Part shown: piece after piece, positions 1 through 64,000 of the stretch
Position numbering within the stretch: the first letter of the stretch is position 1
Layout of the letters: each line of letters opens with the position of its first letter
Translations under genes and position numbers: made by a program
DNA from: Patescibacteria group bacterium
GTDB lineage: Bacteria > Patescibacteriota > Patescibacteriia > UBA2591 > UBA4787
DNA length: 64,000 bases
Direction of reading: 5' to 3'
Assembly: GCA_028715115.1 (NCBI GenBank)
Contig: JAQUSN010000001.1
Location: forward strand, 3,314-67,313
Notes under the pieces: model-generated
The model's database searches: none
Seen by the model: only the letters and a program-made list of their open reading frames with translations
What the model was told of the DNA's origin: nothing

Positions 1-217
1 CAACCTGGGTTTGCGGGCGAAGCGGACTAACAACTCTAATCTTCTCTAATTTATTTTTAGGAGTTTTTATAGCCAGTGTTTCTTGAGCGGCAAACTCTCC
101 AGGCTGCGAAAGATCTCTTAATTTATTCAATTTATAGTTCACGCCAAATAGTTTTTCCAGGTCATGCTGTGACAAATGAACGTGCCGGGCGGAACTTTCA
201 ATAATAATTTTGGTCAT
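1..217 (-). CDS. PduL-like phosphate acyltransferase, N-terminal fragment (gene continues past window start)
   Basis: Minus-strand translation from the ATG at 215-217 gives MTKIIIESSARHVHLSQHDLEKLFG...SQPGEFAAQETLAIKTP...VRVVSPLRPQTQV. This matches the PduL N-terminal signature. It is truncated by the window edge and so is absent from the ORF track. Confidence 0.5.
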   Translation of the reverse strand, partial: MTKIIIESSARHVHLSQHDLEKLFGVNYKLNKLRDLSQPGEFAAQETLAIKTPKNKLEKIRVVSPLRPQTQV

Positions 218-221
218 TTTG

Positions 222-2642
222 TTAAAAATTTCTTAATTTAGCATTAAATTTATCAAATAATAATTTTACCAAATCATTAATAACCTTATCTATTTCCTGT
301 GAATTTAATGTTCTTTCAAATGATTGAAAAGTTAAATGAAAGGCGACATTAAGCACGTCAGCGCCTAATTTGTCTGACTCAAAAACATCAAATGCTTCTA
401 CTCCAGAAATTAAGGGATGAAAGTCCTTGATTGTTTTTAATAAGTCAGCTAAAACCGTCGACCTAGCCACAATAAAAGACAAATCTCTTAAAATCGGAGG
501 GTAATTGGAAATAGTTTTAAACATTGGCGTGGGCCTTTCGATTACCTTGAGGTTTTCTATATTAATTTCAAATAAACCAGCGCCGGAATTTATCTTTAAT
601 GAGTTTTTTAGAGCATCATCTAATTCTCCTGTGACGCCAATCAATTTTTTATCAACAAAAATGCCGATTATATTTTTAAGATATTGATACTGATGATTCT
701 TGCCAACTTGAAAAGAGATTCGTTCCGTACCAAAACCGGCTTTCGACAAAACCGTTTCGATTATTGATTTAATCGAATAAAATAATTTTTTATTCTTTTC
801 GATGATAATGCCCGAGCAATATTTTTCTTCTTTTACCAGCATTTCCTGATCCGGTTGATAGATTTTACCAACCTCAAAAATCCTAAACTGACCAAAAATT
901 GGAATATTCTTTAGGGCATTCTCCAATAAATAAGGAATTAAACTTATTCTTAAATATTTCAATTGCGGACTTAAGGGGTTGGCTAGGGACAAATGATCCT
1001 CGATCTTCAGCTTTAGCTGATTAATTAATCTATCTCCGTAAAATGAATAATTATAAGTCTCATCAAAACCACTGGCAACTAGGGTTAATTTAATATTTTG
1101 CTCAAGTTTAAAATCGTCATTATAAGAAACCGGCGTAATTTGACCCGTTAGCGGTTGCGGCATCAAATCGTCTAAACCATAAATACGCACAATATCTTCT
1201 ATTAGGTCTTCCGGCTGCTCCACGTCAGGCCTATACAAAGGAACGCTTACTGATATTTTTTTCTGGCTTATTTTTTTCACCCCAAAACCCAATGACTTTA
1301 AAATGCTTATTATTTTAGTTAAATTAATCGGAGCGCCAACTAAATCATGGACTCTTTTTACGTCTAAGGCGATGATTTTTTTGTTTTTTATTAAATTACT
1401 AATCTTAACACTCCGTAAATCATAAATCTGGCTGACTATCTTCCCGCCGGCTAATTCTTCTATTAATTCAACGGCTCTGGCGAGTCCTTGCTCGGAAAAA
1501 GTTACAGGTAAACCTTTTTCAAAACGCAAAACCGCCTCGGTTCGCAAGCCGGTTCGCCAAGAAGTACGACGAATAGCGGCTGGTTCAAAAAGCGCCGATT
1601 CGATTATGACAGTCTTGGTCTTGCTATCAATAGCTGAGTACTGGCCGCCGATAATGCCGGCCAAGGCTATTGGACCGCGGTTATCAGCAATAACCAAGTC
1701 GCCTTCCTGGCATTCGTAGGTTTTGGCATCAAGCGCTAAAATACGTTCGCTTTTTTTAGCCAAACGAACAAAAATATTTTTATTTTTTTCTGACGATACC
1801 TTGTCTAGCTTATCAAAATCAAAAGCATGAAGCGGCTGACCTCTTTCTAGTAAAACATAATTAGTAATGTCTACGACATTATTGATCGGTTTAATGCCCA
1901 AATTTCTCAATCTATTTTGAAGCCAAAGCGGCGAAGGGCCAATCTTAATAGAATCCATAATCACCGCCATATAGCGTGGACAGAGTTTATCGTTGCTAAT
2001 TTTAATGTTAACTTTTAGTAAACCGCTTTTTGTTTTTGGTAGTTTAAGCGGTATTTCTTTTATTTGCTGTCCTTTGATGGCTGCGATTTCTTTGGCAAAA
2101 CCTTCAACCGAGAATAAGTCAGGCCGATGAGTTAATGATTTATTTTCCACGTCTAAAATAGTATCGTCAAGCTCTAAAAGTTTAGTAATTGGTTCGCCGA
2201 CCCTTGATTTTTCGGGCAAAACTAAAATGCCGGTATGATCATCGCCCAAACATAATTCATCTTCGGCGCAAAGCATACCGATCGATTTTACACCCCTAAT
2301 AACAGCCTCTTTTATCTCCGCACCATTAGGCAATCGCGCACCGGGCAAGGCTAACGGAACTATCTGACCGGACTTGATATTAGGCGCGCCGCAAACAATT
2401 TCTAAGCGCTGATCTTGCCTGGTTTTTTTGTCGGGGAAAATAATGGTCGCGATTTTTAATTTATCTGCGTTAGGGTGCGGCTTAACTTCAACAATTTTGA
2501 CGGCAATAATCCGATCTAAATTTTTATTCAAAGATACCGTGCCCTCAACCTGCGCTACGCGCGTAGTCAAAAGTTTAGCCAAATTTTCTGGCGATTCGTT
2601 GAATTTTACTAACTTCTTGAGCCACTGATAAGATAATTTCAT
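222..2642 (-). CDS. pheT: phenylalanine--tRNA ligase beta subunit
   Basis: 806-aa product beginning MKLSYQWLKKLV (internal Met of the 826-aa ORF). PheT-like throughout, with B3/4 and FDX-ACB-like regions. Confidence 0.9.
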   Translation of the reverse strand: MKLSYQWLKKLVKFNESPENLAKLLTTRVAQVEGTVSLNKNLDRIIAVKIVEVKPHPNADKLKIATIIFPDKKTRQDQRLEIVCGAPNIKSGQIVPLALPGARLPNGAEIKEAVIRGVKSIGMLCAEDELCLGDDHTGILVLPEKSRVGEPITKLLELDDTILDVENKSLTHRPDLFSVEGFAKEIAAIKGQQIKEIPLKLPKTKSGLLKVNIKISNDKLCPRYMAVIMDSIKIGPSPLWLQNRLRNLGIKPINNVVDITNYVLLERGQPLHAFDFDKLDKVSSEKNKNIFVRLAKKSERILALDAKTYECQEGDLVIADNRGPIALAGIIGGQYSAIDSKTKTVIIESALFEPAAIRRTSWRTGLRTEAVLRFEKGLPVTFSEQGLARAVELIEELAGGKIVSQIYDLRSVKISNLIKNKKIIALDVKRVHDLVGAPINLTKIISILKSLGFGVKKISQKKISVSVPLYRPDVEQPEDLIEDIVRIYGLDDLMPQPLTGQITPVSYNDDFKLEQNIKLTLVASGFDETYNYSFYGDRLINQLKLKIEDHLSLANPLSPQLKYLRISLIPYLLENALKNIPIFGQFRIFEVGKIYQPDQEMLVKEEKYCSGIIIEKNKKLFYSIKSIIETVLSKAGFGTERISFQVGKNHQYQYLKNIIGIFVDKKLIGVTGELDDALKNSLKINSGAGLFEINIENLKVIERPTPMFKTISNYPPILRDLSFIVARSTVLADLLKTIKDFHPLISGVEAFDVFESDKLGADVLNVAFHLTFQSFERTLNSQEIDKVINDLVKLLFDKFNAKLRNF

Positions 2643-2689
2643 GCCAAAATTATTAAAAAATTTAGAGTGGAGCGAATAAATTTTTTGCC

Positions 2690-2850
2690 TGCCTGCCGGC
2701 AACTAAAATTTTGCCTGCCCGCCATAAGCCAGTCGAAATATTTTTGCCGTTTATTATTAGCAAGGTATGTCTAAATTTTATTTGCTATAACATCTGACAG
2801 GCGATGGCAGGCGGGTGCATCCCGTGAGTCCGACTATAGTCGGACTTTTA
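2690..2850 (-). promoter_or_regulatory. pheT leader containing a GC-rich inverted-repeat pair bracketing a 77-nt AT-rich segment, plus the 18-bp palindrome GTCCGACTATAGTCGGAC
   Basis: gcctgcccgccataagcc at 2713-2730 and ggcgatggcaggcggg at 2800-2815 can pair as a long-range stem with a 2-nt bulge. Palindrome at 2828-2845. Confidence 0.3.
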
Positions 2851-2921
2851 CGGGATAACCAAAAATTTATTACTAAAATTTTAGATTCGCCATCTGGCGA
2901 AGACAAAGAGAGATAACCCAA

Positions 2922-5348
2922 TCAACAATTATTATTATTATTGTGACTAGAATTAATATTGTTAACTGGTTTTTCTTTTTCGATTAACCTAACCCTCGCT
3001 TTAGCCACGTCTGACTTAGAAGGATCGTTAATTGAAGTGACCTGGATTGGGAATTCGTAAAATCTATTTTCTATAGCCTCTTCATTTTTGACGGAAATTT
3101 CTAATCTAACTTCTTTGGTTAAACCGCTGGCCAAGTTGCCGCTTTCCCAACCGGTTCCCAAAATTTGTGAAGTAATTTCATTTCCATCTTCTAGAATATT
3201 GAAAAATCTAATATTCCAATTTTTATCCGGATAAGCCTGAACTAAGAATTTATCCACGCCTCGCCCGTCGTTTTGAACTTTCAGGTGGAAAACCGCAGTT
3301 TGTTCAGCAGCAATTTCTTGTTCTTTGCTTTGACCTAGGCCATCTAAATTATAAATTGTATCTCCCAAGTATCGATCATCTGTTTCGTCGCCATTTTTAA
3401 TCTGCGCATCCGGTTGATAGGCTAGAATCTCTTGCTTGTAGAAAGCATCTTTCAGCTTCCAAATTAAAGCCACCAAGATGATAAAACCTATTAAGCCTAA
3501 AACCCAATATAAAACAATCAGCCACGCCGGCGTCTTTAATCCTAATAAAATATCTATTTTATTACCATCTTTACTTAAAGTAAAAATTGGAGACGCGTAT
3601 GGATTGAAATTCTCTTGATTAACTTTCAACCGATATGATCCGGCAGGTAGCATGAATTCATCATATACCCCGTTCTCGTCGGTTATGGTTGAAGCCATAA
3701 ATTGGCAACAGCCCTCGCCACATCGATATAAGTTAACCGTCACATTAGCCATAGGCTCATGATTTTTTTTCTTATAAACATGTCCGTATGGACTGACGAA
3801 AAATTGATTTTCCTGAAAAACCTTGCCATTGCCGATGGTTTGCAAATTATAACCACCAGGCTGAATTATCAAATCTTTATTGATTTGGAAAGTCAGCATG
3901 CCGTCTTTATTGGCCTGATAATTAAAAGGACTTTTATTGTCGGTGGCATTAATTAAATTAAAATTAATAGTTTGCTCTGGTAAAATAGTTCCAATAATGC
4001 TTTTCACCGGACCAGCAATAACAAAGTGGTCAGATTTTAATCCCGGCAAAATAAGTTTTGTATTTTCAACTATTGCTCCATCCCACAGCCCATCACCGTC
4101 AGTATCTTTTTCTTTAGGATTAGTCCCTAAAGTACACTCTTCCTTATTAATCACAAAGTCACCATCTAAGTCTAATTGAGCGTCACTTGGATCCTTTGGA
4201 TTAAGTCCATATTTAACCTCGCAAAGATCAGACATACCATCTTTGTCTAAGTCTGTATCAATATTTACTCTAACCTTAGCTGCATCTATCTTATTAACCG
4301 GATCATTGAGAGAATGGGTGGCAATACCAAATTCAGCGAAATCACCGGTCTGGACTGATTCGGGCACGCTAATTTCCATCTTAAATTCTAAGTTTTTATT
4401 GGGCTGTAAGCCGAATCGATAACCATTTAACATTTGCAGACTAATGTTGTCCCATTTATCACTATTTTTAACAAAATAACTAACCTGCCAATCCTTGGTT
4501 TCACTGCCCGCTTTAAGCACAAACGTATCAGCTTGGCTGCCGACATTAGTCACTCCCAGGTTAACGACCGCCGGATTAAAGGCGGCACTAGAAACTATGA
4601 TTTTAGATTGGATAACCACTGCGTCTGGTTTTTCATAAACTCCCAATCCGATATAATTTTGCTCGCCTGCTGTCTTAATTTCTAAATCAGGCTGTTGAGC
4701 AGTTGTCGGCGTAGTTGAACCGCCTCCACCGCCTTGGTTACCACCGCCAGGCTGACCCGGCTGACCAGGAGTAACACCACCGCCTTGGTTACCACCGCCG
4801 GCATTAGCACTATTGAAGCGTATGGTAATGACACCCCTAACTAAATCTTGATTACCGCTGGTAGCTGAACGAGCTCGAACGAAAAAGACGCTTTCCTGGC
4901 CGTAAAAAACATTTTCCGTCGGCGTCACATACATAAAAAATTCTTCCTGGCGATTATGCGGCAAAGAAGCCGTGCTCCAACCGCTTCCGGTGATGTTGCC
5001 GGTAATATCTCGGCCTGTAACGTCCTTATAAAGTATAGTCCAATAGCTATCAGTTGATGAACCAGTAATCACAAATTTATCTACTGGGTCACCGTCATTT
5101 TCTACTCTCAGACGATAACCAACCTGTTTATGCGCATCAATAATCTGATAAATAGTTTGATTAAAAGCAGTGTTGTTATAAATCCCACCGCCAGCATAAT
5201 TAGCCGTAGTGTCATAGCCGATCATTAAATCAGGCTGATAGTCCGGCGCCTGAGCTTTAACCACCGAAGAATCAAATGTTGGCAATAAAACAAAACTTAC
5301 TAAAATCAAACCGACTAAAAACATTTTTCTGATCGATGTTTTATTCAT
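2922..5348 (-). CDS. secreted/surface protein with signal peptide, Gly-rich low-complexity region, thrombospondin-type-3-like Ca-binding repeats, a CarbopepD_reg-like Cys-containing domain, a C-terminal TM helix and a poly-Asn tail
   Basis: 808-aa ORF. N-terminal hydrophobic signal. Repeated DxDxDG motifs (DTDLDKDGMSD, DLDGDFV, DTDGDGLWDG). TM segment AWLIVLYWVLGLIGFIILVALIW. Confidence 0.7.
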   Translation of the reverse strand: MNKTSIRKMFLVGLILVSFVLLPTFDSSVVKAQAPDYQPDLMIGYDTTANYAGGGIYNNTAFNQTIYQIIDAHKQVGYRLRVENDGDPVDKFVITGSSTDSYWTILYKDVTGRDITGNITGSGWSTASLPHNRQEEFFMYVTPTENVFYGQESVFFVRARSATSGNQDLVRGVITIRFNSANAGGGNQGGGVTPGQPGQPGGGNQGGGGGSTTPTTAQQPDLEIKTAGEQNYIGLGVYEKPDAVVIQSKIIVSSAAFNPAVVNLGVTNVGSQADTFVLKAGSETKDWQVSYFVKNSDKWDNISLQMLNGYRFGLQPNKNLEFKMEISVPESVQTGDFAEFGIATHSLNDPVNKIDAAKVRVNIDTDLDKDGMSDLCEVKYGLNPKDPSDAQLDLDGDFVINKEECTLGTNPKEKDTDGDGLWDGAIVENTKLILPGLKSDHFVIAGPVKSIIGTILPEQTINFNLINATDNKSPFNYQANKDGMLTFQINKDLIIQPGGYNLQTIGNGKVFQENQFFVSPYGHVYKKKNHEPMANVTVNLYRCGEGCCQFMASTITDENGVYDEFMLPAGSYRLKVNQENFNPYASPIFTLSKDGNKIDILLGLKTPAWLIVLYWVLGLIGFIILVALIWKLKDAFYKQEILAYQPDAQIKNGDETDDRYLGDTIYNLDGLGQSKEQEIAAEQTAVFHLKVQNDGRGVDKFLVQAYPDKNWNIRFFNILEDGNEITSQILGTGWESGNLASGLTKEVRLEISVKNEEAIENRFYEFPIQVTSINDPSKSDVAKARVRLIEKEKPVNNINSSHNNNNNC

Positions 5349-5375
5349 AATCCTTTAAATATATAATTTAAATAT

Positions 5376-6431
5376 TTAAAATTGTCTTAAAAACCTTAAA
5401 TCACCGCCATTAAACCATCTAATGTCATCAACTTTATGACGCATCATCACCAACCGATCTAAACCGATGCCAAAAGCAAAACCAGTATATTGAGGCTGGA
5501 CCTGCCTGCCGGCAGGCAGGTAGCCAGCAGCACGCAAAACATTGGGATGAATCATGCCACAACCGAGCATTTCGACCCAACCGCTTTGACCGCAAACAGG
5601 ACAACCCTGGCCACCACATCTAAGACAAGAAAAATCTAATTCAAAACTTGGTTCAGTAAAAGGAAAATAGCTTGGTCTAAGCCTAACTTCGACGTCGCGA
5701 CCAAATAAATAATGCAAAAAAGTCTTTAAAGTATGAAGTAGGTTAGCTACGGAAACGTTTTTATCAACCACAAATCCTTCAATTTGGTATAAACTATGTT
5801 CGTGTCTAGCATCCGTCGCTTCGTGACGATAGCATTTGCCGATAACGCAAACCTTGAGTGGCGGTTTTTGTTTCTCCATTACCCTAACCTGCATCGCCGA
5901 AGTATGCGCCCTTAAAAGCAATCTGCCATTTTTTGATGGTTGATGATTGAGCCAAAATGTATCCCACATGTCGCGCGCCGGATGATTAGCGGGAATATTT
6001 AAAACATCAAAATGATAATGTTCGTTCTCGACCTCTGGCCCCTCTAGCACCTGCCAACCCATGGAGTGAAAAATGTCAGCTACTCGCATCTTCATTTGCG
6101 TGTGTGGGTGTAAATGACCGAGCTTAATCGTCTGATCAGTTAAATTTAAATTCAAGTCCGGCAAATCGTCGACTTGTCGAGAATCAGCCACTGATAAATC
6201 ATTTTTTCTATTATTTATAGTTGACTCTAAAATATTTTTTACCTCATTGATAAGTCGTCCCATTTCTGCCTTCTCTTGTGGAGTCATATCTTTTATCTTT
6301 ATGCTAAAATTCCGCAATTGCCCGTTGCGTCCTAAATATTTGCGCCACAATTCTTCTAATGAATTAAAGCCGCCCGCCGTTCTAATTTCTTGCAGCGCTG
6401 AATTTTTTAAATTTTCCAAAGACTCTTTCAT
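5376..6431 (-). CDS. pheS: phenylalanine--tRNA ligase alpha subunit
   Basis: 351 aa with class II aaRS motifs (FTEPSFELDF, GCGMIHPNVL, GFAFGIGLDR). Confidence 0.9.
   Translation of the reverse strand: MKESLENLKNSALQEIRTAGGFNSLEELWRKYLGRNGQLRNFSIKIKDMTPQEKAEMGRLINEVKNILESTINNRKNDLSVADSRQVDDLPDLNLNLTDQTIKLGHLHPHTQMKMRVADIFHSMGWQVLEGPEVENEHYHFDVLNIPANHPARDMWDTFWLNHQPSKNGRLLLRAHTSAMQVRVMEKQKPPLKVCVIGKCYRHEATDARHEHSLYQIEGFVVDKNVSVANLLHTLKTFLHYLFGRDVEVRLRPSYFPFTEPSFELDFSCLRCGGQGCPVCGQSGWVEMLGCGMIHPNVLRAAGYLPAGRQVQPQYTGFAFGIGLDRLVMMRHKVDDIRWFNGGDLRFLRQF
5502..5521. repeat. perfect 20-nt GC-rich palindrome CCTGCCTGCCGGCAGGCAGG inserted in frame in pheS
   Basis: Encodes the extra residues (LPAGRQ) relative to the conserved PheS C-terminal alignment. 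Same GCCTGCC/GGCAGGC core as the other GC mini-elements. Confidence 0.6.
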
Positions 6432-6433
6432 GG

Positions 6434-6823
6434 TTATTCTAAATTTTTAATCGGGCGACGATTGGTTAAAATTAAAACCTCAATAATAATGACGAGCAGG
6501 GCAAACAAGGCGACATTCCACCAACGTAATAAGCGAAAACTTTGAAGCAATAAAGCAAAAATAATTATTAAAGCAATCCAAATTCCCTGACGGAAAGCAA
6601 TGCTGACTTGGGCAAAAATAGGGGTTTTGCCCAAACGAGCACGAATTAAAAATCCCACCAAGGCAGTACTGCCCAAAATCGCCAAAAATAAACTAAGATA
6701 AAATAAAACAAACCCTAATATGCCGGCGTTTTGCGGGTTGACCAGGAAGATCGATAAAACCCAAACGCCCCAACAAATTAAGGTGCAAATAAACATTAAA
6801 TTGAGATATTGTTTTAACGTCAT
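6434..6823 (-). CDS. small integral membrane protein (4 predicted TM), unknown function
   Basis: 129-aa hydrophobic ORF immediately upstream of pheS on the same strand. Confidence 0.5.
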   Translation of the reverse strand: MTLKQYLNLMFICTLICWGVWVLSIFLVNPQNAGILGFVLFYLSLFLAILGSTALVGFLIRARLGKTPIFAQVSIAFRQGIWIALIIIFALLLQSFRLLRWWNVALFALLVIIIEVLILTNRRPIKNLE

Positions 6824-6929
6824 AGATGTTAGTTATTTTAACAAAATTTAATAAAAAATCAAGCCCAGTTAGAACAACTTTACTAATGCCTTAGCCCCGC
6901 TAAGCGGGGCGTAAAGTTTAAGGGTAAGT

Positions 6930-9900
6930 CTATATTTTACGGTACTCACAAATATCCTTAAAATCGCAATACTTGCAAAGCATACTCGGCTTGGCCGGAA
7001 AATTACTGTGATGAATTTCGTCAAAAATTTTGGCGATTTTTTGTTTCATATCATCCAGCTCGCCCTCCGTCCCTAAAAAAGACAACTGGGAATTATCTTC
7101 TAAAAAAATATAAGTTAATTTTTTAATTTCTTTTTTGAACAAACCGGCCGCGGCTAATTGATAAATCAGTAATTGCTCTTTATCTTCGGCTGATAATTTT
7201 CCGTCTTTAACGGTACCGGTTTTATAATCAATAATTTCTAAACCGTCTCCCAAATCGTCTACCCGGTCAATTTTTCCCTTAATCGTGCAGTCGCCGACCT
7301 TAAAATTAAAATCTAACTCCACATATTGAACGTCTGGTTTCGAGGTGCTGAATTCCTGATAAAATTTCTTTAAACTCTTCTCTCCCTTTTGCCGATATTC
7401 TTCCCGCAACTTATCGTCCGGATACCATTCATCAATCCAGCACTCATCATAAATCTTCATTATCAAATCCTGGTTTGGCACGACAGGCTCTTCCTTTTTC
7501 GGCGTTTCAAATAATTTGCTTTGTACGACTTTCTTCTGCAATAAAACTTGCGACAAAAACTTTTGGAGCGTTAGATGCATAGTCTGGCCAAAACTAAATA
7601 CATAACGGCCGCGAACTGGAATACGCAAAATAAAACCGAATTTATATTGCAACGGGCAATTTTCAAAAGCGCGCAGTTGGCTAAAACTAATTTTGGCCGG
7701 CAAATTAAATTGAGTGATTACTTTTTTTTCTTCCTCTTTAAAAATCGGCAATTTTAAGACTTTTGTTTTTTTACCTATAGCCTCTTCTTTTATTAAACCT
7801 AATTCATATAAAAATCTTGAGGCCTTTTTCTTGCGGGCGCCACCGTAATCATCGGCTAAAGTTAAAAATAAATTATCTTTGGCGCGAGTTAGTGCCACGT
7901 AAAATAATCGCCGTTCTTCTTGTAAATGAATATCGCCTTCGGGAATTATCTCGCGAGTCAAGGCATCGGGCAATTCAACGCCTTCTTTGCGCTCTGAAGT
8001 AGGAAAACGGCGATCAACTAAATTAACTAAAAAAACCGTTTTAAATTCCAGGCCTTTAGCGCCATGAACGGTCATAATTTTTACCGTCTCCGGACCAACT
8101 TCAATAATATCAGTCGGCAACGAGCCCTCATCGCCAGCTTCAATAATAATATCGATCGTCTCAATAAAATTCTTTAATGATTTATCGGTATTGGTTAATT
8201 CGAATTCTTCTATTTTTTTGAAAAATTGGCTAACCCAGGCAACATTCTCTATATTTTCTAGGCCGCCTTTTTCAGCCTGCCGGGAAATACTTTTCAAATA
8301 ACCAGAATCTTCCAAGAAAGAATAAACTATTTTACCCGCGCCCTGCTGTCTGGCCATCTGGCTATGTTTTTCAATCCAGCCCAAAAGCTGATCAATGGCC
8401 GACGCGCCATCTTTGGAAATTTCTTGCAAAGAATGAATTGTTTTTAGTGTTTGATAAAGAGATTTTCCTTTGCGGCGCGCCGCATTTATTATGTTGACTA
8501 AGTCTTCGTTAGTTATTTTTCCGCCCGAGGCGTGAACCCTAGGCTCATCAGCCTTGGGCTGAGATCGGCCTGCCTGTCCGCTAGGCAGGCCCTGGGCCGA
8601 AAAAATCGGCGACGTTAAAATCCGATAAAGCGCTGTGCTTTCGTGATAATTAACTAATAATTTTAAATAGGCCAAAATGTCTAAAATAATCGGCTTAGAA
8701 AATAATCCGCTGTGGGCTAAAAATTGATAAGGCACATTGCGCCAACGCAAAGCCTGGCAAAATATTTCCGCCTGATTATTAGCCCGCACTAAAATGGCAA
8801 AATCGTTCCAACTGGCTTCCGGGTTTTTTTCTTTCATCTCGATAATTTTATCGACTACGGCTTTGGCCTCTTCGTCTTGAGTGGCACTTTGCAGTAAATC
8901 AATGTTTGCGCCATTACCGCGCGTAGCTTCAAGTTTTTTGCAAATTACGTTTTTGGGCAAATCGCCCACTCCGTCAAGCTGAGAAACCTGCGCCTCCAGA
9001 CGATTGGGATTATTAAGCTGAATAAAACGATAGGCCATATCTAATATCTCTTGTCTGGAACGATAATTTTTCACCAAAACAACTTCTTTGGTTTTGGGGT
9101 AATCTCTTTTAAACTGAATAACATTGTTATATGAAGCGCCACGGAATTTATAAATACTCTGGTCATCATCGGCCACTACGGTTAAATTATTCTTTGGAGC
9201 GCCTAATAATTTTAATAATTCATATTGCGACCAATTAGTATCTTGAAATTCATCAACCAAAACATATTTAAACTGTTCCCTGTATTTAGCTAAAACGTTT
9301 GGCCGATCTTTGAAAAGCTTGATCGTATAATTAATCAAATCACCAAAATCAAGCGCCGAATTTTCTAATAATAGTTGCTGGTAAGTTTGATAAGCCTCGG
9401 CGATTTCTTTGAGCCGGCCGGCTTCCTGATCTAAAAGTTTATGGCTGGTTACCGTATCCTGATCTAGGGCAATTTTCTCCGCGTAATTTAAATATTCTTC
9501 GGGTGTAATAAATTCGTCTTTAGCCCGAGAAAAATGCTTGATCAAATCTTGAATGAATTTAAACGGCGTACCGAGCGGCCGATAATAGTTTAGATTAAAA
9601 CGGCTAAAATTCTGGCGGACCAAAAGAGCCTGTTGGGCAGAATTAATGATTTTAAAATTAAGCGGGAGTCCAATTTCAATGGCGTGCTGGCGTAAAATTC
9701 TTTCGCAAAAAGAATGAAAAGTCGAAGCCCAAAGGTCAACATAACCATAAGGTAATAATTTATCAATGCGCTCTTCCATTTCTTCGGCCGCCTTATCAGT
9801 AAAAGTCAAAGCTAAAATTTCTTCGGGTTTGGCCTTTCCGGACAAAATCAGCCAGGCGATGCGCCGGGTAATAACCGTGGTTTTGCCCGTACCCGCTCCG

Positions 9901-9992
9901 GCGATAATTAAAAATGGACCGTCGCCGTGAATGACCGCCTGTTGTTGCTCTTGGTTTAAATCGCTGGTTATTTCTTCTAAAATCATAAGCAT
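6930..9992 (-). CDS. UvrD/PcrA-family ATP-dependent DNA helicase fused to a C-terminal RecB/Cas4-like PD-(D/E)XK nuclease with a Cys cluster
   Basis: Walker A GAGTGKT. UvrD motifs (LVDEFQDTN, VGDDDQSIY-like, TVHGAKGLEF). C-terminal nuclease motifs (DRVDDLGDGLEIIDYKTG) and CKYCDFKDIC. Confidence 0.85.
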   Translation of the reverse strand: MLMILEEITSDLNQEQQQAVIHGDGPFLIIAGAGTGKTTVITRRIAWLILSGKAKPEEILALTFTDKAAEEMEERIDKLLPYGYVDLWASTFHSFCERILRQHAIEIGLPLNFKIINSAQQALLVRQNFSRFNLNYYRPLGTPFKFIQDLIKHFSRAKDEFITPEEYLNYAEKIALDQDTVTSHKLLDQEAGRLKEIAEAYQTYQQLLLENSALDFGDLINYTIKLFKDRPNVLAKYREQFKYVLVDEFQDTNWSQYELLKLLGAPKNNLTVVADDDQSIYKFRGASYNNVIQFKRDYPKTKEVVLVKNYRSRQEILDMAYRFIQLNNPNRLEAQVSQLDGVGDLPKNVICKKLEATRGNGANIDLLQSATQDEEAKAVVDKIIEMKEKNPEASWNDFAILVRANNQAEIFCQALRWRNVPYQFLAHSGLFSKPIILDILAYLKLLVNYHESTALYRILTSPIFSAQGLPSGQAGRSQPKADEPRVHASGGKITNEDLVNIINAARRKGKSLYQTLKTIHSLQEISKDGASAIDQLLGWIEKHSQMARQQGAGKIVYSFLEDSGYLKSISRQAEKGGLENIENVAWVSQFFKKIEEFELTNTDKSLKNFIETIDIIIEAGDEGSLPTDIIEVGPETVKIMTVHGAKGLEFKTVFLVNLVDRRFPTSERKEGVELPDALTREIIPEGDIHLQEERRLFYVALTRAKDNLFLTLADDYGGARKKKASRFLYELGLIKEEAIGKKTKVLKLPIFKEEEKKVITQFNLPAKISFSQLRAFENCPLQYKFGFILRIPVRGRYVFSFGQTMHLTLQKFLSQVLLQKKVVQSKLFETPKKEEPVVPNQDLIMKIYDECWIDEWYPDDKLREEYRQKGEKSLKKFYQEFSTSKPDVQYVELDFNFKVGDCTIKGKIDRVDDLGDGLEIIDYKTGTVKDGKLSAEDKEQLLIYQLAAAGLFKKEIKKLTYIFLEDNSQLSFLGTEGELDDMKQKIAKIFDEIHHSNFPAKPSMLCKYCDFKDICEYRKI
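8577..8601. repeat. GC-rich inverted repeat GGCCTGCC-N9-GGCAGGCC inside the helicase ORF, within a roughly 100-nt GC-rich in-frame insertion
   Basis: Encodes the low-complexity insert SGQAGRSQPKADEPRVHASGG. Sharp local GC rise at 8520-8625. Confidence 0.5.
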
Positions 9993-10024
9993 ATTCTAGC
10001 AAATTTAATTTAAAAAGCCAACCC

Positions 10025-10053
10025 TTGACAAAAGAGAGAAAATATGATAACAT
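10025..10053 (+). promoter_or_regulatory. sigma70-like promoter TTGACA-17-TAACAT of GC-rich cassette 1
   Basis: TTGACA at 10025-10030, TAACAT at 10048-10053. AAGGAGG at 10086-10092 precedes the GTG start. Confidence 0.4.
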
Positions 10054-10098
10054 ATGGGTACTTAGCACAAAGGGCACTAATGCCCAAGGAGGTTCTAC

Positions 10099-10797
10099 GT
10101 GAAAGTTCGCAATCTCTGGCACCTGACATGGATCGTGCCTGTGACCGTAACGGCTGTGATTGGGCTCGGGACAGCAATCAAGCCCATCACCCACGGCATC
10201 AAGCAGGCGTACGCCAAAATGGGCCGAGTGGCCGGCGATTTCGCCGACAACACAGCCTGTGCAGCTATAAACCAGCTCAATGACGACACGCTCGACGCGA
10301 AGCGGCTGTCCAGGCGGCAACTACTCGACTCCCTCTACTACCTAAGAATGCGGGTCCAGGAACAGGAGTATGAGCTGACAGACCTGTACAACCAGCTCAA
10401 CACCAACCTGTACTACCAGACCGGCATCTTCCGGGTCGAGGCGGCGGAAATACAAAACGTCCAAATCAACGGCCTCTACGAAGAAGCCGATGGCCTGATC
10501 AACAGACTGATCCATACCTGTTACCTCGGTCGAAACGTCATGTCCGACTACCTGACAGCACCCAAGGGCGCCCAGGCAGACACCAAAGTCATGCTTGAGC
10601 ATGCGTTTTACCAGGTCATTCGACCTGCGTCGCGACGCATCATCCAGTACCTGCAGATCAAGCACTACAGGGACGGATGGACCAACAACCTGGGAATCGG
10701 ATGGCCGGAACTGAACGGGGAAGATCTGCGATGCCTTAACTGGGCAGTCGCGGTCAACCTAGACCAGCCAACAACCTGGCTCTACAGCGAACCGTAA
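10099..10797 (+). CDS. hypothetical secreted/membrane-anchored protein encoded in a high-GC island (GTG start)
   Basis: 232 aa. Strong GC3 codon bias (about 55-58% GC against a 38% background). AAGGAGG RBS 6 nt upstream. N-terminal hydrophobic segment. Confidence 0.6.
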   Translation: MKVRNLWHLTWIVPVTVTAVIGLGTAIKPITHGIKQAYAKMGRVAGDFADNTACAAINQLNDDTLDAKRLSRRQLLDSLYYLRMRVQEQEYELTDLYNQLNTNLYYQTGIFRVEAAEIQNVQINGLYEEADGLINRLIHTCYLGRNVMSDYLTAPKGAQADTKVMLEHAFYQVIRPASRRIIQYLQIKHYRDGWTNNLGIGWPELNGEDLRCLNWAVAVNLDQPTTWLYSEP

Positions 10798-10808
10798 CCG
10801 TTCCGAAA

Positions 10809-10850
10809 AAGGCCGGGCCCCGCAAGGAGCCCGGCCTTGACTTTTATCTA
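10809..10850 (+). terminator. intrinsic terminator with a GNRA-capped GC stem (AAGGCCGGGCCCCGCAAGGAGCCCGGCCTT) and a T tract
   Basis: 10-bp GC stem followed by GACTTTTATC. Overlaps the -35 box of the next promoter. Confidence 0.6.
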
Positions 10851-10864
10851 AAATATGCTATTAT
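10837..10864 (+). promoter_or_regulatory. sigma70-like promoter TTGACT-16-TATTAT, near-identical to the promoter at 32551
   Basis: ttgacttttatctaaaatatgctattat versus ttgacttttaaccaaaatatgctataat at 32551-32578. Confidence 0.45.
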
Positions 10865-10941
10865 ATAAAAGCAATCGTAGAAATACGAAGGCAAGAACGT
10901 CGCTGGACACAAGTCTAGCGGCACAAACTAAGGAGACAAGA

Positions 10942-11397
10942 ATGAAGACGCTTATTCCCTTAACGATAGTTATCCTGCTGCTCGGCTTCGGGGGCTGCAC
11001 CAAAACTGGCGCAATTCCCGAGGACAATCTGGTAGCAACCAGCATAACGGCCCCGCACGATTCCCTGGATGAACTCTCAACATCAGCGAAACAGCTGATA
11101 CGGGACGTCAAGGACGCCATAACAGACAATGACAACCCGCGCGACTTCTGGTTCTGGACGATCGGCAGGTCGTTGGCCAAGATGGCTGTGGCACTGCAAC
11201 GTGCCCCGACCGAACGACAGACGTTCTATCTGCCTATCCTGAAGAAGGAACTCGAAGTCTACAACCAGAAGTTCTGCCCTTGTGCCCGTTCCTACCGAGA
11301 AGACCAGGCAGTCCTGACCTGGGTAAAGCAATTCCAGGCGGAAGACTCGACTACCTGGACACCACCCGAAGTGCTCCTGCGCGGAGCACTCGAATAA
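10942..11397 (+). CDS. hypothetical lipoprotein (high-GC island)
   Basis: 151 aa. MKTLIPLTIVILLLGFGGC is a lipobox-like signal. AAGGAG RBS at 10930-10935. A 5' UTR hairpin CGCTGGAC-ACAA-GTCTAGCG precedes it. Confidence 0.6.
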   Translation: MKTLIPLTIVILLLGFGGCTKTGAIPEDNLVATSITAPHDSLDELSTSAKQLIRDVKDAITDNDNPRDFWFWTIGRSLAKMAVALQRAPTERQTFYLPILKKELEVYNQKFCPCARSYREDQAVLTWVKQFQAEDSTTWTPPEVLLRGALE

Positions 11398-11410
11398 CCT
11401 CCGCTGGAAC

Positions 11411-11450
11411 CAAAACCGGCCGCCTTCGGGCAGCCGGTTTTCCTTTTGCG
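11411..11450 (+). terminator. intrinsic terminator AAAACCGGCCGCC-TTCG-GGCAGCCGGTTTT plus CCTTTTG
   Basis: GC stem with a UUCG-type loop and flanking A/T tracts. Confidence 0.6.
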
Positions 11451-11460
11451 CAACAATCTA

Positions 11461-12330
11461 TTAAATACCAAATAATTTTTCGCTGTTTTCCATCGTCGCC
11501 TGTTCTACTTCTTCAAAAGAAGTATTTTTTATTTGCGCGATTTTTTCGATAATATATCTGACATGCCAAGGTTCACAACGCTGGCGCCGCACTGGCTGTG
11601 GCGATAAATACGGACAATCGGTTTCAACCAAAATTCTATCCAAGGGTGTTTTTGCCACCACCTCAAGTAAATTGTTCATAGCGACCCTCCTTCGTTCGTC
11701 TGACGAACGACGGGTTCTCGATTTTTCATCTTTGCTTTCAGCAAAGGAAAAATCGGAAGGATATGTAATGATTCCGGTAAAACCAAGATAAAATCCGCAG
11801 CTTAAAAATTTATGCGCGGTTTGCCAATCAGCTGAAAAGCAGTGCAATTCGCCTCGCGGCGCATAACCAAAATTATCTATTATTAACAATAGATCTTCAT
11901 AAGCCTGAAGCGGTCTATCTTTACCGCCCCGACAATGTAAAATAACCGGTAAATCAACCTCTTTGGCTAACTCTAAATGTCTTAAAAAAACTTCTTTCTG
12001 CCTATCATAATTCATAATTCCTGATTCATTATTCTGATGTTGATCCAAGCCTGTTTCGCCAATGGCTTTAATAAAATCATAATTATTTTTTACCAATTGG
12101 CAATATTGTTTTAAATCAAAACTCTCGTCTTTGACATGAATCGGATGAAGGCCAACGGCTGCAAAAACTCCGTCAAATTGCCGAGCAATCTGAATGGCCT
12201 TTTGACTAGTTAAGAAATTTGAACCGATATTAATAATTTTAGCCACGCCTTTGGCTTGGCTATTTTTTATTACCTCGGCATAATCGTCTTTGAACGCCTG
12301 AAAATTTAGATGGCTATGAACGTCGAACAT
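11461..12330 (-). CDS. TatD-family metal-dependent hydrolase (DNase) with an internal roughly 33-aa insertion
   Basis: MFDVHSHLNF, GLHP and ETD motifs. Insert TYPSDFSFAESKDEKSRTRRSSDERRRVAMNNL is encoded by DNA containing the hairpins CGTTCGTCTGACGAACG and TTTGCTTTCAGCAAA. Confidence 0.8.
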   Translation of the reverse strand: MFDVHSHLNFQAFKDDYAEVIKNSQAKGVAKIINIGSNFLTSQKAIQIARQFDGVFAAVGLHPIHVKDESFDLKQYCQLVKNNYDFIKAIGETGLDQHQNNESGIMNYDRQKEVFLRHLELAKEVDLPVILHCRGGKDRPLQAYEDLLLIIDNFGYAPRGELHCFSADWQTAHKFLSCGFYLGFTGIITYPSDFSFAESKDEKSRTRRSSDERRRVAMNNLLEVVAKTPLDRILVETDCPYLSPQPVRRQRCEPWHVRYIIEKIAQIKNTSFEEVEQATMENSEKLFGI

Positions 12331-12363
12331 GAAAAATAAAATATGAGAGATAAAAACTCGGTC

Positions 12364-13146
12364 TTATCTTTTTAATAAATATTTTAGCCAACTGGACGCG
12401 TGAATCCAGGTTATTTTTTTAAATAGGCCCAGCGGTTCAGCTGATAAACGCTGGTGATAATGATAAAACGGCGCTTCGGCTACGTACCAAACCTGCCAAT
12501 TATTTTTTTTCACCCGGCGGCATAATTCCACGTCCTCAAAATAAAGAAAGAATCTTTCATCCAGCCCGCCAATTTGCTCAACCGCCAACCGGTTTAACAT
12601 CATAGCTCCGCCCAAAACCCAATCAACTTCCCTATTTTCTTGATGATCCCAGTCTTTCATTAAATAATAATCAATTTGTTTTTTACCCCAGCCAAATCGG
12701 CCCAAAAAAGTACGCCGCAAAATTGGCATATACCACTTAGGAAAACGATAGGCCGAAAACTGAAGGGTTTTATCCGGATTTAAAAGTTTTGGCGCAGCAA
12801 TAGCGCAACGACCATGGCTCTTTATAAATTGATGCAGTTTTTCAACCGACCCGGGCAAAATAATAATATCTGGATTTAAAACTAAAACATATTGGCCAAT
12901 AGATTGTTTAAGACCTTGATTTACGGCCTTAGCAAAACCAAGATTAACAGCATTTAAAATTATTTGCGGTTTAATAGCGGGCTCGTTTTTAATGTCACTT
13001 AATAAGTCCCTCGTGCCGTCGGAAGAATTATTGTCGACAACAATCAATTCAAAATTTAATTTTATCTGTGCATTAATAATGTTCTGCCAGCATTGTTTGA
13101 GCAGATTTTTTTGATTGTAATTAACAATGATAATCGACAGGTCCAT
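12364..13146 (-). CDS. family 2 glycosyltransferase
   Basis: LSIIIVNYNQ...VVDNNSSDGT GT-A fold motifs. Confidence 0.8.
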   Translation of the reverse strand: MDLSIIIVNYNQKNLLKQCWQNIINAQIKLNFELIVVDNNSSDGTRDLLSDIKNEPAIKPQIILNAVNLGFAKAVNQGLKQSIGQYVLVLNPDIIILPGSVEKLHQFIKSHGRCAIAAPKLLNPDKTLQFSAYRFPKWYMPILRRTFLGRFGWGKKQIDYYLMKDWDHQENREVDWVLGGAMMLNRLAVEQIGGLDERFFLYFEDVELCRRVKKNNWQVWYVAEAPFYHYHQRLSAEPLGLFKKITWIHASSWLKYLLKR

Positions 13147-13147
13147 T

Positions 13148-14254
13148 TTAATTAATATATTTTCTTATTTTATCGCTCTTGATTTTAGCCCGAGAAAAAA
13201 TCTGCGCGCGTTTTTTAAACATTAAAATCTGCTTAGCATAAAATGATTTTTCGGCTTTTAATAAAACCCCTGGTTGAGTAAATAATAAATATAAAATTTT
13301 GATTGATTGGTAAAAGAAAATATGAAAAATATCTTTTAAAAAATTGGCGATGGGCTCATTTTTAATAAGCAACCACAAATGATTGCGATAGGATAAAAAA
13401 TTAACCCAGCTCGACTTGTTGAATCTTTTCATTGCCGACACTTGCCGAACATGATATGCTATCGCCTCTGGCACATATAAAGCACCCCAATTGCGCCACT
13501 TTAGTCGCCACGCCAAATCAATGTCTTCTTGGTAAGAATGAAAATCTTCGTCAAAATATTCATTTCTAAAAGCCGACTTGCGTCGCTCTCCCATAGAAAA
13601 ACGTGAAGCACTTGGTGCAGACGAATAATGAGAAAAAATTTTTAATTTTATATCATCTAAAGCCTTCCGTCTATACAAGACGCAAGCACCAGAAACGCCA
13701 AAAATATCAAATAATTTATCGTATTGTTTTTTATCGACTTCCCCTTCGCCGCGATCAACTACCCGCCTAGTTCTTCTAATAGCAAGGCCTGTGCTATCTA
13801 AAATATCGGTTTTAGTCACGCACCAGTCGGGGTTGATGGCTGCGCCAGCGCCTTGTTGCTCCTGGTGCTCGCCGTGATCAATATGAGAGAATTTCATCTT
13901 TAATAATTTTGGCGCAAAGCTGCCAATCTTCTTTTGTTTGTCAACTTCATTAATTATTTTTTCTAAAAAATCCGGCTCTAAAATAACGTCCGGATTTAAA
14001 ACCAAAACATATTCGCTATCTGTAGCCAAAATCCCCTGGTTGTGGGCTCTGGCATATCCGCAGTTGCGGGAATTTTTTAAAATTTTAACTTGCGGCCAAT
14101 TCCTAATTAAATAGCCGACCGAATGGTCAGAGGAGGCGTTATCGATAATTAAAATCGAAAAATCCCGAAAGGTTTGGTTAAATATCGACTCCAAACAATC
14201 AGGCAAAAACCTTAAAGAATTCCAAGTGACGATTTGTATTGAAACCTTGACCAT
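13148..14254 (-). CDS. family 2 glycosyltransferase
   Basis: VSIQIVTWNSLRFL...IIDNASSDHS. DxD-like motifs. Confidence 0.8.
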   Translation of the reverse strand: MVKVSIQIVTWNSLRFLPDCLESIFNQTFRDFSILIIDNASSDHSVGYLIRNWPQVKILKNSRNCGYARAHNQGILATDSEYVLVLNPDVILEPDFLEKIINEVDKQKKIGSFAPKLLKMKFSHIDHGEHQEQQGAGAAINPDWCVTKTDILDSTGLAIRRTRRVVDRGEGEVDKKQYDKLFDIFGVSGACVLYRRKALDDIKLKIFSHYSSAPSASRFSMGERRKSAFRNEYFDEDFHSYQEDIDLAWRLKWRNWGALYVPEAIAYHVRQVSAMKRFNKSSWVNFLSYRNHLWLLIKNEPIANFLKDIFHIFFYQSIKILYLLFTQPGVLLKAEKSFYAKQILMFKKRAQIFSRAKIKSDKIRKYIN

Positions 14255-14312
14255 CCTACCTACTAATTACGAATTAAAACTAATTGCGAATAATTTCTAT
14301 CTCCGATCAATA

Positions 14313-15713
14313 TTAAATAAAACTAATCATTAAAACTTGATAAAAAATTCCTAAAGGATGAAATAAAAATGGGCCGGTTAAATTAGCCACCATTAAAGAA
14401 ACAAAACCAACCGCTAAGCCGACGGAAAGATCTCGGGAAAAACGTGAAGCACCTTTAAGATAAGAAAAAATTAATTTGCCCGAAAAAGCCAGATAAACCA
14501 TTAGGCCCAACAAACCAAGCTCCAGCCACATCTCTAACCATCCCCAATCAGGATTCGAAGTTTTCGTGATTAAATTATTAAGCGGATTTAAAAAACTGAC
14601 CATAGAGCCCAGGCCAGGGCCAAAAATTGGATTCTGCTTTATTTGAAACAATAAATTGGGCAGAATTCTCAATCGCGTCAAAGAGCTTAATTCTTCTTCT
14701 GGTTGAGTAATAGTCCCCAAGCGTCCAGACAGAAACGTCAAACCAGCCAGCTTCCCGGTAGTTAGAAAATAAATCAAATTAAATTCTACTACAAAAACCA
14801 ATAAAATCAAGATGAAAGCTATTAACCAACGACGCCAAGATAAATTGAGCTTTAAAAGCATAAGTCCAGCTAAGATGCCTAAAAAATAACCGCGCGAAAA
14901 ATTAATCATTAAACTCAAACTAATGGCCACGGCTAAAATAATAAGATTCTTTCGTTCTCCACGGGAAACATTTCGGCCCAAGACAAGACTTAAAAGAACT
15001 AGAAGCAACGGCAACATCCATAAATGAGCCGGAAAAACAATGCGATAAAATCCGCTTCCCAAGTCAGTCACCTTGCCCACGGCTATTTGCCTCAACCACC
15101 AATAATAATTATCATGAACTTGGCTTAGGCCAGCTGAATAAATAAATAAGTTAGCCAAGGTAAGGATGCTTACGCCGATTACAGCCACGGCCAAAATTCT
15201 CGTCAGCCACGGCCAATAACTTTCTTTTCTAAAAAATTCGCTGAGCGGAAAAACTAACAAGAAAAAACCATAAGCCATGGCGTCTTGAATCACCAAAAGA
15301 GACTCATGGTTATTCCAAAATCCTCGCCCCACAGCCAGTAGAACCATTAGGGCTAAAACTAGCCAATAAACAGAAATAGATTGTTGAAAAAAAAGTATTT
15401 TTTCTTGCTTCACTATCTTTCTTGTTAACCAACCAATCAACAAAATTATCATCAAGGCTGAACGCAAAGAAATGTTTTGCCATTCGAGAAAATGCCCAGC
15501 CTGACCAAATAATAATTCTCCCAAAAATAATAAAATGGCGAAATCAAATCGCCAAATAACCAAACAGATCATTAAAAATACCAGCAACCAAAAGAAAACA
15601 ACCTGAACAATAAGGACATGAAAGCCTAAAAATGAAATTAAATTAAAAGCAAAAAAAATGGCCAAGCACAGCCAAAATCTTCGGTCAAACAAATTAGTAA
15701 CGGCGAGAGACAT
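14313..15713 (-). CDS. polytopic membrane protein, O-antigen ligase/Wzy-like polymerase family
   Basis: 466 aa with more than 10 predicted TM helices. Embedded in a glycosyltransferase cluster. Confidence 0.6.
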   Translation of the reverse strand: MSLAVTNLFDRRFWLCLAIFFAFNLISFLGFHVLIVQVVFFWLLVFLMICLVIWRFDFAILLFLGELLFGQAGHFLEWQNISLRSALMIILLIGWLTRKIVKQEKILFFQQSISVYWLVLALMVLLAVGRGFWNNHESLLVIQDAMAYGFFLLVFPLSEFFRKESYWPWLTRILAVAVIGVSILTLANLFIYSAGLSQVHDNYYWWLRQIAVGKVTDLGSGFYRIVFPAHLWMLPLLLVLLSLVLGRNVSRGERKNLIILAVAISLSLMINFSRGYFLGILAGLMLLKLNLSWRRWLIAFILILLVFVVEFNLIYFLTTGKLAGLTFLSGRLGTITQPEEELSSLTRLRILPNLLFQIKQNPIFGPGLGSMVSFLNPLNNLITKTSNPDWGWLEMWLELGLLGLMVYLAFSGKLIFSYLKGASRFSRDLSVGLAVGFVSLMVANLTGPFLFHPLGIFYQVLMISFI

Positions 15714-16581
15714 AATAATTCTTTAGCCAAGGATAAAACAATTGAACAAAAAACGACATTAATAAGCTTAGTGGCGTTAAGCAGGCTAGAAATATCGCCT
15801 GCCAAAACGGATGGTGCTTACGAAAATAATAAATCAAACTGCGATTATAAATTTTTTGTTTTTTTAAAGGTGAAATTTTGAAAAAACTTTGATGCCCTAA
15901 ATGCTTCACTTTTATTTCCGGATCATAAACAACCTGATAATTTAATTTTTTAGCTCGATAGCACAAATCAACTTCTTCAAACCACAAAAAGAATTTTTCG
16001 TCAAAACCATGCAATTTTTCCATTAACTCCCGCTTGATTAAAAGGCACGCTCCCATCACCTGATCCACGGCTTGTTGTTTTTGATAGTCAAAATCGGACA
16101 AAAAATATTTTTTAAAAACTTTAGTGCGCGGAAAAAGATTGTGTAGTTTCAATAAAATTAAGGCCTGTGAGAAAACGTCGGGAAAACTCCGTACCGAGGC
16201 CTGGGTTTCTTTTTCTTCGTCGATAATCTGTCCGCCCAAAATGCCAGCTGATGAATCTTTTTTAAGATGATCGATAGCAATATCTAATGAATTTAATAAA
16301 ATTTCGGTGTCAGGATTAAGGAAAAGTATTATTTCGCCTTTTGATTTTTTAAACCCCTGATTGCAGGCTCTGGCAAAACCAAGGTTTTGATTATTAAAAA
16401 TAATCTTAAGATTATCGAATTTTTTACTAATACTTTCTAAAAAATCCTGACTGCCATCGCGTGAATTATTATCAATAATAATAACTTCATATGGCATTGA
16501 CGGCTGGTTTTGCCAGATAGAATTCAAGCATCGCTCCAATAGCGATCTGACGTTCCAGTTAACAATGATAATAGACAGCAT
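15694..16581 (-). CDS. family 2 glycosyltransferase
   Basis: MLSIIIVNWNVRSLL...IIIDNNSRDGS. Confidence 0.8.
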   Translation of the reverse strand: MLSIIIVNWNVRSLLERCLNSIWQNQPSMPYEVIIIDNNSRDGSQDFLESISKKFDNLKIIFNNQNLGFARACNQGFKKSKGEIILFLNPDTEILLNSLDIAIDHLKKDSSAGILGGQIIDEEKETQASVRSFPDVFSQALILLKLHNLFPRTKVFKKYFLSDFDYQKQQAVDQVMGACLLIKRELMEKLHGFDEKFFLWFEEVDLCYRAKKLNYQVVYDPEIKVKHLGHQSFFKISPLKKQKIYNRSLIYYFRKHHPFWQAIFLACLTPLSLLMSFFVQLFYPWLKNYYVSRRY

Positions 16582-16620
16582 ATGGTAATATTATTGATAT
16601 ATCTGATATTTTATCATTTC

Positions 16621-16648
16621 TTGACAAAATGTCAAAAAATATTATAAT
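16621..16648 (+). promoter_or_regulatory. consensus sigma70 promoter TTGACA-16-TATAAT of GC-rich cassette 2
   Basis: ttgacaaaatgtcaaaaaatattataat. GGAGGTG RBS at 16668-16674. Confidence 0.5.
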
Positions 16649-16677
16649 TAAATCAAGCAACCTGTTTGGAGGTGTTG

Positions 16678-16914
16678 ATGACTAGAGAGCAAAGTGATTG
16701 GCTCGTAATAGGAATAGGGTTTGTACTTACCTACACGCTCTCCCTGTTCTTGCCCTACACGCCATTCTTCGTCCACGCCATCAAGATGTTCATCGTCAAC
16801 TTACTGTGGTGGGGAGTCGTCATGGGGCTGGCCGCTTCAGAAGGTCGACGCTTCGACGAAGAAACGAAGCAACGAGCCATACGACTGAGCATAACAAACG
16901 CCGGTCGCGCCTAA
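16678..16914 (+). CDS. small two-TM membrane protein (78 aa) encoded by high-GC DNA
   Basis: MTREQSDWLVIGIGFVLTYTLSLFLPYTPFFVHAIKMFIVNLLWWGVVMGLAAS... GC3-rich codons. The ORF track starts earlier at a TTG. Confidence 0.55.
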   Translation: MTREQSDWLVIGIGFVLTYTLSLFLPYTPFFVHAIKMFIVNLLWWGVVMGLAASEGRRFDEETKQRAIRLSITNAGRA

Positions 16915-16935
16915 GCGCGACCGGCTTCTATTTAT
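16892..16935 (+). terminator. intrinsic terminator CCGGTCGCGC-CTAA-GCGCGACCGG plus T-rich tail
   Basis: 10-bp GC stem that contains the stop codon in its loop, followed by CTTCTATTTATATT. Confidence 0.6.
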
Positions 16936-16956
16936 ATTATAAGTTTATTATAAAAA

Positions 16957-18594
16957 TTATTGCATCACTTGTCCATCCGGATACCATTCAGCGTCAGGAA
17001 TGGTATTAATGTTTGATTGTTTGTATTCCAGACGATTAAAAACATCCATACTGGGAATGGCGCGTTTAGTGCCGCCATCAATCACATAAATAGCCGGACT
17101 TGAAGCGTATTTAATTAAACTTCCGTCAGGTCGATTACCGCGGTATTTTCCGGCCGGCATATTTTCCGCCGATTGATTGCCTAAAAAATTAAAACTCTTA
17201 ATCATCATCTTAAAAGTTGTTTTAAAGTTCGCCTCTTGCGCCAAACCTAAATTATAAGTCAAGATATACATTTTATTATCCTTGCCCACATAAACATTTA
17301 AATGATCTGGGCTCCAAACTCCCGGCTGGCCGCTGACCACCGCGTCAGCCACCTGATCAGAGGCAACGTCGGTTGATTTTTTTAAATACCACTCGCGCGG
17401 CGTCAAGCGATCAAAATTATCTTCCACGGAAACTTCAAAAAATTCATCGGTGTTGGTAACGACCATCACTTGACTGTCGTCGGTTTCCGGCAAAGATTTA
17501 ACCAACCAATTACCCGGATAAAAAATCGTATAAGACCAAATCGAATTGGTAAAAACCTTTGTCAGGCCAGACATGGCTAGGGTGCCGTCGGTATGCAACG
17601 GATCTGACAGGCTGGCCACTTCTAAACCATCTTGTTGACCATCACCATCAGTGTCGGGATTATTTATGTTGGTTTGATAAATCGCTTCTTCGGTATCAGT
17701 TAACCCATCATTATCTTGATCGACAGTTGAAAAAATCTGCGGAGCCACCTGTACATCATTGGTAGCTGGTTGTATCTTATTTTTTTCTACAACCAAAGCA
17801 AAAGTATCGGCAGGAATAATATCTAAATTGATAGTTAAAACATTTGTAATCGTATCTGGTTGAGCCGATAAGGGCGTCCAAACTCCATCTTTAAGATAGG
17901 CCAACTTAATGTCTGCTTCCCAAGCTTTATCAACCGCTGAATCATGATAAGAGAAGGTTAAAATGGCAGCTTTTTTAAGCGCCGGAATAACCGATAATTT
18001 AAAAGCTTCGGGCGCTCTCGGCAATATTTGATAAGTATTATCGGTAATAGTCGAGGGCTCTGGAACAAGCACAATCGTCTGTCCTTGATCTAGAGCACCA
18101 GCGGGAAAATCAAATTCAGCTGTAATAATTTTAGGTTGCGGGTTCTGTGAACTAGCTAGATCGGTAATATCAGCGGTTAACTTTAACTCCGCCGATTGAT
18201 TTAAATTAGCCCTAGTTTGTGTGTTTGTTTGCGTATTAATATCCTTGGGCGCTTGCAGATAGTTCTTTGCCCAAAATAAAAAATAAAATAAACCGCCGAA
18301 GACAACCACTATCGTCAAGCCTATCGCGCCAATGGTAATTATTTTATTTTTTTTCTTTTTCGCCGTTAAAATCTCTTGGCTGTCAACGTTAAGACTGGCC
18401 GAACCTGACAAAATTGACGGCGCCGGCTTATTTTTTTTATAACGATTGGGCATCACTGAAATAAACTCCTCGTCTGACTCTACTGGCGGTTTCGTCGGAG
18501 TCGGTTGAGTAGAAGCTGATTGGGCTTGAGACGGTTGGACCGGAGTCGAGGATTGTGGCTGCGAAGATTGTGGAGTTGATAAATTATCAAACAT
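16957..18594 (-). CDS. secreted/anchored protein with an N-terminal Q/S/P-rich low-complexity region, one TM helix and thrombospondin-type-3-like Ca-binding repeats
   Basis: 545 aa. DQDNDGLTDTEEAIYQTNINNPDTDGDGQQDGLE. Confidence 0.6.
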   Translation of the reverse strand: MFDNLSTPQSSQPQSSTPVQPSQAQSASTQPTPTKPPVESDEEFISVMPNRYKKNKPAPSILSGSASLNVDSQEILTAKKKKNKIITIGAIGLTIVVVFGGLFYFLFWAKNYLQAPKDINTQTNTQTRANLNQSAELKLTADITDLASSQNPQPKIITAEFDFPAGALDQGQTIVLVPEPSTITDNTYQILPRAPEAFKLSVIPALKKAAILTFSYHDSAVDKAWEADIKLAYLKDGVWTPLSAQPDTITNVLTINLDIIPADTFALVVEKNKIQPATNDVQVAPQIFSTVDQDNDGLTDTEEAIYQTNINNPDTDGDGQQDGLEVASLSDPLHTDGTLAMSGLTKVFTNSIWSYTIFYPGNWLVKSLPETDDSQVMVVTNTDEFFEVSVEDNFDRLTPREWYLKKSTDVASDQVADAVVSGQPGVWSPDHLNVYVGKDNKMYILTYNLGLAQEANFKTTFKMMIKSFNFLGNQSAENMPAGKYRGNRPDGSLIKYASSPAIYVIDGGTKRAIPSMDVFNRLEYKQSNINTIPDAEWYPDGQVMQ

Positions 18595-18602
18595 AAAAAA
18601 CG

Positions 18603-19181
18603 TTAAAAATTATTAATGGCTTTTTGTAGATCAAATTGCGCGCCCGTAACCGGATCAATGCCGCGGCGGACCGAATCGCCATCGGAAATACCGTCATTGT
18701 TGGAATCGCCGCTTAAAGGATTGCTTTTATAAATTTTTACCTCTTCGTTATCTAATAGCCCGTCGTTATCGCTATCGGCTTTATTCGGATCAGTGGCTAA
18801 GCTTTGTTCTTCTTGATCGCTCAATCCGTCTTTATCCGAATCTAGAATCGTCGAAGGCTGTGAGGTGTCGTTATTGATTTTATTATTAACCACTTCTTGG
18901 ACTGGAGTTGGCTTGGTCGACTTCACTTCGGCTAATTTTGATTTTATAATCGGCCCAAATTTTCCATAAGCGTAATAACCGCCATAACCAACCAAAGCAA
19001 TAATAATAATAATTAAAATTATTTTTAAAAACTTGGTTGCTTGTCGCGGAGAGCCTTGACGTTTAACGGTCCGAGATAATGGATCGGTTTTGCCGGGTAC
19101 GGCTGCGACAGATTTGTTTGACTCGCCAGAAGCAAAAATATCCTCCGGTTCCTGGTTTAAGTTTGATTCATTAGCAAACAT
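18603..19181 (-). CDS. membrane-anchored protein with thrombospondin-type-3-like Ca-binding repeats
   Basis: 192 aa. TM helix LKIILIIIIIALVGYGGYYAYG. DSDKDGLSDQEE, DSDNDGLLDNEE, DSNNDGISDGDS. Confidence 0.6.
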   Translation of the reverse strand: MFANESNLNQEPEDIFASGESNKSVAAVPGKTDPLSRTVKRQGSPRQATKFLKIILIIIIIALVGYGGYYAYGKFGPIIKSKLAEVKSTKPTPVQEVVNNKINNDTSQPSTILDSDKDGLSDQEEQSLATDPNKADSDNDGLLDNEEVKIYKSNPLSGDSNNDGISDGDSVRRGIDPVTGAQFDLQKAINNF

Positions 19182-19239
19182 ATAAAATTATTTATTTACC
19201 ATTTTAAAATACTACCCACCCTCCTCCTAGAATCTATTT

Positions 19240-22200
19240 CTACTTTTGTGACTCTTGCTGTTGCTGCCCCCATTCTTGTTGATAATAATAAGTTTCTAAG
19301 TATTGCATGTTAAAACAGCTACAAGATGACGGACTACTGCAAGCATTACCGGTAAAGTTTAAGTCTTTTGCCTTACAGCTGCCATTAATCCAGGCGCACC
19401 AATTATGCTTGCTGCAGGTGCTTGTTTGATTATAGCTCGCGCAATTGTGTTGCCAATTATTCGGCTCTCTATACTCAAAATTACTATAAAGAGCATAGCC
19501 TTTATTGCCTTGGAAAAACTTATACATATATTGATAAACATGGGATCCGGCAACACACTCGTATTTTAATTTGTCTGGCGCAGAATTATAGCATCTGCCT
19601 TGGCATTGCGGATCGTTCACCGGACAATCAGCGCAACAGCTATAAGGTTTTTGGCCAGAACAATTATTTCTGTTAGCAAAAGTGTTAATCGGATCAATAG
19701 GCAAAGCTGAACCTAAGCTGTCTCCTAAAGTATCTTGCCAGGAGCTCCAGCGGCTAGTCGTCATGCCGGGCACATAAATACCAGAAATTAATTTTGGAAA
19801 ATCATTGTTGGCCGCGCGATATTGAGATAGCAACTGATTTAATTGATTAAAATTAACCAAACGGCTTAAGTCGTGAACCAAGCTCATTTTATCGCCACGC
19901 ACATTAATATTAAACGTCCAATATTTTATCAAATCATTGACGATTTTAATCGTCTCCTGACTGGCATTATCATTATAAGACAATAAGAAAATATTACTAT
20001 ACAACTTCGGCTGGCCGCCACCAATTAAACCAAAATCAACATTGGTAGCGCCGACATAAGTGGTTCGCCCGTCTTTTATCGCCTGATAGTCATCAACGCT
20101 AGGCGCGGCAGAAGGATTAGATTGCGAGTTAATTTTCACCTTATACCATTCGGCTGGCGTTAAGTGGTCAAAATTATCGTAAATCCTTAAGCCTATTACG
20201 TCCGAAGTGTTTGGTACATTAAATAGCCAACTAACCTTTAATTCGCTATCGGCCTTAGCCGCATTAACCGGATCGGGTAAGGCCGGCAAAAGCGGACTGC
20301 CATCGCGACAATAATTTAACTGGAAATTATAAAAATTAGTATCATTGGGCCGCGGATAAACCCATGGGTTTTCACAAATAAAAACCCTGACTGCTGCCGA
20401 GTTGGTGAACGACTGATTAAGAGAATCAACTGCTTCGGCAGTTAAAACCGTATCGCCATTTGTACTGCCAGCCACAGCCGCACCCCTAGAAGGATTGTCT
20501 TGATCTCCGGTAACCGTAATTAAATTATCCTTAACGGTCCACGCCCATGTCCAAGTATAGACGCCTGTGATCGGCGAAATCGGCTGGTTGTCTCTGGCAT
20601 AAGCTGTAGCAAAAAAATCATGACCCTTCCTAGCTTGGCTGAAAATATAACTTTGTGGAGTAATTTGAACTCTTTGAATTTGACAAATCTTGTTGCCGGT
20701 CGTAAACTGCCACGACTGATCTTGGGCCATCGACACCCCATATTTACTTTTTACTCCGTTGGGCCCGCCGACAATACGTATTTCATAGAGCCGCTGGCTG
20801 TCCAAGGCTGAACTAGGAACAAATCGCACTAATGTTTGTTTTTGCTGCGAATCCGAATCAATGCCGCCAATACTAATTACTTGGCTTTTGACTTCTCCGG
20901 CTATTTGAGTCCACTCTGATTTTGGTGGCCCTTGTGGTGCGGCCTGAGAAACGTTGATTAAATTATCTCTTAATTTTAAAACTAAATTCTTGAAAAGGTT
21001 CCACAAACTGCTGGTTGGACTGCCTTGATCCTGATTTTTGCCCCATAAAGTTACCGTAGTTGTAGTGGCCATGCTGGTATTAATAGTATTGAGATCCATC
21101 TCTTGGTCAAAAGTGAACAGAACAAATGCATTGCGACATATGTTAGTTGAATTTGGTGCCGGAAAACGGCTACTTGAGATTATAGTGGGCGCCGGAGAAA
21201 CCACTAAATACGCTTGATTGCTTTTGCCGCTAGTAGCAGCGGTAATGTTTGTTTCCCCCAACCCCTTAGCCGTAGCAGTTGTGGAATTATTCGGACCGGT
21301 CGGGCTAACAGTAGCTATTTTAGTATCACCAGAACTCCACTGCCAAGTATAGCTGCCGGTTAACATTTGACAGGCTTCTCCTAAAGCCTCTGAGTCAAAT
21401 TTTTGCGTATCATTAATATTTAAAAGCTGTGTTCTGATTGGCAAAACCGCCACTGATTCAACCGGACAGACCGAATCGTTTTTAGTTTTAAATTGCCAAA
21501 CATAATCCTGAGCCATGCTTGATCCATCTTCACCAATAACGCCCGCCTCTCCGCCAGGCACAATAACTTCATAATAAGTATCAGCTGATAAGTTTTGCGT
21601 GGGTTCAAAAACAAAAGCTTCTTTTTCTAAAGTAACCGGATAAACATATACGTCTTTTGCGCCTACTTCGGTTGGATGAGAACAGGTTTGATCCGAACCG
21701 CAATTATAAACTTTAATTAAATTGGTACCGTTAATGCGGCCATCATCCACATTTTTATTAAACCGGGCGCCAACTTTTATATTAAGACATGCTTGCTGAT
21801 AATTGGGTCGTGGATTTGGTGTAGAATAAATTTGGCTCGGAGGCTCACAAGTTGAATCTTCTTCAACGGCTAAATCAGTTAATTTGACAGTCAAAACGCC
21901 TAAACCAGTAATCTTTCGGCGTTGACCTAATTTACCGGGTATCTCTATCCAGGTTGAAGCAGAAATATTTGTTTGTCCTTGGCTTAAAGCGCTGGCCGTA
22001 GTTTCTAGCCCGGCAATTGGCTCTACGGTCGCCACCACCGGCGCGCTAGAGTCCCAATCAAAGCTAGCAACACAAACTGGTTGTTGATCATCATAAGCAT
22101 TAGCCGTATATCTTTGTTGAGCGCCGACCTTAACCATTTTATTGGCCGGATTAACATCTATTCTATCAATTTGGCAAAGCTCGTCGCCCGTCTGAAACAC

Positions 22201-25047
22201 CCAGCTATTCACGCCTAACATGGAAACGCCTTTATCTGAACGAACTCCATCGCCGGGTTGACCGTCTAATTTTTTACCGGTAACCATTATGCGATACCAT
22301 CTATTGGCTTCTAAGAGCGGATTGGTTAAACAGGGATTAATCGTAAAACCAGTCTTAGTAACCAGATCATTAATGGTTAATGTGGCAGGCACAGAGGTTC
22401 CGTTGGCACAATTATTATCGTCGCAAATTTCAAACTTTATATTATTCCAATTTAAGCTCGCTTCATCCATTTTTTGATTGAAAACCGCGACTAAAGCCGC
22501 ATTACGGCAAACTCCTATTTGGTTGTCATCTGGATTTTTTGACTCAATAATTGGCTGAGCATGACAACATTTATTTGTATCTAAAATGCCACAACCCATG
22601 CCGGTGCCACACTGCTCGTCTGTTTGACAGCCGCAACAAAGCCCTCGGCTACCGCCCGTACAAGGCGACTGATTGGCCATACATTGCAAACTGCCGGGAC
22701 AAGTATTTTGTTCGGTCGGGTTACAGCAACATCGGCAATCGGTATTGTTAACTCGACAAGTATAAGTCGGTTCGCCTTGGCATCGAGTTGATCCATTCGG
22801 ACAAACGTTTCCATCCGAACACACCTCGCCCGGACCGGGTAATTGTTCTAAAACCGTAAATGGCAAAGCATTGCTATTGCCGTTATTATTACTAACATAA
22901 ACGTCTCCTGTTCCCGCTAAGCTAGGCACTTTAAAATTATTTATTTTCGTATCACTCCAATTACAACCAGTACCAGGGCAGTTGCTCACCGCCGCTTCAT
23001 TATAAAATTTAACCGCATCCTTTTCGCCACCGCCATTGCCCAAACGAATACCATTTAATTCAATATTGGTTTTATCTCGATAGCCAGAACTGGGGTTAAT
23101 TACCCACAAGCACGGACCCTGGGCTGAACCGGATCGATCGATTGTGTAAGTCACGTCACTATTACTAGTTTCTTCTTCGCCGCTCGAACTATAAACGATC
23201 GTCAATCTTACCTTAGCTGCCACTGGCAAGTCTTCGCCGGTATCGGGTACAGTAGTGGTTAAATAATTATCACTGACATATTCTACTGGCGAATTAACTA
23301 CTGAGGGCCCGATTAAAAAACTGATTTGATTATTTTTGGGCGCAGCCGAATGGCTGGGCGTGCCGGTAAAACATTCTCCGAAAACGGTTATGCATTGACC
23401 ACTTGGGCCTTGAGCTGGACTCACGCGATTAATCCACGGCGCACACAAACAATTAGCCGCCGTAGTTGTTTTAAATGACCAAGTTTTTCCTAAGGTATCA
23501 CCCTTTTGATTTATAACCAGATCGCTTGTCATCTCGATTTGATAAGTTAGGTTGGGCGTCAAATCAACGCGCGGGTTTATGATAAAAACTTTAGTCTGGA
23601 GATCAGGGATCGTTAAATCGGCATATTGGTTACTGATAACTACCGGCCCTTTAATGTTTGGATTTTTATTAATCTCAAAAATCAAATTGTCGCCCTGCTT
23701 TACCCTAAAGAGGACTAAATTATTTTCCATCGAAGTGCCAAAAGTCAGACCAATATTGGTGCTGGAGCAAACTTTTTCGCCGGTTGGATAATATGAAGAG
23801 ATTCCCGGAGCATGATCGTTGGTCTGAAACTCCCATTCTACATTATCCGGATCCATGATATTGGAGCACAAATCTTTAATACCGGAAACATGAATGCGAT
23901 ACCAAGTAAATGGTTTTAACTGAACCGTATCGCGCAAATATATTTTAAAACCGGTGTCTTCTATGTCTACCAGCCAATCGGTCGCCGGAATTTGCTCAAC
24001 CACTAAACCGCCGCGGCCATCTAGGCGTGAGACCCAGATATTTGCAGCGATTGGATTATTATTACTATCCATTACCGTCGTAGCGTCAACTGGTTCGGAA
24101 AAATTAACGTCAATAAGCGGCGTTAAATCAACATTACGATCAGGATAGTTGGGGTCGTTCTGTTTTGAAATCGGATAACTACTGGTAATGTATGGTTTGG
24201 ACGTATCAGTGTGAATCCCGGTAGTAAAGCGCCAAGTAAAATCAGTGTCTGTTTCCGTACAGCCATTGCTGGCTTCACATTTTTTCAATGTCTTACCGCC
24301 ATTATCGCCAATTTGTTTTGGCAAATGCACGGTATAATCTGTCTCTGAAGCGAAGAGCGAATCGTGCTTAAAGACCAAGGCATTGCCTAAGACCTGCCAA
24401 GTGCCGGTAAATGTACCGCCGCTTTCTACTTTTAATAAATTATCCTGAACTAATTGTTGGATGTTGTCCGGCTTAACGCGATGATTAAAAATCGGCTGAA
24501 CGGCTGAACACAAATAAACGCTTTGATGATAGTTTTGCGGTGGACCTTCATGGGTAGTTAAAATTCTGCTTACCTTAAAATCATCTGGCAAGATTCCCGG
24601 ACCGCCAGGTTCTCCGCCATTACCAGCAATACCACTAATTATTTGACTAATGGCATTGATAATAAAAGAGGCAAAAGCATAAGCTAGAATAATAATAAGT
24701 AAACCAATAATACCAGCGGCCATTAATTTTTTAGCTCGAGTAATCTTTTCTTCGTTACCGCCCGAAGTCATCCAAATAAATCCGCCATAAACGACGATAA
24801 CCACGGCGATTAATCCCAAGAATCCCAAAATAAAACGAACTATACGGCCGATAATAATAGGCAATGGCGTAGATGGTAGTTCGGTAGTATTAGAAAACTG
24901 TTCCAGTCCTTCGTTCATCGGCGGCTGAGCATGAGCAACAGAAAATTGGCCGACTAAAATCAATAAAATAAAAAAGAGAAACGCTAGAGAAAAGAGTTTC
25001 TTAGTTCTTGCGCTAAAAAATAACTCTCCAAACTTTAGGTTTCTCAT
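19240..25047 (-). CDS. giant (1935 aa) surface protein: N-terminal signal plus double-TM pilin-like anchor, Big_2-type Ig-like domains, and internal and C-terminal Cys-rich modules
   Basis: Single uninterrupted ORF. Cys-rich stretch CRVNNTDCRCCCNPTEQNTCPGSLQCMANQSPCTGGSRGLCCGCQTDEQCGTGMGCG. Big_2-like ATVSPTG...ITAATSG. Probable adhesin. Confidence 0.8.
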   Translation of the reverse strand: MRNLKFGELFFSARTKKLFSLAFLFFILLILVGQFSVAHAQPPMNEGLEQFSNTTELPSTPLPIIIGRIVRFILGFLGLIAVVIVVYGGFIWMTSGGNEEKITRAKKLMAAGIIGLLIIILAYAFASFIINAISQIISGIAGNGGEPGGPGILPDDFKVSRILTTHEGPPQNYHQSVYLCSAVQPIFNHRVKPDNIQQLVQDNLLKVESGGTFTGTWQVLGNALVFKHDSLFASETDYTVHLPKQIGDNGGKTLKKCEASNGCTETDTDFTWRFTTGIHTDTSKPYITSSYPISKQNDPNYPDRNVDLTPLIDVNFSEPVDATTVMDSNNNPIAANIWVSRLDGRGGLVVEQIPATDWLVDIEDTGFKIYLRDTVQLKPFTWYRIHVSGIKDLCSNIMDPDNVEWEFQTNDHAPGISSYYPTGEKVCSSTNIGLTFGTSMENNLVLFRVKQGDNLIFEINKNPNIKGPVVISNQYADLTIPDLQTKVFIINPRVDLTPNLTYQIEMTSDLVINQKGDTLGKTWSFKTTTAANCLCAPWINRVSPAQGPSGQCITVFGECFTGTPSHSAAPKNNQISFLIGPSVVNSPVEYVSDNYLTTTVPDTGEDLPVAAKVRLTIVYSSSGEEETSNSDVTYTIDRSGSAQGPCLWVINPSSGYRDKTNIELNGIRLGNGGGEKDAVKFYNEAAVSNCPGTGCNWSDTKINNFKVPSLAGTGDVYVSNNNGNSNALPFTVLEQLPGPGEVCSDGNVCPNGSTRCQGEPTYTCRVNNTDCRCCCNPTEQNTCPGSLQCMANQSPCTGGSRGLCCGCQTDEQCGTGMGCGILDTNKCCHAQPIIESKNPDDNQIGVCRNAALVAVFNQKMDEASLNWNNIKFEICDDNNCANGTSVPATLTINDLVTKTGFTINPCLTNPLLEANRWYRIMVTGKKLDGQPGDGVRSDKGVSMLGVNSWVFQTGDELCQIDRIDVNPANKMVKVGAQQRYTANAYDDQQPVCVASFDWDSSAPVVATVEPIAGLETTASALSQGQTNISASTWIEIPGKLGQRRKITGLGVLTVKLTDLAVEEDSTCEPPSQIYSTPNPRPNYQQACLNIKVGARFNKNVDDGRINGTNLIKVYNCGSDQTCSHPTEVGAKDVYVYPVTLEKEAFVFEPTQNLSADTYYEVIVPGGEAGVIGEDGSSMAQDYVWQFKTKNDSVCPVESVAVLPIRTQLLNINDTQKFDSEALGEACQMLTGSYTWQWSSGDTKIATVSPTGPNNSTTATAKGLGETNITAATSGKSNQAYLVVSPAPTIISSSRFPAPNSTNICRNAFVLFTFDQEMDLNTINTSMATTTTVTLWGKNQDQGSPTSSLWNLFKNLVLKLRDNLINVSQAAPQGPPKSEWTQIAGEVKSQVISIGGIDSDSQQKQTLVRFVPSSALDSQRLYEIRIVGGPNGVKSKYGVSMAQDQSWQFTTGNKICQIQRVQITPQSYIFSQARKGHDFFATAYARDNQPISPITGVYTWTWAWTVKDNLITVTGDQDNPSRGAAVAGSTNGDTVLTAEAVDSLNQSFTNSAAVRVFICENPWVYPRPNDTNFYNFQLNYCRDGSPLLPALPDPVNAAKADSELKVSWLFNVPNTSDVIGLRIYDNFDHLTPAEWYKVKINSQSNPSAAPSVDDYQAIKDGRTTYVGATNVDFGLIGGGQPKLYSNIFLLSYNDNASQETIKIVNDLIKYWTFNINVRGDKMSLVHDLSRLVNFNQLNQLLSQYRAANNDFPKLISGIYVPGMTTSRWSSWQDTLGDSLGSALPIDPINTFANRNNCSGQKPYSCCADCPVNDPQCQGRCYNSAPDKLKYECVAGSHVYQYMYKFFQGNKGYALYSNFEYREPNNWQHNCASYNQTSTCSKHNWCAWINGSCKAKDLNFTGNACSSPSSCSCFNMQYLETYYYQQEWGQQQQESQK

Positions 25048-25067
25048 ACAAAATAATTTTACTTATT

Positions 25068-25523
25068 TTATTTGCTCAATTCTTCTTTGACTAAAGCGCT
25101 GACCTTGTTGCCGTCGGCTTTTCCTTTAGTTTCCTTAGAAACGGCGCCCATCACCTTGCCGAAGTCCTGCGGGCCAGCCGCGCTTAATTCTTTTATCTTG
25201 CTTTGAATTATAACTCTTAATTTTTCTTCTGACAATTGTTCGGGTAAATAAACAGATAAAATTTCTAATTCTTTTTTTTCTTTTTGAGCTAAATCCTGAC
25301 GGCCGCCTTTATCAAAAGCTTCTATAGATTCTTTGCGGCGTTTAGTTTCACAGCTGACGATTTCTATCGTCAATTCGTCGGTCAATTCTTTTTTCTTAGC
25401 CTTTAGTTCGATTTCAAGATTTTGTAAAGAAGCCTTCAGCATTCTCAAGGCCGAAACTTTTATTTCATCTTTCTTGATCATCGCCTGCTTTAAATCTTCT
25501 AAAATTTTCTCAAACAAAGTCAT
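25068..25523 (-). CDS. yqeY: GatB/YqeY domain protein
   Basis: 151 aa, YqeY-like throughout. Conserved neighbour of rpsU. Confidence 0.8.
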   Translation of the reverse strand: MTLFEKILEDLKQAMIKKDEIKVSALRMLKASLQNLEIELKAKKKELTDELTIEIVSCETKRRKESIEAFDKGGRQDLAQKEKKELEILSVYLPEQLSEEKLRVIIQSKIKELSAAGPQDFGKVMGAVSKETKGKADGNKVSALVKEELSK

Positions 25524-25543
25524 AAAAATTATTTTAATAATTT

Positions 25544-25765
25544 CTAGCTCTTCAAGGCGCCAGTTTTAATCAAAAACTCGCGCTTAGCCTGATCGCTCTT
25601 GCGTCGTAAAGCGCTAATTTTTCTCGCTCGCGAAGTAGTTGTTCGAGAACGAAAACGGCGGCCTTTCACTTCTTTGACTAGGCCACTGCGCACTACGCTT
25701 TGATTGAAGCGTCGAATCATTCCCTCGGTCGATTCGCCAGCTTTTTTCTTAACTTCGATTGTCAT
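25544..25765 (-). CDS. rpsU: 30S ribosomal protein S21
   Basis: MTIEVKKKAGESTEGMIRRFNQSVVRSGLVKEVKGRRF... -35/-10 TTTACA-17-TATAAT and an AGAGGTGA RBS upstream on the minus strand. Confidence 0.85.
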   Translation of the reverse strand: MTIEVKKKAGESTEGMIRRFNQSVVRSGLVKEVKGRRFRSRTTTSRARKISALRRKSDQAKREFLIKTGALKS

Positions 25766-25832
25766 AAAATTCACCTCTTATAGAAATTATAACGTAAAAT
25801 ATAAGAATGTAAATACATTATCCCCAGTTAAT

Positions 25833-25925
25833 AAAGAAAAACAGGTCCCAGCCGAAGCCGGGACCCGTAGGGGGTCAAAACCGCTCTCAGGACGAAAGCG
25901 GAGACCGAAAACTCGCCGCCTCCAC
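25833..25925 (-). ncRNA. candidate small RNA (about 90 nt, GC-rich) with its own promoter and an intrinsic terminator, divergent from glyA
   Basis: Minus-strand TTGACA (25954-25959)-16-TAAGAT (25932-25937). Terminator GGTCCCGGC-TTCG-GCTGGGACC (25844-25865) followed by TGTTTTTCTTT. No SD and no credible ORF. Confidence 0.25.
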
Positions 25926-25944
25926 CACAACATCTTAATATATT

Positions 25945-25973
25945 TTGACTTTTTGTCAATGGTGTGCTATAGT
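25945..25973 (+). promoter_or_regulatory. sigma70-like promoter TTGACT-17-TATAGT for glyA. Its -35 is part of the palindrome TTGACTTTTTGTCAA shared with the divergent minus-strand promoter.
   Basis: ttgactttttgtcaatggtgtgctatagt immediately upstream of the glyA ATG at 25981. Confidence 0.4.
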
Positions 25974-25980
25974 ACGTTCT

Positions 25981-27258
25981 ATGTTAAAAAACCTCAAAAA
26001 ATCAGACCCGATTATTGCCAAAATAATCCAAAATGAAATCAAACGCCAGCAAGACGGCCTGGTTTTGATTGCCTCGGAAAATTATGCTTCACCGGCAGTT
26101 TTAGAAGCACTCGGCTCGGCCTTGACCAATAAATATTCCGAAGGTTATCCGGGCAAGCGTTATTACGGCGGCAATCAATTCATCGATCAGACAGAAAATC
26201 TGGCCATTGAACGGGCTAAAAAATTGTTTTTGCCCAAAAATCAATGGACAAACTGGCAAGTTAACGTCCAACCCTATTCCGGTTCGCCGGCTAACTTGGC
26301 TGTTTATTTTGCCCTACTTCAACCCGGGGCCCTTGCCAAAGGGAATAAGGCAAGCAAAATCATGGGCATGAGTCTGGCCCAAGGCGGCCATTTGACTCAC
26401 GGCCATCCGGTTAACCTTTCCGGCAAAATATTTAAAATAATTCCTTACGGCGTTGACCAGAAAACAAATTTATTAAATTATAAAGAAATCGAAAAAATCG
26501 CACTAAAGAATAAGCCGCAACTTATCGTTTGCGGCGCTACGGCTTATTCCCGGGAAATAGATTTCAACGCTTTTAGAAAAATCGCCGACAAAGTCGGCGC
26601 GATTCTCATGGCTGATATTTCCCATATTGCCGGGCTTATTGCCGCTAAAAAACACTTGAGTCCCTTTCCTTATTGTGACGTTATTACAACCACGACCCAT
26701 AAAACCTTACGCGGCCCGCGCGGCGCTATGATTTTTGCCAAAAACGAATTGGCTGAACCGATTCAAAAAATGATTTTTCCCGGCACGCAAGGCGGACCGC
26801 ACGACAATAACGTCGCCGGTATTGCTGTGGCCTTGCAAGAAGCACTAAAACCTTCTTTTAAAAAATACGGGGCACAAATTTGTCTTAACGCCAAGATCCT
26901 AGCTCAAACTTTAAAACAAAATGGACTAAACATAATTACTGGCGGCACTGATAACCACTTGATTTTAGTTGACGTACGTAACGCCGAATTAAATGGCAAG
27001 GAAGCAGAAAAATTATTGGAAAAAGTCGGTATTTACGTTAACCGCAACACTATTCCTTTTGATCCTAATCCTCCCTTTAAGCCGTCTGGTCTACGACTCG
27101 GCACACCGGCTTTAACCACGCGCGGCATGAAAGAGAAAGAAATGAAAATTATCGGCCAATTAATCGCTAAGATAATTTTTGCGCCGCAGAATGAAGCAAT
27201 AAAAAAAACGGTGCGGCAAACCGTTAAAAAACTAACAAAAAAGTTTAAAATTTACTAA
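25981..27258 (+). CDS. glyA: serine hydroxymethyltransferase
   Basis: MLKNLKKSDPIIAKIIQNEIKRQQDGLVLIASENYASPAVLEALGS... PLP-lysine region TTTTHKTLRGPRG. Confidence 0.9.
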   Translation: MLKNLKKSDPIIAKIIQNEIKRQQDGLVLIASENYASPAVLEALGSALTNKYSEGYPGKRYYGGNQFIDQTENLAIERAKKLFLPKNQWTNWQVNVQPYSGSPANLAVYFALLQPGALAKGNKASKIMGMSLAQGGHLTHGHPVNLSGKIFKIIPYGVDQKTNLLNYKEIEKIALKNKPQLIVCGATAYSREIDFNAFRKIADKVGAILMADISHIAGLIAAKKHLSPFPYCDVITTTTHKTLRGPRGAMIFAKNELAEPIQKMIFPGTQGGPHDNNVAGIAVALQEALKPSFKKYGAQICLNAKILAQTLKQNGLNIITGGTDNHLILVDVRNAELNGKEAEKLLEKVGIYVNRNTIPFDPNPPFKPSGLRLGTPALTTRGMKEKEMKIIGQLIAKIIFAPQNEAIKKTVRQTVKKLTKKFKIY

Positions 27259-27263
27259 TCTTA

Positions 27264-27881
27264 TTATTCCGCTACAATATCATCAAAAATTATCGGAATT
27301 CTTTTTTTAAATTCAGCCAGAAGCGGAATGATAATTTCTCTCATTTGTGGGTGAGCCGCGGCAGACGTTCTTAGTTTGAAAAAATGCCGCCATTCACGTA
27401 AATTGAAGGTGGTGACGATTTCAGTTTTCAAGGAGTTCGGCAAAACACTGCGCGCTTCTTGCGGCGTCGCCCCCAGCTCGATCAATTTATTGTAGGCTTG
27501 TTCTGTATCTTCCATGGCCTTCTGCCAAGCTGCGTACTTCTCAGGGTTGCCAGCGAAGAAAAACGGCTCGATAACCTGAATGCTGCCTTTTTTATGGTAA
27601 TCACAATAGCGAGTTGACTCCTGAGAATAAGAAGCGAGGCGATGGCGGACTAATTCATGCGTCACGCCGCGATCGCAGATCAATCGCACCGTAACTTTCT
27701 CGTGCTCAATCACGCTCTCGTGCCCGCGTTTCAAAATATTAGCAATTAATTTTTCGGCCGACCCTTCGCAGATTTTGTCTTCGCTTTTATAACAGGTTCT
27801 AGCGTATTTTTCTAAATTTTTAAGAATTTTTTTACCATCAACTTCGTCTTCTATTATAAAGCTCGGCTTAATAACTTGCAT
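27264..27881 (-). CDS. thyX: flavin-dependent thymidylate synthase
   Basis: ThyX motif RHRLASYSQESTRY. 205 aa. Confidence 0.85.
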   Translation of the reverse strand: MQVIKPSFIIEDEVDGKKILKNLEKYARTCYKSEDKICEGSAEKLIANILKRGHESVIEHEKVTVRLICDRGVTHELVRHRLASYSQESTRYCDYHKKGSIQVIEPFFFAGNPEKYAAWQKAMEDTEQAYNKLIELGATPQEARSVLPNSLKTEIVTTFNLREWRHFFKLRTSAAAHPQMREIIIPLLAEFKKRIPIIFDDIVAE

Positions 27882-27895
27882 AAATTTTATTTAAA

Positions 27896-28702
27896 ATGGT
27901 TAAATTACTTCTCGGAAAACCCGGCGCTGACAAAGTCCTCTCTTCTGTTAAGAGAAAGATTTCTCATAACCGGAAACGACCATGCCTAAGCGCGATTTTG
28001 GTCGGCCACGACAAGGCCTCTCTCACTTATGTTAGAATAAAAGAAAGAGCTTGTCAAAGGGTGGGTATTGATTTTAAAAAATATTTATTGCCCGAAAATA
28101 TCTCGGAAAGTAAAATTGCCAAATTGATTAAAAAAATCAATAATGATAAGCGTATTAACGGCCTCATTATTCAATTGCCTCTACCGCGGCACCTTAATCA
28201 AGAAAAAATTACCAGACTGGTTTCGCCGGAAAAAGATGTTGATGGCTTTGTTGTTGGTACCCAATTTGTTTCACCGGTTTACCAGGGTATAATTTTTCTA
28301 ATTAAACAATCCGGATTAAAATTAAAAAACAAAAAGGCAGTTATTCTGTCTAATAGTTATACTTTCGCCGACCCGCTGGCTAAAATTCTTTTGAAGAAAA
28401 AAGTTTCAACCGATATCATTGTCGTTAAAAAACTAAATCCTGGTGATAAAAAAATTATCAAAAAAGCTGACATTATTATTAGCGCCTTGGGCAGGTCCCA
28501 TTTTATAAAACCAAATTTAATTAAAAATAAATCTTTAATCATCGACATAGGCTTTAGTCACTCGCACGGTAAGCTCTGTGGCGACGCCAGTCCGTTCTGC
28601 CAAATGAAAGCCGGTTTTGTCTCGCCCGTTCCCGGCGGCATTGGTCCGCTAACCGTGGCGTTTTTATTAAAAAATTTAACGACGCCCTCTAAAACTAAAT
28701 AA
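27896..28702 (+). CDS. folD: bifunctional methylenetetrahydrofolate dehydrogenase/cyclohydrolase
   Basis: FolD-like throughout (LSAILVGHDKASLTYVRIKERAC, GGIGPLTVAFLLKNL). Confidence 0.85.
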   Translation: MVKLLLGKPGADKVLSSVKRKISHNRKRPCLSAILVGHDKASLTYVRIKERACQRVGIDFKKYLLPENISESKIAKLIKKINNDKRINGLIIQLPLPRHLNQEKITRLVSPEKDVDGFVVGTQFVSPVYQGIIFLIKQSGLKLKNKKAVILSNSYTFADPLAKILLKKKVSTDIIVVKKLNPGDKKIIKKADIIISALGRSHFIKPNLIKNKSLIIDIGFSHSHGKLCGDASPFCQMKAGFVSPVPGGIGPLTVAFLLKNLTTPSKTK

Positions 28703-28822
28703 AGGGCGGGGTCCTTCGAAGCTCTTATATTTAAAAAATAATTAATAAAACTCTCTTTGCTGGATACCTAAATTTAAATCCATAAAATCATCCAGCGAAG
28801 GAGGATTTCTTAAAATTTTTTT

Positions 28823-29698
28823 ATGAACAATATCGAATCTAGCCTTGATCCATCTTCATCCGTACCAACAAACAATCCAGAGTCGGAACAAAAAAAGCAG
28901 ACAAAAGAATACGAACAAGAATCCCGGCCAGATAATAGTTTTTTGATGGTTTTTGAACAACGATTTAACCTTTCAGAAAAAGTTTTAAAATTAATTCCTC
29001 CCTTTATCACCAACCGTACCCTGATGCATACTGGCTTTATTGCCGCATGTTTAACGGGTCTTTCTTTTTTTCTAACCACTTTTAACAAAACCTGGTTTCT
29101 ATCTGCGGCTTTCTTTTTACTAGTATTTCTTTTTTGCGATCGTTATGACGGACGAATTGCCCGCGCCAAAGGGGTTATTAGTAAGCGCGGCTACTTTGCT
29201 GACCATATGTTTGACGGTCTCTCCTTGTTTATTTTTTTCGTCGGCTTGGGTTTTTCGCCAGGTATGCGCTTATCAATAGCCCTCGGTATTGTTTTGTTTT
29301 ATTATATTTTGGCTATTAATACTTTTTTGATGACCTATATTACCGGAACGTTTGCCACTACTTATTATCGGTTCAGCCCGGCTGAAGCAATTTTAATTTT
29401 AGTTATAGTTTGCGTTATCAGCTTCCTTTTGCCCTACCCCTACATAGTTTTTCAAACAAATATCCGCGGATTAGAAGAAGTAACCCTCTTGGACTTGTTG
29501 GGAACTATTTTTATGATACTTTTTGCCGCCTTGGCGATCAGCGCTACGATAAAAAACTTTTTCTTCGTGGAAAGGTTTGAAAAGCGTTATCCAGCTGACA
29601 CGATTTGGATGTATTTGCGCAAAAGACAATTAGTAAAAAACGAATATGTTGATCAAATTCTCGACGATTTAGATAAACTATTCAATAATAAAAAATAA
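28823..29698 (+). CDS. CDP-alcohol phosphatidyltransferase family membrane protein with an N-terminal polar extension
   Basis: Motif DRYDGRIARAKGVISKRGYFADHMFDGLS (D-G-x2-A-R-x8-G-x3-D-x3-D). Multiple TM helices. Confidence 0.7.
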   Translation: MNNIESSLDPSSSVPTNNPESEQKKQTKEYEQESRPDNSFLMVFEQRFNLSEKVLKLIPPFITNRTLMHTGFIAACLTGLSFFLTTFNKTWFLSAAFFLLVFLFCDRYDGRIARAKGVISKRGYFADHMFDGLSLFIFFVGLGFSPGMRLSIALGIVLFYYILAINTFLMTYITGTFATTYYRFSPAEAILILVIVCVISFLLPYPYIVFQTNIRGLEEVTLLDLLGTIFMILFAALAISATIKNFFFVERFEKRYPADTIWMYLRKRQLVKNEYVDQILDDLDKLFNNKK

Positions 29699-29699
29699 T

Positions 29700-30584
29700 A
29701 TGGCTTATGGCGACGCTAATTTAGAAAAACCAAAAGAAGAAATTATTATATCCGATCCGGAAAGATTAGCTGAATTAGAGCAAGCGCTAATAAAAGGCGG
29801 GCCACAAAACCTGCACATTCTTTCTGACTTTGACAGAACCTTAACAAAGGCTTTTATTGATGGGCAATATATTCCATCGTTAATTTCTGTTTTACGAGAC
29901 CATGGCTATCTAACTCCTGATTATCCGGAACAAGCCCATGCGCTCTTTAATAAATATCATGCCATTGAGCTTGATCCCAAGGTTTCTTTAGCTGATAAAA
30001 AAAGAGCTATGCTTGAATGGTGGACGGCTCATTTTGATTTGTTGATTAGATCGGGATTAAACAAAAAAGACCTAAGCGACGTAGTCGAATCTAACCAAAT
30101 TGTTTTGCGGGATGGATTTAAGGAATTTAGCGAACTTCTAAAAGCGCAAAATATTCCATTAGTCGTGCTCTCTTCGAGCGGATTGGGCGGTGAAATTATT
30201 GCTATGCTTTTGGCTAAAGCCGGAGCATTATCAAGCAACGTGCACATTGTTTCCAATGAATTTGAATGGGATGCCGAGGGCAAGGCGATTGGCGTTAAAA
30301 AGCCCATAATCCACTCGATGAATAAAGATGAAGCTGCACTTAAAGATTTCTCGTTTTTTAAAGATATAAAAGACAGAAAAAACGTACTGCTAATGGGTGA
30401 CAATTTGGAAGATACGGCTATGATCACCGGCTTTAGTTATGATAATTTAGTCAGAATCGGATTTATGAACGAAAGAACTAAAGAAAATTTAGAACATTAT
30501 CAACAAAAATATGAGGTGGTAGTTTTAAATGACGGCTCGCTGGCTTATGTGAATGATTTGCTGAAAAAAATTAATCAGAGTTAA
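29700..30584 (+). CDS. HAD-superfamily hydrolase, pyrimidine 5'-nucleotidase (UMPH-1)-like
   Basis: Motif I DFDRTLT. 294 aa. Confidence 0.55.
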   Translation: MAYGDANLEKPKEEIIISDPERLAELEQALIKGGPQNLHILSDFDRTLTKAFIDGQYIPSLISVLRDHGYLTPDYPEQAHALFNKYHAIELDPKVSLADKKRAMLEWWTAHFDLLIRSGLNKKDLSDVVESNQIVLRDGFKEFSELLKAQNIPLVVLSSSGLGGEIIAMLLAKAGALSSNVHIVSNEFEWDAEGKAIGVKKPIIHSMNKDEAALKDFSFFKDIKDRKNVLLMGDNLEDTAMITGFSYDNLVRIGFMNERTKENLEHYQQKYEVVVLNDGSLAYVNDLLKKINQS

Positions 30585-30597
30585 AAAAAACAAAAAA

Positions 30598-30636
30598 TCG
30601 CGAAGCTAAAACTCGCGATTTTTTTATTTTAGTTTA
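30598..30636. terminator. bidirectional intrinsic terminator between convergent genes
   Basis: AAAAAATCGCGAAG-CTAAAA-CTCGCGATTTTTTTATTTT. A tract before and T tract after. Confidence 0.5.
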
Positions 30637-30733
30637 CCCCATCAGAGATTTAAGCAAATGAGATTTAAGAAATAAAAAATATGATAAAATTTGTCTAACA
30701 TTTCTTTATTCTAATTAAGATAATCTCTAAGGG
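30621..30733. repeat. 19-bp imperfect inverted repeat (AGTTTACCCCATCAGAGATT / AATCTCTAAGGGGTAAACT) flanking about 70 nt of AT-rich DNA
   Basis: Arms at 30621-30640 and 30711-30733. MITE-like, or a long stem-loop. Confidence 0.35.
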
Positions 30734-30738
30734 GTAAA

Positions 30739-31206
30739 CTATCTTGATTCGATTATTTTATACAGCGCGATAGCCGCAGCCGTAGAAACATTAAGCGATT
30801 CTTTAATACCAGCCATGGGTAATTCGATTATTTTATCAGCGCGTTTTAATAAACCCTTAGAAACACCATTAACTTCGTTGCCAATAATCAGGGCCAGAGG
30901 AAATTTTGGTTTAAATTTTAAATAAGAAATGCTTTTGGGTGTCTGCTCCAGAGCTACAATTTGATAGCCCTGTTTTTTTAATTTATCGACTTCGCGCCAA
31001 ATCGACCAATAATGTTCGAAAGGCACGCTTTTTTCCGCCCCCAAAGAAACCTTATCGATTTTGGGCTGCGGCGGCCTGCCAGTAATGCCACCCAAATAAA
31101 TCTCATCTACTCCGGCACCGTCAGCTAAGCGAAACATCGAGCCGACGTTAAACAAACTTCTGATATTATCCAAGATTAAAACTAATTTTTTATCTTTCTT
31201 CGCCAC
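30739..31206 (-). CDS. SpoU/TrmH-family RNA 2'-O-methyltransferase (TrmL-like)
   Basis: 155 aa. LVLILDNIRSLFNVGSMFRLADGAGV. Confidence 0.8.
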   Translation of the reverse strand: MAKKDKKLVLILDNIRSLFNVGSMFRLADGAGVDEIYLGGITGRPPQPKIDKVSLGAEKSVPFEHYWSIWREVDKLKKQGYQIVALEQTPKSISYLKFKPKFPLALIIGNEVNGVSKGLLKRADKIIELPMAGIKESLNVSTAAAIALYKIIESR

Positions 31207-31224
31207 TATCTTTAAATAAAATAT

Positions 31225-31521
31225 TTAATGTATCATCTGCTTAAGTCTCTCGGCTTCTTGCTCGACCACTGCACCGCTATATTCTCCATTGTGGGCATGC
31301 GCGCCGTCATAAGACGGTTTTTTTTGGTCTAAATGTAGATTATAAATTATCTGATCGGCCTTCTGTTCGATATAAATATGAAATCGCGGATAAAAAAATC
31401 CGCGCAGACGACGAACAAAACTGGTTTGGTGGCTTATCGGATCTTTAAATTCAGCATAACCGCAGCGCTTCAATTTAACTATCGCTTCGGCCAAACTTAG
31501 ATTTTTAAAAATAATTTTCAT
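31225..31521 (-). CDS. hypothetical protein
   Basis: About 98 aa from the internal Met MKIIFKN. The longer ORF overlaps the upstream gene. Confidence 0.4.
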   Translation of the reverse strand: MKIIFKNLSLAEAIVKLKRCGYAEFKDPISHQTSFVRRLRGFFYPRFHIYIEQKADQIIYNLHLDQKKPSYDGAHAHNGEYSGAVVEQEAERLKQMIH

Positions 31522-31523
31522 GA

Positions 31524-32480
31524 TTATTTTTTTGCTTTTTTGAATCGTTCGACGCGAATCAAGCCGGAACAAGAAATGATTTTTATGCCTTGTTTAGCTA
31601 ATTCATCTAAGAATAAATTCATGCCCAAGGAATCCGAAGCCATATGGCCAGCCACCACCACGTTAATATGCGCTTTTTCCGCTTCCTTACGGTGCTCTTC
31701 GCTCATGTGCATGGCTACTACCGTGCCAATGCCGACTTGGGCTAACTTTTCAAATATTAGCGGTGAGCCCTCGGTACCACCGGTTAATTCAGTTAAGGCT
31801 ATTTTACCGCAATGATTTTCCGGACGGCCGGAAAAAAGACGCGGACCAGCATTAAGTTTAATCGCCTCTTTGTACTCGGGAATGCTTTTCAAGAGTTTTA
31901 ATAAATCTTCGACATATTCTGGCTTTTCTTTTTTAATCATCTTATCTAAAAATGAAGCGACGAAATTGTCGGCCGGAGTATGTACGCACATTAAATTCAT
32001 TTTCAATAACTTAGCTGCATCAACCACTTCGTTATGATTAGCCGGAGACAGCTTACGGCTCACCTCGTCAATTCTAATTTTGACTAAATTTTCGGCGATA
32101 TTAATCGGCACACCATACATACTTAAAACATCGGCCTGTAAATGCATCACATCGTCTAATCCGGCTAAGCCAATCCCCTCAGGGTGATGGGCTAAAACTA
32201 AATCAACACCACCCAATTTATCGGCTAATAATAATTCTCCCACGCCAATATCCACACCAGTAAGAATCTTTTTTATTTGTTTTTTATCGTCAACCAAAAC
32301 CCGAGTATCAGAAAAAGGATTAATCAATCTTTCTTTGTCGAACTCCTCTTTTTGATCTTTTGATAACTCTTCATATTTTTTCTTTAAATGGGTCAACATT
32401 TTGCTAACCGTGGCTTTTCCGCGTAAGTCGGCTTCAGTGCCTAGTTTAATGGCTAATTGATAAATTTGTTGCGCGTTCAT
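31524..32480 (-). CDS. Nif3-like dinuclear metal centre protein (putative)
   Basis: 318 aa. HHP and GH...E-type motifs (VLAHHPEG, VVAGHMASDSLG). Confidence 0.5.
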   Translation of the reverse strand: MNAQQIYQLAIKLGTEADLRGKATVSKMLTHLKKKYEELSKDQKEEFDKERLINPFSDTRVLVDDKKQIKKILTGVDIGVGELLLADKLGGVDLVLAHHPEGIGLAGLDDVMHLQADVLSMYGVPINIAENLVKIRIDEVSRKLSPANHNEVVDAAKLLKMNLMCVHTPADNFVASFLDKMIKKEKPEYVEDLLKLLKSIPEYKEAIKLNAGPRLFSGRPENHCGKIALTELTGGTEGSPLIFEKLAQVGIGTVVAMHMSEEHRKEAEKAHINVVVAGHMASDSLGMNLFLDELAKQGIKIISCSGLIRVERFKKAKK

Positions 32481-32550
32481 AGGGTTATAATTATGGAGTT
32501 AATTTCTCTAGTTTAACAAAATATAGATAAAAATCAAGACTTTCTAGGGG

Positions 32551-32578
32551 TTGACTTTTAACCAAAATATGCTATAAT
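32551..32578 (+). promoter_or_regulatory. consensus-like promoter TTGACT-16-TATAAT of GC-rich cassette 3
   Basis: ttgacttttaaccaaaatatgctataat. AAGGAGG at 32593-32599. Confidence 0.5.
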
Positions 32579-32603
32579 TTAAAAACAAACTAAGGAGGAA
32601 ATC

Positions 32604-32966
32604 ATGCTGATTGTGATTGTGATCTGGGCCGTCCTGATGCTGGCCTATCCCGTCCTTCCCGTTGTTCTTTCGGGAATCTTACCGCCCCTGGTCTTTCTGA
32701 TCCTGTCCCTGATCTCAAACGAGGACTCTGTGTTCTCGACTCTGTGGACGGTCTTCATCATCTGCGGTATAGTCGGCGCCATCCTGAGCATCTTCTTCGT
32801 CCCGCAAGAGATCTTTTCGGCCAAAGACCCTGTGGTGCTGTATTTCCGGTTCACGAGGATGTGTGGCCTAATCGCCGCCTACGCAGTCACGATTGTCGTG
32901 GCTATTGTGAAAGTCATCAACTTAATCGAGACAAGGGCAAGAGCAAGGGCCGCAACAACCGTCTGA
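32604..32966 (+). CDS. small polytopic membrane protein (120 aa) encoded by high-GC DNA
   Basis: MLIVIVIWAVLMLAYPVLPVVLSGILPPLVFLILSLI... GC3-rich. About 4 TM helices. Confidence 0.55.
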   Translation: MLIVIVIWAVLMLAYPVLPVVLSGILPPLVFLILSLISNEDSVFSTLWTVFIICGIVGAILSIFFVPQEIFSAKDPVVLYFRFTRMCGLIAAYAVTIVVAIVKVINLIETRARARAATTV

Positions 32967-32974
32967 TCAGCAAC

Positions 32975-33012
32975 TGGGGCGCTCGCACATCGCGGGCGCC
33001 TCTGACCGTTTT
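32975..33012 (+). terminator. GC-rich hairpin (GGGCGCTCGCACATCGCGGGCGCC) plus T tract
   Basis: Follows the stop of the 32604 ORF. Followed by TCTGACCGTTTTAG. Confidence 0.45.
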
Positions 33013-33940
33013 AGAAAAATTCTACCAAAAATTCTATATTCTTATCTTGATATTTTTGGTTCATATATTTTTTAATCAGGCCTTCGGCCAATTTGATTAA
33101 TTCATTTTTAACGGCCCGATCAAGCGTCTTCTTGAAACGAATTAAAACTGTCGGGCCGGCCACATTGTCGGGCTCAACTAAAATATCTTTGGTTCGGCTT
33201 ATTTTTTTTAATTGCTGATTTTCTTTATGATTACGGCCGACTACACACAAGACATCTTCATGCCAAAAATTACGGCCCACTTTTAATAATTCCATATCTT
33301 CAATGTCGGCCTGCGGCCATTTATTAAACATTTCTTTGAGCCGCTGACCAAATGCCGGATCAGTTAACAGACATCCGCCGGCTGGCGTCGGATAATCCTC
33401 AAGATTATATTGCTGCGCTAAAGCCATTTGTTTCTGTCGCGAGCGACCGCTGATATCCATTAATTTATCTCTACCAACAATACTCCTGTTTTCGGCAATG
33501 GTCGACGCTAATAATTTAGCCGATAAGGGCCTTAGCAAATAACCTTCGAGGCTCGATTTTTTTTCTAATAATTTTAGAGCGGATTCATTTTGCGAAAACG
33601 GCCGTTCACCTAAAACCTCGCCGGTAGCGACGAAATCAAAGCCCTCCCGCCGCATCATCTCGCCAGCTTTTTTAAGCATCATTAAATGGCAATCAAGGCA
33701 CGGATTCATATTCTTGCCATAACCATATCGCGGATCTTTTACTATTGTTAGATGTTCTGAAGAAATATCAACTACTCGTAAAGGTAAGGAAATTTTAGCG
33801 GCCATTTTTTCTGGTATTGTAGCGTTAAAAAAACAACTGACAAACGTCAGTCCGGTCACCTTTATCGCTTGCTCTTGTAAGAGTTTAACCGCTAAAATCG
33901 AATCAAGCCCGCCAGAAAATAAACAAAGGGCTTTAGCCAT
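33011..33940 (-). CDS. PP-loop (adenine nucleotide alpha hydrolase) ATPase, ThiI/TtuA-like tRNA thiolation enzyme (putative)
   Basis: SGGLDS PP-loop at the N-terminus. Cys motif NPCLDCH. ATGEVLGERPFSQ. Confidence 0.5.
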   Translation of the reverse strand: MAKALCLFSGGLDSILAVKLLQEQAIKVTGLTFVSCFFNATIPEKMAAKISLPLRVVDISSEHLTIVKDPRYGYGKNMNPCLDCHLMMLKKAGEMMRREGFDFVATGEVLGERPFSQNESALKLLEKKSSLEGYLLRPLSAKLLASTIAENRSIVGRDKLMDISGRSRQKQMALAQQYNLEDYPTPAGGCLLTDPAFGQRLKEMFNKWPQADIEDMELLKVGRNFWHEDVLCVVGRNHKENQQLKKISRTKDILVEPDNVAGPTVLIRFKKTLDRAVKNELIKLAEGLIKKYMNQKYQDKNIEFLVEFF

Positions 33941-33960
33941 GAAAATTATTTAATCTTTAT

Positions 33961-34191
33961 TTAATAGTAATATTTTAAAACTAAAGCCATGCTAATTGCG
34001 CCCCAAAATAGAGATAAAATCATCAACCATTTTCCGTCATTTTTAAGTCCTGGTTCCCGCCACAAAGCATAGCCATAAATTAATCCGGCAAAAAATGGAT
34101 TAAGAATAGTAACCAAAAGGCCAACAATTATCCATTTTTGTTTTGACACAACAATCTTGTCCGAGTCTTTATTTCTTACCTCGGTTATCAT
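33961..34191 (-). CDS. small membrane protein
   Basis: Two hydrophobic helices. Start moved to an internal Met to avoid overlap. Confidence 0.4.
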   Translation of the reverse strand: MITEVRNKDSDKIVVSKQKWIIVGLLVTILNPFFAGLIYGYALWREPGLKNDGKWLMILSLFWGAISMALVLKYYY

Positions 34192-34210
34192 AAAAAATAA
34201 TCTACTCAAA

Positions 34211-34468
34211 TTATCCTTCCACTTTAAAAACAATGTCGCCGGGCTTGACCATTTGGTCAACCTTCATGCCTACAGCATCGCCAGCTTTAGCTTCTTCGAT
34301 AGTTTGATGTTCGACCTGCATTGAATCCACAATTTGAGTAAAATCTCGACCACCGCCAACGATGTGAATGGTTTCGCCGGCTTTTAAACTGTCGGTTAAT
34401 TCTAAAACGGCTACGCTGATTTTGGCAAAATAATGCGTTATTTTGCCGATTTGTTTTTCTTCGGCCAT
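34211..34468 (-). CDS. small beta-barrel protein resembling EF-Tu domain 2
   Basis: 85 aa. GKITHYFAKISVAVLELTD...GDAVGMKV pattern. Confidence 0.45.
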   Translation of the reverse strand: MAEEKQIGKITHYFAKISVAVLELTDSLKAGETIHIVGGGRDFTQIVDSMQVEHQTIEEAKAGDAVGMKVDQMVKPGDIVFKVEG

Positions 34469-34580
34469 AAATTTATAACAAACTAATTAATATATAAATT
34501 ATAAAGGGTATCTTGATTCAAAGCAAGCTTTGAAATTATTTGCTTTCCTGATTAAAAAATCGGTTATTATCTGTAGATAA

Positions 34581-35264
34581 TTAAATAACGTATCGACCGC
34601 CCTTGATTTGATCGCCGATAACCATGCCGTGATCTAAGGTAATTACTCGACGTTTTAATAAATTAACAATTTCTCGATTATGACTCACCAGTAAAATAGT
34701 CGTACCGAATTTATTAATTTTTAAAAGCAAATCAATTATATCTCTGGTATTAATGGAGTCGAGATTGCCAGTCGGCTCATCGGCAATTAAAATTTTTGGC
34801 TTATTGGCAATGGCTCGGGCAATAGCTACGCGCTGCGCCTCGCCAGCCGATAATTGATGAGGCCAACGATTGGCCTTACTTTCTACGCCAACAATGCGTA
34901 AAATTTGCGGAACCATAGCTTTTATTTTTTTTTCCGGAGTACCGACTACTTCAAGGGCAAAAGCAACGTTTTCGTAAACGTTTTTTTTGGGCAATAATTT
35001 AAAATCCTGAAAGACCACACCCACCTGACGGCGTAAATATGGTATTTCTTGACTATTAATATCAGTGATATCCCAGCCGCCAATGATGATTTTGCCCTGG
35101 GTGGCCTTTTCTTCGGCAATAAGCAATTTTATAACCGTGGTTTTGCCGGCACCTGATTGGCCAACCAGGGAAACAAACTCGCCCGCCTCAACACTAAAAG
35201 AAACATTACGCAAAGCATGCGTATTTGGCGGATAGAATTTACTAATGTTGATTAATTTAATCAT
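34581..35264 (-). CDS. ABC transporter ATP-binding protein (FtsE/LolD-like)
   Basis: Walker A GQSGAGKTT, signature LSAGEAQRVAIARA, Walker B ILIADEPT. Confidence 0.8.
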   Translation of the reverse strand: MIKLINISKFYPPNTHALRNVSFSVEAGEFVSLVGQSGAGKTTVIKLLIAEEKATQGKIIIGGWDITDINSQEIPYLRRQVGVVFQDFKLLPKKNVYENVAFALEVVGTPEKKIKAMVPQILRIVGVESKANRWPHQLSAGEAQRVAIARAIANKPKILIADEPTGNLDSINTRDIIDLLLKINKFGTTILLVSHNREIVNLLKRRVITLDHGMVIGDQIKGGRYVI

Positions 35265-35276
35265 TTAATTTTTTTC

Positions 35277-35332
35277 TGGAGCCGAGGGTGAGGATCGAAC
35301 TCACGACCTATGGTTTACGATACCGTTGCCCC
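35277..35332 (-). pseudogene. 3' remnant of a tRNA-Thr-like gene (D-stem 3' side through CCA, anticodon CGU)
   Basis: rc = GGGGCAACGGTATCGTAAACCATAGGTCGTGAGTTCGATCCTCACCCTCGGCTCCA. Its acceptor 3' strand CCTCGGC matches the isolated 5' fragment GCCGAGGTAGCTC at 35625-35637. Confidence 0.5.
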
Positions 35333-35347
35333 GCCTGCCATCGCCCT

Positions 35348-35420
35348 AGCCCGCGGTCGGAATCGAACCGACAACCTACGGTTTACGATACCGTTGCTCT
35401 ACCAGTTGAGCTACACGGGC
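35348..35420 (-). tRNA. tRNA-Thr (anticodon CGU)
   Basis: rc = GCCCGTGTAGCTCAACTGGTAGAGCAACGGTATCGTAAACCGTAGGTTGTCGGTTCGATTCCGACCGCGGGCT. 7-bp acceptor, loop ATCGTAA. Flanked by GGCGATGGCAGGCGGGG (35329-35346) and CCTGCCCGCCATAG (35426-35439). Confidence 0.85.
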
Positions 35421-35444
35421 TCAGGCTATGGCGGGCAGGTCTAC

Positions 35445-35528
35445 CCTACTTCGAGCTTATTAATTAAGCTCGAACGGGCCGTCCAGTTTTTTTCAAAAAC
35501 TGGAATAGGCCAATTGAGCTATCTGGGC
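35445..35528. repeat. conserved double-hairpin repeat (TTCGAGCTTA-N-TAAGCTCGAA, CGGGCCGT, CCAGTTTTT-N3-AAAAACTGG, AATAGG) fused to a 19-nt tRNA 5' fragment (GCCCAGATAGCTCAATTGG on the minus strand)
   Basis: About 80% identical to 41280-41358. The hairpin core is also at 40671-40690. Confidence 0.7.
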
Positions 35529-35624
35529 AAAAGTGGCGGGGCAAGGCTGCCCCGACGTTTTAGTCGGTCCGATGACTCCGACGAGTATCGGACTCCGTCG
35601 GAGGACTCCGACTGTAACGTCGGA

Positions 35625-35637
35625 GAGCTACCTCGGC
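35625..35637 (-). pseudogene. isolated tRNA 5' fragment GCCGAGGTAGCTC (identical to nt 1-13 of tRNA-Thr(UGU) at 40605-40617, plus 2 nt of its upstream flank)
   Basis: rc of gagctacctcggc. Followed on the minus strand by hairpin-rich sequence homologous to 40690-40760. Confidence 0.5.
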
Positions 35638-35820
35638 ATTAACACTCAGTCAGCCTATTAATATAATACACTAGGCTGAAAATTTTTCAATTGGAGCGGG
35701 TAACGGCCTGCCTGCCCTGACTGCCGTCAGGCGGGCGGTAGGCAGGGAATTGAATCTTTACTTGGGAAGTCCTAAAAGTTTTTGCAATCCGCCAAATTGC
35801 GGAGAAGTAGTGAATTTTTG

Positions 35821-35895
35821 TGGAGCGGGCGACCGGATTCGAACCGGCGACCTTCTGCTTGGGAAGCAGACATTCTACCACTGAACTACGCCCGC
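35821..35895 (-). tRNA. tRNA-Gly (anticodon CCC), CCA encoded
   Basis: rc = GCGGGCGTAGTTCAGTGGTAGAATGTCTGCTTCCCAAGCAGAAGGTCGCCGGTTCGAATCCGGTCGCCCGCTCCA. Confidence 0.85.
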
Positions 35896-35936
35896 TTAAT
35901 CAAAAGGGATATATCTTGGCTCGCAAAAAACCGGAT

Positions 35937-35968
35937 CCTCGAAAAAGATATTCACTGCCAACTGGCAG
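35937..35968 (-). terminator. putative intrinsic terminator downstream of def (CTGCCAGTTGGCAG plus TCTTTTTCG)
   Basis: 14-nt perfect palindrome at 35955-35968 followed by a U-rich tract on the minus strand. Confidence 0.35.
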
Positions 35969-36020
35969 ATCATTCTTTTCCGGGAGACGCATTCTGCCGT
36001 TGAACCATACCCGCCTAAAA

Positions 36021-36635
36021 TTATTTTTTAGAGCTATTCTTAATTTTTTTTAATTGTCCTCTTAATTTGGCTTTTTGATAAAAACTTAGTCTATCAATCA
36101 ATAATTTACCGACTAAATGATCCATCTCGTGTAAAATTACTCTAGCTAAAAGATCTTCAGCCCTAATAATGGTTTTTTGTCCGCTAGAAAAATCTATATT
36201 TTCAATTTCTATTTTTTCCGGCCGTTTGACTAATACGGATACTCCTGGCACGCTTAAACATCCTTCTTCTAATTTTTTGCATTTTTTTGACTTCTTAATT
36301 ATTTTGGGATTAATTAAAATAATCGGTCCTTCGCCAATATCAACGATGGCGATTTTTTTAGCCACTCCCACTTGATTAGCGGCTAGACCAACTCCATCAG
36401 CATCGCCTAAAGTCGCCAGCATATTGGCAATTAGTTTTCTCGCCTCATCGTCAATAGCTAAAACCGACTTAGCCGTCTGACGCAAAACTGGATGCCCATA
36501 AGCTACAATATCTAAAATTTGCGAGGTAAAATTTTTTATCTCGCTATTAATTATCGGTATAGCATTGATTCTCTTGCCTTTTGAGGATAAAGTCATAAGT
36601 AAATAATATATTAGCAAAATCTGCCGATTTGTCAA
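36021..36635 (-). CDS. def: peptide deformylase
   Basis: GLAANQVGV, EGCLSVPG and HEMDHL motifs. Confidence 0.85.
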   Translation of the reverse strand: MTNRQILLIYYLLMTLSSKGKRINAIPIINSEIKNFTSQILDIVAYGHPVLRQTAKSVLAIDDEARKLIANMLATLGDADGVGLAANQVGVAKKIAIVDIGEGPIILINPKIIKKSKKCKKLEEGCLSVPGVSVLVKRPEKIEIENIDFSSGQKTIIRAEDLLARVILHEMDHLVGKLLIDRLSFYQKAKLRGQLKKIKNSSKK

Positions 36636-36699
36636 AATTAGTTAGACAATTATCGACGTTGGGTATATACTTAAACTATTAAATAGTAATATAGATTTT

Positions 36700-37260
36700 A
36701 TGATTCTCTTTTGGGTCATTTTAATTGTCGTTGTTTTGTTTATTCTTTGGCTGATTGGCGTTTTTAATTCGTTGGTTATGGCTAAAAACCGAACCAATGA
36801 AGCTTGGGCTGACATAGAAGTACAATTAAAACGCCGCTATGATTTAATCCCCAATTTAGTTGAAACCGTCAAAGGCTATGCGACGCACGAACGTGAACTT
36901 TTTGAAAAGGTTACCTTGGCCCGCACTAAAGCTATGGGCGCACAAACCCTTAAAGAGCATGGCGAAGCGGAAAATATGCTAACCGGCACGCTGAAATCTT
37001 TATTCGCCGTAGCGGAAAATTATCCAGACCTTAAGGCCAACCAAAACTTTTTAGAATTACAAAGAGAATTAGTTGACGCTGAAGATAAAATCCAGGCTGC
37101 TCGCCGATTTTATAACAGCAACGTCAGAGACTTTAACACAAAAATAGAAATCTTCCCGAATCGCATTGTGGCTGGTTGGTTAAAATTCACTTCTCGCGAC
37201 TTCTTTGAACTGGGCGAAAATGACGCAGCCGCCAAAGAACCGGTTAAAGTAAAATTTTAA
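36700..37260 (+). CDS. lemA: LemA family protein
   Basis: N-terminal TM. NEAWADIEVQLKRRYDLIPNLVETVKGYATHERELFEKV. Confidence 0.8.
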   Translation: MILFWVILIVVVLFILWLIGVFNSLVMAKNRTNEAWADIEVQLKRRYDLIPNLVETVKGYATHERELFEKVTLARTKAMGAQTLKEHGEAENMLTGTLKSLFAVAENYPDLKANQNFLELQRELVDAEDKIQAARRFYNSNVRDFNTKIEIFPNRIVAGWLKFTSRDFFELGENDAAAKEPVKVKF

Positions 37261-37264
37261 TCAC

Positions 37265-38173
37265 ATGAATCTCTATAACAATATTTCTTCCAATATTCGC
37301 AAGACATGGTTGCTTATGACAATTTTTTTGATTTTGATTATCGGTATCGGCTATTGGTTGTCCTATGTTTATAATTCTTATGATATTTTGATTATTGCCG
37401 TTATTTTTAGCGTAGGTACCAGCTTTCTTTCCTATTGGTATTCTGATAAAATCGTGTTGGGCTTAAATAAAGCGCAGGAAATAAAAAAACAAGACGCACC
37501 CGAGCTTTATCGCTTGATTGAAAATCTCTGTATTACTGCCGGTTTGCCGACGCCAAAAGTATATGTTCTTGAAGAACCAGCTATGAATGCTTTTGCCACC
37601 GGACGAAATGCCCAACACGCGGTTATTGCGGTTACTCGCGGCCTATTAGAAAAGCTAGACAAAACCGAATTAGAAGGGGTTATTGCTCATGAATTATCAC
37701 ATATTGGCAATCGCGACATGTTACTGCAAACTGTAGTGGTAATTCTGGTTGGCATGCTTACTATGGCTTGTAATTTATTTTTTAGATTGAGTTTTTATGG
37801 GGGCCGACGGCGCTCTGACAATAACGAAGGTGGCGCGGCCGGCGCGATATTTTTAGTCTTGGGTTTGATTGCTATTATTCTAGCGCCGATTTTAGCCAGA
37901 TTGCTTAGTTTAGCTATTTCGCGCAAGAGAGAGTTTTTGGCTGACAGCTCCGGCGCCATGCTTACTCGCTATCCTGACGGCTTAGCCAGCGCTCTAGAAA
38001 AAATAGGCCAAGATCAAGCGCCGCTTAAAGTCGCTAATCCAGCTATGGCCCATCTTTACATCGACAATCCGTTTCACAATCAGCAAAAAATAAATTGGTT
38101 TAACAAGCTATTCCTGACTCACCCGCCGATGGAAGATCGAATCAGGGTTTTAAGGCAAATGAATATTCAATAA
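37265..38173 (+). CDS. htpX: M48 zinc metalloprotease HtpX
   Basis: HELSHIGNRDM (HExxH). Four TM helices. Confidence 0.85.
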   Translation: MNLYNNISSNIRKTWLLMTIFLILIIGIGYWLSYVYNSYDILIIAVIFSVGTSFLSYWYSDKIVLGLNKAQEIKKQDAPELYRLIENLCITAGLPTPKVYVLEEPAMNAFATGRNAQHAVIAVTRGLLEKLDKTELEGVIAHELSHIGNRDMLLQTVVVILVGMLTMACNLFFRLSFYGGRRRSDNNEGGAAGAIFLVLGLIAIILAPILARLLSLAISRKREFLADSSGAMLTRYPDGLASALEKIGQDQAPLKVANPAMAHLYIDNPFHNQQKINWFNKLFLTHPPMEDRIRVLRQMNIQ

Positions 38174-38265
38174 GGTGACCCTCCGACTCGCAAACTCGCT
38201 CCGGGTTATTTTAGCTCCGCTTAATACCCGCTGACTTGGCATTGAAGCTAAAATAAAAAATATAA

Positions 38266-38306
38266 AGTAAAACAAAAATCCTGAGTTAATCGGGATTTTT
38301 TGTTTA
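38266..38306 (+). terminator. intrinsic terminator after htpX
   Basis: AAATCCTGA-GTTAA-TCGGGATTT followed by TTTTGTTT. Confidence 0.45.
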
Positions 38307-38527
38307 GAAAATTTCTGGCGGGATAAACTTCGTTTCACTACACTTATCTCATCTTTCTGCTGTTAAACTTCACCAACACCTCATTAAGCGAAGTGTTAGC
38401 GGAGTTTAATGGCGAGACGTTCGGGTTAAGCGCCCCGATAGCAAAACTTTATAAGGGTATTTTAACGTTATTTTTGCTGAGATCCTAATGTTTACGGGTC
38501 GCAGCTAAAACAGAAAGAATATAAATA

Positions 38528-39256
38528 TTATAAGTTATCTTGAAATAATCCCGTTTTAAGTTGCATAATATATCTTTCCACAAGATCTATATTTTCCTTT
38601 GTCGCGATTATACTAGTGGGTGAGAACTTATAAATCTGGGATCTATTACTTAAAAGCTGGTTGAATAAATTTGACAGCTCTCTCGGTATGTTGTTATTTT
38701 TAGCTTCAATATTGACTAAAGATTGGGTGGCGCCGTGAGTTTTCGCACCTTTTATATTATTACCTTGTAGAGGATTTTTAAAAAGTGTAGCATGTAAAGC
38801 CTGTTCGAGAGCTTGAAATAAATTATATGCTTTAACCTTTTCGGTACTTACGGCCTTAGCGGACTTGATAAAATCTTCGGCTAATCTTATCTTTTCACAT
38901 GCATTTTTTTTGTTCGGGATAAAGTTAAAATAAATTGTCCAGTATTTGTTTATGGTGACCACAGCAATAAAACCAAAGTTGTCAAAAATTTCTTCAGGAA
39001 CCGATATATTCTTTATTTTATGTTTTGCTAGTTCTTGAGCGGTAATAGGAGCGCCGGGCACTAAAGGGCCACCCACCGAGGGATCAATAGTGATTTTAAG
39101 TTCGGTTTCTCCATTCAGGCGAATTTCTGTTTTTTCCGGTCTAAATATTATTAAAATTGCGTAAATAGGATCGGTAAAGTTGCGACGAGCAACTTCAGGC
39201 ATAATCCACAATTCATGGATTTGTCTGATTAAATTTTGAGTAGCGATAGTGTTCAT
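38528..39256 (-). CDS. hypothetical protein
   Basis: 242-aa ORF with host-like AT-rich composition. No recognisable motifs. Confidence 0.5.
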   Translation of the reverse strand: MNTIATQNLIRQIHELWIMPEVARRNFTDPIYAILIIFRPEKTEIRLNGETELKITIDPSVGGPLVPGAPITAQELAKHKIKNISVPEEIFDNFGFIAVVTINKYWTIYFNFIPNKKNACEKIRLAEDFIKSAKAVSTEKVKAYNLFQALEQALHATLFKNPLQGNNIKGAKTHGATQSLVNIEAKNNNIPRELSNLFNQLLSNRSQIYKFSPTSIIATKENIDLVERYIMQLKTGLFQDNL

Positions 39257-39335
39257 GTCCTAATTAACTACTGCGCCATGGAAAAAAATAATATTTAAAA
39301 ATAAAGATTCGGGTCATGCCGATAAAAAATTTTAA

Positions 39336-39409
39336 TGGCGGGGGTGGCAGGAATCGGACCCGCATTATCGGTTTTGGAGACCGGTGTTCTACCACTGAAC
39401 TACACCCCC
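39336..39409 (-). tRNA. tRNA-Trp (anticodon CCA), CCA encoded. Atypical T-loop TCCGATT and one C-A mismatch in the anticodon stem.
   Basis: rc = GGGGGTGTAGTTCAGTGGTAGAACACCGGTCTCCAAAACCGATAATGCGGGTCCGATTCCTGCCACCCCCGCCA. Confidence 0.7.
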
Positions 39410-39805
39410 GTATTTGATGGTTTTGCCTACCTGCCGCAGGAGACTAGTGCTCTGCTTCACCCCACCTAAACAAGCCGGGCAAATTTAACTACGCCCCCAG
39501 GCTGGTAGTACACTGTTTATTTAGTTTCCTTGTGAACAATATGCTTTCGGCAAGAACGGCAATATTTTTTCAATTGCAAACGCTCTTTGACGTTTTTTTT
39601 ATTTTTCGTGGAAAAATAATTAAGCCGATGGCATCCCGTACATTCTAATTTTATCAAATTTTCTTGACTCATAGAAAAATGGTTATGTATTAATAATATT
39701 TTCTAAAACTAAACCGTCCCCCTTAATTAAAGTAAAGCTCCGGAAAAATCATCTCGAGATTACTCGCTCGACCACCTCTCTTGAATTTTAGGACAAGTAA
39801 TATTC

Positions 39806-40459
39806 TTATTCTTTCTCGGGGTTAAAAATTTCTTGCGAGCCAGCTTCTATTTGGTTGTCCGGAGGGAAAGATCGAGAAAATTCAATTTGCTTACCAAGAA
39901 TATTGGCGAGCCTTTGTTTCCCATCTTCTGTAAAACTGCCCGTAAACCCCACCTTCCCTTTGTCCGCCTCTATTCCACGCAGTTCACCGAGATCACCGAA
40001 TTCGTAAACCTCCTTTAGCTTTTCCTCGGGTATGCCCAAAAGGAGAAACAGCTTCTCTACTTGCATTGTTTTAATCTTACCGGGGCCACCTGATGGTATA
40101 TGCACGGAATTGTATTCTGGAAAAACAAAAGCTCTACAAGGAACGCCAACCTTGGCGCTAGCCCGAAGATCGTCTAGAAACTTCTGGTCTTTCGCTTCTT
40201 CTTTTGCAATCCACTCTTCAGCAGCTTCATAATCTCTTTTTGTCGGCTGAGCGTCTTTATTTAGCGAGCCAATCGTTTTGTAATCAAACACTTTTCCGCT
40301 TGCTTCAACCTCCATTCTAACTGCCGCGAACGATCTTGCTATGGTTTCTACCCTCTTTTCTCTCGGCACTTTATACCATGGTACTATATTGGGTTCAGGC
40401 CTTCTGACCGTGTTCTCTGGTGATGATACCGCCTCATGTTTTCTAAAAGGATTAAACAT
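39806..40459 (-). CDS. hypothetical protein with intermediate GC (about 46%), located between tRNA genes
   Basis: 217-aa ORF. Composition differs from both the AT-rich host genes and the 55% GC cassettes. Confidence 0.5.
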   Translation of the reverse strand: MFNPFRKHEAVSSPENTVRRPEPNIVPWYKVPREKRVETIARSFAAVRMEVEASGKVFDYKTIGSLNKDAQPTKRDYEAAEEWIAKEEAKDQKFLDDLRASAKVGVPCRAFVFPEYNSVHIPSGGPGKIKTMQVEKLFLLLGIPEEKLKEVYEFGDLGELRGIEADKGKVGFTGSFTEDGKQRLANILGKQIEFSRSFPPDNQIEAGSQEIFNPEKE

Positions 40460-40544
40460 AGATTTAATAGTTTGATATTAATTTATAACTTCAACCTGGT
40501 CTATCTTATATTTCGACCTTTAAAATTAACATGCCCTTCCCATT

Positions 40545-40617
40545 AGCCGAGGGTCGGAATCGAACCGACAACCTATGGTTTACAAAACCATTGCTCTGCC
40601 TATTGAGCTACCTCGGC
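40545..40617 (-). tRNA. tRNA-Thr (anticodon UGU)
   Basis: rc = GCCGAGGTAGCTCAATAGGCAGAGCAATGGTTTTGTAAACCATAGGTTGTCGGTTCGATTCCGACCCTCGGCT. Confidence 0.85.
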
Positions 40618-40639
40618 ATAGTCAGCTCAGACTAAGGCG

Positions 40640-40760
40640 GACGGGCAGAGCCACTACCGCCCAGTTTTAAGAAAAACTGGAATAGGCTGTTGTCCCGACG
40701 TTTCAGTAGAAAAGTCGGGTCTCCGACCGAAAGCGTCGGAGAGCTAGGGCGGCATGCTCG
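40640..40760. repeat. copy B of the tRNA-associated repeat: hairpin CCAGTTTTAAGAAAAACTGG, hairpin-rich CCCGACG/GTCGGAG segment, and a tRNA-like 5' fragment GCCGCCCTAGCTC
   Basis: Homologous to 35483-35637 (shared CCCGACGTTT, GTCGGAGAGCTA, GGCAT). Degenerate CCTGCCCG-CCGCC motif directly upstream of the tRNA. Confidence 0.55.
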
Positions 40761-40832
40761 CGGTTACAAATCGCGTAACTATTTTTTTCTAGCCAATTTT
40801 CTTGTTTCCTGAATTATACCCATATAAATTCT

Positions 40833-40918
40833 GGTGGGCGGGGCAGGATTTGCACCTGCGAAGGCCGGAGGCCAACAGATTTACAGTCTGCTGCATTTGA
40901 CTACTTTGCTACCCGCCC
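40833..40918 (-). tRNA. tRNA-Tyr (anticodon GUA), class II with a long variable arm, CCA encoded
   Basis: rc = GGGCGGGTAGCAAAGTAGTCAAATGCAGCAGACTGTAAATCTGTTGGCCTCCGGCCTTCGCAGGTGCAAATCCTGCCCCGCCCACCA. Confidence 0.8.
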
Positions 40919-40931
40919 CAATTAACATCTA

Positions 40932-41004
40932 AGCCCGAGGTCGGATTTGAACCGACGACCTACTCCTTACCATGGAGTTGCTCTACCAGCTGAGCTACCC
41001 GGGC
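40932..41004 (-). tRNA. tRNA-Thr (anticodon GGU)
   Basis: rc = GCCCGGGTAGCTCAGCTGGTAGAGCAACTCCATGGTAAGGAGTAGGTCGTCGGTTCAAATCCGACCTCGGGCT. Confidence 0.85.
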
Positions 41005-41256
41005 ATGTTGTAAATATTGTTTTAAAATTTTCTGCTTTAATTTGGCGCTATATAAACTTTTAAAGTATTTTTCTTGTTCCATCGCTTCAACTCGTGTATC
41101 AAATGATTCTTGATGAATAACAATAAACGGCCTTCTATTTTTTGTCGATATTACCTGCCCACTATTATGTTTTTTAACTCTCGCCACTAGGTCATCAGTT
41201 TGCCCAACATATAATTTTTTATCTTTCAGGCTATATAAGATATAAACAAAATACAT
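40960..41256 (-). CDS. GIY-YIG domain endonuclease (small, URI-type). The 3' end of the ORF runs into the tRNA-Thr(GGU) gene.
   Basis: FVYILYSLKDKKLYVGQTDDLVARVKKHN...E matches GIY / YIG / R / H-N / E spacing. The last roughly 15 codons are tRNA sequence. Confidence 0.65.
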   Translation of the reverse strand: MYFVYILYSLKDKKLYVGQTDDLVARVKKHNSGQVISTKNRRPFIVIHQESFDTRVEAMEQEKYFKSLYSAKLKQKILKQYLQHARVAQLVEQLHGKE

Positions 41257-41279
41257 ATTTTGCTACTTGCTTTACCCTA

Positions 41280-41358
41280 ATTCGAGCTTATTAGATAAGC
41301 TCGAACGGGCCGTCCAGTTTTAAGAAAAACTGGAATAGGCCAGCTGAGCTACCCGGGC
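41280..41358. repeat. copy C of the tRNA-associated repeat plus an exact 19-nt duplicate of the tRNA-Thr(GGU) 5' end (GCCCGGGTAGCTCAGCTGG, with 2 nt of upstream flank)
   Basis: ttcgagcttattagataagctcgaacgggccgtccagttttaagaaaaactggaataggccagctgagctacccgggc. Confidence 0.7.
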
Positions 41359-41401
41359 ATAAAAACATGATTAAAAATTATAGCAGATATTCGTTAAAAA
41401 A

Positions 41402-41668
41402 TCAAGAGGTTTTCTTAGAAAAAACTTTCTTACAAAAAGCAGCAAATTTTGAACAACCGACTCTTGTATCCTTAAAAAATTTTTGCCACCAAGCTGCCCA
41501 CTCGCGCATAAACCTTTGCTGCATTAAATTCTTTTTAATTTCCGCTTGTAGTTCTGATCTGGTATCTAGCGGGATAGAGGCAACTAAAGGCAGTTTTTTG
41601 AAAATTATTGCCCAAATAATAATTAGCGCTCCAACTAAAATTATTAATAATAGAATATTGAAAATCAT
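41402..41668 (-). CDS. small membrane protein (N-terminal TM, basic C-terminus), co-directional with tpiA
   Basis: 88 aa. The overlapping antisense ORF 41367-41672 is judged spurious. Confidence 0.45.
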   Translation of the reverse strand: MIFNILLLIILVGALIIIWAIIFKKLPLVASIPLDTRSELQAEIKKNLMQQRFMREWAAWWQKFFKDTRVGCSKFAAFCKKVFSKKTS

Positions 41669-41678
41669 ATAATAATTA

Positions 41679-42461
41679 TTAAGAAATTATTCGGCACAAA
41701 CGAATGAATTCAGTGGGGTTCAGGCTGGCCGCTCCAACTAAAATTCCATCAATAGTGTCTTGTTCTAAAAACTTTTTAATGTTGTTGTGATTGATATTCC
41801 CACCGTAAACAAAATTGATATTATTGCGAACTATCGGCAAAGGATATAAATCAATCATCTTCTGCTTAATAACTCGATTAACGTATTCTGCTTCGTCGGC
41901 CAGAATGGTTTGCCCTGAACCGCTAACCCAAACCGGCTCATAGGCTAAAATTAATTTTTGGTGAACTTTTAATTTTACTCCATCCAACGCTTGGCCGACC
42001 TGCTCCATTATCTTATAATCACGAGCCCCGCTTTGTCTTTCGGTAAAGGTTTCGCCCACACAGACAATCGGTGTTAAGTCGTTATTAAGGGCGATTTTTA
42101 TTTTTTTATTAATCATTTCGCTCGTCTCTCCTAAATATTCCCGACGTTCAGAATGACCTACTAACACATACTGACAACCGATCTGTTTTAAAAATAACGG
42201 CGAAGTTTCACCGGTATACGATCCTCGTTCTTCCCAAAAACAATTTTGTGCGCCCAAAGCGATATTTAAACCGCCAATTTTGTTCTTTTTTATAATATTT
42301 TGCGCGCTAATTAAAGAAATAAGGTCGGGACAAAAAACTAAATCAAAATTTTTAATACTTTTGTTCTTTTTTAATTCTTTTAAAATATCGGCCAGTAAAA
42401 AATCCGTTTCCTTTGAAGAAATGTTCATCTTCCAATTCGCAATAATTATGGGTTGTTTCAT
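41679..42461 (-). CDS. tpiA: triosephosphate isomerase
   Basis: IIANWKMN, VGHSERR, GGASL-like motifs. Confidence 0.9.
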   Translation of the reverse strand: MKQPIIIANWKMNISSKETDFLLADILKELKKNKSIKNFDLVFCPDLISLISAQNIIKKNKIGGLNIALGAQNCFWEERGSYTGETSPLFLKQIGCQYVLVGHSERREYLGETSEMINKKIKIALNNDLTPIVCVGETFTERQSGARDYKIMEQVGQALDGVKLKVHQKLILAYEPVWVSGSGQTILADEAEYVNRVIKQKMIDLYPLPIVRNNINFVYGGNINHNNIKKFLEQDTIDGILVGAASLNPTEFIRLCRIIS

Positions 42462-42471
42462 AATAAATTAA

Positions 42472-43371
42472 TTATTTATTCTCAGCCGCCCAAACAGTCA
42501 AACCCTTAACCTCCTGAGCTCTATCTTGCTCGCTATTGGCGCCCAATAAAATAACTATAAAATCATTTTTTTGATATTCAGTAATGCCGGCAAAACAATA
42601 GCCCGCTTCTTCGAGATAACCAGTCTTACCCAAATTAACCGTTAAAAAACTATTCAAAAGCTTATTAGTATTTTTAACCTGATATGATTTGGTCCCTCCG
42701 CTGAGCGTAGTTTTAAAACTATATATTTTATTAGCTAAAGCTTCGGTTATCTCTTTTTTATCTTTTACTTCCATAATCAATTTGGCTAAATCTTGCGCGC
42801 TGGATAAATTGCCGGAATTAAGACCGGTTGGTTCGATAAAAATAGTTTGTTTCATTCCTAATCCTCCGGCCTTCTGATTCATCTGCCCGACAAAATTATT
42901 ACCGCAGCAAAATGGCGTTTGGCGAACTATGGTTTTAATAACATTATTGGCTGATTTAACCAGGGCGGCAGTAAACAAATCCTTTAAATTTATTTTCTCT
43001 CCGTCACTAAAAGCAATTTGCGACGGTTCCAAAGATTTGCCTTTTTGCTCTGAATCAGTATTATCTTCTTTTTTGTATTCTATCTGTAACGACCAATCGG
43101 GATTAGTCCCTAAAAAAATATCGGCAGTCATCAGTTTAGTTAAACTGGCAATCGGCAAAGGTTGTTCGATATTCTTGGCAAATAAAACTTTATTGGAAGA
43201 TAAGTCGATAACCAAAGCGCTTTTAGCAGTCAAATCAATGCCCAAACTCACGGGCTTATCTTCTATTTTATCAAAGCTGATGACTTGATTGACGAGCGTC
43301 GGTTGCGGCAATTGAGTCGATAAGTTCAGGGTTAGTAAACTGGCTAAAAAAAATAACAACATAATTAACAA
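42472..43371 (-). CDS. D-alanyl-D-alanine carboxypeptidase (S11 serine peptidase, PBP5/6-like)
   Basis: Signal peptide. SLTKLM (SxxK), KSANN (SxN), KTG-like motif. Confidence 0.8.
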   Translation of the reverse strand: MLIMLLFFLASLLTLNLSTQLPQPTLVNQVISFDKIEDKPVSLGIDLTAKSALVIDLSSNKVLFAKNIEQPLPIASLTKLMTADIFLGTNPDWSLQIEYKKEDNTDSEQKGKSLEPSQIAFSDGEKINLKDLFTAALVKSANNVIKTIVRQTPFCCGNNFVGQMNQKAGGLGMKQTIFIEPTGLNSGNLSSAQDLAKLIMEVKDKKEITEALANKIYSFKTTLSGGTKSYQVKNTNKLLNSFLTVNLGKTGYLEEAGYCFAGITEYQKNDFIVILLGANSEQDRAQEVKGLTVWAAENK

Positions 43372-44765
43372 ACAGATAAATGCTTTTCGAAATAAACTTT
43401 TAATTCGTCAGCTTTAATTAATTCCTGCTTCATACTATCTCTGTCGCGAATCGTGACCGTGCCTTTTTCTAAGGTATCGAAGTCAACGGTAACGCAATAC
43501 GGCGTGCCGATTTCATCTTGGCGGCGATAGCGCTTACCGATATTGCCATTGTCGTCGAACTCGCACATATATCGTTTTTTTAAATCTTCATAAATGGAGC
43601 GAGCTTTGGCTACTAATTCCGGCTTATTTTTCAGAAGCGGAAAAACAGCAATTCTAATCGGGGCTATCTTTTTATCAAATTTCAAAACTATGCGCGTTTC
43701 ATCTTTTACTTTTTCTTCATGATAAGCGGCATCAACAAACATTAAAAATAACCTAGTTAAGCCAACCGACGTTTCAACCACGTGTGGAATGAATTTTTCT
43801 TTTGTTTCTGAATCAAAATAGGTCAAATCAACTCCGGAAAACTCAGAATGCCTGGATAAGTCCCAATCGCCGCGAGCATGCACCCCCTCAACCTCTTTAA
43901 AGTCGCCTAGCGCCTTAAAATCATATTCAATATCACAGGCTTTAGAAGCATAATGCGCTAGTTTCTCATGCTCGTGCCAACGAATTTGTTTTTTGTCTAT
44001 ACCGTTTTCTAAATACCAATTCCAGCGAATTTCTCGCCACATTTCATAAGCTTTTTTTACGTCTTTGGGATTTAAAAAATATTGCATTTCCATTTGCTCA
44101 AATTCTCTGGTGCGGAAAATAAATTGCCGGGCCACTATTTCGTTGCGAAAAGCTTTGCCGACCTGGGCTATGCCAAATGGCAATTTAGGGTGTAGGGAAT
44201 CAAGCGTATTTTTATATTCCAAATAAATACCACCGCAAGTTTCTGGACGCAAATAAACGACATTCTCTTCGGTCAGCGCTTCAGTTGGCGAACCGAGGTT
44301 TGATTTAACCATTAAAGAAAATTGTTTGGCTTCGGTTAAATCCGTACTGCCGCAAACCGGACATTTTAATTTGCCCTTGGCTCTTAATTTGTTTATTTCT
44401 TTATTGATGAAGTCGAGCGACTCCTTGTCAGTCTTAACTCCCAGCGGTTCAAGTAAATCTTCGGCAGTGGTGCGATTCTTACATTTACGGCAATCAATCA
44501 TCGGATCGCTAAAGCTCGCCACATGCCCTGAGGCAACCCAGGTTTTTGGATGCATGAAAATAGCGCTATCTAGACCCAAGACATCGTCGCGCCGCTCAAC
44601 CATCGCCTTCCACCAGGAATCGCGAATATTATTTTTAAGCATTACACCATAATGACCGTAGTCGTAAATGGCCGACAATCCCCCATAAATTTCCGAAGAA
44701 GGAAAAACAAAACCGCGGCGTTTACAAAGCGAAACTATTTTGTCCATTATTTCCTGATTTGCCAT
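43365..44765 (-). CDS. glyQS: glycine--tRNA ligase (dimeric class II type)
   Basis: 466 aa, GlyRS alpha2-type throughout (MANQEIMDKIVSLCKRRGFVFPSSEIYGG...). Confidence 0.9.
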   Translation of the reverse strand: MANQEIMDKIVSLCKRRGFVFPSSEIYGGLSAIYDYGHYGVMLKNNIRDSWWKAMVERRDDVLGLDSAIFMHPKTWVASGHVASFSDPMIDCRKCKNRTTAEDLLEPLGVKTDKESLDFINKEINKLRAKGKLKCPVCGSTDLTEAKQFSLMVKSNLGSPTEALTEENVVYLRPETCGGIYLEYKNTLDSLHPKLPFGIAQVGKAFRNEIVARQFIFRTREFEQMEMQYFLNPKDVKKAYEMWREIRWNWYLENGIDKKQIRWHEHEKLAHYASKACDIEYDFKALGDFKEVEGVHARGDWDLSRHSEFSGVDLTYFDSETKEKFIPHVVETSVGLTRLFLMFVDAAYHEEKVKDETRIVLKFDKKIAPIRIAVFPLLKNKPELVAKARSIYEDLKKRYMCEFDDNGNIGKRYRRQDEIGTPYCVTVDFDTLEKGTVTIRDRDSMKQELIKADELKVYFEKHLSVC

Positions 44766-44799
44766 AGATAATATAAAAAATTAAATAATATAGTATTGC

Positions 44800-44915
44800 C
44801 AAGGGAGCGACCTGCCCGCCTATTGCCTATCCAAGAGTTAATCTAAACAAGAATTAAAGAAACAATATTCTTTCTAGGTTTTAACTCCATGGGACGGCGT
44901 TGGCAGGCGGGGCGA
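44800..44915 (-). promoter_or_regulatory. glyQS leader carrying the same GC-rich inverted-repeat pair as the pheT leader (CCTGCCCGCC-TAT ... GGCG-TT-GGCAGGCGGGG) around a 75-nt AT-rich segment. Upstream -10 TATAAT abuts the palindrome GGATGTTATACATCC.
   Basis: Arms at 44808-44820 and 44896-44912. Palindromes at 44973-44987 and CCGCCAGCCGGCGG at 44945-44958. Confidence 0.3.
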
Positions 44916-45059
44916 TAAAGAAAAATTAATTTTTCTTTTCCGATCCGCCAGCCGGCGGAGTTGGCAACAATAGGATGTTATACATCCTATTATAATATAA
45001 ATAATAAAAAAGAAAAGCCAAAAACCTGGCTTAAAAGCGGTAAAGTATTGAGTTGGTTT

Positions 45060-45665
45060 TTAAATATCCTGGGCTCGTTTGATCACGATAATGCCCATGG
45101 CCTGAGCCAAAACCGACAATGATTTATCACGGGTTAATAAATATATTTTATCATTTTCCGTCCTTTTTAAGGATAAACAAGAAGCAATAATACGCAGGTC
45201 TGTCGTGCCGATTAAGTCGCGTAAAGCGGTGGCGTGTGGATCAGAAATCGGGGCTAAGTTTATTTTTTCTCGTTTTAAATTCCACTCTCGTTTATTTTTA
45301 CGGAAAATATTTCTTAACTGCTCGGCGGTGTTAGTGTCAAATTCGGCCAAAGTTTTGTTCTCGATTGATTGTAAAAGTCCGGAGCGAGACGAGCCGGCCA
45401 CGTGCCATTTCCTGTTTAATATCTTCTGCAAAATAATAATCTGGATAATGAAAAATATATTATAGTGCATATTTTCGTCCTCTTCTTTCTCCTTTTGCAA
45501 CCCCATACGCAGCACTTGTTCTAAAACGGCGCGAGGGATATAAATATTTTTCAAATATTTTAATCGTTCGCGATCCTGACCGCTCAATAAAACACAGGTG
45601 TCAACCACCACGTTTTTTTTCTTTCGGCTTAACCCCCAAAAATATAGTCGTATCTTTTTAAACAT
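45060..45665 (-). CDS. PIN-domain nuclease (putative)
   Basis: VVVDTCVLLSG N-terminal PIN motif. Acidic residues in the C-terminal half (TDLRIIAS..TRDKS). Confidence 0.5.
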   Translation of the reverse strand: MFKKIRLYFWGLSRKKKNVVVDTCVLLSGQDRERLKYLKNIYIPRAVLEQVLRMGLQKEKEEDENMHYNIFFIIQIIILQKILNRKWHVAGSSRSGLLQSIENKTLAEFDTNTAEQLRNIFRKNKREWNLKREKINLAPISDPHATALRDLIGTTDLRIIASCLSLKRTENDKIYLLTRDKSLSVLAQAMGIIVIKRAQDI

Positions 45666-45708
45666 GTAGATATTATAATCAAAATCAAATAAAAAGTCAA
45701 TTCTTCTG

Positions 45709-46836
<1,128 letters not shown>

Positions 46837-47547
46837 TTATCCTAAATGCCATTTAAAGAAGCGATTTATAACTACTTTGGCACGACGAAAATCAGCTTTT
46901 ATGAATTTACTTCGCTCTAATTGATCAAAACGACGATACAATAATTGACGCAAAACTTCGGCCACGGCCGGACTAATTGAGATGGCCGCGGCATGTTTTT
47001 TTACCAAACATTTTTCACACACCAAACCGCCATGAGACACATCAAAAAATATTTTTTCACCCGCCTTGGGCTGCCGATGGCAAAACAAGCATTTTTTTAT
47101 TTCCGGCTGATAACCCAATAAAGACAAAAACTTTAGTAAAAAGGCGTAAAAAAATATTTCTTTATCGATTAAGGTGCGCCGGTTCAGGCTTTCTAAAAAT
47201 TTTACTATTAAATCGAAAACTTGACGATTAATTTTTTCCGGTTTGATGATTTCATCCAGCGTTTTAAATAAGCGCGCCAAGAGCCAAGTCTTGTCGTAAC
47301 TAGATAAAATATTTTTGAAATACTTTTTTATTTCACCGCCGATTAAATGATAATGATTTCTGCCTGATTCAAGTGAAAGACTTAGTATAGCATAAAATCC
47401 GCTGGTCAGCGGAGCTAATTTGCTATTTGATTTTTGAGCGCTGCGAACCAAAATATCAACCTTACCGAGTTCACGGGTATAACAAGTAATTATCCGGTCG
47501 TGTTCTTTATGCACTCTCGACCGTAAAACTATGGCATTAAGAACCAT
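46837..47547 (-). CDS. recO: DNA repair protein RecO
   Basis: N-terminal OB fold. C-terminal zinc finger CLFCHRQ...CEKC. Confidence 0.8.
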   Translation of the reverse strand: MVLNAIVLRSRVHKEHDRIITCYTRELGKVDILVRSAQKSNSKLAPLTSGFYAILSLSLESGRNHYHLIGGEIKKYFKNILSSYDKTWLLARLFKTLDEIIKPEKINRQVFDLIVKFLESLNRRTLIDKEIFFYAFLLKFLSLLGYQPEIKKCLFCHRQPKAGEKIFFDVSHGGLVCEKCLVKKHAAAISISPAVAEVLRQLLYRRFDQLERSKFIKADFRRAKVVINRFFKWHLG

Positions 47548-47553
47548 ATTGAA

Positions 47554-50406
47554 TTATATAAACAATATTATTTCTGCTCCATCAATATCGGCTTCTTTAG
47601 AAAACTTCGCTTCTTTGGGTTGGCCAAGAATAAAATTATTGCTTAATGTTTCGGTTTTAATCTTATCAGAAAAATTATCGATAACGCCTCTTAAGCCTTC
47701 GTCGCCGGTGCCATAATATAAATCGATTTTATCTTTAATGGTCAATTTAGCTTCCTTGCGGAACGAATTTATTTGACGAACCAACTCACGCACCTGTCCC
47801 TCGGCTTTTAATTCAGGAGTAATGATCGTATTAAGAGCAACTCTGTCTTCGGCGCTCACCCAGCCGTCGCCGCTCGATAATTTTTCGACAATCGTCGTCT
47901 CTTTAACGTTTAATTCTTCTCTGATGATTCCCAGAAGTTCTACCGGAACCTGACATGATTTGGCAATTTCTAAACGGCCAAGCGGTTGGCGGACTTTAAC
48001 GCCACTCGAAGCTCGCAAACTGTGAGCCAAAGCGCAGATATCAACGACTGCCTTCATCTGGCTAAGTAATTTCTCGTCAATTAGAGATTTATCGGCTATC
48101 GGCCAATCGGATAAATGAACCGAATCGGCTTTATTGGTTAGTTGCTGATAAATTTCATCGCTGATAAACGGCGTAAATGGCGCTAATAATTTAGCTATGC
48201 CTAATAAAACATAACCTAAAACCTGGCTTTCGTTAGGATTTTTTTTGAAACGATCGCGTGAACGGCGAATATACCATTGCGACAATTCGGTGATAAAAGC
48301 TTCGATGTCGCGGCCGGCAGTCGTTATATCATACTTATCTAATCTTTCGGTAACGTTTTTGACCAAAAAATTATATTTTGCCAAAAGCCATTTATCTAAA
48401 ACATTTGATGATTTATTTGCTTCAATATTAGACGGCAAAGAATGACCGGTTAATTTATAAAACTCCAAGCAATTCCAAAGTGTCAGAAGCATGCGTTGCA
48501 CGACTTTTTTCACACCTTCAGTATCAAACAGTTTGCTTTCGCCAGGCTGATTGACGGTATACAAATACCAACGCAGGGCATCAACGCCGTATTCGTTGAT
48601 CACGCTCATCGGCGCGATGACATTACCCACGTGCTTGGACATCTTCTGTCCCTTTTTATCTAAAATATGACCCAAACAGATCGCGTTTTTATAGCAAGCG
48701 CCTTGATCTAAGAGCGTCGAAATACCGAGCAAAGTATAAAACCAGCCACGCGTCTGATCAATGGCCTCGGAAATATATTCAGCCGGATAGTTTATGCCTT
48801 TATCGATTCTCTCTTTATTCTCAAAAGGATAATGCCACTGGGCAAAGGGCATGGCGCCGGAATCAAACCAACAATCCATCACTTCGGCTACGCGGGTCAT
48901 TTTTTTGCCACACCCAGGGCAGTTCCAGGTGTAATCATCAATATATGGTTTATGCGGATCAAAAGGCTCAGGTAATTGTTTACCGGCTTTCTCTGATAAT
49001 TCTTTATAAGAGCCTAAACATTCTCTGTGTTGGCAGCCCTTACATTCCCAGATCGGAATCGGTGTACCCCAATAACGTTCACGCGAGATCGCCCAGTCTT
49101 TAATGCCGCTTAACCATTCACCGAAACGTCCTTCTTTGATGTGGGCCGGCACCCAATTTATTTCCTTGGCATTATCCAATAATTGTTTTTGCAGTTCGGT
49201 CATTCTGATAAACCAGGATTTTCTCGAATAATATAAAAGCGGTGAATCGCAGCGCCAGCAAAAAGGATAATCGTGCGCGTATAATTCCGTACCAAAAAGA
49301 ATGCCTCGTTTTTTCAAATCTTCCATAATGTCCGCATCAGCATCTTTGGCAAATTTCCCCTTGCCCGGCACATCAACTACCAGCTTGCCCTCCAAATCAA
49401 GTGTCAGCATTTCCGGAATTGGCAGTTTATCTTGAATAAATAATTGATAATCTTCTTCGCCGTAATGAGGCGCGATATGAACCATGCCCGTGCCGTCTTT
49501 AATAGAAACGAAATCAGCCGCGTAAACTTTAAAATAAGTTGGATCATCGTAAATCTTGTACATCGGTTCATAGCGCCAGCCAATTATCTTATCGCCCTTA
49601 AATTCTTCGACAATTTCATAGCCATGCGCGCCCAAAACTTTATCTACTAAATTTTTAGCTAAAATATAAAAATCTTGGCCTGACTTAGCTTTGACATATT
49701 CTATTCGTTCACCGGCGGCTACGGCCAAATTTGACGGTAAAGTCCAGGGCGTAGTCGTCCAAACTAATAAATAGGTATTTTCCTGACCGACAACTTTTAA
49801 TTTCAAATAAACTGATTGCTCTTTGACGTTTTTATAACCCTGGGCCACTTCATGCGAAGACAAGGCCGTGCCACAACGCGGACAATATGGCACCACTTTA
49901 TAGGCTTGATAAATCAAACCCTTGTCCCAAACTTGTTTAAAAATCCACCATAGAGTTTCAATATATTCTTTCTCATATGTGATGTAGGGATGTTCGAGGT
50001 CCAACCAGAAACCGATGCGCCGAGTCATATCTTCCCACTCTTTTTTATATTTCCAAACGTTTTCCTTACATTTTTCATTGAATTTGGCCACGCCGTATTT
50101 CTCAATGTCCGGCTTGCCGGAAACGCCGATTTGTTTTTCAACTTCAAGCTCAACCGGCAATCCTTGCGTATCCCAACCAGCCTTACGTTCAACAAAATAT
50201 CCCTGCATGGTCTTATAGCGCAAAATGATATCTTTAAAAATTCGGGCTAAAACATGATGAATGCCGGGCAGACCGTTGGCGGTCGGCGGACCTTCAAAAA
50301 ACACAAAATTGCCCTTGGGCGATTTTTTCGCCAAAGATTTGGCAAAAGTTTTGTCCTTATCCCAAAAAGCCAGGATCTTTTCTTCAATTTTAGAAAAATT
50401 TATCAT
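47554..50406 (-). CDS. ileS: isoleucine--tRNA ligase
   Basis: HIGH-like PGIHHVLARI, KMSKHVGN, IleRS signature WTTTPWTLPSN. 950 aa. Confidence 0.9.
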   Translation of the reverse strand: MINFSKIEEKILAFWDKDKTFAKSLAKKSPKGNFVFFEGPPTANGLPGIHHVLARIFKDIILRYKTMQGYFVERKAGWDTQGLPVELEVEKQIGVSGKPDIEKYGVAKFNEKCKENVWKYKKEWEDMTRRIGFWLDLEHPYITYEKEYIETLWWIFKQVWDKGLIYQAYKVVPYCPRCGTALSSHEVAQGYKNVKEQSVYLKLKVVGQENTYLLVWTTTPWTLPSNLAVAAGERIEYVKAKSGQDFYILAKNLVDKVLGAHGYEIVEEFKGDKIIGWRYEPMYKIYDDPTYFKVYAADFVSIKDGTGMVHIAPHYGEEDYQLFIQDKLPIPEMLTLDLEGKLVVDVPGKGKFAKDADADIMEDLKKRGILFGTELYAHDYPFCWRCDSPLLYYSRKSWFIRMTELQKQLLDNAKEINWVPAHIKEGRFGEWLSGIKDWAISRERYWGTPIPIWECKGCQHRECLGSYKELSEKAGKQLPEPFDPHKPYIDDYTWNCPGCGKKMTRVAEVMDCWFDSGAMPFAQWHYPFENKERIDKGINYPAEYISEAIDQTRGWFYTLLGISTLLDQGACYKNAICLGHILDKKGQKMSKHVGNVIAPMSVINEYGVDALRWYLYTVNQPGESKLFDTEGVKKVVQRMLLTLWNCLEFYKLTGHSLPSNIEANKSSNVLDKWLLAKYNFLVKNVTERLDKYDITTAGRDIEAFITELSQWYIRRSRDRFKKNPNESQVLGYVLLGIAKLLAPFTPFISDEIYQQLTNKADSVHLSDWPIADKSLIDEKLLSQMKAVVDICALAHSLRASSGVKVRQPLGRLEIAKSCQVPVELLGIIREELNVKETTIVEKLSSGDGWVSAEDRVALNTIITPELKAEGQVRELVRQINSFRKEAKLTIKDKIDLYYGTGDEGLRGVIDNFSDKIKTETLSNNFILGQPKEAKFSKEADIDGAEIILFI

Positions 50407-50469
50407 ACCAAATTTGTCGAAATCAAGGTTGGTTAATAGAAAAATAATACCACAAAATTAATCGTTGTC

Positions 50470-50502
50470 AACAAAAAACGCCTAAATCAGGCGTTAATCG
50501 GA
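50470..50502 (-). terminator. hairpin AACGCCTGATTTAGGCGTT followed by TTTTTGTT on the minus strand (terminator or ileS-leader attenuator)
   Basis: Lies between the GT1 gene end and the ileS start. Confidence 0.35.
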
Positions 50503-50537
50503 GCTTATGGCGTTGTTATTAACAATTATTTAATATC

Positions 50538-50566
50538 TTGACATTTTCTTAAAAACGTGCTATAGT
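50538..50566 (+). promoter_or_regulatory. promoter TTGACA-17-TATAGT of GC-rich cassette 4
   Basis: cttgacattttcttaaaaacgtgctatagt. AAGGAGG at 50583-50589. Confidence 0.45.
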
Positions 50567-50594
50567 ATAATTACCAATTAATAAGGAGGCTCCG

Positions 50595-50765
50595 GTGAGC
50601 GATTTCTTGAAGATATTGATCGGCTTAGTAATGCTGATCGGAGGCGGACTACTGAGCTATACGGCGTTCTGCCCCATCGTCCTGTGCATTGCCGGAGCAG
50701 GCGCCATCATAGCGCTTTGGTCCGCTTATGTCATGGCTTGCCGGTCTTGTCACATAGCAGGCTGA
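50595..50765 (+). CDS. small (56 aa) Cys-containing hydrophobic protein, GTG start, high GC. Absent from the ORF track.
   Basis: VSDFLKILIGLVMLIGGGLLSYTAFCPIVLCIAGAGAIIALWSAYVMACRSCHIAG. GC3-rich. Perfect SD spacing. Confidence 0.5.
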   Translation: MSDFLKILIGLVMLIGGGLLSYTAFCPIVLCIAGAGAIIALWSAYVMACRSCHIAG

Positions 50766-50795
50766 CTTCGGTCAGCCTGCTTCTGCTTTTATTTA
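50756..50795 (+). terminator. intrinsic terminator GCAGGCTGAC-TTCG-GTCAGCCTGC plus TTCTGCTTTTATTT
   Basis: 10-bp perfect stem with a UUCG loop that overlaps the stop codon. Confidence 0.65.
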
Positions 50796-51985
50796 ATTTT
50801 TTCTTTTATTTTTAATATTATTTCGTCAACCTTGCTTTGCCAAGAATTTTCTCGGGCCGCTTCGATTCGCAGTCTTTCCCGTTCAGCGTCATTTTCGGCC
50901 AGAGCTTTTTCTATATTTTGCTGAAAACCGGCATAATCCTGGGCAAAATAAATCAAATGTGAAAATTTGCCCAAGGCCGGCATCGGCGTACTGACTACCG
51001 GCTTACCACAAGCCAGATAGTCATAAAGTTTCATCGGGTTCATCGACATAACAAACTCATTGACTTGATGGGGAATAATGGCTACATCAAATTGATGAAT
51101 ATAATTTGGCGCCGCATCATAACCCTTACGGCCCAAAAAATAAACGTTTTTATACTTTTTTAATTGGCGAATTTCTGAGGGCGCCTTTCTGAAGGAACGG
51201 AAAAATTGCGGCCAAATCGGCCCAACTAAAACCAGGGATTTGTCCGGATTTTTTTCGGCCACATATTCTAATAAATTAAAATCTAAACGATCTTGAATAA
51301 TGCCCAAATATCCGATAATCGGATGTTTTATTTTTTTCATATCAAACGGCACTTTATCGGCGCCGATAAAGTGCGACGCATCAACGCCGTTAGGCAGCCA
51401 ATAAATGTCCTTGTTCCGCCCCAGCTGCCGAAACAAATCAACCAACGAATTGGCAACGGTAAAAATTAAATCGGCCTTTTGGCTGATAATTTGATAATTT
51501 CTTTTTAAAATTTCTTGATATTTAATATAAGAGGGGTGGGCCAACCAATTATCCACGGCCTCAAAAACATTTAAATCCTCGTTTAACCGACCAAAATATT
51601 CAATAAACATCGGGAAATAGGAAATCACCACTCGCTTCATTTGTTTTGGTCCGTCGTTTAATTTTTCTAAAATAGAATTTAATTTTTTTATTACCAATTT
51701 TTTTGAAAAAAAAGAATCAATGGTGGAAAAAACTATTAATTTTTCATTAATTTGCCTAACTCGCGTGGTCGGATCGCTATAAATCAACTCTTGCTGGGGA
51801 GCGCCGATAATATTTTCTATCCAATTTCGAATCGCTCGATGAAATGTAAAAGGCAAAAAATCAACAACTACAATTCTTTTAATTTCGGGGCTGGCCAATA
51901 ATGAATTTAAAATATGAAAATTACGATTATTGGTGCCGCGCTGCCACTCTGAATACGAAGACATGTTAAACATTATCAGCTCCAT
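50789..51985 (-). CDS. family 1 (GT4-like) glycosyltransferase
   Basis: C-terminal GT-B motif region (KLYDYLACGKPVVSTP). Confidence 0.8.
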   Translation of the reverse strand: MELIMFNMSSYSEWQRGTNNRNFHILNSLLASPEIKRIVVVDFLPFTFHRAIRNWIENIIGAPQQELIYSDPTTRVRQINEKLIVFSTIDSFFSKKLVIKKLNSILEKLNDGPKQMKRVVISYFPMFIEYFGRLNEDLNVFEAVDNWLAHPSYIKYQEILKRNYQIISQKADLIFTVANSLVDLFRQLGRNKDIYWLPNGVDASHFIGADKVPFDMKKIKHPIIGYLGIIQDRLDFNLLEYVAEKNPDKSLVLVGPIWPQFFRSFRKAPSEIRQLKKYKNVYFLGRKGYDAAPNYIHQFDVAIIPHQVNEFVMSMNPMKLYDYLACGKPVVSTPMPALGKFSHLIYFAQDYAGFQQNIEKALAENDAERERLRIEAARENSWQSKVDEIILKIKEKIK

Positions 51986-51990
51986 ATCTT

Positions 51991-53433
51991 TTAGCGATTA
52001 GTTTTAAAAAATTTGGTCAAGTTTTTTAAATATTGAATATCGGCTGCATTAATAAGTCCCATAATCCAAACGCCTAAAGCATAAATACCAACGCCAATGA
52101 TGGCCACCACCCACCAAGGAAAAAGCGAATTTAATAAAACCATAATTAAGCCCATGACTACGCTGATAACTAAAACCTGGACGAATTTACTTAAAAGCGA
52201 ACGAAGTGGAATAAAAATTACTTTCTGCGTTCCGAGCCAACCCAAAACAACCAGCAAAATAAAACTTAAAACAAAGGCAATAGAAGAACCTATCTGTTGT
52301 AGTAAAGGAATTAAAAGCAAGTTAAAAATAATTATTACTATCATGGCTACGGCTCGATTAAAAACATTGCGTTTTTCTTGGCCGATGGCGTTTAAAACGG
52401 TAAAAAATACATAATCCAAGAAAACAAACAACATACTCCAGCTTAAAATTTTTAAAGCCGGCACGGCCGATAAGAATTTATCACCGAAAAGAATTAGAAT
52501 CGCCGGTTCGGCTAAAACCCATAAGCCCACCGCCAGCGGTACGGTAAATAAAATAATATAGAAAATAATTTGTTCTAAAATTCTTTTTAATTCTTCTTTA
52601 TTGTTTATAAAATAAAAACAAGCCGCCGGATAAAGCGCCGAAACCAGAGCAATCGGGAACATCCTCAGCCCTGCCGGAATCTTGCCGGCCGCCGAATAAA
52701 ATCCAACTGCCTGATCATTAGCCAAGCGCGACAAAAGCACAACATCAATATAAGAAAAAACCGTGCCGAATAAACCAGACCAAAAAAATGGCAAAGAGAC
52801 TTTAATCATTCCTCGAATAGTCGCCTTGTCTAGTTTTAGGCTTATCTTAATTGATCTTTTTTTGCGCAAAAAAAACATTCCGTTTAAAAAATTAAAGATT
52901 GAAGCTAAAATTAACGGAATGATTAAATATGGCAAAGGTAAATGGGCGAATAAAATCACCAAACCAGTTGCTAAAACGATTACTTGATAAATTCCCAAAC
53001 CCAGACCTTCATATTTTAAGTTTTGCCAACCGCGCAACACCGAATAGTTGGTATTGGCAAGATTCTCTAAAACAATAACCAAGCCGGCCAAATAAACTAA
53101 TTGTCGAGTAATCTCCGGATAAGGTAGAAGCTTAACCGCGATAACTATTAAAAGATAAATAATCGCCGAGGTGATCAGCTTAACCGAAATAATATTGTAA
53201 AAATAACCTCTAGCCTTTTCTTCGTCACGAGCGGCTTCGCGTATTAAAAATTGGTTTAAGCCCAAGTCGATAAAAATAGAAAAAATCGCCGCAAAAGAAA
53301 TGGCGAAAGTGTATTTACCGACTGAGTCAGGCCCTAAAAATCTGGCTAAAAAAATAAAATAGACAAAGGCCAGTATTTTCTGAACAACCGACCCGCTAAG
53401 TAAATAAATACTATTGCGAGATATACTGGCCAT
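51991..53433 (-). CDS. polysaccharide biosynthesis protein / Wzx-like oligosaccharide flippase (MOP superfamily)
   Basis: 480 aa with about 12-14 TM helices. Adjacent to the GT1 gene. Confidence 0.7.
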   Translation of the reverse strand: MASISRNSIYLLSGSVVQKILAFVYFIFLARFLGPDSVGKYTFAISFAAIFSIFIDLGLNQFLIREAARDEEKARGYFYNIISVKLITSAIIYLLIVIAVKLLPYPEITRQLVYLAGLVIVLENLANTNYSVLRGWQNLKYEGLGLGIYQVIVLATGLVILFAHLPLPYLIIPLILASIFNFLNGMFFLRKKRSIKISLKLDKATIRGMIKVSLPFFWSGLFGTVFSYIDVVLLSRLANDQAVGFYSAAGKIPAGLRMFPIALVSALYPAACFYFINNKEELKRILEQIIFYIILFTVPLAVGLWVLAEPAILILFGDKFLSAVPALKILSWSMLFVFLDYVFFTVLNAIGQEKRNVFNRAVAMIVIIIFNLLLIPLLQQIGSSIAFVLSFILLVVLGWLGTQKVIFIPLRSLLSKFVQVLVISVVMGLIMVLLNSLFPWWVVAIIGVGIYALGVWIMGLINAADIQYLKNLTKFFKTNR

Positions 53434-53457
53434 ATGACTATTAATTTATATAGCTCT

Positions 53458-54000
53458 TTAGCGTTTAGTCCATTGTGGAGCGCGTCGAGCTCGCTTTAAA
53501 CCTGGTTTCTTTCTCTCTTTCTTTCGAGAATCACGGCTTAACAATCCTAATGGTTTTAAGGTTTTTCTAACTTCAGCATTAAAAATCACCAAAGCACGGG
53601 CAATACCAAGACTAACCGCTTCGGCTTGCCCCATGATGCCACCGCCATTAACTTTAACATCAAAAGTTCCTTTCTTGTCCCATCCGGCCGCGGAAATTGG
53701 TCTTTCAACTGTTTTTTGCCAGTCAAAATATGAAAAATATTTACTAATTGGTTTGCCGTTAACCGAAATCTCCCCTTGGCCATCGGTAAAAAACTTTACA
53801 CGAGCCACTGAGGTTTTTCGTTTGCCGGTCGCTAAAATGAATTTATTTTCGGCCGCATGGCGAACCGGCGCGGTTTTAACAACCGGTTTCTCTATTTTGT
53901 GTTCGATCGCTTTGTGTTCTAAATGAACTGCGGCTGGTTTTTTAACGGCCGTTTTTTTGATAGTTTTTTTAGTAGCTGGTTTTTTAATTTTAGTGGGCAT
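53458..54000 (-). CDS. rpsI: 30S ribosomal protein S9 with a roughly 50-aa Lys-rich N-terminal extension
   Basis: ATGKRKTSVARVKFF...RDSRKKERKKPGLKRARRAPQWTKR. Confidence 0.85.
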   Translation of the reverse strand: MPTKIKKPATKKTIKKTAVKKPAAVHLEHKAIEHKIEKPVVKTAPVRHAAENKFILATGKRKTSVARVKFFTDGQGEISVNGKPISKYFSYFDWQKTVERPISAAGWDKKGTFDVKVNGGGIMGQAEAVSLGIARALVIFNAEVRKTLKPLGLLSRDSRKKERKKPGLKRARRAPQWTKR

Positions 54001-54001
54001 A

Positions 54002-54367
54002 TTACTTCTTTATTTCAAAGGCTAATCGCTTAAGCATTGGTTTTCTTAATTTATTTTTGGGCAACATGTGAGATACGGCTCTTAAAAGAACTTTTTGCGG
54101 TTCTTTAATAAAAACTTCTCCCATTAGCTTGGATTTCATGCCACCAGGATAATTACTATAATGGAAATATTTTTTTTGGGTTAATTTATTGGGCCAAATC
54201 TTCATTTTATCAACATTTGAAACGATCACACGATCGCCGCATTCTTTATAAGGAACATAACTGGCTTTATGCTTGCCAATTAAAAGGGTGCTGATTTTAG
54301 TCGCCAATCGGCCCGGAGTTTCACCACTAGCGTCAAGATGATGTGTTTTGATTTTATTTTCTGCCAT
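54002..54367 (-). CDS. rplM: 50S ribosomal protein L13
   Basis: MAENKIKTHHLDASGETPGRLATKISTLLIGKHK. Confidence 0.9.
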   Translation of the reverse strand: MAENKIKTHHLDASGETPGRLATKISTLLIGKHKASYVPYKECGDRVIVSNVDKMKIWPNKLTQKKYFHYSNYPGGMKSKLMGEVFIKEPQKVLLRAVSHMLPKNKLRKPMLKRLAFEIKK

Positions 54368-54413
54368 AATTTTTTAAAATGCGAGCATCCCGTCTCGGTG
54401 GGACAACCCATAA

Positions 54414-54764
54414 TTAGATAAATTCGAGCACGGCAACCTTGGCCGCATCGCCCTTTCTTTGTTTTAATTTTACTACGCGAGTATAACCACCCGGCCTGCT
54501 GTTATAGCGAGGACCAAGTGTCTCTAGTAATTTTTTGGTGGCTGTCTGATTATTTAAGTAAGATAAAATTTTTCGACGGCTTGATAAATCATTTTTTTTA
54601 GCCATAGTCACTAATCTTTCGGCTAAAGACTTAACGGTTTTAGCTTTAACTTCGGTAGTTTTAATCTTTTCAGCTAAAATAAAATTAATAGCCAAGCCCC
54701 TTAACAAGGCCCTGTGTGGACTGCTCTTTCTATCAAGGGTTTTTTTATTTTTTCTATGTCGCAT
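54414..54764 (-). CDS. rplQ: 50S ribosomal protein L17
   Basis: MRHRKNKKTLDRKSSPHRALLRGLAINFI. Confidence 0.9.
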   Translation of the reverse strand: MRHRKNKKTLDRKSSPHRALLRGLAINFILAEKIKTTEVKAKTVKSLAERLVTMAKKNDLSSRRKILSYLNNQTATKKLLETLGPRYNSRPGGYTRVVKLKQRKGDAAKVAVLEFI

Positions 54765-54766
54765 AA

Positions 54767-55588
54767 CTACTTCTTTGATTTAGCTTTAACAACTTTCTTC
54801 TTAATGACCTTTTTAACCGTTTTAACTTTTGCCTTGGCTTTCTTAGCCTTAACCGTCTTTTCTTCAGATTTAATATCCATTCCTTGGGCAATGGTTCTTG
54901 CCTGGCCGGTTAAAAAGGCAAATTGACTATTTAACAAATCGGCTGCTTCGACAAAAGCTGCATAAGGAGTAATAGTGCCATCGGTTTCGATGGTTAATTT
55001 TAGTCTGTCATAATCAGTACGCTTACCAACGCGCATGTCTTCAACGTCAGAGGCAATCTTAACGATTGGGCTAAAAATTGAATCCAGAACAATAGTACCA
55101 AGGTCTAAGCCAGTACGATCTTTTTCTTCTGATGGAATATAGCCGAAACCCTTGCTAATATTAATTTCAATTTCTAATTCTGCCTTTTTGTCGGTTAAGG
55201 TTGCCAAATGCAAATCAGGGTTAACTATTTCCACGTCGGCTGATTTTTCGATATCTTTGGCGGTGACTTCTTTTTCTCCTTTTACCGATAATTTAAGCTG
55301 GATCGGCTCTTCTCTAAAAACCTTAAATCTTAGTTGTTTAAAATTTAAAACTAAATGCAAAATATCTTCTTCAACGTGGGGTAAAGTTGAAAATTCGTGG
55401 CGACCGCCTTTAATTTTGATCGAATCAACGGCTGCCCCGGGCAAAGACGATAGAAGAACTCTTCGTAAAGCATTGCCCCAAGTAATGCCGTAGCCCGGAT
55501 AACATGGCTCGATAGTAAAATAACCCTTATTTTTGTTTTCGGGATCGGCCTGGTATTCAATTTTATTCGGTAAAATTATTTGCTCCAT
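54767..55588 (-). CDS. rpoA: DNA-directed RNA polymerase alpha subunit, N-terminal domain only. The alpha-CTD is replaced by a Lys-rich tail.
   Basis: NALRRVLLSSLPGAAVDSIKI. 273 aa ending KAKKAKAKVKTVKKVIKKKVVKAKSKK. No HhH/alpha-CTD sequence. Confidence 0.85.
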   Translation of the reverse strand: MEQIILPNKIEYQADPENKNKGYFTIEPCYPGYGITWGNALRRVLLSSLPGAAVDSIKIKGGRHEFSTLPHVEEDILHLVLNFKQLRFKVFREEPIQLKLSVKGEKEVTAKDIEKSADVEIVNPDLHLATLTDKKAELEIEINISKGFGYIPSEEKDRTGLDLGTIVLDSIFSPIVKIASDVEDMRVGKRTDYDRLKLTIETDGTITPYAAFVEAADLLNSQFAFLTGQARTIAQGMDIKSEEKTVKAKKAKAKVKTVKKVIKKKVVKAKSKK

Positions 55589-55613
55589 AAAATATGTTTT
55601 ATTTTTTAATATT

Positions 55614-56249
55614 TTATCGACTATAAAATTCGACGACTAATTTGGTATTAAAATCTTTCGGCAAATCTTCGGCGCCCGGCAATTTGATGACTTTAATCTC
55701 CGGCTTGGTTTCATCAATCAACAGCCAAGGAACACACCTTTCTCGGCGCTCTTTAGAGGCAACGGAACCGGTTAAAGCTTCCTGAACTTTTTTTGTTAAT
55801 TTTGTGTTTGATTTTAAAGCAATCACGTTATTAACCCTTACTTTAAAAGAAGGAATACTGACTTTACGTTTATTAACCGTAACATGGCCGTGATTAATCA
55901 TTTGCCTGACACCATAGCGAGACGTGCCGAATCCGGCATTAAATACTACGCTATCTAATCTGGTTTCAAGCATTCTGATTAAATCAATTTCGGTATTACC
56001 AGTTTTCTTTTTAGCCTTATTAAAATAATTTTTTAATTGCCGCTCGGAAATATTATAAAATCTTTTAATTTTTTGTTTTTCGCGCAATTGAATGCCATAA
56101 CCGGTCATTTTTGGATAGCCCTTTTGACCATGGATTCCTGGCGGATATTTTCTTTTAACTATTTCGCATTTAGTCGTATAACAACGATCGCCTTTTAGAA
56201 AAAGTTTGGTTCCTTCGCGGCGACAAATTCTGCATTTTGGACCTAACAT
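55614..56249 (-). CDS. rpsD: 30S ribosomal protein S4
   Basis: MLGPKCRICRREGTKLFLKGDRCYTTKC zinc-ribbon N-terminus. Confidence 0.9.
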   Translation of the reverse strand: MLGPKCRICRREGTKLFLKGDRCYTTKCEIVKRKYPPGIHGQKGYPKMTGYGIQLREKQKIKRFYNISERQLKNYFNKAKKKTGNTEIDLIRMLETRLDSVVFNAGFGTSRYGVRQMINHGHVTVNKRKVSIPSFKVRVNNVIALKSNTKLTKKVQEALTGSVASKERRERCVPWLLIDETKPEIKVIKLPGAEDLPKDFNTKLVVEFYSR

Positions 56250-56264
56250 AGATGTTTTAAAAAA

Positions 56265-56675
56265 TTAGACTCGTCTGACTTTTGCCGGCCGACAACCGTT
56301 ATGCGGTACCGGAGTCAAATCTTGAATCGATAAAATATTTAAGCCATTGGCATGGAAAGCTCGAACCGCGCCTTCACGTCCAGCACCAACGCCTCGAATA
56401 AAAACTTGAACTTCTCTCACGCCATATTTGGCGATTTTATCCAATAAATCTTTAACCACTATTCCGGCGGCATAAGGAGTAGCCTTTTTCGGTCCACTAA
56501 ATCCCATTTTGCCCGCTGCTGACCAGCCCAAAACATTACCTTGCAAATCGGTCACATTAATAATGGTATTATTATAAGTAGCATGAACATAAGCCCGCCC
56601 GCGCGGGACCTGAGTCACCACTTTATTGGACTTTCTCACTTTTTTTACTTTTTCGGCTTTTATTGCTTCGGCCAT
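56265..56675 (-). CDS. rpsK: 30S ribosomal protein S11
   Basis: GRAYVHATYNNTIINVTDLQGNVLGWSAAG. Confidence 0.9.
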   Translation of the reverse strand: MAEAIKAEKVKKVRKSNKVVTQVPRGRAYVHATYNNTIINVTDLQGNVLGWSAAGKMGFSGPKKATPYAAGIVVKDLLDKIAKYGVREVQVFIRGVGAGREGAVRAFHANGLNILSIQDLTPVPHNGCRPAKVRRV

Positions 56676-56692
56676 ATTAATTTAAATTAAGA

Positions 56693-57079
56693 TTAACCTT
56701 TAGTGACGGCGCGACGACCGCTACCCATGGTATGGCGAACATTGCCGCGGACTGTGCGCGAATTAGTTTTGGTTCGTTGTCCGCGAACCGGCAAATGTTT
56801 GGCATGTCGAGATCCACGATAAGAACTGATTTCTTTCAATCGTTTAATATTCGCGGAAACATCGCGGCGCAAATCGCCTTCTACGCGATAAGTATTCTCA
56901 ATATGAGATTTTAGACTATCGATTTCTTTATCGCTTAAATCTTTAACTCTTTTTTCTCCGTCAACGTTAGTTTTGTTTAAAATTTTTTTAACCGTAGTTG
57001 GGCCAATGCCAAAAATATAGGTTAAACCTATTTTAACCTTTTTCTGCGGGGGAAGATTGATACCGGCAATTCTAGCCAT
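56693..57079 (-). CDS. rpsM: 30S ribosomal protein S13
   Basis: MARIAGINLPPQKKVKIGLTYIFGIG. Confidence 0.9.
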   Translation of the reverse strand: MARIAGINLPPQKKVKIGLTYIFGIGPTTVKKILNKTNVDGEKRVKDLSDKEIDSLKSHIENTYRVEGDLRRDVSANIKRLKEISSYRGSRHAKHLPVRGQRTKTNSRTVRGNVRHTMGSGRRAVTKG

Positions 57080-57098
57080 AAAAATTAAAAATTAATCG

Positions 57099-57215
57099 TT
57101 ATCCCTGTCTTTGTTTATGCTTGGGGGTAACTTTACAAATAACATAAACTCGCTTGCCCCGACGGACAAGTTTACAATGTCGACAAATTGGTTTTACAGA
57201 TGTTCGAACCTTCAT
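57099..57215 (-). CDS. rpmJ: 50S ribosomal protein L36 (38 aa). Absent from the ORF track.
   Basis: Minus-strand translation [38 protein letters not shown]. Canonical infA-rpmJ-rpsM order. Confidence 0.85.
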
Positions 57216-57298
57216 CAAACCTACGAATTACGAATAATGAGTGAATTCTTTAAGAATTATAATTTGTATTCGGCAACTGGCGGAAATTTATCTATAGC

Positions 57299-57517
57299 TC
57301 AGAACCTATAAGTTACTCTGCCCTTGGTTAAATCGTATGGACTCATCTCTATTCTCACTCTATCTCCCAATAAAATCCTAATCTGATTCATTCTTAAACG
57401 CCCAGACAAATAAGCCAGAATTTCTCGGCTATCGTCTAGTTTGACTTTAAAAGTCGTGGACGGCAGCACTTCTTCGACTACACCCTCGACTTCTAAAAAA
57501 TCTTGTTTTTTTCCCAT
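57299..57517 (-). CDS. infA: translation initiation factor IF-1
   Basis: 72-aa S1-like protein ([35 protein letters not shown]). Confidence 0.9.
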
Positions 57518-57559
57518 ACGTAGTAAAAGAAAACAATGTTTAATTATTATAATGGAAAG

Positions 57560-58225
57560 CTAAATTATGTCAAGTCTAATTTTAATTCTTTCCCCAGAGG
57601 CTGGCAACCTGGCCTTCTGGCTCCAGGAGTTGATTATTTTTGAGCTTTGTAAGTTGGGTAGAGTTCGCAAATAATCCTTTGCTTCGTCAACCGTCTTGTT
57701 CACTAATTGATTTTTTATTTTCGCAAAATCATAAACGGGAATTACCTCATTAGTGACAAAAAATGTTACTATCGCCGTCTCTTTCACTGGATCAAAGGCC
57801 GTAACCTGAGAACTATAAATAACGAATTTATCCTTTAACGGCGCCCGATCTCCATATGTGGTGTCGATTAGCTTCTGTTTGAATAAGGCATCCAAATCAG
57901 ACAAACGGCAGGTTAAAAGTCGATTAGTCTGCGGGTCAAATAGCTTGTCACTCAAAAAATATCTTCTAGTATTAATCTTTTGACCGCGGACAACTATACC
58001 GGGGACAGTGTCCAGCTGATAAATACCTTCTTTTATAGAAGAGTCTATTCTAACTAATTGTTCCGCACCATACGGCTCTCTGTTCACCCGTAAAATAACC
58101 TGCGCTGAAGGTAAAAAAAATAAACCCGCCACTATTAAAAGGATAACAAATAATCCCAAAAAAACAAGGGCGATAAAACGATGGTGCTGAAATTGCGTTT
58201 CCGATTTAATGGCCTTATTAAGCAT
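57560..58225 (-). CDS. membrane-anchored hypothetical protein (FtsQ/DivIB-like by position downstream of murB, not by sequence)
   Basis: Single N-terminal TM helix. 221 aa. Confidence 0.4.
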   Translation of the reverse strand: MLNKAIKSETQFQHHRFIALVFLGLFVILLIVAGLFFLPSAQVILRVNREPYGAEQLVRIDSSIKEGIYQLDTVPGIVVRGQKINTRRYFLSDKLFDPQTNRLLTCRLSDLDALFKQKLIDTTYGDRAPLKDKFVIYSSQVTAFDPVKETAIVTFFVTNEVIPVYDFAKIKNQLVNKTVDEAKDYLRTLPNLQSSKIINSWSQKARLPASGERIKIRLDII

Positions 58226-58227
58226 AA

Positions 58228-59151
58228 TTAGATTATCTCCACCTCTTCTTTTATTTTAATTTTAAATTTTTTAAAAACCGCTAATTTGGCCAGCTTAATC
58301 ATCCTCAAAACATCCCTAGCCTTGCCTTGACCTAAATTTACTATGAAATTGGCATGCTTGGGACTAATCTGGATTTGCCCGATTTTTTTACCCTTAAGAC
58401 CAGATTTATCTATTAGCCAAGCCGCGGGAATGAGACCAGTTTTAGTGATATTAACAAGCTCTGGATATTTTTTAAGTAAGGGCTGATGTTTTCTCGAAAA
58501 GGTAATATTTTTAAAAATACAACCGGCGCTGGGCTCGCAAGGCTGGCCAGATCTTTTGAATAAAATTTCGTGAATTTGTTTTTTGATTAAATTCTTATCG
58601 CCCCCTTTAAGCTCTATCTCTACCTCTAAAACAATAAGCAAACGATTTTGTTTAAAAATACTATCTCGATAAGAAAACCTGCACTCTTTATTGGAAAAAT
58701 TTTTTTTCGCTAATTTAGGATCAATAATTAAAACTCTTTTTACCACGTCGGCCATCGAACCGCCAAAAGCGCCAGCATTACCGCGAATCGCTCCGCCCAC
58801 CGTGCCCGGGATCCCGGCCGCCCACTCTAAACCGCTTAATCCGTTTTTAGCCGCCAAGCTTACTAATTGCGCCAAAGGCATATTAGCGCCAACTGATAAT
58901 TTTTTGCCCGATATTTTATTTTCGTTTAATTTAATCTTAATTACCAAGCCGTTAAATCCTTTATCAGGAACCAATAAATTGCTTCCACCGCCCAAAATAA
59001 AATGTTTTAATTTGTTTTTCTTGGCCCATTTAAGGGCGTTAATCAGTTCATTGGCTGATTTTGCCAGAAAAAAATATTTGGCCGGTCCGCCAATTTTAAA
59101 AGTAGTATAATGTTTTAAATCGACGTTTTGATTAATCTTTAGATTGGCCAT
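58228..59151 (-). CDS. murB: UDP-N-acetylenolpyruvoylglucosamine reductase
   Basis: FAD-binding N-terminus FKIGGPAKYF...ILGGGSNLLV. Confidence 0.85.
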   Translation of the reverse strand: MANLKINQNVDLKHYTTFKIGGPAKYFFLAKSANELINALKWAKKNKLKHFILGGGSNLLVPDKGFNGLVIKIKLNENKISGKKLSVGANMPLAQLVSLAAKNGLSGLEWAAGIPGTVGGAIRGNAGAFGGSMADVVKRVLIIDPKLAKKNFSNKECRFSYRDSIFKQNRLLIVLEVEIELKGGDKNLIKKQIHEILFKRSGQPCEPSAGCIFKNITFSRKHQPLLKKYPELVNITKTGLIPAAWLIDKSGLKGKKIGQIQISPKHANFIVNLGQGKARDVLRMIKLAKLAVFKKFKIKIKEEVEII

Positions 59152-59295
59152 TCAAACAAAAAATTGTTTAGTTATTAAATTATAGCGAAAATTTTTAAAA
59201 AATCAAATCCTTTATCCACAAGAAATTGGGACTATTGGCAAAATTAAAATTTAGCATATAATCAAGAAGGATACTTAACATTAAAAACCATATTT

Positions 59296-60228
59296 ATGGA
59301 CCATCCTTCAACCGTTCAAAAAATCGAGGGAAACGGCATTAGCTGGATTAACGTCTCTAAGATCGGTTCAGAAGAAATGAAGTATTTGGAAAAAACTTTT
59401 AATTTCCGTCCACTTCATTTAGCTGATTGTTTTTCACCGCTACAACGCCCTAAGGTTAATCTTCAAAATGATTACTTGTTTATGGTGTTGCTTTTCCCTG
59501 TTTATCGGCGCAAGACCAGGGAAATTATCACGGCCGAATTAGACGTTTTTATTGGTAAAGATTACTTGGTCACAGCTCATAATAATGACTTGTCTCCGTT
59601 GATTAATTTGTTTAACCTCTGCCAAATCAACGAAAACCAACGGCAAAAATATTTTAAAAATAATCCAACCTTCCTAATTTACGAAGTCCTTAATCGCCTT
59701 TGCTGTTATTGCCAACCGATTTTAGATGACATGCAACTGGCCACGGCCAGTATTGAAGAGCATATTTTCCGCGGCTATGAACGCCGCATGGTCAGGGAAA
59801 TTCTAATCGTTAAAAGAAACATAATTAATTTAAGACAAATCACGCGAGTTCATGAATCTGTTTTAAGCCAATTCGTCACTAAAGGAGAAAAGTTCTTGGA
59901 TTTTAGCGGTATTAAAGCTAATTTTTTAGAACTTATCGAAAGTACCGGCGACATGTGGAATCTTCTAGAAAACCTTTATCAAAATATCGAAGCCTTAGAA
60001 GAAACCAACAACTCTCTCGTTTCTTTTCGGCTTAACGATATCGTAAAAATTTTAACCACCATTTCCGTTCTAGCCCTGCCAATTACAATCGTTACCAGCC
60101 TTTTCAGCATGAATATCCATCATAGTCCGCTTATCGATTATCCGGCCGCTTTCTGGATCTTAATCAGCGGCATGATTATACTTTTCGCCTTCTTGCTTTT
60201 TTACGTTAAAAGAAAAAAATGGATTTAA
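59296..60228 (+). CDS. corA: CorA-family Mg2+/Co2+ transporter
   Basis: Two C-terminal TM helices with an SMN (GMN-variant) motif FSMNIHHSP. Confidence 0.75.
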
Positions 60229-60229
60229 T

Positions 60230-61615
60230 ATGCAACTATTTAATACTTTAACTAGAAAAAAAGAAGAATTTACTCCCATCAAACCGCCTTACGTCGGTAT
60301 GTATACTTGCGGACCGACGGTTTATAATTTTGCTCACATCGGCAATTTACGCGCCTATCTTTTTGAAGACTTATTGAAAAAAACCTTATCTTACAACGGC
60401 TATCAAGTTCACCATGTAATGAATATTACCGACGTTGGCCACCTGATCTCTGATTCAGATGCTGGCGAAGACAAAATCGAAAAAGCCGCGAGCGAAAAAA
60501 AACAAAGCCCACAAGCAATTGCCGAATTTTACACCAAGGCTTTTCAAAAAAATCTGTGCGACTTAAACATTGCCGACCCCGATATTTGGTGTAAGGCTAC
60601 CGAACACATCCAAGAGCAAGTCGAATTAATAAAAAGACTAGAAAAAAATGATTATACTTATATTGGATTAAGCGGAAATGTTTATTTCAATGCCTGCAAA
60701 TTTAAAAATTACGGCGACTTGGCTAAATTAAATCTGGAAGAACAGAAAGCTGGCGCGCGAACGGAGATAGATTCAGAAAAAAAACATCCACACGATTTTG
60801 TCTTGTGGTTTTCGGTCAACGGTTCAAAGTTTAAAAACCACTTATTAAAATGGCCATCGCCCTGGGGTGAAGGTTGGCCCGGTTGGCACATTGAATGTAG
60901 TGCCATGAGCATGAAATATTTAGGTGAACAGTTTGACATCCACTGCGGCGGGATTGATCATATACCCGTTCATCATACTAATGAAATAGCGCAGAGCGAA
61001 GCGGCTACTGGCAAAAAATGGGTTAATTATTGGCTACATAACGAATTTCTTTTGCTAGATAAAGAAAAAATGGCCAAATCAGCCGGCGGATTTATTACCC
61101 TGGAAAACCTAATAAACAAGGGCTTTAATCCACTGGCGTATCGTTATTTATGTTTAACTGCTCATTATCGTTCACAGCTAAATTTTTCTTGGCAATCTTT
61201 GGAAGGAGCGCAAAATGCCTTGAACAAACTTTACCAAACTATCGCCAATTTTGATAAGGCCAATGGCGTTGATCCGGAATATAAAAAAGAATTTGTGGAA
61301 GCGATTAGCGACGATCTTGATTCGCCCAAAGCCGTGGCCCTGGCCTGGGAATTACTGAAAAGCGATTTGCCCGAAGAGATTAAACTGGGCACATTATTTG
61401 ATTTTGATAAAGTTTTAAGTTTAGATTTAGAAAAAAAATGGCGCGAAACTAAAAACATTCCTCAAGAAATAAAAGATTTAGCCAAAGAACGAGAAAACGC
61501 TCGCGCAAATAAAGACTGGGCTAGGTCTGATGACTTGCGAAAAAAAATACAAGAACTCGGTTACTCGGTTGAAGACACGCCTGACGGCAACTTGGTCAAA
61601 AAGATGAACCAATAA
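60230..61615 (+). CDS. cysS: cysteine--tRNA ligase
   Basis: [17 protein letters not shown] (HIGH), KMAKS, Zn ligand Cys. Confidence 0.9.
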
Positions 61616-61617
61616 AA

Positions 61618-61649
61618 ACGCATATTTTCTCGGCCGAGAAAATATGCGT
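61618..61649. repeat. 32-nt perfect palindrome ACGCATATTTTCTCGG|CCGAGAAAATATGCGT immediately after the cysS stop
   Basis: 16-bp perfect arms. Followed by a separate canonical terminator. Confidence 0.5.
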
Positions 61650-61660
61650 CATAATATAAA

Positions 61661-61697
61661 AACAGCTCTCAGAATTACGGGAGCTGTTTTTTATATT
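61661..61697. terminator. bidirectional intrinsic terminator AACAGCTC-N12-GAGCTGTT plus TTTTTTATATTTT
   Basis: Lies between the convergent cysS and HD-domain genes. Confidence 0.55.
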
Positions 61698-61705
61698 TTA
61701 AAAAA

Positions 61706-62271
61706 TTATTTAGAAATAGCCTGAAAAACCAGGTTTTTTATTTTCTTATTTTTGAATTTCATTTTTTTGACAATATTTTGGCCCTTTTTTGATAACCGAA
61801 AGTACATAAAAGCGATCTTCTTTAATGCTCTTTCTTGCCCGTTTCTTTTTAAAACCGACGGAATATTGTAAGCAAAAAAGGCTAAACTATCGGCATTTTT
61901 TAAAATGTCGGTGTTTCGATCTCCTCCAACTTCATGTTTCTTAATCAAAGCTACAGCATCTTTAATCAAAAATGATTGATAATGATGTTTTTTAATAAAT
62001 CAGCGGTAATTTTGGCTGATCGCAGGGCATGAGCCTTTTTGAATTGATTAATCTTTGAATAATCTTTAAGATCCCTCTCTGTAATTCCCGTAACCGCTCG
62101 CTCGATATCGTGTGTAATGGCCGCTATTTTAAGTGCGTCATTGGCTTTCGGGTTTAATTTTAAAACATATTTTAAAACCAAACGAGAATGCATAACCTCA
62201 AAATCAATTGGTGATTTAACTAAATTTTTTTCTACTTCTTTTCTAAATGAATTAAATTTTTTAATATCCAT
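61706..62271 (-). pseudogene. HD-domain phosphohydrolase split into two overlapping frames (61966-62271 and 61706-61969). This is either a frameshift/pseudogene or a TTG-initiated coupled pair.
   Basis: N-terminal piece has the H...HD motif (ITHDIERAV). The C-terminal piece begins at TTG overlapping the upstream TGA (TTTTTGATTAAAG). Combined length about 188 aa is typical of HD hydrolases. Confidence 0.4.
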
Positions 62272-62274
62272 AAT

Positions 62275-62499
62275 CTATTTTTTATTTAGAATCAACGCAA
62301 ATACAGCGGCGAGTAAAGCCAATAAATTCAGCGAAGCAATCATACTAATACCAGTGCGATAACCGTCAACAACAAGTAAGAGCACCCCCAAAGCATAACC
62401 AGCCACGAATAAATTTTGTAGATTATGATTTTTCTTTAAAAGCATTACTAATTGATAAAGCCAGGCCAAAACAATGATCACTAAACCAATAGTTGTCAT
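62275..62499 (-). CDS. small two-TM membrane protein
   Basis: 74-aa hydrophobic ORF. Confidence 0.4.
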   Translation of the reverse strand: MTTIGLVIIVLAWLYQLVMLLKKNHNLQNLFVAGYALGVLLLVVDGYRTGISMIASLNLLALLAAVFALILNKK

Positions 62500-62560
62500 A
62501 AATTTAAAATTAACTAATTAGATACCGACAATTTTAGCAAATCCAAAAATTTATTCAAGT

Positions 62561-64000
62561 TTAAAATTTAGCCAAGCGATACCAACGCATTGATAGAGCG
62601 TTTAGAACCACGCTTACCGAAGAAAAAGCCATAGCTGCCGCGGCCAGAGCTGGATTTAAAAGCCAGCCGGTTATAGGGTATAATATGCCAGCGGCCACGG
62701 GTATAGTAATCGTATTATAAAACATAGCCCAAAACAAATTTTGTTTAATTTTTCTAAGCGTATAGCGCGATAAACTCATAGCTCTCAACACGTCTTTCAA
62801 GTCATCCTTAATTAAAACTATCTCGCCCGTTTCTAGCGCTACGTCCGTACCAGAACCCAGGGCAATGCCCAAGTCTGCTTGCGCTAAGGCCGGCGCATCG
62901 TTTATCCCATCGCCGACCATGGCAACGACAAATCCTTGATCTTGAAGCTTTTTTATTTCTAAAGATTTATCTTGCGGTAAAACTTCGGCCAATATATTAT
63001 CAATGCCTAATTTTTGGCCAATTGCCCCAGCTGTTAATTGGTTGTCTCCGGTAATCATCGCTATCTTTATGTTTTGTTTTTTTAAAGCAGCGACTACATT
63101 ATTGGCGCTCGGTTTTAATTCGTCAGCCAACAAAATAACTCCTACTATGCCTTGTTCTTGCGTTACAAATAAATACGTGCCTATGGAATTTAACTTGTTA
63201 ACAAAAGAATTATCTAGCCCAACTAATAATTTCTTATTACCAAGCATGATTTTTTTATTTTTATTATCAAAGCCAATAATTCCTTGCCCTTCGATTTCTT
63301 GAAAATCTTTCACGGGGAATGTCTCTATCTTTTTTTCTTGAGAGTAAAGAGCAACAGCTTGCGATAACGGGTGATTAGAATTTTTCGCTAAAGAAGCAGC
63401 TATTTGAATAATTTCTTTCTCATTAAAACCAAGCGACGGATTAATGACAACTTCCTGCACTTCGGGCTCGCCTTTAGTTAAGGTTCCTGTTTTATCAAAA
63501 ACAACAAAATTAACTCTGCGACTAATTTCCAGCGCCTTGGCGCTTTTAATTAAAATGCCATTTTTCGCCGCCAAGCCTGTCCCCATCATTACAGCCGTCG
63601 GCGTAGCCAGGCCTAGGGCGCAAGGGCAGGCAATAACCAAAACTGCGACAAAAACCGTTAAAGCAAAAGACAAAGGATAACCTATAATTAGCCAAATAAA
63701 TAAGGCTAATAATGCAACTCCAATAACTGCTGGCACAAAATAAAAAGAAATTTTATCGGCCAAAAGCTGAATGGGCGCCTTAGAGCCCATGGCTTGTTCG
63801 ACAACTTTAATAATCTGGGCCAACATTGTGTCTTGACCTATCTTAGTAGCCCGAAATTTTAAAATGCCATTTTTATTAATCGTGGCGCCAATAATAGTGT
63901 CTCCTGCTTTTTTTTCTACTGGCAAACTTTCGCCAGTAATCATTTTTTCGTCGACACTCGAAGCTCCTTCGATAATTATCCCATCAGCCGGAACCCTTTC
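62561..64000 (-). CDS. heavy-metal-translocating P1B-type ATPase (CopA/ZntA-like), C-terminal part. The gene continues past the window end.
   Basis: CPCALGLATP (CPC), DKTGTLT phosphorylation site, GDGINDAPAL hinge. Confidence 0.85.
   Translation of the reverse strand, partial: ERVPADGIIIEGASSVDEKMITGESLPVEKKAGDTIIGATINKNGILKFRATKIGQDTMLAQIIKVVEQAMGSKAPIQLLADKISFYFVPAVIGVALLALFIWLIIGYPLSFALTVFVAVLVIACPCALGLATPTAVMMGTGLAAKNGILIKSAKALEISRRVNFVVFDKTGTLTKGEPEVQEVVINPSLGFNEKEIIQIAASLAKNSNHPLSQAVALYSQEKKIETFPVKDFQEIEGQGIIGFDNKNKKIMLGNKKLLVGLDNSFVNKLNSIGTYLFVTQEQGIVGVILLADELKPSANNVVAALKKQNIKIAMITGDNQLTAGAIGQKLGIDNILAEVLPQDKSLEIKKLQDQGFVVAMVGDGINDAPALAQADLGIALGSGTDVALETGEIVLIKDDLKDVLRAMSLSRYTLRKIKQNLFWAMFYNTITIPVAAGILYPITGWLLNPALAAAAMAFSSVSVVLNALSMRWYRLAKF

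Follow-up and report, generated by a model that had tools for sequence, protein, structure and literature searches.

A GC-rich single-gene unit of foreign codon usage between surface-protein and glycosyltransferase genes of a Patescibacteria genome

Layout and coding capacity of the unit

Within the window, by which we mean the whole 64-kb stretch of Patescibacteria DNA analysed here (39.5% GC, native third-position GC (GC3) ~0.37), lies a complete 315-bp gene unit consisting of a promoter, a ribosome-binding site, an open reading frame for a 78-residue two-helix membrane protein (c78) and a terminator (Table 1). The TTGACA-16-TATAAT promoter, Shine–Dalgarno (SD) site, 78-aa frame and stop-enclosing hairpin described in an earlier note are all in place and exceed chance expectation, and the note is also right that the unit lies on the opposite strand, has an atypical composition and is self-contained for transcription and translation. 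Its place, however, is not amid the glycosyltransferase genes, as that note had it, but at the 5′ edge of their locus, between the start codon of GT295 (16581) and the stop codon of p545, a gene for a TSP3-repeat surface protein (16957). Likewise, the composition is indeed atypical, but the quoted ~55% GC needs adjustment: the c78 frame has 52% GC (GC3 0.62), with local peaks of 58–60% in 100–150-nt windows.

The promoter matches the consensus at 12 of 12 positions and is the top-scoring site between 10 and 24 kb; perfect TTGACA-N16–18-TATAAT arrangements occur twice in the window against 0.04 expected from shuffles. RNA polymerase carrying the housekeeping sigma factor would start at about 16655, and the resulting 22-nt unstructured leader would expose the strong SD site, as the first 46 nt have a predicted fold of only −7.5 kcal/mol (z = −0.57) that leaves the SD free. 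The −35 hexamer lies in a palindrome that supplies a second −35, on the other strand, to a putative divergent promoter, and this promoter would serve the GT295–Wzy–GT368–GT260 genes and probably TatD as well. A role of the palindrome as an operator was considered and set aside, there being no significant repetition of it within the window.

At the other end, transcription of c78 would stop at a G+C hairpin (ΔG −25.4 kcal/mol on the plus strand, z = −5.9; −29.6 kcal/mol on the minus strand) that holds the c78 stop codon in its loop, because the loop reads CTAA; the stem had been given as 10 bp and proves to be 11 bp, one of them T–A. Being A-rich on its 5′ side and T-rich on its 3′ side, the hairpin is a candidate bidirectional intrinsic terminator, and it would also end transcription of the convergent surface-protein gene in place of that gene's native terminator. 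Contrary to the statement that no antisense promoter is evident, a minus-strand site matching the consensus at 11 of 12 positions points into this hairpin; its −35 falls within the part of p545 that encodes the conserved WYPDG, and its −10 in AT-rich spacer. It could give rise to a short, hairpin-sized antisense RNA and is probably a chance occurrence, and the other cassettes scanned have no comparable site.

Table 1. Features of the c78 unit and of the sibling units in the window.
Feature	Position	Strand	Description
−35 hexamer TTGACA	16621–16626	+	Half of the 12/12 consensus promoter
−10 hexamer TATAAT	16643–16648	+	16-nt spacer after −35; predicted start site ~16655
Palindrome TTGACAaaaTGTCAA	16621–16635	both	−35 hexamer in each direction, back-to-back promoters; sole perfect copy in the window
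Putative divergent promoter TTGACA-16-(TG)TAAAAT	16608–16635	−	11/12, extended −10
Shine–Dalgarno GGAGGTG	16668–16674	+	7 nt pair with canonical 16S 3′ tail; ends 3 nt before ATG 16678, core GGAGG 5 nt before
ORF c78	16678–16914	+	78 aa plus TAA (16912–16914): MTREQSDWLVIGIGFVLTYTLSLFLPYTPFFVHAIKMFIVNLLWWGVVMGLAASEGRRFDEETKQRAIRLSITNAGRA
Predicted TM helix 1	16699–16755	+	Residues ~8–26; Kyte–Doolittle (KD) segment 7–27, AF2 helix 3–24
Predicted TM helix 2	16765–16836	+	Residues ~30–53; polar His33, Lys36, Asn41; KD and AF2
Charged C-terminal helical tail	16837–16911	+	Residues 54–78, net positive; last four codons form the 5′ arm of the terminator
Hairpin GCCGGTCGCGC-CTAA-GCGCGACCGGC	16900–16925	both	11 bp (10 G–C and 1 T–A); flagged as terminator on + and −
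Interrupted U-tract TTCTATTTAT	16926–16935	+	Directly 3′ of the hairpin
Promoter-like TGGACA-17-TATAAT	16947–16975	−	11/12; read 16975→16947, into the hairpin
Sibling island	10025–11441	+	Two tandem units; hypothetical proteins in four MAGs
Island unit 1 (c232)	10099–10797	+	TTGACA-17-TAACAT, AAGGAGGT, 232-aa N-terminally anchored protein, hairpin 10809–10838
Island unit 2 (c151)	10942–11397	+	TTGACT-16-TATTAT, AAGGAG, 151-aa lipoprotein-like protein, hairpin 11412–11441
c120 unit	32551–33000	+	TTGACT-16-TATAAT, AAGGAGG, 120-aa protein 32604–32966, ~4 TM, G+C hairpin 32978–33000
c56 unit	50538–50790	+	TTGACA-17-TATAGT, AAGGAGG, GTG 50595 to TGA 50765, 56-aa two-TM protein

The c78 frame is very probably coding. 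A codon model built from the four sibling GC-rich units described below scores it at +11.5 bits in the annotated frame and at −20 to −45 bits in the other five; shuffled versions score −29 ± 9.6 bits, and none of 2,000 reaches the observed value. T is depleted at third codon positions (T3 = 0.10) and enriched at second ones (T2 = 0.38), and the frame occupies the space from promoter to terminator exactly, with correct SD–ATG spacing. AF2 folds the protein into a helical hairpin (helices 3–24 and 27–77, pLDDT 85.8), and this model, together with the hydropathy segments, bears out the earlier proposal of a two-TM product. The protein would enter the membrane as such a hairpin with both ends cytoplasmic and the positive C-terminal helix on the inner face, the cytoplasmic tail being a prediction from the positive-inside rule. 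Counting against a gene, the gene finder used for the NCBI records left c78 uncalled on two GenBank MAG contigs.

That omission would also suit an interpretation in which the product is RNA, either a structured small RNA or a dual-function transcript, or in which the unit is captured DNA without activity, its frame being open simply because stops are scarce in GC-rich sequence. All three plus-strand frames are largely open across the c78 island, by our estimate about 3% of equally long random frames at 52% GC would have no stop, and the whole transcript folds better than its shuffles (z = −4.8), but without the terminator the fold z is only −1.5 to −2.5, so that the strong value is due to the terminator alone, and Rfam 15 yields nothing at gathering threshold for the unit and nothing credible at an E-value threshold (best 24.9 bits versus a gathering score of 58.7). 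We consider an RNA product or inert DNA quite improbable, since c78 has a frame-specific codon signal in common with siblings that are annotated as proteins, along with the SD spacing and frame placement noted above and two clean TM helices.

Codon usage, Shine–Dalgarno sites and empty sites in relatives

By codon usage, by its strong SD and by its absence from syntenic relatives, the c78 unit is foreign to the host genome. The cassettes and the native genes use codons in opposite ways (correlation of relative synonymous codon usage (RSCU) −0.45): TTC is used at 84% in cassettes versus 16% in native genes, TAC at 75 versus 14 and AAC at 83 versus 25, and for leucine CTG is used at 51 versus 8 and TTA at 6 versus 45. 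Under a codon model of the native genes c78 receives −27 bits, and in the compositional check proposed earlier its GC3 is well above the native value. ORFs rich in GC3 number six in the window and are rare across ~1.1 Mb of other Patescibacteria loci. AGGAGG-type SD sites precede five of five cassette ORFs and one of 58 native genes (rpsU, with GAGGTGA), with one further chance internal match, and related Patescibacteria loci are SD-poor (median 0% of genes).

The window holds at least five such GC-rich single-gene units, all on the plus strand and of one architecture, at no fewer than four separate insertion sites within 64 kb, and flanked by genes for AddA, TatD, glycosyltransferases, IleRS, rpsU, tRNAs and folate enzymes. 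In the c56 unit, too, a hairpin (50756–50781) encloses the stop codon, and c56 is uncalled as a gene anywhere in a collection of 15 billion proteins. The promoters of c151 and c120 are near-identical across 28 nt, a likeness that suggests local re-use of promoter modules. We found no motif common to the cassette flanks; c78 has no paralogue and is not significantly related to c56 or c120, and the AF2 model of c232 (pLDDT 43) is unusable. The anomalous SD, the absence in syntenic relatives, the signals shared with neighbours and the fifth unit (50538–50790) had all been overlooked at first reading.

The same DNA is present in independent assemblies (Logan SRR22315507 and SRR22315509; NCBI GCA_028686935.1 and GCA_028713815.1) and is therefore not an assembly chimera; available copies are ≥99.98% identical over the compared loci, and the cassette itself is identical. 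In the nearest relatives that retain the order p545–GT295–Wzy–GT368–GT260–TatD, the p545–GT295 spacer measures 80 nt (L071), 221 nt (L111, L095 and L075) or 150 nt (L074) and contains a native terminator (AAAGAG...CTCTTT followed by T7) and a promoter, and in none of the five does it contain a GC-rich ORF; the c78 hairpin occupies the place that the native p545-gene terminator has in these relatives. Because the empty-site relatives are distant, with flanking genes at 50–56% amino-acid identity, the unit may alternatively have been lost in those lineages. Neither donor, integrase, target-site duplication nor terminal repeat was found, the only repeat pairs being AT-rich and at chance level. 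We also entertained an origin at a rearrangement breakpoint, as a conserved flippase–GT398–GT295 operon is split here with a cassette at both ends, and dropped it because relatives L071 and L111 have the same split without the c78 unit.

Homology and the question of a toxin or holin

Homology searches with c78 recovered nothing beyond the query, both in an exhaustive phmmer search of 1.84 billion representatives (standing for ~15 billion proteins) and in a word-indexed search of 5.8 billion proteins, the latter giving the same outcome for c232. No significant match was obtained for c78 in Pfam, PHROGs, PADLOC or NCBIfam, none by tblastn or blastn against phage and plasmid DNA, none in IMG/VR, none among PDB sequences, and no fold match by Foldseek against BFVD and PDB. 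What the earlier note had named as refuting its reading, a housekeeping peptide conserved in relatives and native in composition, did not turn up in these searches.

That note had likened the product to type I toxins and holins. Under such an interpretation c78 would be a membrane-damaging peptide, either an antisense-controlled type I toxin or a pinholin-like class II holin, that oligomerises through the His33/Lys36/Asn41 face of its second TM helix and depolarises the membrane. Class II holins and pinholins such as phage 21 S21-68 span ~70–80 residues, with a short turn between two TM helices and a cytoplasmic C-terminal tail that is basic or charged, and c78 shares this general shape in size, predicted TM helices, turn and charged tail. 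It differs from them, however, in having no sequence or profile similarity in Pfam, PHROGs or NCBIfam, no lysis cassette and no dual-start motif: endolysin, spanin and phage genes are absent nearby, no lysin domain occurs within ±10 kb, and the surrounding genes encode glycosyltransferases and TSP3-repeat surface proteins.

Type I toxins usually have fewer than 60 residues and one TM helix, occur in several copies and are translated from an mRNA whose structured 5′ UTR masks the SD, and in the Bacillus subtilis loci TxpA/RatA and BsrG/SR4 the antisense RNA overlaps the 3′ end. c78 resembles these in being small, hydrophobic and intergenic, with convergent transcription possible over its 3′ end and hairpin: an RNA started at the minus-strand promoter-like site would be short and would pair with the 3′ end of the c78 mRNA, and read-through from p545 would also be antisense because the minus-strand U-tract GTTTGTTATG is poor. 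Yet c78, at 78 residues and with two TM helices, has a free, unstructured 5′ UTR, is single-copy and matches no toxin family, and its sole candidate promoter for an antitoxin RNA is weak, with a −35 that lies in conserved coding sequence and no counterpart in the other cassettes scanned. A constitutive-looking consensus promoter with a free SD is also hard to square with a lethal product, and we therefore regard a toxin or holin as improbable.

Origin and significance of the cassettes

Hendrix and colleagues reportedly described morons as extra genes in lambdoid and other prophages, each with its own promoter and factor-independent terminator. By its sequence the c78 unit is alike in being a single gene that has a sigma-70-type promoter of its own before it and an intrinsic terminator after it, placed where the five related loci have its two neighbours side by side, of a composition unlike its flanks and coding for a small membrane or exported protein without assigned function. 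Unlike a phage moron, it lies in a chromosome among housekeeping and envelope genes, has neither a PHROGs match nor an IMG/VR relative, belongs to a set with several insertion sites in 64 kb, is SD-led in a genome of SD-less genes, and appears to have had its terminator and −35 taken over by neighbours. An integron gene cassette was rejected as a model: c78 has its own promoter, its hairpin is short and perfect rather than an attC site, and the units are scattered, not arrayed.

An alternative interpretation is that the units are not recent foreign DNA but make up a native class of special Patescibacteria genes, GC3-rich and SD-led, each with its own strong promoter and terminator and coding for envelope proteins, whose composition and SD are kept by selection (for example, on mRNA stability or for a subset of ribosomes), c78 being an ORFan through very fast evolution or de novo origin. 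The five window units are indeed alike in orientation and architecture, and two share the 28-nt promoter. Moreover, the syntenic Komeilibacteria-like loci L028 and L058, whose flanking genes are 50–70% identical, share a secreted protein that is 42–44% identical and has a GC3 of 0.79–0.82 (versus ~0.50 in the flanks); the RSCU correlation between its gene and the window cassettes is 0.70. In both loci the gene is led by an AAAGGAG SD and closed by a G+C hairpin as terminator, and upstream of it a promoter close to consensus is visible only in L058. This gene stayed GC3-rich and SD-led through deep divergence, and therefore high GC3 with an SD does not always indicate recent transfer in the phylum. 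We nevertheless consider a native class unlikely: c78 is missing from the nearest relatives with the same local gene order, the searches above found no homologue of c78 or c232, and ribosomal-protein genes in the window have a GC3 of 0.32–0.36, not shifted towards cassette codon usage, which makes translational selection for expression unlikely.

On balance we favour, by a modest degree over even odds, the view that the c78 unit is a real, lineage-specific gene cassette that was horizontally acquired and is phage-moron-like but chromosomal. The observed signals, coding frame, foreign dialect, absence from relatives and lack of homologues underlie this reading, and from them we infer expression, topology and role. 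One feature sits oddly with it, in that an AT-rich consensus promoter beside a GC-rich ORF is unexpected for wholesale transfer from a GC-rich donor. As an acquired cassette, the unit most likely encodes an accessory membrane protein that came from mobile DNA, for instance a factor for exclusion, immunity or envelope modification, and not a housekeeping protein; this role is read from the class only, because the protein has no relatives.

The distribution of SD sites in the window recalls the SD-blind translation of Bacteroidia, in which rpsU is the lone SD-bearing gene, with an SD pairing energy below −13 kcal/mol reported for Bacteroidota (PMC7797042, PMC9976891, PMC13000453), and in which the anti-SD is present but sequestered by bS21, bS18 and bS6 (PMC7797042). 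As there, 57 of 58 native genes in the window are SD-less, the exception being rpsU with an extended SD, GAGGTGA, of ~7 nt pairing; the phylum is a different one, and the likeness is one of gene leaders. By analogy with Flavobacteria, where rpsU likewise stands alone, the five GC-rich units might form a translationally distinct set, read mainly by ribosomes with a free anti-SD, for example ribosomes lacking bS21, so that their envelope proteins would be made only upon a shift in ribosome composition. We rate this idea as a long shot; if true, control by specialised ribosomes would reach beyond Bacteroidota into the candidate phyla radiation, and foreign genes would receive a built-in conditional switch.

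The genomes of Patescibacteria are tiny and their way of life is host-dependent, and to our knowledge little has been established about how they acquire new envelope functions. The window presents at least five complete single-gene units, written in a foreign codon dialect and sitting in terminator–promoter spacers between core genes. Since c78 has no assignable function, its value is that of a well-defined lead and not of a discovery. Two of the five units, those encoding the 78-aa and 56-aa proteins, are missed by current annotation, and acquired small membrane proteins are therefore probably under-counted in the phylum. As the only SD-led genes of the window besides rpsU, these units offer a concrete probe of whether the ribosomes of this lineage use the SD, neglect it or regulate through it.

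The c78 unit and its coding status

Reading of 16300-17300 confirmed the complete unit described in the earlier note, that is, a TTGACA-16-TATAAT promoter, an SD and a 78-codon ORF (c78) on the strand opposite to its neighbours. The promoter is the sole 12/12 match in 10-24 kb, and perfect TTGACA-N16-18-TATAAT arrangements number two in the window versus 0.04 expected from shuffles. The hairpin does enclose the stop codon, in its loop, but its stem has 11 pairs, ten of them G-C, rather than the 10 first counted (dG = -25.4 kcal/mol, z = -5.9). The unit, put at about 55% GC in the note, is indeed atypical (window GC 39.5%, GC3 ~0.37 in its long genes), although the figure for the ORF is 52% (GC1/2/3 = 0.52/0.42/0.62).

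Several sequence features make it likely that c78 is coding. The ORF exactly occupies the promoter-to-terminator interval, and T is scarce at codon position 3 (0.10) and abundant at position 2 (0.38). When codon usage was modelled from three siblings annotated as proteins in GenBank, this frame scored +11.5 bits, versus -20 to -45 in the other five, and 0/2000 shuffles (-29.3 +/- 9.6) attained that score. Two hydropathy segments and a single-sequence AF2 model (helices 3-24 and 27-77, pLDDT 85.8) agree with the two-TM protein that had been proposed, as a prediction. A structured RNA is not indicated, because the unit matched no Rfam family and the fold z of the full transcript, -4.8, weakens to between -1.5 and -2.5 when the terminator is left out.

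An assembly chimera is ruled out, since c78 DNA with both flanks recurs in Logan assemblies made independently from SRR22315507 and SRR22315509, and two GenBank MAGs (GCA_028686935.1 and GCA_028713815.1) carry it with zero differences across the cassette; all available copies of the cassette are identical. In the collection searched, the gene is called on Logan contigs only and has no NCBI accession; the ORF (compare 11641-12015 of locus L155) is uncalled on the contigs of both MAGs despite identical DNA. The homology check called for in the note returned only the query, both in a 5.8-billion-cluster collection and by exhaustive phmmer over 1.84 billion representatives, and no relatives were found in phage and plasmid collections (tblastn, blastn), IMG/VR, PDB sequences, or BFVD and PDB by Foldseek.

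An occupied spacer between p545 and GT295

Flanking genes assign the window to Patescibacteria, with GT295, the divergent glycosyltransferase gene (start 16581), 50-56% identical in amino acids to its nearest sampled relatives. The - strand order is a 1935-aa surface protein, 192-aa and 545-aa TSP3-repeat proteins (the latter p545, convergent with the unit), the + strand c78 unit, GT295, Wzy-like, GT368, GT260 and TatD; the unit therefore lies at the 5' edge of the operon, not in the middle of the glycosyltransferase locus as first thought. The flippase-GT398-GT295-Wzy-GT368-GT260 operon is contiguous in >30 Patescibacteria loci (L007-L011, L018 and ~25 others). In the window it is broken at GT398|GT295, the halves (50789-53433 and 12364-16581) lying 34 kb apart, a split common to relatives L071 and L111 and therefore older than the c78 insertion.

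The derived order, with p545 before GT295, is found in the window genome and its nearest relatives, whose spacers of 80 (L071), 221 (L111, L095, L075) or 150 nt (L074) contain no GC-rich ORF; a native terminator, AAAGAG..CTCTTT plus T7, lies ~21-24 nt past the stop codon, followed by a TGnTATAAT-type -10. The window's own spacer measures 375 nt, and the cassette hairpin, 31 nt past the p545 stop, occupies the native terminator's position. One flank of this hairpin is A-rich and the other U-rich and, scoring terminator-like on both strands, it probably ends p545 transcription too. TTGACAaaaTGTCAA supplies the cassette -35 and, on the - strand, that of TTGACA-16-(TG)TAAAAT, the predicted GT295 promoter. 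The simplest history would be gain of the unit in this lineage, its signals being co-opted afterwards or concurrently; alternatively, it may have been lost in the relatives, whose distance leaves room for this.

The spacer varies even among close relatives: past a terminator and -10 that are identical, L111 (3860-3990) and L074 (600-655) carry different short hairpin-bearing inserts, suggesting a site prone to small insertions. Elsewhere, partial tRNA-Thr copies flank an intact tRNA-Thr(CGU), and a ~400-nt GC-rich spacer with local repeats leads to tRNA-Gly; these may represent an integration scar or a disrupted second tRNA.

Sibling units with foreign codon usage and SD sequences

A scan for high-GC3 ORFs found four more units (c232, c151, c120 and c56, named by amino-acid length), all on the + strand, in a window whose genes lie mostly on the - strand. 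All units combine a promoter of the TTGAC type with an AGGAGG-type SD and a G+C hairpin, and each sits between two co-directional - strand genes, 32-131 nt separating the divergent gene start from the promoter end and about 6-31 nt the convergent stop from the hairpin. None matched Pfam, PHROGs, PADLOC or NCBIfam, and c232, like c78, matches itself alone in a word-indexed protein search and in IMG/VR. The promoters of c151 and c120 hardly differ along a 28-nt stretch (TTGACTTTTAnCnAAAATATGCTATnAT; chance expectation 0), a sign that a promoter module may have been re-used. The c56 stop codon lies inside a hairpin, as in c78; c56 is not a called gene in the collection searched. Its unit lies between the GT398 stop (50789) and that gene's apparent own - strand terminator (50495-50477).

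Features of the c78 unit, its siblings and other loci (c78 promoter, SD and ORF read from sequence)
Feature	Position	Strand	Details
-35	16621-16626	+	TTGACA
-10	16643-16648	+	TATAAT, after 16-nt spacer
SD	16668-16674	+	GGAGGTG
c78 ORF	16678-16914	+	78 codons; ATG 16678, TAA 16912-16914
c78 hairpin	16900-16925		GCCGGTCGCGC-CTAA-GCGCGACCGGC, then TTCTATTTAT
Candidate antisense promoter	16975->16947	-	
c232, c151 region	10025-11441	+	GC3-rich, SD-led ORFan units
c232	10099-10797	+	232 aa, N-terminal anchor
c151	10942-11397	+	151 aa, lipoprotein-like
c120 region	32551-33000	+	GC3-rich, SD-led ORFan unit
c120	32604-32966	+	120 aa, ~four TM helices
c56 unit	50538-50790	+	TTGACA-17-TATAGT, AAGGAGG, GTG 50595 to TGA 50765, two-TM protein MSDFLKILIGLVMLIGGGLL...
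c56	50595-50765	+	56 aa, two TM helices
c56 hairpin	50756-50781		
rpsU (bS21)	25544-25765	-	SD AAGAGGTGA, 7 nt before ATG
GC-rich stretch upstream of rpsU promoter	25838-25930	-	~95 nt; TTGACA at 25959-25954
Partial tRNA-Thr 3'/5' copies	35280-35329, 35510-35528	-	~80% identical
tRNA-Thr(CGU)	35347-35421		intact
Secreted-protein gene	L058 11027-12469; L028 10887-11522	-	G+C terminator hairpin; no Pfam match

All five ORFs have a common third-position profile (C 0.36-0.44, T 0.09-0.16), and cassette codon usage is opposite to that of the window's own genes (TTC 84% versus 16%, TAC 75% versus 14%, AAC 83% versus 25%, CTG 51% versus 8%, TTA 6% versus 45%; RSCU correlation -0.45). Ribosomal-protein genes in the window stay native in pattern (GC3 0.32-0.36), and high expression is therefore not the explanation. 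With start codons permitted anywhere in the first 60 codons of a gene, a 5-nt SD core lay in range in 5/5 cassette ORFs versus rpsU only among 58 native genes (plus one internal chance match), and related Patescibacteria loci are also SD-poor (median 0% of genes); the translation signal, like the codon usage, is foreign.

A rather unlikely but live alternative is a native class of GC3-rich, SD-led genes maintained by selection. In its favour, the syntenic Komeilibacteria-like loci L028 and L058 encode a homologous ~200-aa secreted protein with GC3 0.79-0.82 (~0.50 in flanks) and an AAAGGAG SD, a consensus-like promoter being visible in L058 only; as the copies are only 42-44% identical, such a state can remain stable across deep divergence in this phylum. 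We nevertheless describe the c78 unit as a lineage-specific ORFan cassette, foreign in composition and translation and wired into its neighbours.

Function and possible ribosomal control

The toxin and holin interpretations in the note are not supported. Likeness to type I toxins fails because c78 is too large, has two TM segments and a free, unstructured SD region, and lacks paralogues; holins resemble it in overall shape only, lysis context and a family match being absent. The statement that no antisense promoter is evident does not hold as worded, as one weak candidate exists; its -35 falls within the codons of the conserved WYPDG motif, and an AT-rich spacer holds the -10. On the best-supported reading, c78 would be an accessory membrane protein brought in by a unit that resembles a phage moron, and the unit is most aptly classed as a chromosomal version of such a moron. 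The polar TM2 residues and basic tail would fit oligomerisation, or binding of a partner, on the inner face of the membrane.

The GC-rich stretch preceding the rpsU promoter has a pair of hairpins as well as a strong terminator (GGGTCCCGGC-TTCG-GCTGGGACC plus T5), contains a GGUGGAGG stretch and has a fold z of -3.3 with no Rfam match; it may specify a small RNA or a leader.

Ribosomes of Bacteroidia are SD-blind, their anti-SD being sequestered, and only rpsU has a strong SD; it is translated preferentially by ribosomes without bS21, in an autoregulation by that protein (PMC7797042, PMC9976891, PMC13000453). The window has the same genomic signature, since rpsU alone among its native genes bears an SD. 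If that mechanism were true here, which we consider decidedly improbable, the cassettes would be under the control of ribosome composition; the set of five units and their SD contrast are concrete and testable.

Follow-up and report, generated by a model that had tools for sequence, protein, structure and literature searches.

A nested tRNA-Thr(CGU) locus in a Patescibacteria genome, with a neighboring GIY-YIG nuclease gene as the best lead to its mechanism

Architecture of the nested tRNA-Thr(CGU) locus

The window, which is the whole 64-kb stretch of DNA that was analyzed, carries a three-layer "Russian doll" of tRNA-Thr genes on its minus strand (locus A), in which only the innermost tRNA-Thr(CGU) gene is complete. 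The features of the locus, in the 5' to 3' direction of the minus strand, are as follows.

35663..35690, minus strand: promoter-like site TTGAAA-16 nt-TATTAT, 5' of the 5' fragment of the resident gene (consensus scan only)
35625..35637, minus strand: nt 1-13 of the resident (outer) tRNA-Thr(CGU), GCCGAGGTAGCTC, identical (13/13) to the uninterrupted gene in contigs L067, L068, and L069
35551..35624, minus strand: palindromic TCCGACG/GTCGGAG hairpin module, abutting nt 13
35529..35550, minus strand: spacer GCAGCCTTGCCCCGCCACTTTT (fold of the whole locus)
35510..35528, minus strand: nt 1-19 of a second ("middle") tRNA-Thr, GCCCAGATAGCTCAATTGG, with the break after G18 G19
35446..35509, minus strand: double-hairpin palindrome of 64 nt in the D loop of the middle tRNA (covariance model R1, 36.5 bits, E 3e-8)
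35440..35445, minus strand: GGTAGA, nt 18-23 of the middle tRNA, which resumes past the palindrome (read from the sequence)
35421..35439, minus strand: left arm CCTGCCCGCCATAGCCTGA of an imperfect inverted repeat flanking the inner tRNA (duplex energy; whole-locus fold)
35348..35420, minus strand: intact inner tRNA-Thr(CGU) with no encoded CCA (ARAGORN; Rfam tRNA, 68.3 bits)
35330..35347, minus strand: right arm AGGGCGATGGCAGGCGGG of the inverted repeat (duplex energy; whole-locus fold)
35312..35329, minus strand: GCAACGGTATCGTAAACC, nt 24-41 of the middle tRNA, equal to the inner allele, with 2 differences from the resident allele
35277..35311, minus strand: nt 42-76 of the resident tRNA-Thr(CGU), encoded CCA included, identical (35/35) to the uninterrupted gene

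The 13-nt piece was found twice in the window, against 0.01 matches expected by chance, and it is identical to nt 1-13 of tRNA-Thr(UGU) at 40605-40617 with the 2 flanking nt AT included, as the original prediction had stated. The CCGACG/GTCGGAG hairpins beside it, which had been called homologous to a second locus, recur at 40694-40740, and the junction of TAGCTC with TCCGACG is repeated at 40734-40746. The 19-nt fragment showed the D-loop break and the 4 mismatches to the intact inner tRNA that had been noted, and its architecture is the same as that at 41340-41358 and at L067 1674-1692. The double hairpin, in the order CCTATT, hairpin 1, ACGGCCCG, hairpin 2, and GTAG, had been described as common to a locus near 41.3 kb (locus C), and its distal part was 94% identical to 41277-41339. 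In the L067 ortholog of locus C, GGTAGAGCA is located at the position equivalent to GGTAGA. The predicted intact tRNA-Thr(CGU) was also recovered, and the 3' remnant (35277-35329) ends in CCTCGGCTCCA, complementary to the first 13-nt fragment as expected.

The sequence GCAACGGTATCGTAAACC continues GGTAGA after the double hairpin and is therefore nt 24-41 of the middle tRNA; GGTAGA (35440-35445) and GCAACGG... (from 35329 downward) are contiguous tRNA positions, 18-23 and 24-41, respectively. The intact tRNA-Thr(CGU) with its inverted repeat sits exactly between nt 23 and 24. Accordingly, the middle tRNA is dead twice, by the palindrome in its D loop and by the cassette between nt 23 and 24.

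Folding of the whole locus as RNA paired GCCGAGG of the outer 5' fragment with CCTCGGC of the remnant and gave helices on both sides of the inner tRNA (z-score -9.6). In the same fold, GCCCCGCC of the spacer pairs with GGCGGGGC (35327-35334), downstream of the inner tRNA, and the arms of the inverted repeat are also paired. The duplex energy of the repeat was -28.5 kcal/mol versus a shuffle mean of -19.9, a value equalled by 1.2% of the shuffles. The TTGAAA/TATTAT site probably drives transcription of the entire composite, and the consensus scan detected no further minus-strand promoter-like site between it and the intact tRNA. The inner tRNA is presumably transcribed from this resident promoter and then excised by the normal tRNA-processing enzymes. 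One ORF covers the insert (35310-35642, plus strand); it overlaps the tRNA and the hairpins and has no gene call in the NCBI record. Since an independent NCBI MAG record has the identical 751 nt (Thr and Gly loci) and a third assembly has the last 131 nt in common with this block, the nested locus is not an assembly artefact.

Uninterrupted alleles and tRNA cassettes in relatives

The original prediction had proposed a search for empty sites in relatives. A metagenome scan with the last 30 nt of the remnant as the query yielded contigs L067, L068, and L069, all of which carry an uninterrupted 76-nt tRNA-Thr(CGU) gene, GCCGAGGTAGCTCAGTTGGTAGAGCAATGGTTTCGTAAACCATAGGTCGTGAGTTCGATCCTCACCCTCGGCTCCA. 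In all three, this gene occupies the genomic position of the window locus, and in L068 and L069, it lies directly upstream of ftsE. Because of these uninterrupted alleles, the 13-nt piece and the remnant are recognized as the two ends of one gene. The resident gene upstream of ftsE has been split in its D arm by an insert with a complete tRNA-Thr(CGU), as had been claimed, with an insert of 295 bp rather than about 285 bp, and nt 14-23 of its D arm (ten nt, AGTTGGTAGA, G18 G19 among them) are missing. The FtsE neighbor was a 94%-identical match.

The claim that the remnant is the second half of that gene did not hold for its first 18 nt, which belong to the middle tRNA. Compared with the empty allele, the remnant matched at 51/53 positions, and both differences fall in the first 18 nt and have the states of the incoming allele. 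The 3' remnant is thus a mosaic, in which the first 18 nt come from the incoming allele and the last 35 nt from the resident. The mosaic tract lies beside the insertion, as in co-conversion, and contains 2 diagnostic incoming bases; it shows recombination and says nothing on which enzyme made the break. The acceptor stems of the inner, middle, and outer genes differ at paired positions (GCCCGTG, GCCCAGA, and GCCGAGG, respectively), and their T arms differ too. The 19-nt fragment does record a second event, and its age relative to the first depends on the route: the second event is younger if the events took place in situ, and older only if the composite arrived ready-made.

Similar arrangements were found in related lineages. 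In L066, an interruption behind nt 18 divides this resident gene (CCCCGTTAGA, an intact tRNA-Thr, and CTAACGGGG), and a separate 73-nt palindrome is present in its T loop. In L062, L063, and L065, a different resident tRNA-Thr, which is the ortholog of the inner gene of L066, is split in the anticodon loop, and the split gene of L062 is without its anticodon. The L062-type and L066 cassettes have the same inverted-repeat core, CCCGTTAG/CTAACGGG, around an intact tRNA-Thr; this CCCGTTAG...CTAACGGG unit is inserted in the anticodon loop in L062 and in the D loop of another gene in L066. The duplex energies of the L062 and L066 repeats were -25.8 and -28.4 kcal/mol, respectively, and 0/500 shuffles reached them; the window repeat differs from the L062/L066 repeat and is weaker. 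In L067, an intact gene is followed by two 3' stumps. We propose the inverted-repeat-flanked tRNA cassette here as an element with no published family. Resistance of the incoming tRNA through D-loop differences was considered but found no support, as the outer and inner genes of L062 have the same D loop (AACTGGCA). The literature, searched with incomplete coverage, yielded no account of nested tRNA genes, the palindromes described here, or GIY-YIG genes at Patescibacteria tRNA/tmRNA loci.

The GIY-YIG nuclease gene and its palindromes

A GIY-YIG nuclease gene has the double hairpin near 41.3 kb as its leader, a point missed by the original prediction, and this gene is the best lead to the mechanism. 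The features of locus C and of the adjacent locus B are as follows.

41377..41405, minus strand: promoter-like site of the locus C tRNA operon, TTGATT-17 nt-TATAAT
41340..41358, minus strand: pseudo-copy of nt 1-19 of tRNA-Thr(GGU), 19/19 identical to 40986-41004 and identical in L067
41266..41339, minus strand: double-hairpin palindrome (41277-41339; R1, 37.7 bits) followed by GGTAAAGCAAG
40960..41256, minus strand: GIY-YIG nuclease ORF of 98 aa (Pfam PF01541)
40932..41004, minus strand: intact tRNA-Thr(GGU), directly 3' of the nuclease ORF (ARAGORN; Rfam)
40618..40753, minus strand: locus B, inserted between tRNA-Tyr and tRNA-Thr(UGU)
40741-40753, minus strand: 13-nt fragment GCCGCCCTAGCTC of locus B
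40694-40740, minus strand: shorter hairpin module of locus B
40661-40686, minus strand: hairpin 1 of the palindrome in locus B, followed by a spacer
40545..40617, minus strand: intact tRNA-Thr(UGU) of locus B (ARAGORN; Rfam)

At locus C, GGTAAAGCAAG is the counterpart of tRNA nt 18-28, folding of the palindrome as RNA gave a z-score of -4.3, and hairpin 2 has compensatory changes in L067, where like hexamers (TTGATT and TATACT) precede the 19-nt fragment. At locus B, the acceptor stem of tRNA-Thr(UGU), GCCGAGG/CCTCGGC, equals that of the resident Thr(CGU) gene. In L067, the interval from Tyr to Thr(UGU) measures only 24 nt, and the Thr(UGU) gene begins with GCCGTCCTAGCTC. The nuclease leader, composed of the 19-nt tRNA fragment and the double-hairpin palindrome, has a copy without the ORF at locus A.

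The pattern TCCGAC..GTCGGA gave 4 matches in the window versus 0.04 expected, 3 of them in loci A and B, and model R1 detected the double hairpin at two places only in the 64 kb (loci A and C, E about 1e-8). Only two full copies and one partial copy of the palindrome, all at tRNA-Thr loci, are present in the window, and each tmRNA locus in the relatives has 1-4 copies. In the family alignment, both hairpins covary, with 16/16 hairpin pairs changed on both sides, and 90.4% of the cells are paired, compared with 66.8% for shuffled alignments and no more than 54% for slid controls. The stems are almost purely Watson-Crick (9 G-U-type cells versus 99 double changes) and the model gives a good score to the reverse strand of the palindrome as well, a pattern that points to palindromes at the DNA level, like those of REP elements. 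The flanks (GG, then C(C)TA...TAG, then GG) are compatible with a 2-nt duplication. A three-way junction is only one possible reading of the double hairpin, because the closing stem CTAAA/TTTAG is invariant and the RNAalifold structure has the GGG of the 3' end paired with the invariant junction CCC instead. A hammerhead-type core was rejected by eye, as the junction strands do not fit. The Rfam searches (gathering thresholds for the window and 34 loci; up to E = 5 for 35200-41450) found no family for the hairpins or the double hairpin and no intron or ribozyme; up to E = 5, 35200-41450 gave six tRNAs and chance-level matches only. The tmRNA-type palindrome pattern had 0 matches in viral contigs. 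The Thr-type pattern had 5, none adjoining a tRNA, and these were taken as chance because the one match that was inspected (L071) lies in a GC-rich ORF and forms no hairpin. A tblastn search against phage records gave only matches of ~40-45%, in unannotated Listeria and Staphylococcus records.

The nuclease ORF (40960-41256), present as one copy in the window, matched Pfam PF01541 with an E of 1.1e-16 and 61 bits (cut-off 22.6). The GIY-YIG domain comprises residues 1-72, and the ORF runs into the tRNA gene, which contains its last 15 codons and its stop codon. The homologs are 80-106 aa long, and the domain fills the protein; in their alignment, the GIY-YIG, R, H, and E positions are invariant and no separate C-terminal DNA-binding domain was seen. 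Over the whole short protein, the profile matched the UPF0213 structures PDB 1ywl (EF2693, E 3e-13, residues 4-83) and 1zg2 (BH0048, E 4e-11), followed by SLX1 chains (E about 0.003-0.02). The group I intron endonuclease model TIGR01453 reached 22.6 bits versus a cut-off of 56, over residues 2-33 only. The nuclease (84-98 aa) is predicted from its sequence to be a UPF0213/SLX1-like bare catalytic domain. To our knowledge, no function has been demonstrated for bacterial UPF0213/YhbQ/YazA proteins; the literature search likewise found none, and an exact look-up showed that the 98-aa product of the window is not on record.

Compared with its syntenic ortholog in L067, the nuclease gene had a dN/dS of 0.04 with synonymous sites saturated, indicating that it is under purifying selection. 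Despite this saturation, the 19-nt fragment matches at 19/19 positions, and the palindrome persists, with compensatory changes. The gene occurs at tRNA-Thr(GGU) in the window and in L067, and leader versions without the ORF occur at loci A and B; no filled/empty polymorphism of the gene was seen, and the searches yielded no tRNA-Thr(GGU) site that was empty.

A tRNA or tmRNA gene adjoins 35/52 homologous nuclease loci. The nuclease is followed by a tmRNA gene at 22/52 loci (in L013, by the tmRNA leader palindrome only, at the contig end) and by a tRNA at 8/52, and a tRNA lies upstream at 5/52; an RNA gene nearby is absent at 16/52. All the loci with a directly downstream tRNA (8/8) have a pseudo-copy of the 5' part of a tRNA upstream of the ORF, interrupted by a GC-rich hairpin. 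This pseudo-copy matches the downstream tRNA closely in 7/8 and is divergent in L049; in most nuclease loci it is near-identical, with 12-23 nt exact. Two pseudo-copies each were found in L030 and L043, a matching 3' stump also in L004 and L030, and a mirror layout with two 3' stumps in L041 (a Calditrichia genome). In 22 genomes, which belong to several classes, the order is smpB, nuclease, palindrome, and tmRNA. The mature 5' end of the tmRNA always borders directly on the palindrome, extra copies lie inside the tmRNA genes of L011, L023, and L027, and the order of ORF and palindrome is reversed relative to the Thr loci. The nuclease clades track target and palindrome type, and the insertion position varies along with them. 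No nuclease gene was found at locus A or within ~1.5 kb on either side of the L062 and L066 loci, so the inverted-repeat-flanked cassettes may move by another route.

Origin of the nested genes and comparison with known systems

We hold it to be reasonably probable that the nested genes arose by layered tRNA replacement, a break-induced and homing-like process with tRNA sequence as the homology arms and a presumed role for the nuclease. Small cassettes with their own tRNA would enter a resident isoacceptor gene via DNA-break repair, using as homology arms the tRNA itself, which would be the sole sequence common to divergent genomes. Crossovers within the tRNA would leave 5' and/or 3' stumps and mosaic junctions, and repeated rounds would lead to nesting. 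The putative break-maker would be the GIY-YIG nuclease encoded 5.8 kb away, in front of tRNA-Thr(GGU), and this UPF0213/SLX1-like protein probably drives such replacements.

Some observations speak against the nuclease model. The protein has no DNA-binding domain by which to find a tRNA gene, and the D-loop sequences do not consistently separate invaded from incoming alleles. At most loci, the intact downstream tRNA and the pseudo-copy have the same 5' sequence, so a sequence-specific cutter would not spare the gene that hosts it. A domesticated host function is likewise compatible with the strong purifying selection and with positions that stayed fixed while divergence reached saturation; the positions in question are the tmRNA order in 22 genomes and tRNA-Thr(GGU) in two. 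It is conceivable, though improbable, that the bare GIY-YIG domain, its cognate hairpin or double hairpin, and the adjoining 12-23 nt of tRNA form a self-propagating unit, targeted by nucleic acid and not by a DNA-binding part of the protein. Either the tRNA-derived leader could then act as a guide or decoy, or the palindrome could be a branched-DNA substrate for an SLX1-like cutter.

There is some chance, if not a large one, that the nuclease-palindrome module is a domesticated host system, which processes or protects tRNA/tmRNA precursors or genes or constitutes a REP/RAYT-like palindrome-nuclease pair; in that case, palindrome activity or ordinary recombination among paralogous tRNAs would have given rise to the nested tRNAs as by-products. 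The low dN/dS at saturated divergence with fixed synteny, the conserved smpB-to-tmRNA order in several classes, the palindromes at the tmRNA 5' ends and inside tmRNA genes, and the apparently DNA-level stems are consistent with such a system, as is the differing order of ORF and palindrome at tmRNA and Thr loci, which fits action in trans. However, a processing role leaves the stumps, the mosaic junction, and the nested replacement unexplained, the family is patchy, with no RNA gene nearby at 16/52 loci, and bacterial UPF0213 proteins are without known activity.

Local duplication and decay alone, i.e., slippage or unequal crossing-over, divergence, and insertion of unrelated palindromic repeats with no outside tRNA and no dedicated nuclease, is an unlikely origin. 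Partial tandem duplication would give pseudo-copies near-identical to the downstream tRNA, as observed, and the paired pseudo-copies of L030 and L043 also suit it. Nevertheless, the acceptor stems and T arms differ among the three layers, yet the outer gene, where it survives, shows 100% identity to the empty allele; divergence in place therefore had no time to occur. Furthermore, one inverted-repeat core flanks cassettes at two sites in two resident genes, the inner gene of L066 is the ortholog of the outer gene of L062, and nuclease clade, palindrome type, and insertion position vary together.

It is very doubtful that the locus encodes a functional interrupted tRNA, whose outer halves are exons that are spliced or used split while the inner tRNA is released from the "intron". 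Patescibacteria do have tRNA introns (PMC13011429), the outer parts equal the uninterrupted gene at 13/13 and 35/35 positions, and the acceptor strands pair around the inner tRNA in the whole-locus fold. This reading is rejected because nucleotides are missing: the outer gene lacks nt 14-23 with G18 G19, and the split gene of L062 lacks its anticodon. In L066, the T loop of the split gene also holds the 73-nt insert. In addition, the first 18 nt of the remnant, derived from another allele, put a C-A mismatch into the anticodon stem, the search of 35200-41450 up to E = 5 matched neither a group I intron nor any other Rfam family, and a complete tRNA of the same anticodon lies inside.

Finally, tRNA genes are classic integration sites, tyrosine-integrase islands leave partial tRNA copies, and the intact gene followed by 3' stumps in L067 and L041 resembles attL/attR, but the scar of an integrase-mediated island or prophage, later almost entirely deleted, is hardly credible here, as the 295 bp between the stumps hold RNA-like sequence only, with no integrase gene and too little room for one, 5' and 3' stumps flank an intact gene whose 5' end is not that of the resident, the breaks lie in the D arm and anticodon loop, and the cassettes are 100-300 bp with inverted repeats.

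In summary, layered tRNA replacement implies that essential tRNA genes can turn over by invasion, in which a newcomer with its own tRNA destroys the resident from within; in the reduced genomes of Patescibacteria, this would have been repeated and independent at one locus in related lineages. Annotation is affected by tRNA stumps and spurious ORFs, and assemblies break at nested loci. Phylogenies of tRNA are affected as well, since the tRNA-Thr(CGU) genes that work in close relatives are not orthologs of one another. The UPF0213/YhbQ/YazA family gains a testable context, namely tRNA/tmRNA loci with co-varying palindromes. If the link to the nuclease is true, the recent finding in phages that GIY-YIG nucleases remodel tRNA loci would extend to bacterial chromosomes. 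If the self-propagating unit is true, it would represent a new class of tRNA/tmRNA-specific "gene replacement" element and the first function for the widespread UPF0213/YhbQ family.

Among known systems, intron-less homing involves co-conversion of flanking markers, and the mosaic remnant of the window looks like such a co-conversion tract. SegB is a protein of ~220 aa with a DNA-binding part, whereas the protein described here is a bare catalytic domain of 84-98 aa, chromosomal in Patescibacteria, and its gene comes with a pseudo-tRNA leader and a cognate palindrome in hairpin or double-hairpin form. As with SegB and other free-standing homing endonucleases in the tRNA gene clusters of T-even phages, the GIY-YIG gene lies amid tRNA genes. 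SegB, a phage endonuclease of the GIY-YIG type, is tRNA-gene-associated and cuts inside tRNA genes, brings about the duplication of a tRNA gene along with segB in a recombination-dependent manner, and loses its toxicity when truncated C-terminally (PMC13096335).

Integrative elements that target tRNA genes (islands, prophages, and archaeal elements) share with the present loci the tRNA/tmRNA targets, the partial copies, the restoration of a working tRNA, and the stump arrays produced by successive events. Unlike them, the 295-bp insert has no integrase, the cassettes are only 0.1-0.4 kb, the breaks lie in the D arm or anticodon loop with stumps on both sides, and a complete tRNA arrives with the cassette while the resident one is killed.

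REP/RAYT systems (REPtrons) and Rickettsia palindromic elements are likewise built from small palindromes whose stems covary. Also typical of REP/RAYT is a nuclease gene in single copy that is flanked by cognate palindromes and subject to purifying selection, and palindromic MITEs and REP elements, similarly to those in the tmRNA genes of L011, L023, and L027, have copies inside RNA genes. In contrast, the protein found here is a GIY-YIG hydrolase and not an HUH/Y1 transposase, the elements are confined to tRNA/tmRNA loci with 2.5 copies in 64 kb, and some cassettes carry tRNA cargo.

The published tRNA introns of Patescibacteria are group I introns in the anticodon loop (PMC13011429). Split and intron-containing tRNAs resemble the nested locus in that the gene is in pieces that helices join in the fold, but the pieces here are incomplete, with the D loop or anticodon missing, and an intact gene of the same anticodon lies inside.

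OMEGA systems (IscB/TnpB with omega RNA) combine a flank-derived target, a structured element, and a nuclease ORF, and cut the empty site. Similarly, a 12-23 nt 5' fragment of tRNA, a structured element, and a small nuclease ORF are found here in order; however, the nucleases are unrelated in fold and the present protein is much the smaller, the copied tRNA sequence goes on past the hairpin, ORF and palindrome stand in the opposite order at tmRNA loci, and RNA guidance is without support here.

Interruption of the resident tRNA-Thr(CGU) gene

At locus A (35277-35637), a resident tRNA-Thr(CGU) gene has been entered by a layered insertion with recombination junctions inside tRNA sequence, and such insertion recurs at different positions. 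The original prediction had listed fragments of a split tRNA, hairpins and an intact tRNA at this locus; all of these elements were found on the minus strand, with matches far above chance.

Elements of locus A and the adjacent promoter-like site
35663-35690, minus strand, promoter-like site
35625-35637, minus strand, GCCGAGGTAGCTC (13-nt fragment)
35551-35624, minus strand, TCCGACG/GTCGGAG hairpin module
35529-35550, minus strand, spacer
35510-35528, minus strand, GCCCAGATAGCTCAATTGG (19-nt fragment)
35446-35509, minus strand, double-hairpin palindrome
35440-35445, minus strand, GGTAGA
35421-35439, minus strand, left inverted-repeat arm
35348-35420, minus strand, intact tRNA-Thr(CGU)
35330-35347, minus strand, right inverted-repeat arm
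35277-35329, minus strand, tRNA 3' part (53 nt), ending CCTCGGCTCCA

The 13-mer GCCGAGGTAGCTC has two matches in the window, where chance would give 0.01, the TCCGACG/GTCGGAG-type hairpin pattern matched four times against 0.04 expected, and a covariance model run over the 64 kb detected only the two known copies of the double hairpin. The same 751 nt are present in an NCBI MAG record, and the 3' part is also common to a third assembly. A functional intron-containing or split tRNA was considered and rejected on the tests applied to locus A.

The final 30 nt of the remnant (the 53-nt 3' part) served as query in a scan of a metagenome collection, the kind of search for empty sites in relatives that had been proposed along with the prediction. 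Three contigs matched (L067, L068 and L069), each with an uninterrupted 76-nt tRNA-Thr(CGU) gene whose first 13 nt are those of the window's fragment and whose nt 24-76 agree with the remnant in 51 out of 53 positions. As in the window, ftsE immediately follows this gene in L068 and L069, and L069 is also syntenic with L066, a related tRNA-Thr locus. Because the uninterrupted alleles match both pieces, the fragment and remnant represent opposite ends of one resident gene, which backs the reading of a single interrupted tRNA gene; in the window this gene has lost AGTTGGTAGA and gained 295 bp.

Both differences between the remnant and the empty allele fall in the first 18 nt of the remnant (GCAACGGTATCGTAAACC, tRNA positions 24-41), and at each of them the remnant carries the base of the inner tRNA. 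The six nucleotides following the double hairpin, GGTAGA, are tRNA positions 18-23. Together, the 19-nt fragment, GGTAGA and GCAACGGTATCGTAAACC form one middle tRNA-Thr. Its D loop holds the palindrome, the inner tRNA with its flanking inverted repeats sits precisely between its positions 23 and 24, and a crossover in GTAAACC connects this middle tRNA to the resident 3' part. The RNA of the whole locus folds in a nested way that agrees with these layers, and the flanks of the inner tRNA show stronger pairing than 98.8% of shuffles.

A plus-strand ORF of 110 aa (35310-35642) spans the tRNA and hairpins on the opposite strand; it is almost certainly spurious and could get annotated as a hypothetical protein, and short ORFs were called over the equivalent region of the related locus L062. 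The CCA end is encoded by the resident tRNA-Thr genes and not by the cassette-borne inner tRNAs (window 35277-35279 and 35348; L062, L066). A lone perfect palindrome, TCCGACTATAGTCGGA (2829-2844), has the arm sequence of the hairpin module and lies far from any detected tRNA.

Recurrence in relatives and at neighboring loci

The tRNA-Thr locus of related genomes was fetched by means of ftsE. L066, whose FtsE is 85% identical, has the same resident gene interrupted after nt 18, in the order CCCCGTTAGA, intact tRNA-Thr, CTAACGGGG, with an additional 73-nt palindrome in the T loop of the split gene. In L062, L063 and L065 (FtsE 88% identical), a different gene, the ortholog of the inner tRNA of L066, is broken in the anticodon loop with loss of the anticodon, and the inverted-repeat core of the cassette is the same as in L066. 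L067 carries two 3' stumps behind an intact gene. The break falls at nt 13 in the window, at nt 18 in L066 and in the anticodon loop in L062; as it differs from lineage to lineage, these are separate events. The window, L066 and the L062-type relatives do not share one working tRNA-Thr(CGU) gene.

Palindromic inserts of about 60-73 nt (TCCGCTACATC...GAGCGGGC) occur in the T loop of dead tRNA-Thr genes, after T54 T55 (L066 1359-1431 and L067 7879-7939), and have the CTCCGA/GTCGGAG-type hairpin motif of the window's hairpin module. In the relative L064 (GCA_964507775.1, CAZDQK010000013.1), exactly 100 N (1328-1427) replace the 113-nt insert of L062, L063 and L065, from just past GCAATCG to just short of TAAGCGATAGG, which could be masked sequence or a scaffold gap due to repetition of the tRNA sequence.

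The gap between tRNA-Tyr and tRNA-Thr(UGU) is only 24 nt in L067 (2209-2232), where tRNA-Thr(UGU) starts with GCCGTCCTAGCTC. In the window (locus B, 40618-40753, with its tRNA-Thr(UGU) at 40545-40617), this gap is 214 bp (40618-40831) and includes a 13-nt stump, GCCGCCCTAGCTC (40741-40753), that resembles the 5' end of the L067 resident, GCCGTCCTAGCTC; the acceptor stem of the window's working tRNA-Thr(UGU) differs from that of this resident. Locus B is a further replacement, with an incoming tRNA-Thr(UGU), and it fits the locus A pattern, as does locus C (40932-41358).

The neighboring tRNA-Gly(CCC) gene (35821-35895, minus strand, within 35692-36014) looks nested too, with a tRNA 5' part upstream (GCGGGTATGGTTCAACGGCAGAATG, 35990-36014). 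Downstream of the gene are an isolated piece of anticodon loop (CTTCCCAAG, 35761-35769) and, at 35692-35704, a 3' end (GTTACCCGCTCCA) in which TACCCGC complements GCGGGTA. A similar stump, GTTACCCGCT, follows the tRNA-Gly of L069.

Linkage of the nuclease gene, palindromes and partial tRNA copies

A nuclease gene is linked to the palindromes and partial tRNA copies. At 41.3 kb, the double-hairpin repeat of the original prediction is present, and the ORF that follows it had been overlooked: locus C consists of the 19-nt fragment, the double hairpin, GGTAAAGCAAG and a 98-aa ORF (40960-41256) that runs into an intact tRNA-Thr(GGU). Its product belongs to the SLX1-like UPF0213/YhbQ/YazA proteins and has a GIY-YIG domain, beside which no further domain was found, and the ORF is single-copy within the window. 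Comparison with the syntenic ortholog in L067 gave a dN/dS of 0.04 at saturation of synonymous sites (pS 0.73). L067 nonetheless has an identical 19-nt fragment, preceded by a similar promoter-like site (TTGATT/TATACT), and compensatory changes in hairpin 2 of the palindrome. Because fragment, promoter-like site and palindrome are kept at saturated divergence, the leader at locus C is conserved and not a decaying scar.

Aligned homologs were used to scan genomes, which yielded 52 loci, nearly all from Patescibacteria. A tmRNA gene lies just downstream on the same strand at 22 of the 52 (at L013, only the leader palindrome, at a contig end), a tRNA just downstream at 8, a tRNA just upstream at 5, and no RNA gene nearby at 16; L040, where the tRNA lies farther downstream (about 1.1 kb) and a group I intron is nearby, was left out of these classes. 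This intron (1829-2061, minus strand, Nomurabacteria contig; Rfam 74.5 bits) is just downstream of the GIY-YIG homolog, and no tRNA was detected around it.

All eight loci with a tRNA downstream have a pseudo-copy of a tRNA 5' part upstream of the ORF, closely matching the downstream tRNA in seven and divergent in L049. Each pseudo-copy is broken by a GC-rich hairpin after nt 12, 19-23 or 26, beyond which tRNA sequence resumes, and L004 and L030 have a 3' stump downstream as well. The layout is mirrored in L041 (1364-1960), a Calditrichia MAG outside Patescibacteria. The order there is intact tRNA-Leu(CAA), hairpin, GIY-YIG ORF and two stumps; the first is a 3' stump of this tRNA, 45 nt long with 1 mismatch, and the other is shorter.

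At every tmRNA locus, the tmRNA 5' end is abutted by a palindrome (GGCTAAAAC, hairpin 1, GTTCGCCCGAAC, hairpin 2, GTTTTAG). Both hairpins covary strongly, with double changes in 16 of 16 pairs and 90% of cells paired versus 67% in shuffles. G-U pairs are nearly absent from the stems and the model fits the reverse strand too, a hint that these are DNA-level palindromes. The nuclease clades track target and palindrome type. Copies of this palindrome also lie inside tmRNA genes (L011 2053-2111, L023 2110-2171, L027 2054-2122 and L037 1963-2013), which still score as full-length tmRNA (Rfam).

Proposed mechanism and known systems

A resident tRNA gene would be broken and then repaired from a donor whose cassette has tRNA-derived sequence on both sides, and the product would reproduce the donor layout of stump, cassette and stump; a right-hand crossover inside the incoming tRNA would leave the 5' stump alone. 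The break is probably made by the GIY-YIG protein, by analogy with the phage enzyme SegB, which cleaves within tRNA genes and causes the recombination-dependent duplication of a tRNA gene plus segB (PMC13096335).

A full-text literature search returned no account of nested tRNA genes, of the palindromes seen here or, in Patescibacteria, of GIY-YIG genes at tRNA/tmRNA loci, and GIY-YIG genes, tRNA pseudo-copies and such hairpin insertions go unmentioned in a paper on tRNA introns of Patescibacteria (PMC13011429). Three known systems come closest: free-standing GIY-YIG homing endonucleases from the tRNA clusters of phages, whereas the nuclease here is without a DNA-binding domain; integrase-borne tRNA-targeting elements, whereas the 295-bp insert holds no integrase; and REP/RAYT-type palindromes with a nuclease, whereas the protein here is no HUH transposase and the window has two full copies and one partial copy of the double-hairpin palindrome, all at tRNA-Thr loci. 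The locus fails defining tests for each of the three.

What the first reader, a model, noticed from the sequence alone, without database searches (positions are those of the whole stretch)
35329..35439. GC-clamp inverted-repeat pair (CCTGCCCGCC-ATAG ... GGCG-AT-GGCAGGCGGGG) precisely brackets the intact tRNA-Thr(CGU)
The 16-mer GGCGATGGCAGGCGGG at 35330-35345 (minus orientation) is identical to 2800-2815 in the pheT leader. TATGGCGGGCAGG at 35427-35439 is identical to the other arm of the pheT-leader pair (2713-2727, rc). In the pheT and glyQS leaders the same two arms bracket 77- and 75-nt AT-rich segments. Here they bracket a 73-nt tRNA gene. The arms can pair: GCCUGCC-NN-CGCC with GGCG-GGCAGGC. 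Two explanations fit: a MITE-like element family whose terminal repeats carry variable cargo, here including a tRNA; or a conserved RNA clamp involved in processing or regulation.
Basis: seen in the sequence. Interest (0 to 1): 0.75.

Follow-up and report, generated by a model that had tools for sequence, protein, structure and literature searches.

The report
tRNA gene nested inside broken tRNA
The two GC-rich arms are the inverted ends of a small repeated insertion element that here carries a complete threonine tRNA gene and sits inside the broken remains of the older threonine tRNA gene it replaced, a pattern that recurs in many candidate-phyla-radiation bacteria and that I could not find described.

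Summary
CCTGCCCGCCATAGCC (35439-35424) and GGCGATGGCAGGCGGG (35345-35330), minus strand, flank tRNA-Thr(CGU). The same arms flank about 70 nt of AT-rich filler upstream of pheT and glyQS.

The 110-nt arm-tRNA-arm unit lies inside the D-stem of an older tRNA-Thr(CGU) gene. Its pieces are 35637-35625, 35452-35440 and 35329-35277. Joined in silico, they fold as tRNA-Thr(CGU).

Three related metagenome contigs (FtsE 84-85% identical) carry that older tRNA intact at the same place upstream of ftsE. This is an empty site.

These were mostly Patescibacteria and Desulfobacterales. Twenty-two arm pairs hold a tRNA, and all 22 sit inside tRNA-like flanks. In 12 an intact outer tRNA is recovered, and 11 have the same anticodon as the inner one.

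Outer copies are often decayed or hit again. No arm element with non-tRNA cargo was seen in a tRNA lacking a live copy within or beside it.

Best reading: a non-autonomous palindromic element whose tRNA-carrying form overwrites the cognate tRNA gene. The arms probably also form an RNA processing stem. The enzyme and the targeting mechanism are unknown. I found no published description.

The parts
35330..35439 (-). Whole 110-nt element: left arm, 3-nt linker, tRNA-Thr(CGU), 1-2-nt linker, right arm.
   Evidence: It folds as one rod closed by the arms, -61.5 kcal/mol, z = -4.7.
35424..35439 (-). Left arm CCTGCCCGCCATAGCC (5' terminal inverted repeat).
   Evidence: Exact 13-mer shared with 2714-2726. 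The same 10-nt core is present in over 120 loci elsewhere.
35330..35345 (-). Right arm GGCGATGGCAGGCGGG (3' terminal inverted repeat).
   Evidence: Exact 16-mer shared with 2800-2815, and a 1-mismatch copy at 44896-44911. Chance expectation is 0.23.
35347..35421 (-). Inner, intact tRNA-Thr(CGU). This is the presumed working gene (generation 2). It has no encoded CCA.
   Evidence: ARAGORN. Rfam tRNA 68.3 bits. Its closest relative is the inner tRNA of L068, at 0.88 identity.
35277..35329 (-). 3' part of the outer, older tRNA-Thr(CGU): half of the D-stem, the anticodon arm with a C.A mismatch, the T-arm, the acceptor 3' strand and CCA.
   Evidence: It is 96% identical over 53 nt to the intact tRNA of L127. 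Its last 37 nt are identical to the intact alleles in L127, L139 and L167.
35440..35452 (-). D-loop piece GAAGTAGGGTAGA of the outer tRNA, directly abutting the left arm. The insertion point is TAGA|GC.
35625..35637 (-). 5' fragment of the outer tRNA, GCCGAGGTAGCTC (acceptor 5' strand plus D-stem 5' strand).
   Evidence: It pairs 7/7 with the acceptor 3' strand at 35281-35287. ARAGORN calls tRNA-Thr(cgt) when the three outer pieces are joined. A heuristic that ignores the arms also finds it.
35453..35624 (-). A second, older 172-nt insertion in the outer D-loop. It holds TCCGAC hairpins and a GC hairpin ending in CACTTTT, then a 19-nt 5' fragment of a further dead tRNA (GCCCAGATAGCTCAATTGG, 35528-35510; generation 1), then a 'CCTATTCCAG...' module.
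   Evidence: The same TCCGAC element lies in a tRNA D-loop in L093. The same 'CACTTTT|tRNA' leader occurs in L148, L149 and L164.
35663..35690 (-). Promoter-like site TTGAAA-16-TATTAT, about 26 nt upstream of the outer tRNA 5' end. It is the only one on this strand upstream of the nested array.
   Evidence: 10 of 12 consensus positions. This is a consensus match only.
2714..2815 (+). Sister copy A: the same arms around about 70 nt of AT-rich non-tRNA filler. It lies in the pheT upstream region and is inverted relative to the gene.
   Evidence: rod fold, z = -4.15 on the gene's strand. The cargo has no relative among 87 elements.
44811..44911 (+). Sister copy C: near-identical arms (ACCTGCCCGCCTAT / GGCGTTGGCAGGCGGG) around AT-rich filler. 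It lies between a promoter-like site and the start of the glycine-tRNA ligase gene.

Best explanation
The arms are the 16-nt imperfect terminal inverted repeats of a family of short (about 90-115 bp), non-coding, hairpin-forming insertion elements. The family is common in Patescibacteria and, as nested arrays, in Desulfobacterales genomes. Most copies carry unrelated AT-rich filler and sit between genes, as at pheT and glyQS here.

The copy at 35330-35439 is the tRNA-carrying form. A complete tRNA-Thr(CGU) lies flush between the arms, and the unit is inserted at TAGA|GC in the D-stem of the resident tRNA-Thr(CGU) gene. The resident gene is thereby destroyed and the carried copy takes over.

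What is shown:
- The nesting.
- The filled and empty alleles.
- The recurrence in cognate tRNAs.
- The decay of outer copies.

What is inferred:
- The whole array is read from the old gene's promoter.
- The arms, linkers and acceptor stem form a rod of about 23 bp. The rod isolates the inner tRNA from its look-alike flanks and gives a double-stranded site for endonuclease cutting, followed by RNase P and 3' trimming.
- Spread at the DNA level is homing-like. A break in an intact cognate tRNA gene, or recombination using the conserved tRNA halves as homology arms, copies the cassette in.
- The enzyme is supplied in trans. The small GIY-YIG nuclease encoded beside a similarly rearranged tRNA-Thr(GGU), 5.5 kb away, is the only candidate seen.
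For: (1) Family. At least 120 loci hold the exact arm pair. Cargo is none, AT-rich filler or a tRNA, and elements nest within elements.

(2) Nest in the window. The three outer pieces join into an ARAGORN tRNA-Thr(cgt).

(3) Empty site. L127, L139 and L167 (FtsE 84-85% identical to the window's) carry the uninterrupted tRNA GCCGAGG...CCTCGGCTCCA upstream of ftsE, within about 40 nt in L139 and L167 and about 250 nt in L127. Its last 37 nt are identical to the window's outer 3' part.

(4) Cognate nesting is general. All 22 tRNA-carrying arm elements lie in tRNA-like flanks. In 12 an intact outer tRNA is recovered, and 11 of those 12 share the inner tRNA's anticodon.

(5) Independent insertions. 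The same inner lineage sits in the same outer lineage at different positions: Arg-UCG at offsets 34 and 18 (L089, L094), and Ala-CGC in the D-loop and in the anticodon loop (L093, L111).

(6) Horizontal origin. The window's inner tRNA is closest to that of L068 (0.88 identity), whose FtsE is only 66% identical. Relatives at 84-85% FtsE identity lack the cassette.

(7) The outer copy is dispensable. It is decayed or hit again in the window, L009, L027, L051, L054, L083, L093 and L106. Non-tRNA cargo in a tRNA was seen only where a live copy lies within or beside it (L043, L055).

(8) Succession. In L125 the same outer tRNA is interrupted by a different cassette, with ends GCCCCGTTAGA/CTAACGGGGT. 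That cassette's tRNA is in turn the interrupted outer copy in L124.

(9) RNA side. Rod folds have z of -4.1 to -4.7. Linker positions covary (TGA/..CA against ATC/..AT). There is one promoter-like site, upstream of the outer 5' end.
Against: - No transposase, integrase or nuclease lies within or consistently next to the elements. No long autonomous copy was found in about 0.9 Mb of loci.
- The GIY-YIG association is weak: 2 of 5 such ORFs lie within about 100 nt of an element.
- How a 110-nt non-coding unit finds the cognate tRNA is unexplained. The first origin of each nest is also unexplained.
- There are no expression data, so promoter use, processing and the inactivity of the outer copy are all inferred.
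- Twelve outer tRNAs are still perfect cloverleaves with the right anticodon. I attribute this to recency, but it would also fit selection on the outer copy.
- The census is biased.
Confidence: 0.68

Rival explanations
1. The arm-tRNA-arm unit is an RNA intron of a new bacterial kind. The outer tRNA is still functional because the arm helix marks the insert for excision and the exons are re-ligated. One transcript then yields two tRNA-Thr(CGU) molecules.
For: - Twelve of 22 outer tRNAs are intact cloverleaves, and 11 have the correct anticodon.
- Inner and outer copies differ by compensatory changes, so both keep perfect stems.
- Insertions fall in D- and anticodon loops, as archaeal tRNA introns do.
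- The arm helix brings the two exon ends together.
Against: - In the window the outer gene carries a further 172-nt insertion and a stem mismatch.
- Outer copies are visibly decayed in L009, L051, L054, L083 and L106.
- No arm element with non-tRNA cargo was found in a tRNA that lacks a live copy within or beside it. That is unexpected if the arms were sufficient for splicing.
- The helix is flush with the exons, so there is no bulge-helix-bulge.
- There is no group I or group II signature in Rfam.
- Insertions inside the anticodon (offsets 33-34) would demand exact splicing by a machinery unknown in bacteria.
- Close relatives have the uninterrupted gene.
Confidence: 0.07
2. The arms are not ends of a mobile element. 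They are a conserved cis-acting RNA clamp, a leader-trailer processing or stability stem, that evolved in place around the tRNA and in the two aminoacyl-tRNA-synthetase leaders.
For: - All three window copies lie in transcribed-looking positions: within a tRNA transcription unit and in two 5' leaders.
- The rod folds are stable.
- The linkers covary.
- In Saccharibacteria, arm elements lie a fixed 11 nt before start codons.
Against: - There are filled and empty alleles at the same site.
- The same cassette lineage lies at different positions of the same tRNA.
- Elements nest within elements, and there are tandem arm arrays in Desulfobacterales.
- Small related palindromes lie inside ORFs.
- Cargo is unrelated between copies.
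- Orientation relative to the gene is inverted at pheT and glyQS compared with the tRNA copy.
- Identical 16-mers across phyla are hard to explain by in-place evolution.
Confidence: 0.1
3. The nests are born in place. A palindrome-provoked replication or repair error, such as template switching at the hairpin, duplicates the local tRNA inside itself. No element carrying a tRNA ever moves.
For: - Some inner and outer pairs are nearly identical outside the acceptor stem: L033 at 0.89 and L022 at 0.87.
- The cargo matches the target in every case.
- No mobility enzyme was found.
- Long quasi-palindromes are known hot spots for templated mutation (established knowledge).
Against: - Inner tRNAs form their own lineage across hosts, with a body differing at 0.10 per site. 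They differ from their own outer tRNAs at 0.20-0.38 per site.
- The window's inner copy resembles that of a distant host, not its own outer copy or its close relatives.
- Cargo boundaries are flush with the tRNA ends in all cases.
- The model does not explain where the conserved arms come from.
Confidence: 0.1
4. The arm identity is chance, or the nested arrangement is a mis-assembly of repeated tRNA sequences in a metagenome-assembled genome.
For: The source is a MAG. One relative (L123) has a run of N exactly at this locus.
Against: - 0 of 100 shuffles reach the observed arm count.
- The locus is identical in two independent assemblies.
- The same architecture occurs in over 20 unrelated MAGs.
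Confidence: 0.02

Closest known systems
Bacterial MITE-like palindromic repeats. Examples are Neisseria Correia elements, Rickettsia palindromic elements, REP/BIME and ERIC (from my own knowledge).
   Same: They are short, non-coding, multi-copy and bounded by inverted repeats. They fold as long hairpins and lie in intergenic or leader regions, sometimes inside genes. Correia elements are cut by RNase III in transcripts, which is the role I infer for the arms.
   Different: None is known to carry a complete tRNA gene or to nest specifically in the cognate tRNA gene. There is no target-site duplication at the tRNA sites here, and no partner transposase was identified. The identical ends are shared across phyla.
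Genomic islands and prophages that integrate into tRNA genes and carry a copy of the displaced tRNA segment (from my own knowledge).
   Same: The insertion disrupts a tRNA gene, and the element brings the sequence that restores function. A displaced remnant of the old gene is left behind.
   Different: Those elements are kilobases long and encode an integrase. They duplicate only the 3' (rarely the 5') part as direct repeats. Here a 110-nt unit with no ORF carries the whole tRNA, is bounded by inverted repeats, and splits the old gene in a loop.
Free-standing homing endonuclease cassettes. One example is phage T4 SegB, a GIY-YIG enzyme acting in the tRNA gene cluster (title and abstract of PMC13096335, from the search listing). 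Another is homing-endonuclease genes in fungal mitochondria that bring a replacement gene fragment (PMC7315562, from the search listing).
   Same: The element spreads selfishly into the allele that lacks it. There are filled and empty alleles. The element supplies a resistant or replacement copy of what it disrupts. A small GIY-YIG ORF lies beside a rearranged tRNA-Thr(GGU) in this window.
   Different: There is no endonuclease gene in or next to the arm element. Cleavage of tRNA genes was not shown. The inverted-repeat ends are not a feature of homing cassettes.
Archaeal tRNA introns at non-canonical positions, and their proposed transposition (PMC4090602, from the search listing).
   Same: Short inserts lie at varied positions in D- and anticodon loops of tRNA genes. 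Related inserts occur in different tRNAs.
   Different: Archaeal introns are defined by a bulge-helix-bulge at the exon-intron junctions and are removed by a splicing endonuclease. Here the helix is flush, the host is bacterial, the insert contains a full cognate tRNA, and the outer genes decay.
Group I introns in Patescibacteria tRNA genes (PMC13011429).
   Same: Same phylum, and the same kind of target: tRNA loops.
   Different: Those are self-splicing ribozymes of several hundred nt in the anticodon loop, detected with RF00028. Nothing here matches any Rfam family other than tRNA.

Membership tests
MITE (miniature inverted-repeat transposable element) | Short, non-coding, and present in multiple copies. 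| tested here: met
   The elements are 86-115 bp (a range set partly by the search pattern). There are three copies in 64 kb. At least 5 loci come from one Patescibacteria-type MAG (C24_metabat.bin.43), and about 20 loci come from one Desulfobacterales MAG.
MITE (miniature inverted-repeat transposable element) | Terminal inverted repeats. | tested here: met
   The 16-nt arms pair in register with one G.U and two mismatches.
MITE (miniature inverted-repeat transposable element) | Target-site duplication flanking the element. | tested here: not met
   At all tRNA sites, removing the arm-to-arm unit restores the outer tRNA exactly, with no duplicated bases. There are occasional direct repeats elsewhere, such as 8 nt in L005 and GCGA at window copy C, but they are not consistent.
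MITE (miniature inverted-repeat transposable element) | An autonomous relative with the same ends that encodes a transposase. | tested here: inconclusive
   No arm pair 250-5000 nt apart, and no recurrent neighbouring protein, was found in 120 loci. Whole genomes were not searched.
Group I or group II intron | A conserved ribozyme core, detectable with Rfam covariance models. | tested here: not met
   Only tRNA reached the gathering threshold in the window and in 8 related loci. A permissive scan of 35200-35800 gave nothing relevant.
Archaeal-type (bulge-helix-bulge) tRNA intron | Two 3-nt bulges separated by a 4-bp helix at the exon-intron boundaries. | tested here: not met
   The arm helix starts at the first and last base of the insert. 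The splice points would lie opposite each other at a flush helix end.
Archaeal-type (bulge-helix-bulge) tRNA intron | A host splicing endonuclease and ligase, and a spliced product. | not testable with these tools
   Only 64 kb of the genome is available, and there are no RNA data.
tRNA-targeting integrative element (tyrosine-integrase island) | An integrase gene, and direct att repeats formed by a partial tRNA copy. | tested here: not met
   There is no ORF in the element, no integrase among the neighbours, a full tRNA copy, and inverted rather than direct ends.
Homing-endonuclease cassette | Filled and empty alleles of the same site in related genomes. | tested here: met
   The window is filled. 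L127, L139 and L167 are empty. L125 is filled by another cassette at another position of the same tRNA.
Homing-endonuclease cassette | An endonuclease gene in or beside the element, and cleavage of the empty allele. | tested here: inconclusive
   There is none in the element. A 98-aa GIY-YIG ORF (Pfam E = 1.1e-16) lies at 40960-41256, next to a rearranged tRNA-Thr(GGU). Homologues lie within about 100 nt of arm elements in L055 and L061 only. Cleavage is not testable here.

The most novel reading that the evidence does not exclude
The arm-clamped tRNA cassettes may be a previously unrecognised class of selfish element whose target is specified by its own cargo. The carried tRNA, as DNA homology or as an RNA guide for a nuclease supplied in trans, would direct insertion into the loops of the cognate tRNA gene. 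That would drive serial overwriting of tRNA genes in Patescibacteria. An even more radical reading is not excluded, at about 0.07: the outer tRNAs are rescued by a bacterial splicing pathway that is not self-splicing.
Probability: 0.2. Interest if true: 0.9.

Novelty: new variant of a known kind. Interest (0 to 1): 0.78.

Why it matters
If this reading is right:

- tRNA genes in these reduced genomes are not static housekeeping loci. They are repeatedly overwritten by tiny cassettes that bring their own replacement tRNA. The result is stacks of dead tRNA fragments around each live gene.
- This bears on tRNA annotation and on completeness scoring of Patescibacteria MAGs. Fragments and nested genes confuse tRNA finders, and one relative has an assembly gap exactly at this locus.
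- It gives a concrete case of a mobile element that neutralises its own damage with a 75-nt cargo.
- The strict pairing of cargo with target poses a sharp and testable question about how a non-coding 110-nt unit finds its cognate gene.
- The conserved arms offer a simple search key for the whole family.

Tried and rejected
- **T-box or other leader riboswitch upstream of pheT and glyQS.** No Rfam family other than tRNA reaches threshold.
- **Known RNA families in the nested region and in related loci.** Only sub-threshold noise was found.
- **Autonomous element.** I looked for arms 250-5000 nt apart around an ORF. None was found in 120 loci.
- **Recurrent neighbouring protein.** The only large cluster is spurious ORFs reading through Desulfobacterales repeats.
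- **GIY-YIG as a consistent neighbour.** Only 5 occur in about 0.9 Mb, and 2 are adjacent to an element. This is suggestive at most.
- **Homology between the AT-rich cargos of window copies A and C, or with any other cargo.** Best identity was about 0.65-0.67, which is background. I therefore cannot say whether they are decayed tRNAs.
- **Second end family (CCCGTTAGA) in the window.** It is not enriched.
- **Loop-loop pairing between the element and the target as a targeting device.** I rejected this on geometry. Inner and outer tRNAs are always co-oriented, so their loops are identical rather than complementary.
- **Single-crossover integration of a circular cassette.** Rejected because it would give tandem chimeric tRNAs, not a nest.
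- **Literature.** Eight full-text searches returned no description. They covered the motif strings, Patescibacteria with MITE, tRNA or intron, interrupted or replacement tRNA genes, and GIY-YIG with tRNA. The library does not include most subscription journals.
- **Taxon labels.** The MAGs labelled 'uncultured Gammaproteobacteria' that carry these elements could not be re-classified. L068 has 29% GC, and its FtsE is 66% identical to this Patescibacteria one.
Full report
**1. Observation**

- GGCGATGGCAGGCGGG is exact at 2800-2815(+) and 35330-35345(-). A copy with one mismatch lies at 44896-44911(+). No shuffle of the window reaches the observed count.
- CCTGCCCGCCATA is exact at 2714-2726(+) and 35427-35439(-).
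- Between the minus-strand pair lies tRNA-Thr(CGU): ARAGORN 35347-35421, and Rfam 35348-35420 at 68.3 bits.
- The other two pairs flank AT-rich filler. They lie upstream of pheT (Pfam B3_4, B5 and FDX-ACB domains) and of a glycine-tRNA ligase (NF003211, 605 bits).

Read in register, the arms are 16-nt imperfect inverted repeats. With the linkers and the acceptor stem they form a rod of about 23 bp (-61.5 kcal/mol, z = -4.7). Copies A and C fold as similar rods.

The window comes from a Patescibacteria MAG (GCA_028686935.1). Its FtsE is named accordingly by NCBI. An independent assembly reproduces the junction.

**2.

On the minus strand, the sequence just outside the arms is GTAGGGTAGA on the left and GCAACGGTATCGTAAACCATAGGTCGTGAGTTCGATCCTCACCCTCGGCTCCA on the right. 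These are the two sides of a tRNA D-arm, followed by a complete anticodon arm, T-arm, acceptor strand and CCA.

The matching 5' strand, GCCGAGGTAGCTC, lies 185 nt further upstream at 35637-35625. Joining 35637-35625, 35452-35440 and 35329-35277 gives a sequence that ARAGORN calls tRNA-Thr(cgt), with a single C.A mismatch in the anticodon stem.

So the 110-nt arm-tRNA-arm unit interrupts an older tRNA-Thr(CGU) gene at TAGA|GC. That older gene also carries a 172-nt insertion in its D-loop. The insertion contains the 19-nt 5' end of yet another dead tRNA (35528-35510) and two other small repeat modules.

The locus therefore holds three generations of the same tRNA, and only the innermost is intact.

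**3. Empty site**

I scanned metagenome contigs for the outer-lineage tRNA uninterrupted across the D-arm. This returned 42 loci.

Three of them (L127, L139, L167) encode an FtsE 84-85% identical to the window's. In each, directly upstream of that gene, lies the intact tRNA GCCGAGGTAGCTCAGTTGGTAGAGCAATGGTTTCGTAAACCATAGGTCGTGAGTTCGATCCTCACCCTCGGCTCCA. Its last 37 nt are identical to the window's outer 3' part, and L127 aligns to 35329-35277 at 96%.

The two positions where the window's outer copy differs both match the inner tRNA. This suggests a short gene-conversion tract.

A fourth relative, L125 (FtsE 85%), has the same outer tRNA. It is continuous at TAGA|GC but interrupted elsewhere in its D-loop by a different cassette, with ends GCCCCGTTAGA/CTAACGGGGT around another live tRNA-Thr(CGU). 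Its T-loop carries a further insert.

In L124 (FtsE 88%) the tRNA that is live in L125 is itself the interrupted outer copy, and a third tRNA lies inside it. This is succession, not a single ancient event.

**4. The family**

From the record titles:
- about 37 are named Patescibacteria lineages;
- 22 more are low-GC MAGs labelled only 'bacterium' or 'Gammaproteobacteria';
- 55 are Desulfobacterales or related lineages;
- a few are high-GC genomes that are probably chance hits.

Including the window, I extracted 145 arm pairs.
- In Desulfobacterales the arms occur in nested and tandem arrays, consistent with elements inserting into elements.
- In Saccharibacteria a subfamily with a conserved non-tRNA cargo lies a fixed 11 nt before the start codons of unrelated genes. 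It sits within a second inverted repeat, CCCGTTAGAGG/CCTCTAACGGG.
- A cargo-less 33-nt arm hairpin exists in L067.

**5. Cognate nesting is the rule**

Twenty-two arm pairs enclose an intact tRNA: Thr-CGU, Thr-UGU, five Arg isoacceptors, two Pro, Cys and Ala. All 22 lie between sequences that read as the two sides of a tRNA D-loop or anticodon loop.

After removing the unit in silico, ARAGORN finds an intact outer tRNA in 12. Eleven of those have the same anticodon as the inner one. The twelfth has a decayed anticodon arm.

Insertion offsets are 18-24 (D-loop and D-stem) and 33-38 (anticodon loop).

A heuristic that ignores the arms looks for a perfect acceptor pair plus a T-arm enclosing a detected tRNA. 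It recovers 14 of 77 tRNAs in the fetched loci. These include nests bounded by other end families and a nested tRNA-Gly(CCC) in L126.

**6. Mobile, and from elsewhere**

The same inner lineage occupies different positions of the same outer lineage in different genomes:
- Arg-UCG at offsets 34 and 18 (L089, L094);
- Ala-CGC in the D-loop and in the anticodon loop (L093, L111).

These are independent insertions.

For Thr(CGU), inner tRNAs cluster with one another (0.70-0.88 identity), and outer tRNAs cluster with one another (0.64-0.80). Partners in one locus share only 0.68-0.78.

The window's inner tRNA is closest to that of L068, whose FtsE is 66% identical. Relatives at 84-85% lack the cassette.

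Within the inner lineage the body is conserved (0.10 differences per site). The acceptor stem, which is part of the long palindrome, differs at 0.46 per site while staying fully paired. This fits either templated correction within a quasi-palindrome or selection to differ from the resident gene. I cannot tell which.

**7. Dead outer copy or spliced outer copy?**

The outer gene is multiply interrupted or decayed in the window and in at least seven other loci.

Arm elements with non-tRNA cargo were found inside tRNAs only where a live copy lies within or beside them:
- L043, which also holds a second cassette with a live tRNA;
- L055, where an intact tRNA-Arg(ACG) lies 90 nt downstream.

If the arms sufficed for splicing, filler-carrying elements should be tolerated in tRNAs that have no replacement. 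None was seen.

The helix is flush with the exons rather than a bulge-helix-bulge, and no ribozyme family matches.

I therefore treat the outer genes as casualties. The twelve intact ones I read as recent insertions. The intron reading keeps a small probability because it has not been tested with RNA data.

**8. How it probably works**

Shown: the structure, the empty site, recurrence, cognate pairing, and turnover.

Inferred:
- (a) Expression. The only promoter-like site on the strand is TTGAAA-16-TATTAT at 35690-35663, just upstream of the outer 5' end. The inner tRNA would then be made from a precursor with a leader of about 235 nt.
- (b) The arm rod keeps the inner tRNA from mispairing with its near-identical flanks and offers a double-stranded cleavage site. 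RNase P and 3' trimming would finish the job. Linker covariation (TGA with CA, ATC with AT) supports pairing up to the acceptor stem.
- (c) Spread is homing-like, through a break in an intact cognate gene or recombination on the conserved tRNA halves. No enzyme is encoded in the element.

The one lead for the enzyme is a 98-aa GIY-YIG ORF (40960-41256). It lies between a 19-nt duplicate of the tRNA-Thr(GGU) 5' end and the intact tRNA-Thr(GGU). Homologues lie beside arm elements in L055 and L061.

How the cargo and the target come to match in every case is the main open question.

**9. Comparison and novelty**

The elements behave like bacterial palindromic MITEs. They fail the target-duplication criterion, and no partner transposase was found.

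They share the principle 'bring what you break' with tRNA-targeting islands, and the filled/empty logic with homing cassettes. They share insertion sites with archaeal tRNA introns. They meet the defining features of none of these families (see the membership table).

Eight full-text searches found no description. [quoted passage not shown]

I rate this a new variant of known kinds, with a real chance that the targeting mechanism is new.

**10. Limits**

- The census used an exact 24-nt bait and a fixed gap, so length and frequency figures are biased.
- Most sources are MAGs, and some taxon labels are doubtful.
- Only 64 kb of the source genome was available.
- Nothing about transcription, processing or mobility was measured.

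Noticed in passing
window 40932-41358 (minus strand): The tRNA-Thr(GGU) locus is also rearranged. In order it holds an exact 19-nt duplicate of the tRNA's 5' end (41358-41340), a 'CCTATTCCAG...' module (41339-41273), and a 98-aa GIY-YIG ORF (41256-40960; Pfam E = 1.1e-16, with weak similarity to group I intron endonucleases). The ORF's end overlaps the intact tRNA (41004-40932). It looks like a nuclease cassette inserted in the D-loop that carries a replacement 5' part.
   Followed up: partly
window 35483-35509, 40660-40686, 41273-41339: A second repeat family: CCTATTCCAGTTTTT..AAAACTGG(A/G)CGG, plus, in two copies, a GTTCGAGCTTA..TAAGCTCGAA hairpin ending in TAGGG. It lies upstream of all three tRNA-Thr genes. 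In two cases it is inserted right after the GG of a dead tRNA D-loop. No Rfam match.
   Followed up: partly
window 2829-2844, 35607-35624, 40722-40740; also L093: A third repeat family: TCCGAC...GTCGGA hairpins (3 found against 0.03 expected). Two copies follow directly after the ...TAGCTC of dead tRNA 5' fragments. The same element interrupts a tRNA-Ala D-loop in L093. One copy abuts the right arm of the pheT-leader element.
   Followed up: partly
window about 35695-35780 (minus strand): Downstream of the live tRNA-Gly(CCC) lies what reads as the 3' half of a dead tRNA-Gly(CCC): ACTTCCCAAGT ... ATTCAATTCC ... CCGTTACCCGCTCCA. A GC-rich hairpin (CCCTGCCTACCGCCCGCCTGACGGCAGTCAGGGCAGGCAGG) sits in its T-arm. 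Relative L126 has a clear nested tRNA-Gly(CCC).
   Followed up: partly
window 5500-5521 and 8567-8591: Short GC palindromes resembling the arm core lie inside long ORFs (5376-6431 and 6930-9992, minus strand): ACCTGCCTGCCGGCAGGCAGGT and GGCCTGCCTGTCCGCTAGGCAGGCC. GCCTGCC is over-represented in the window, at 17 against 4.6 expected. These may be in-frame mini-insertions. Reading frame and orthologues were not checked.
   Followed up: no
L017, L018, L030, L049, L061, L063, L071, L084, L101, L116 (Saccharibacteria-type MAGs): An arm-element subfamily with a conserved non-tRNA cargo (...AAAGCCAGAGCG..TTTATTAA.TAATCAAG..GCTTYAGGCG...). It is always followed by CYTCTAACGGG and then the ATG of unrelated genes. 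The inverted CCCGTTAGARG lies about 100 nt upstream of the element. It may be a mobile leader or promoter module.
   Followed up: no
L124 2060-2200, L125 2215-2480: A different pair of inverted ends, (G)CCCCGTTAGA / TCTAACGGGG, brackets live tRNA-Thr(CGU) genes nested in older ones. So 'inverted ends plus cognate tRNA' is an architecture shared by at least two unrelated end sequences.
   Followed up: partly
L003, L016, L031, L037, L053 and about 50 other Desulfobacterales loci: The same arm sequences occur as tandem left arms (21-nt period) followed by short hairpins and stacked right arms. There are many loci per MAG, at high coverage. It is unexplained why one end sequence is shared between Patescibacteria and Desulfobacterales.
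   Followed up: no
L123 2328-2427: The NCBI assembly of a close relative has a run of N exactly where the nested tRNA-Thr cassette lies in the ENA assembly of the same population (L124). Nested tRNAs evidently break or mask assemblies.
   Followed up: no
L068, L027, L044, L056, L067, L098, L106, L111, L117: MAGs titled 'uncultured Gammaproteobacteria' carry these Patescibacteria-style nests. L068 has 29% GC and an FtsE 66% identical to the window's. The taxon labels are probably wrong.
   Followed up: no
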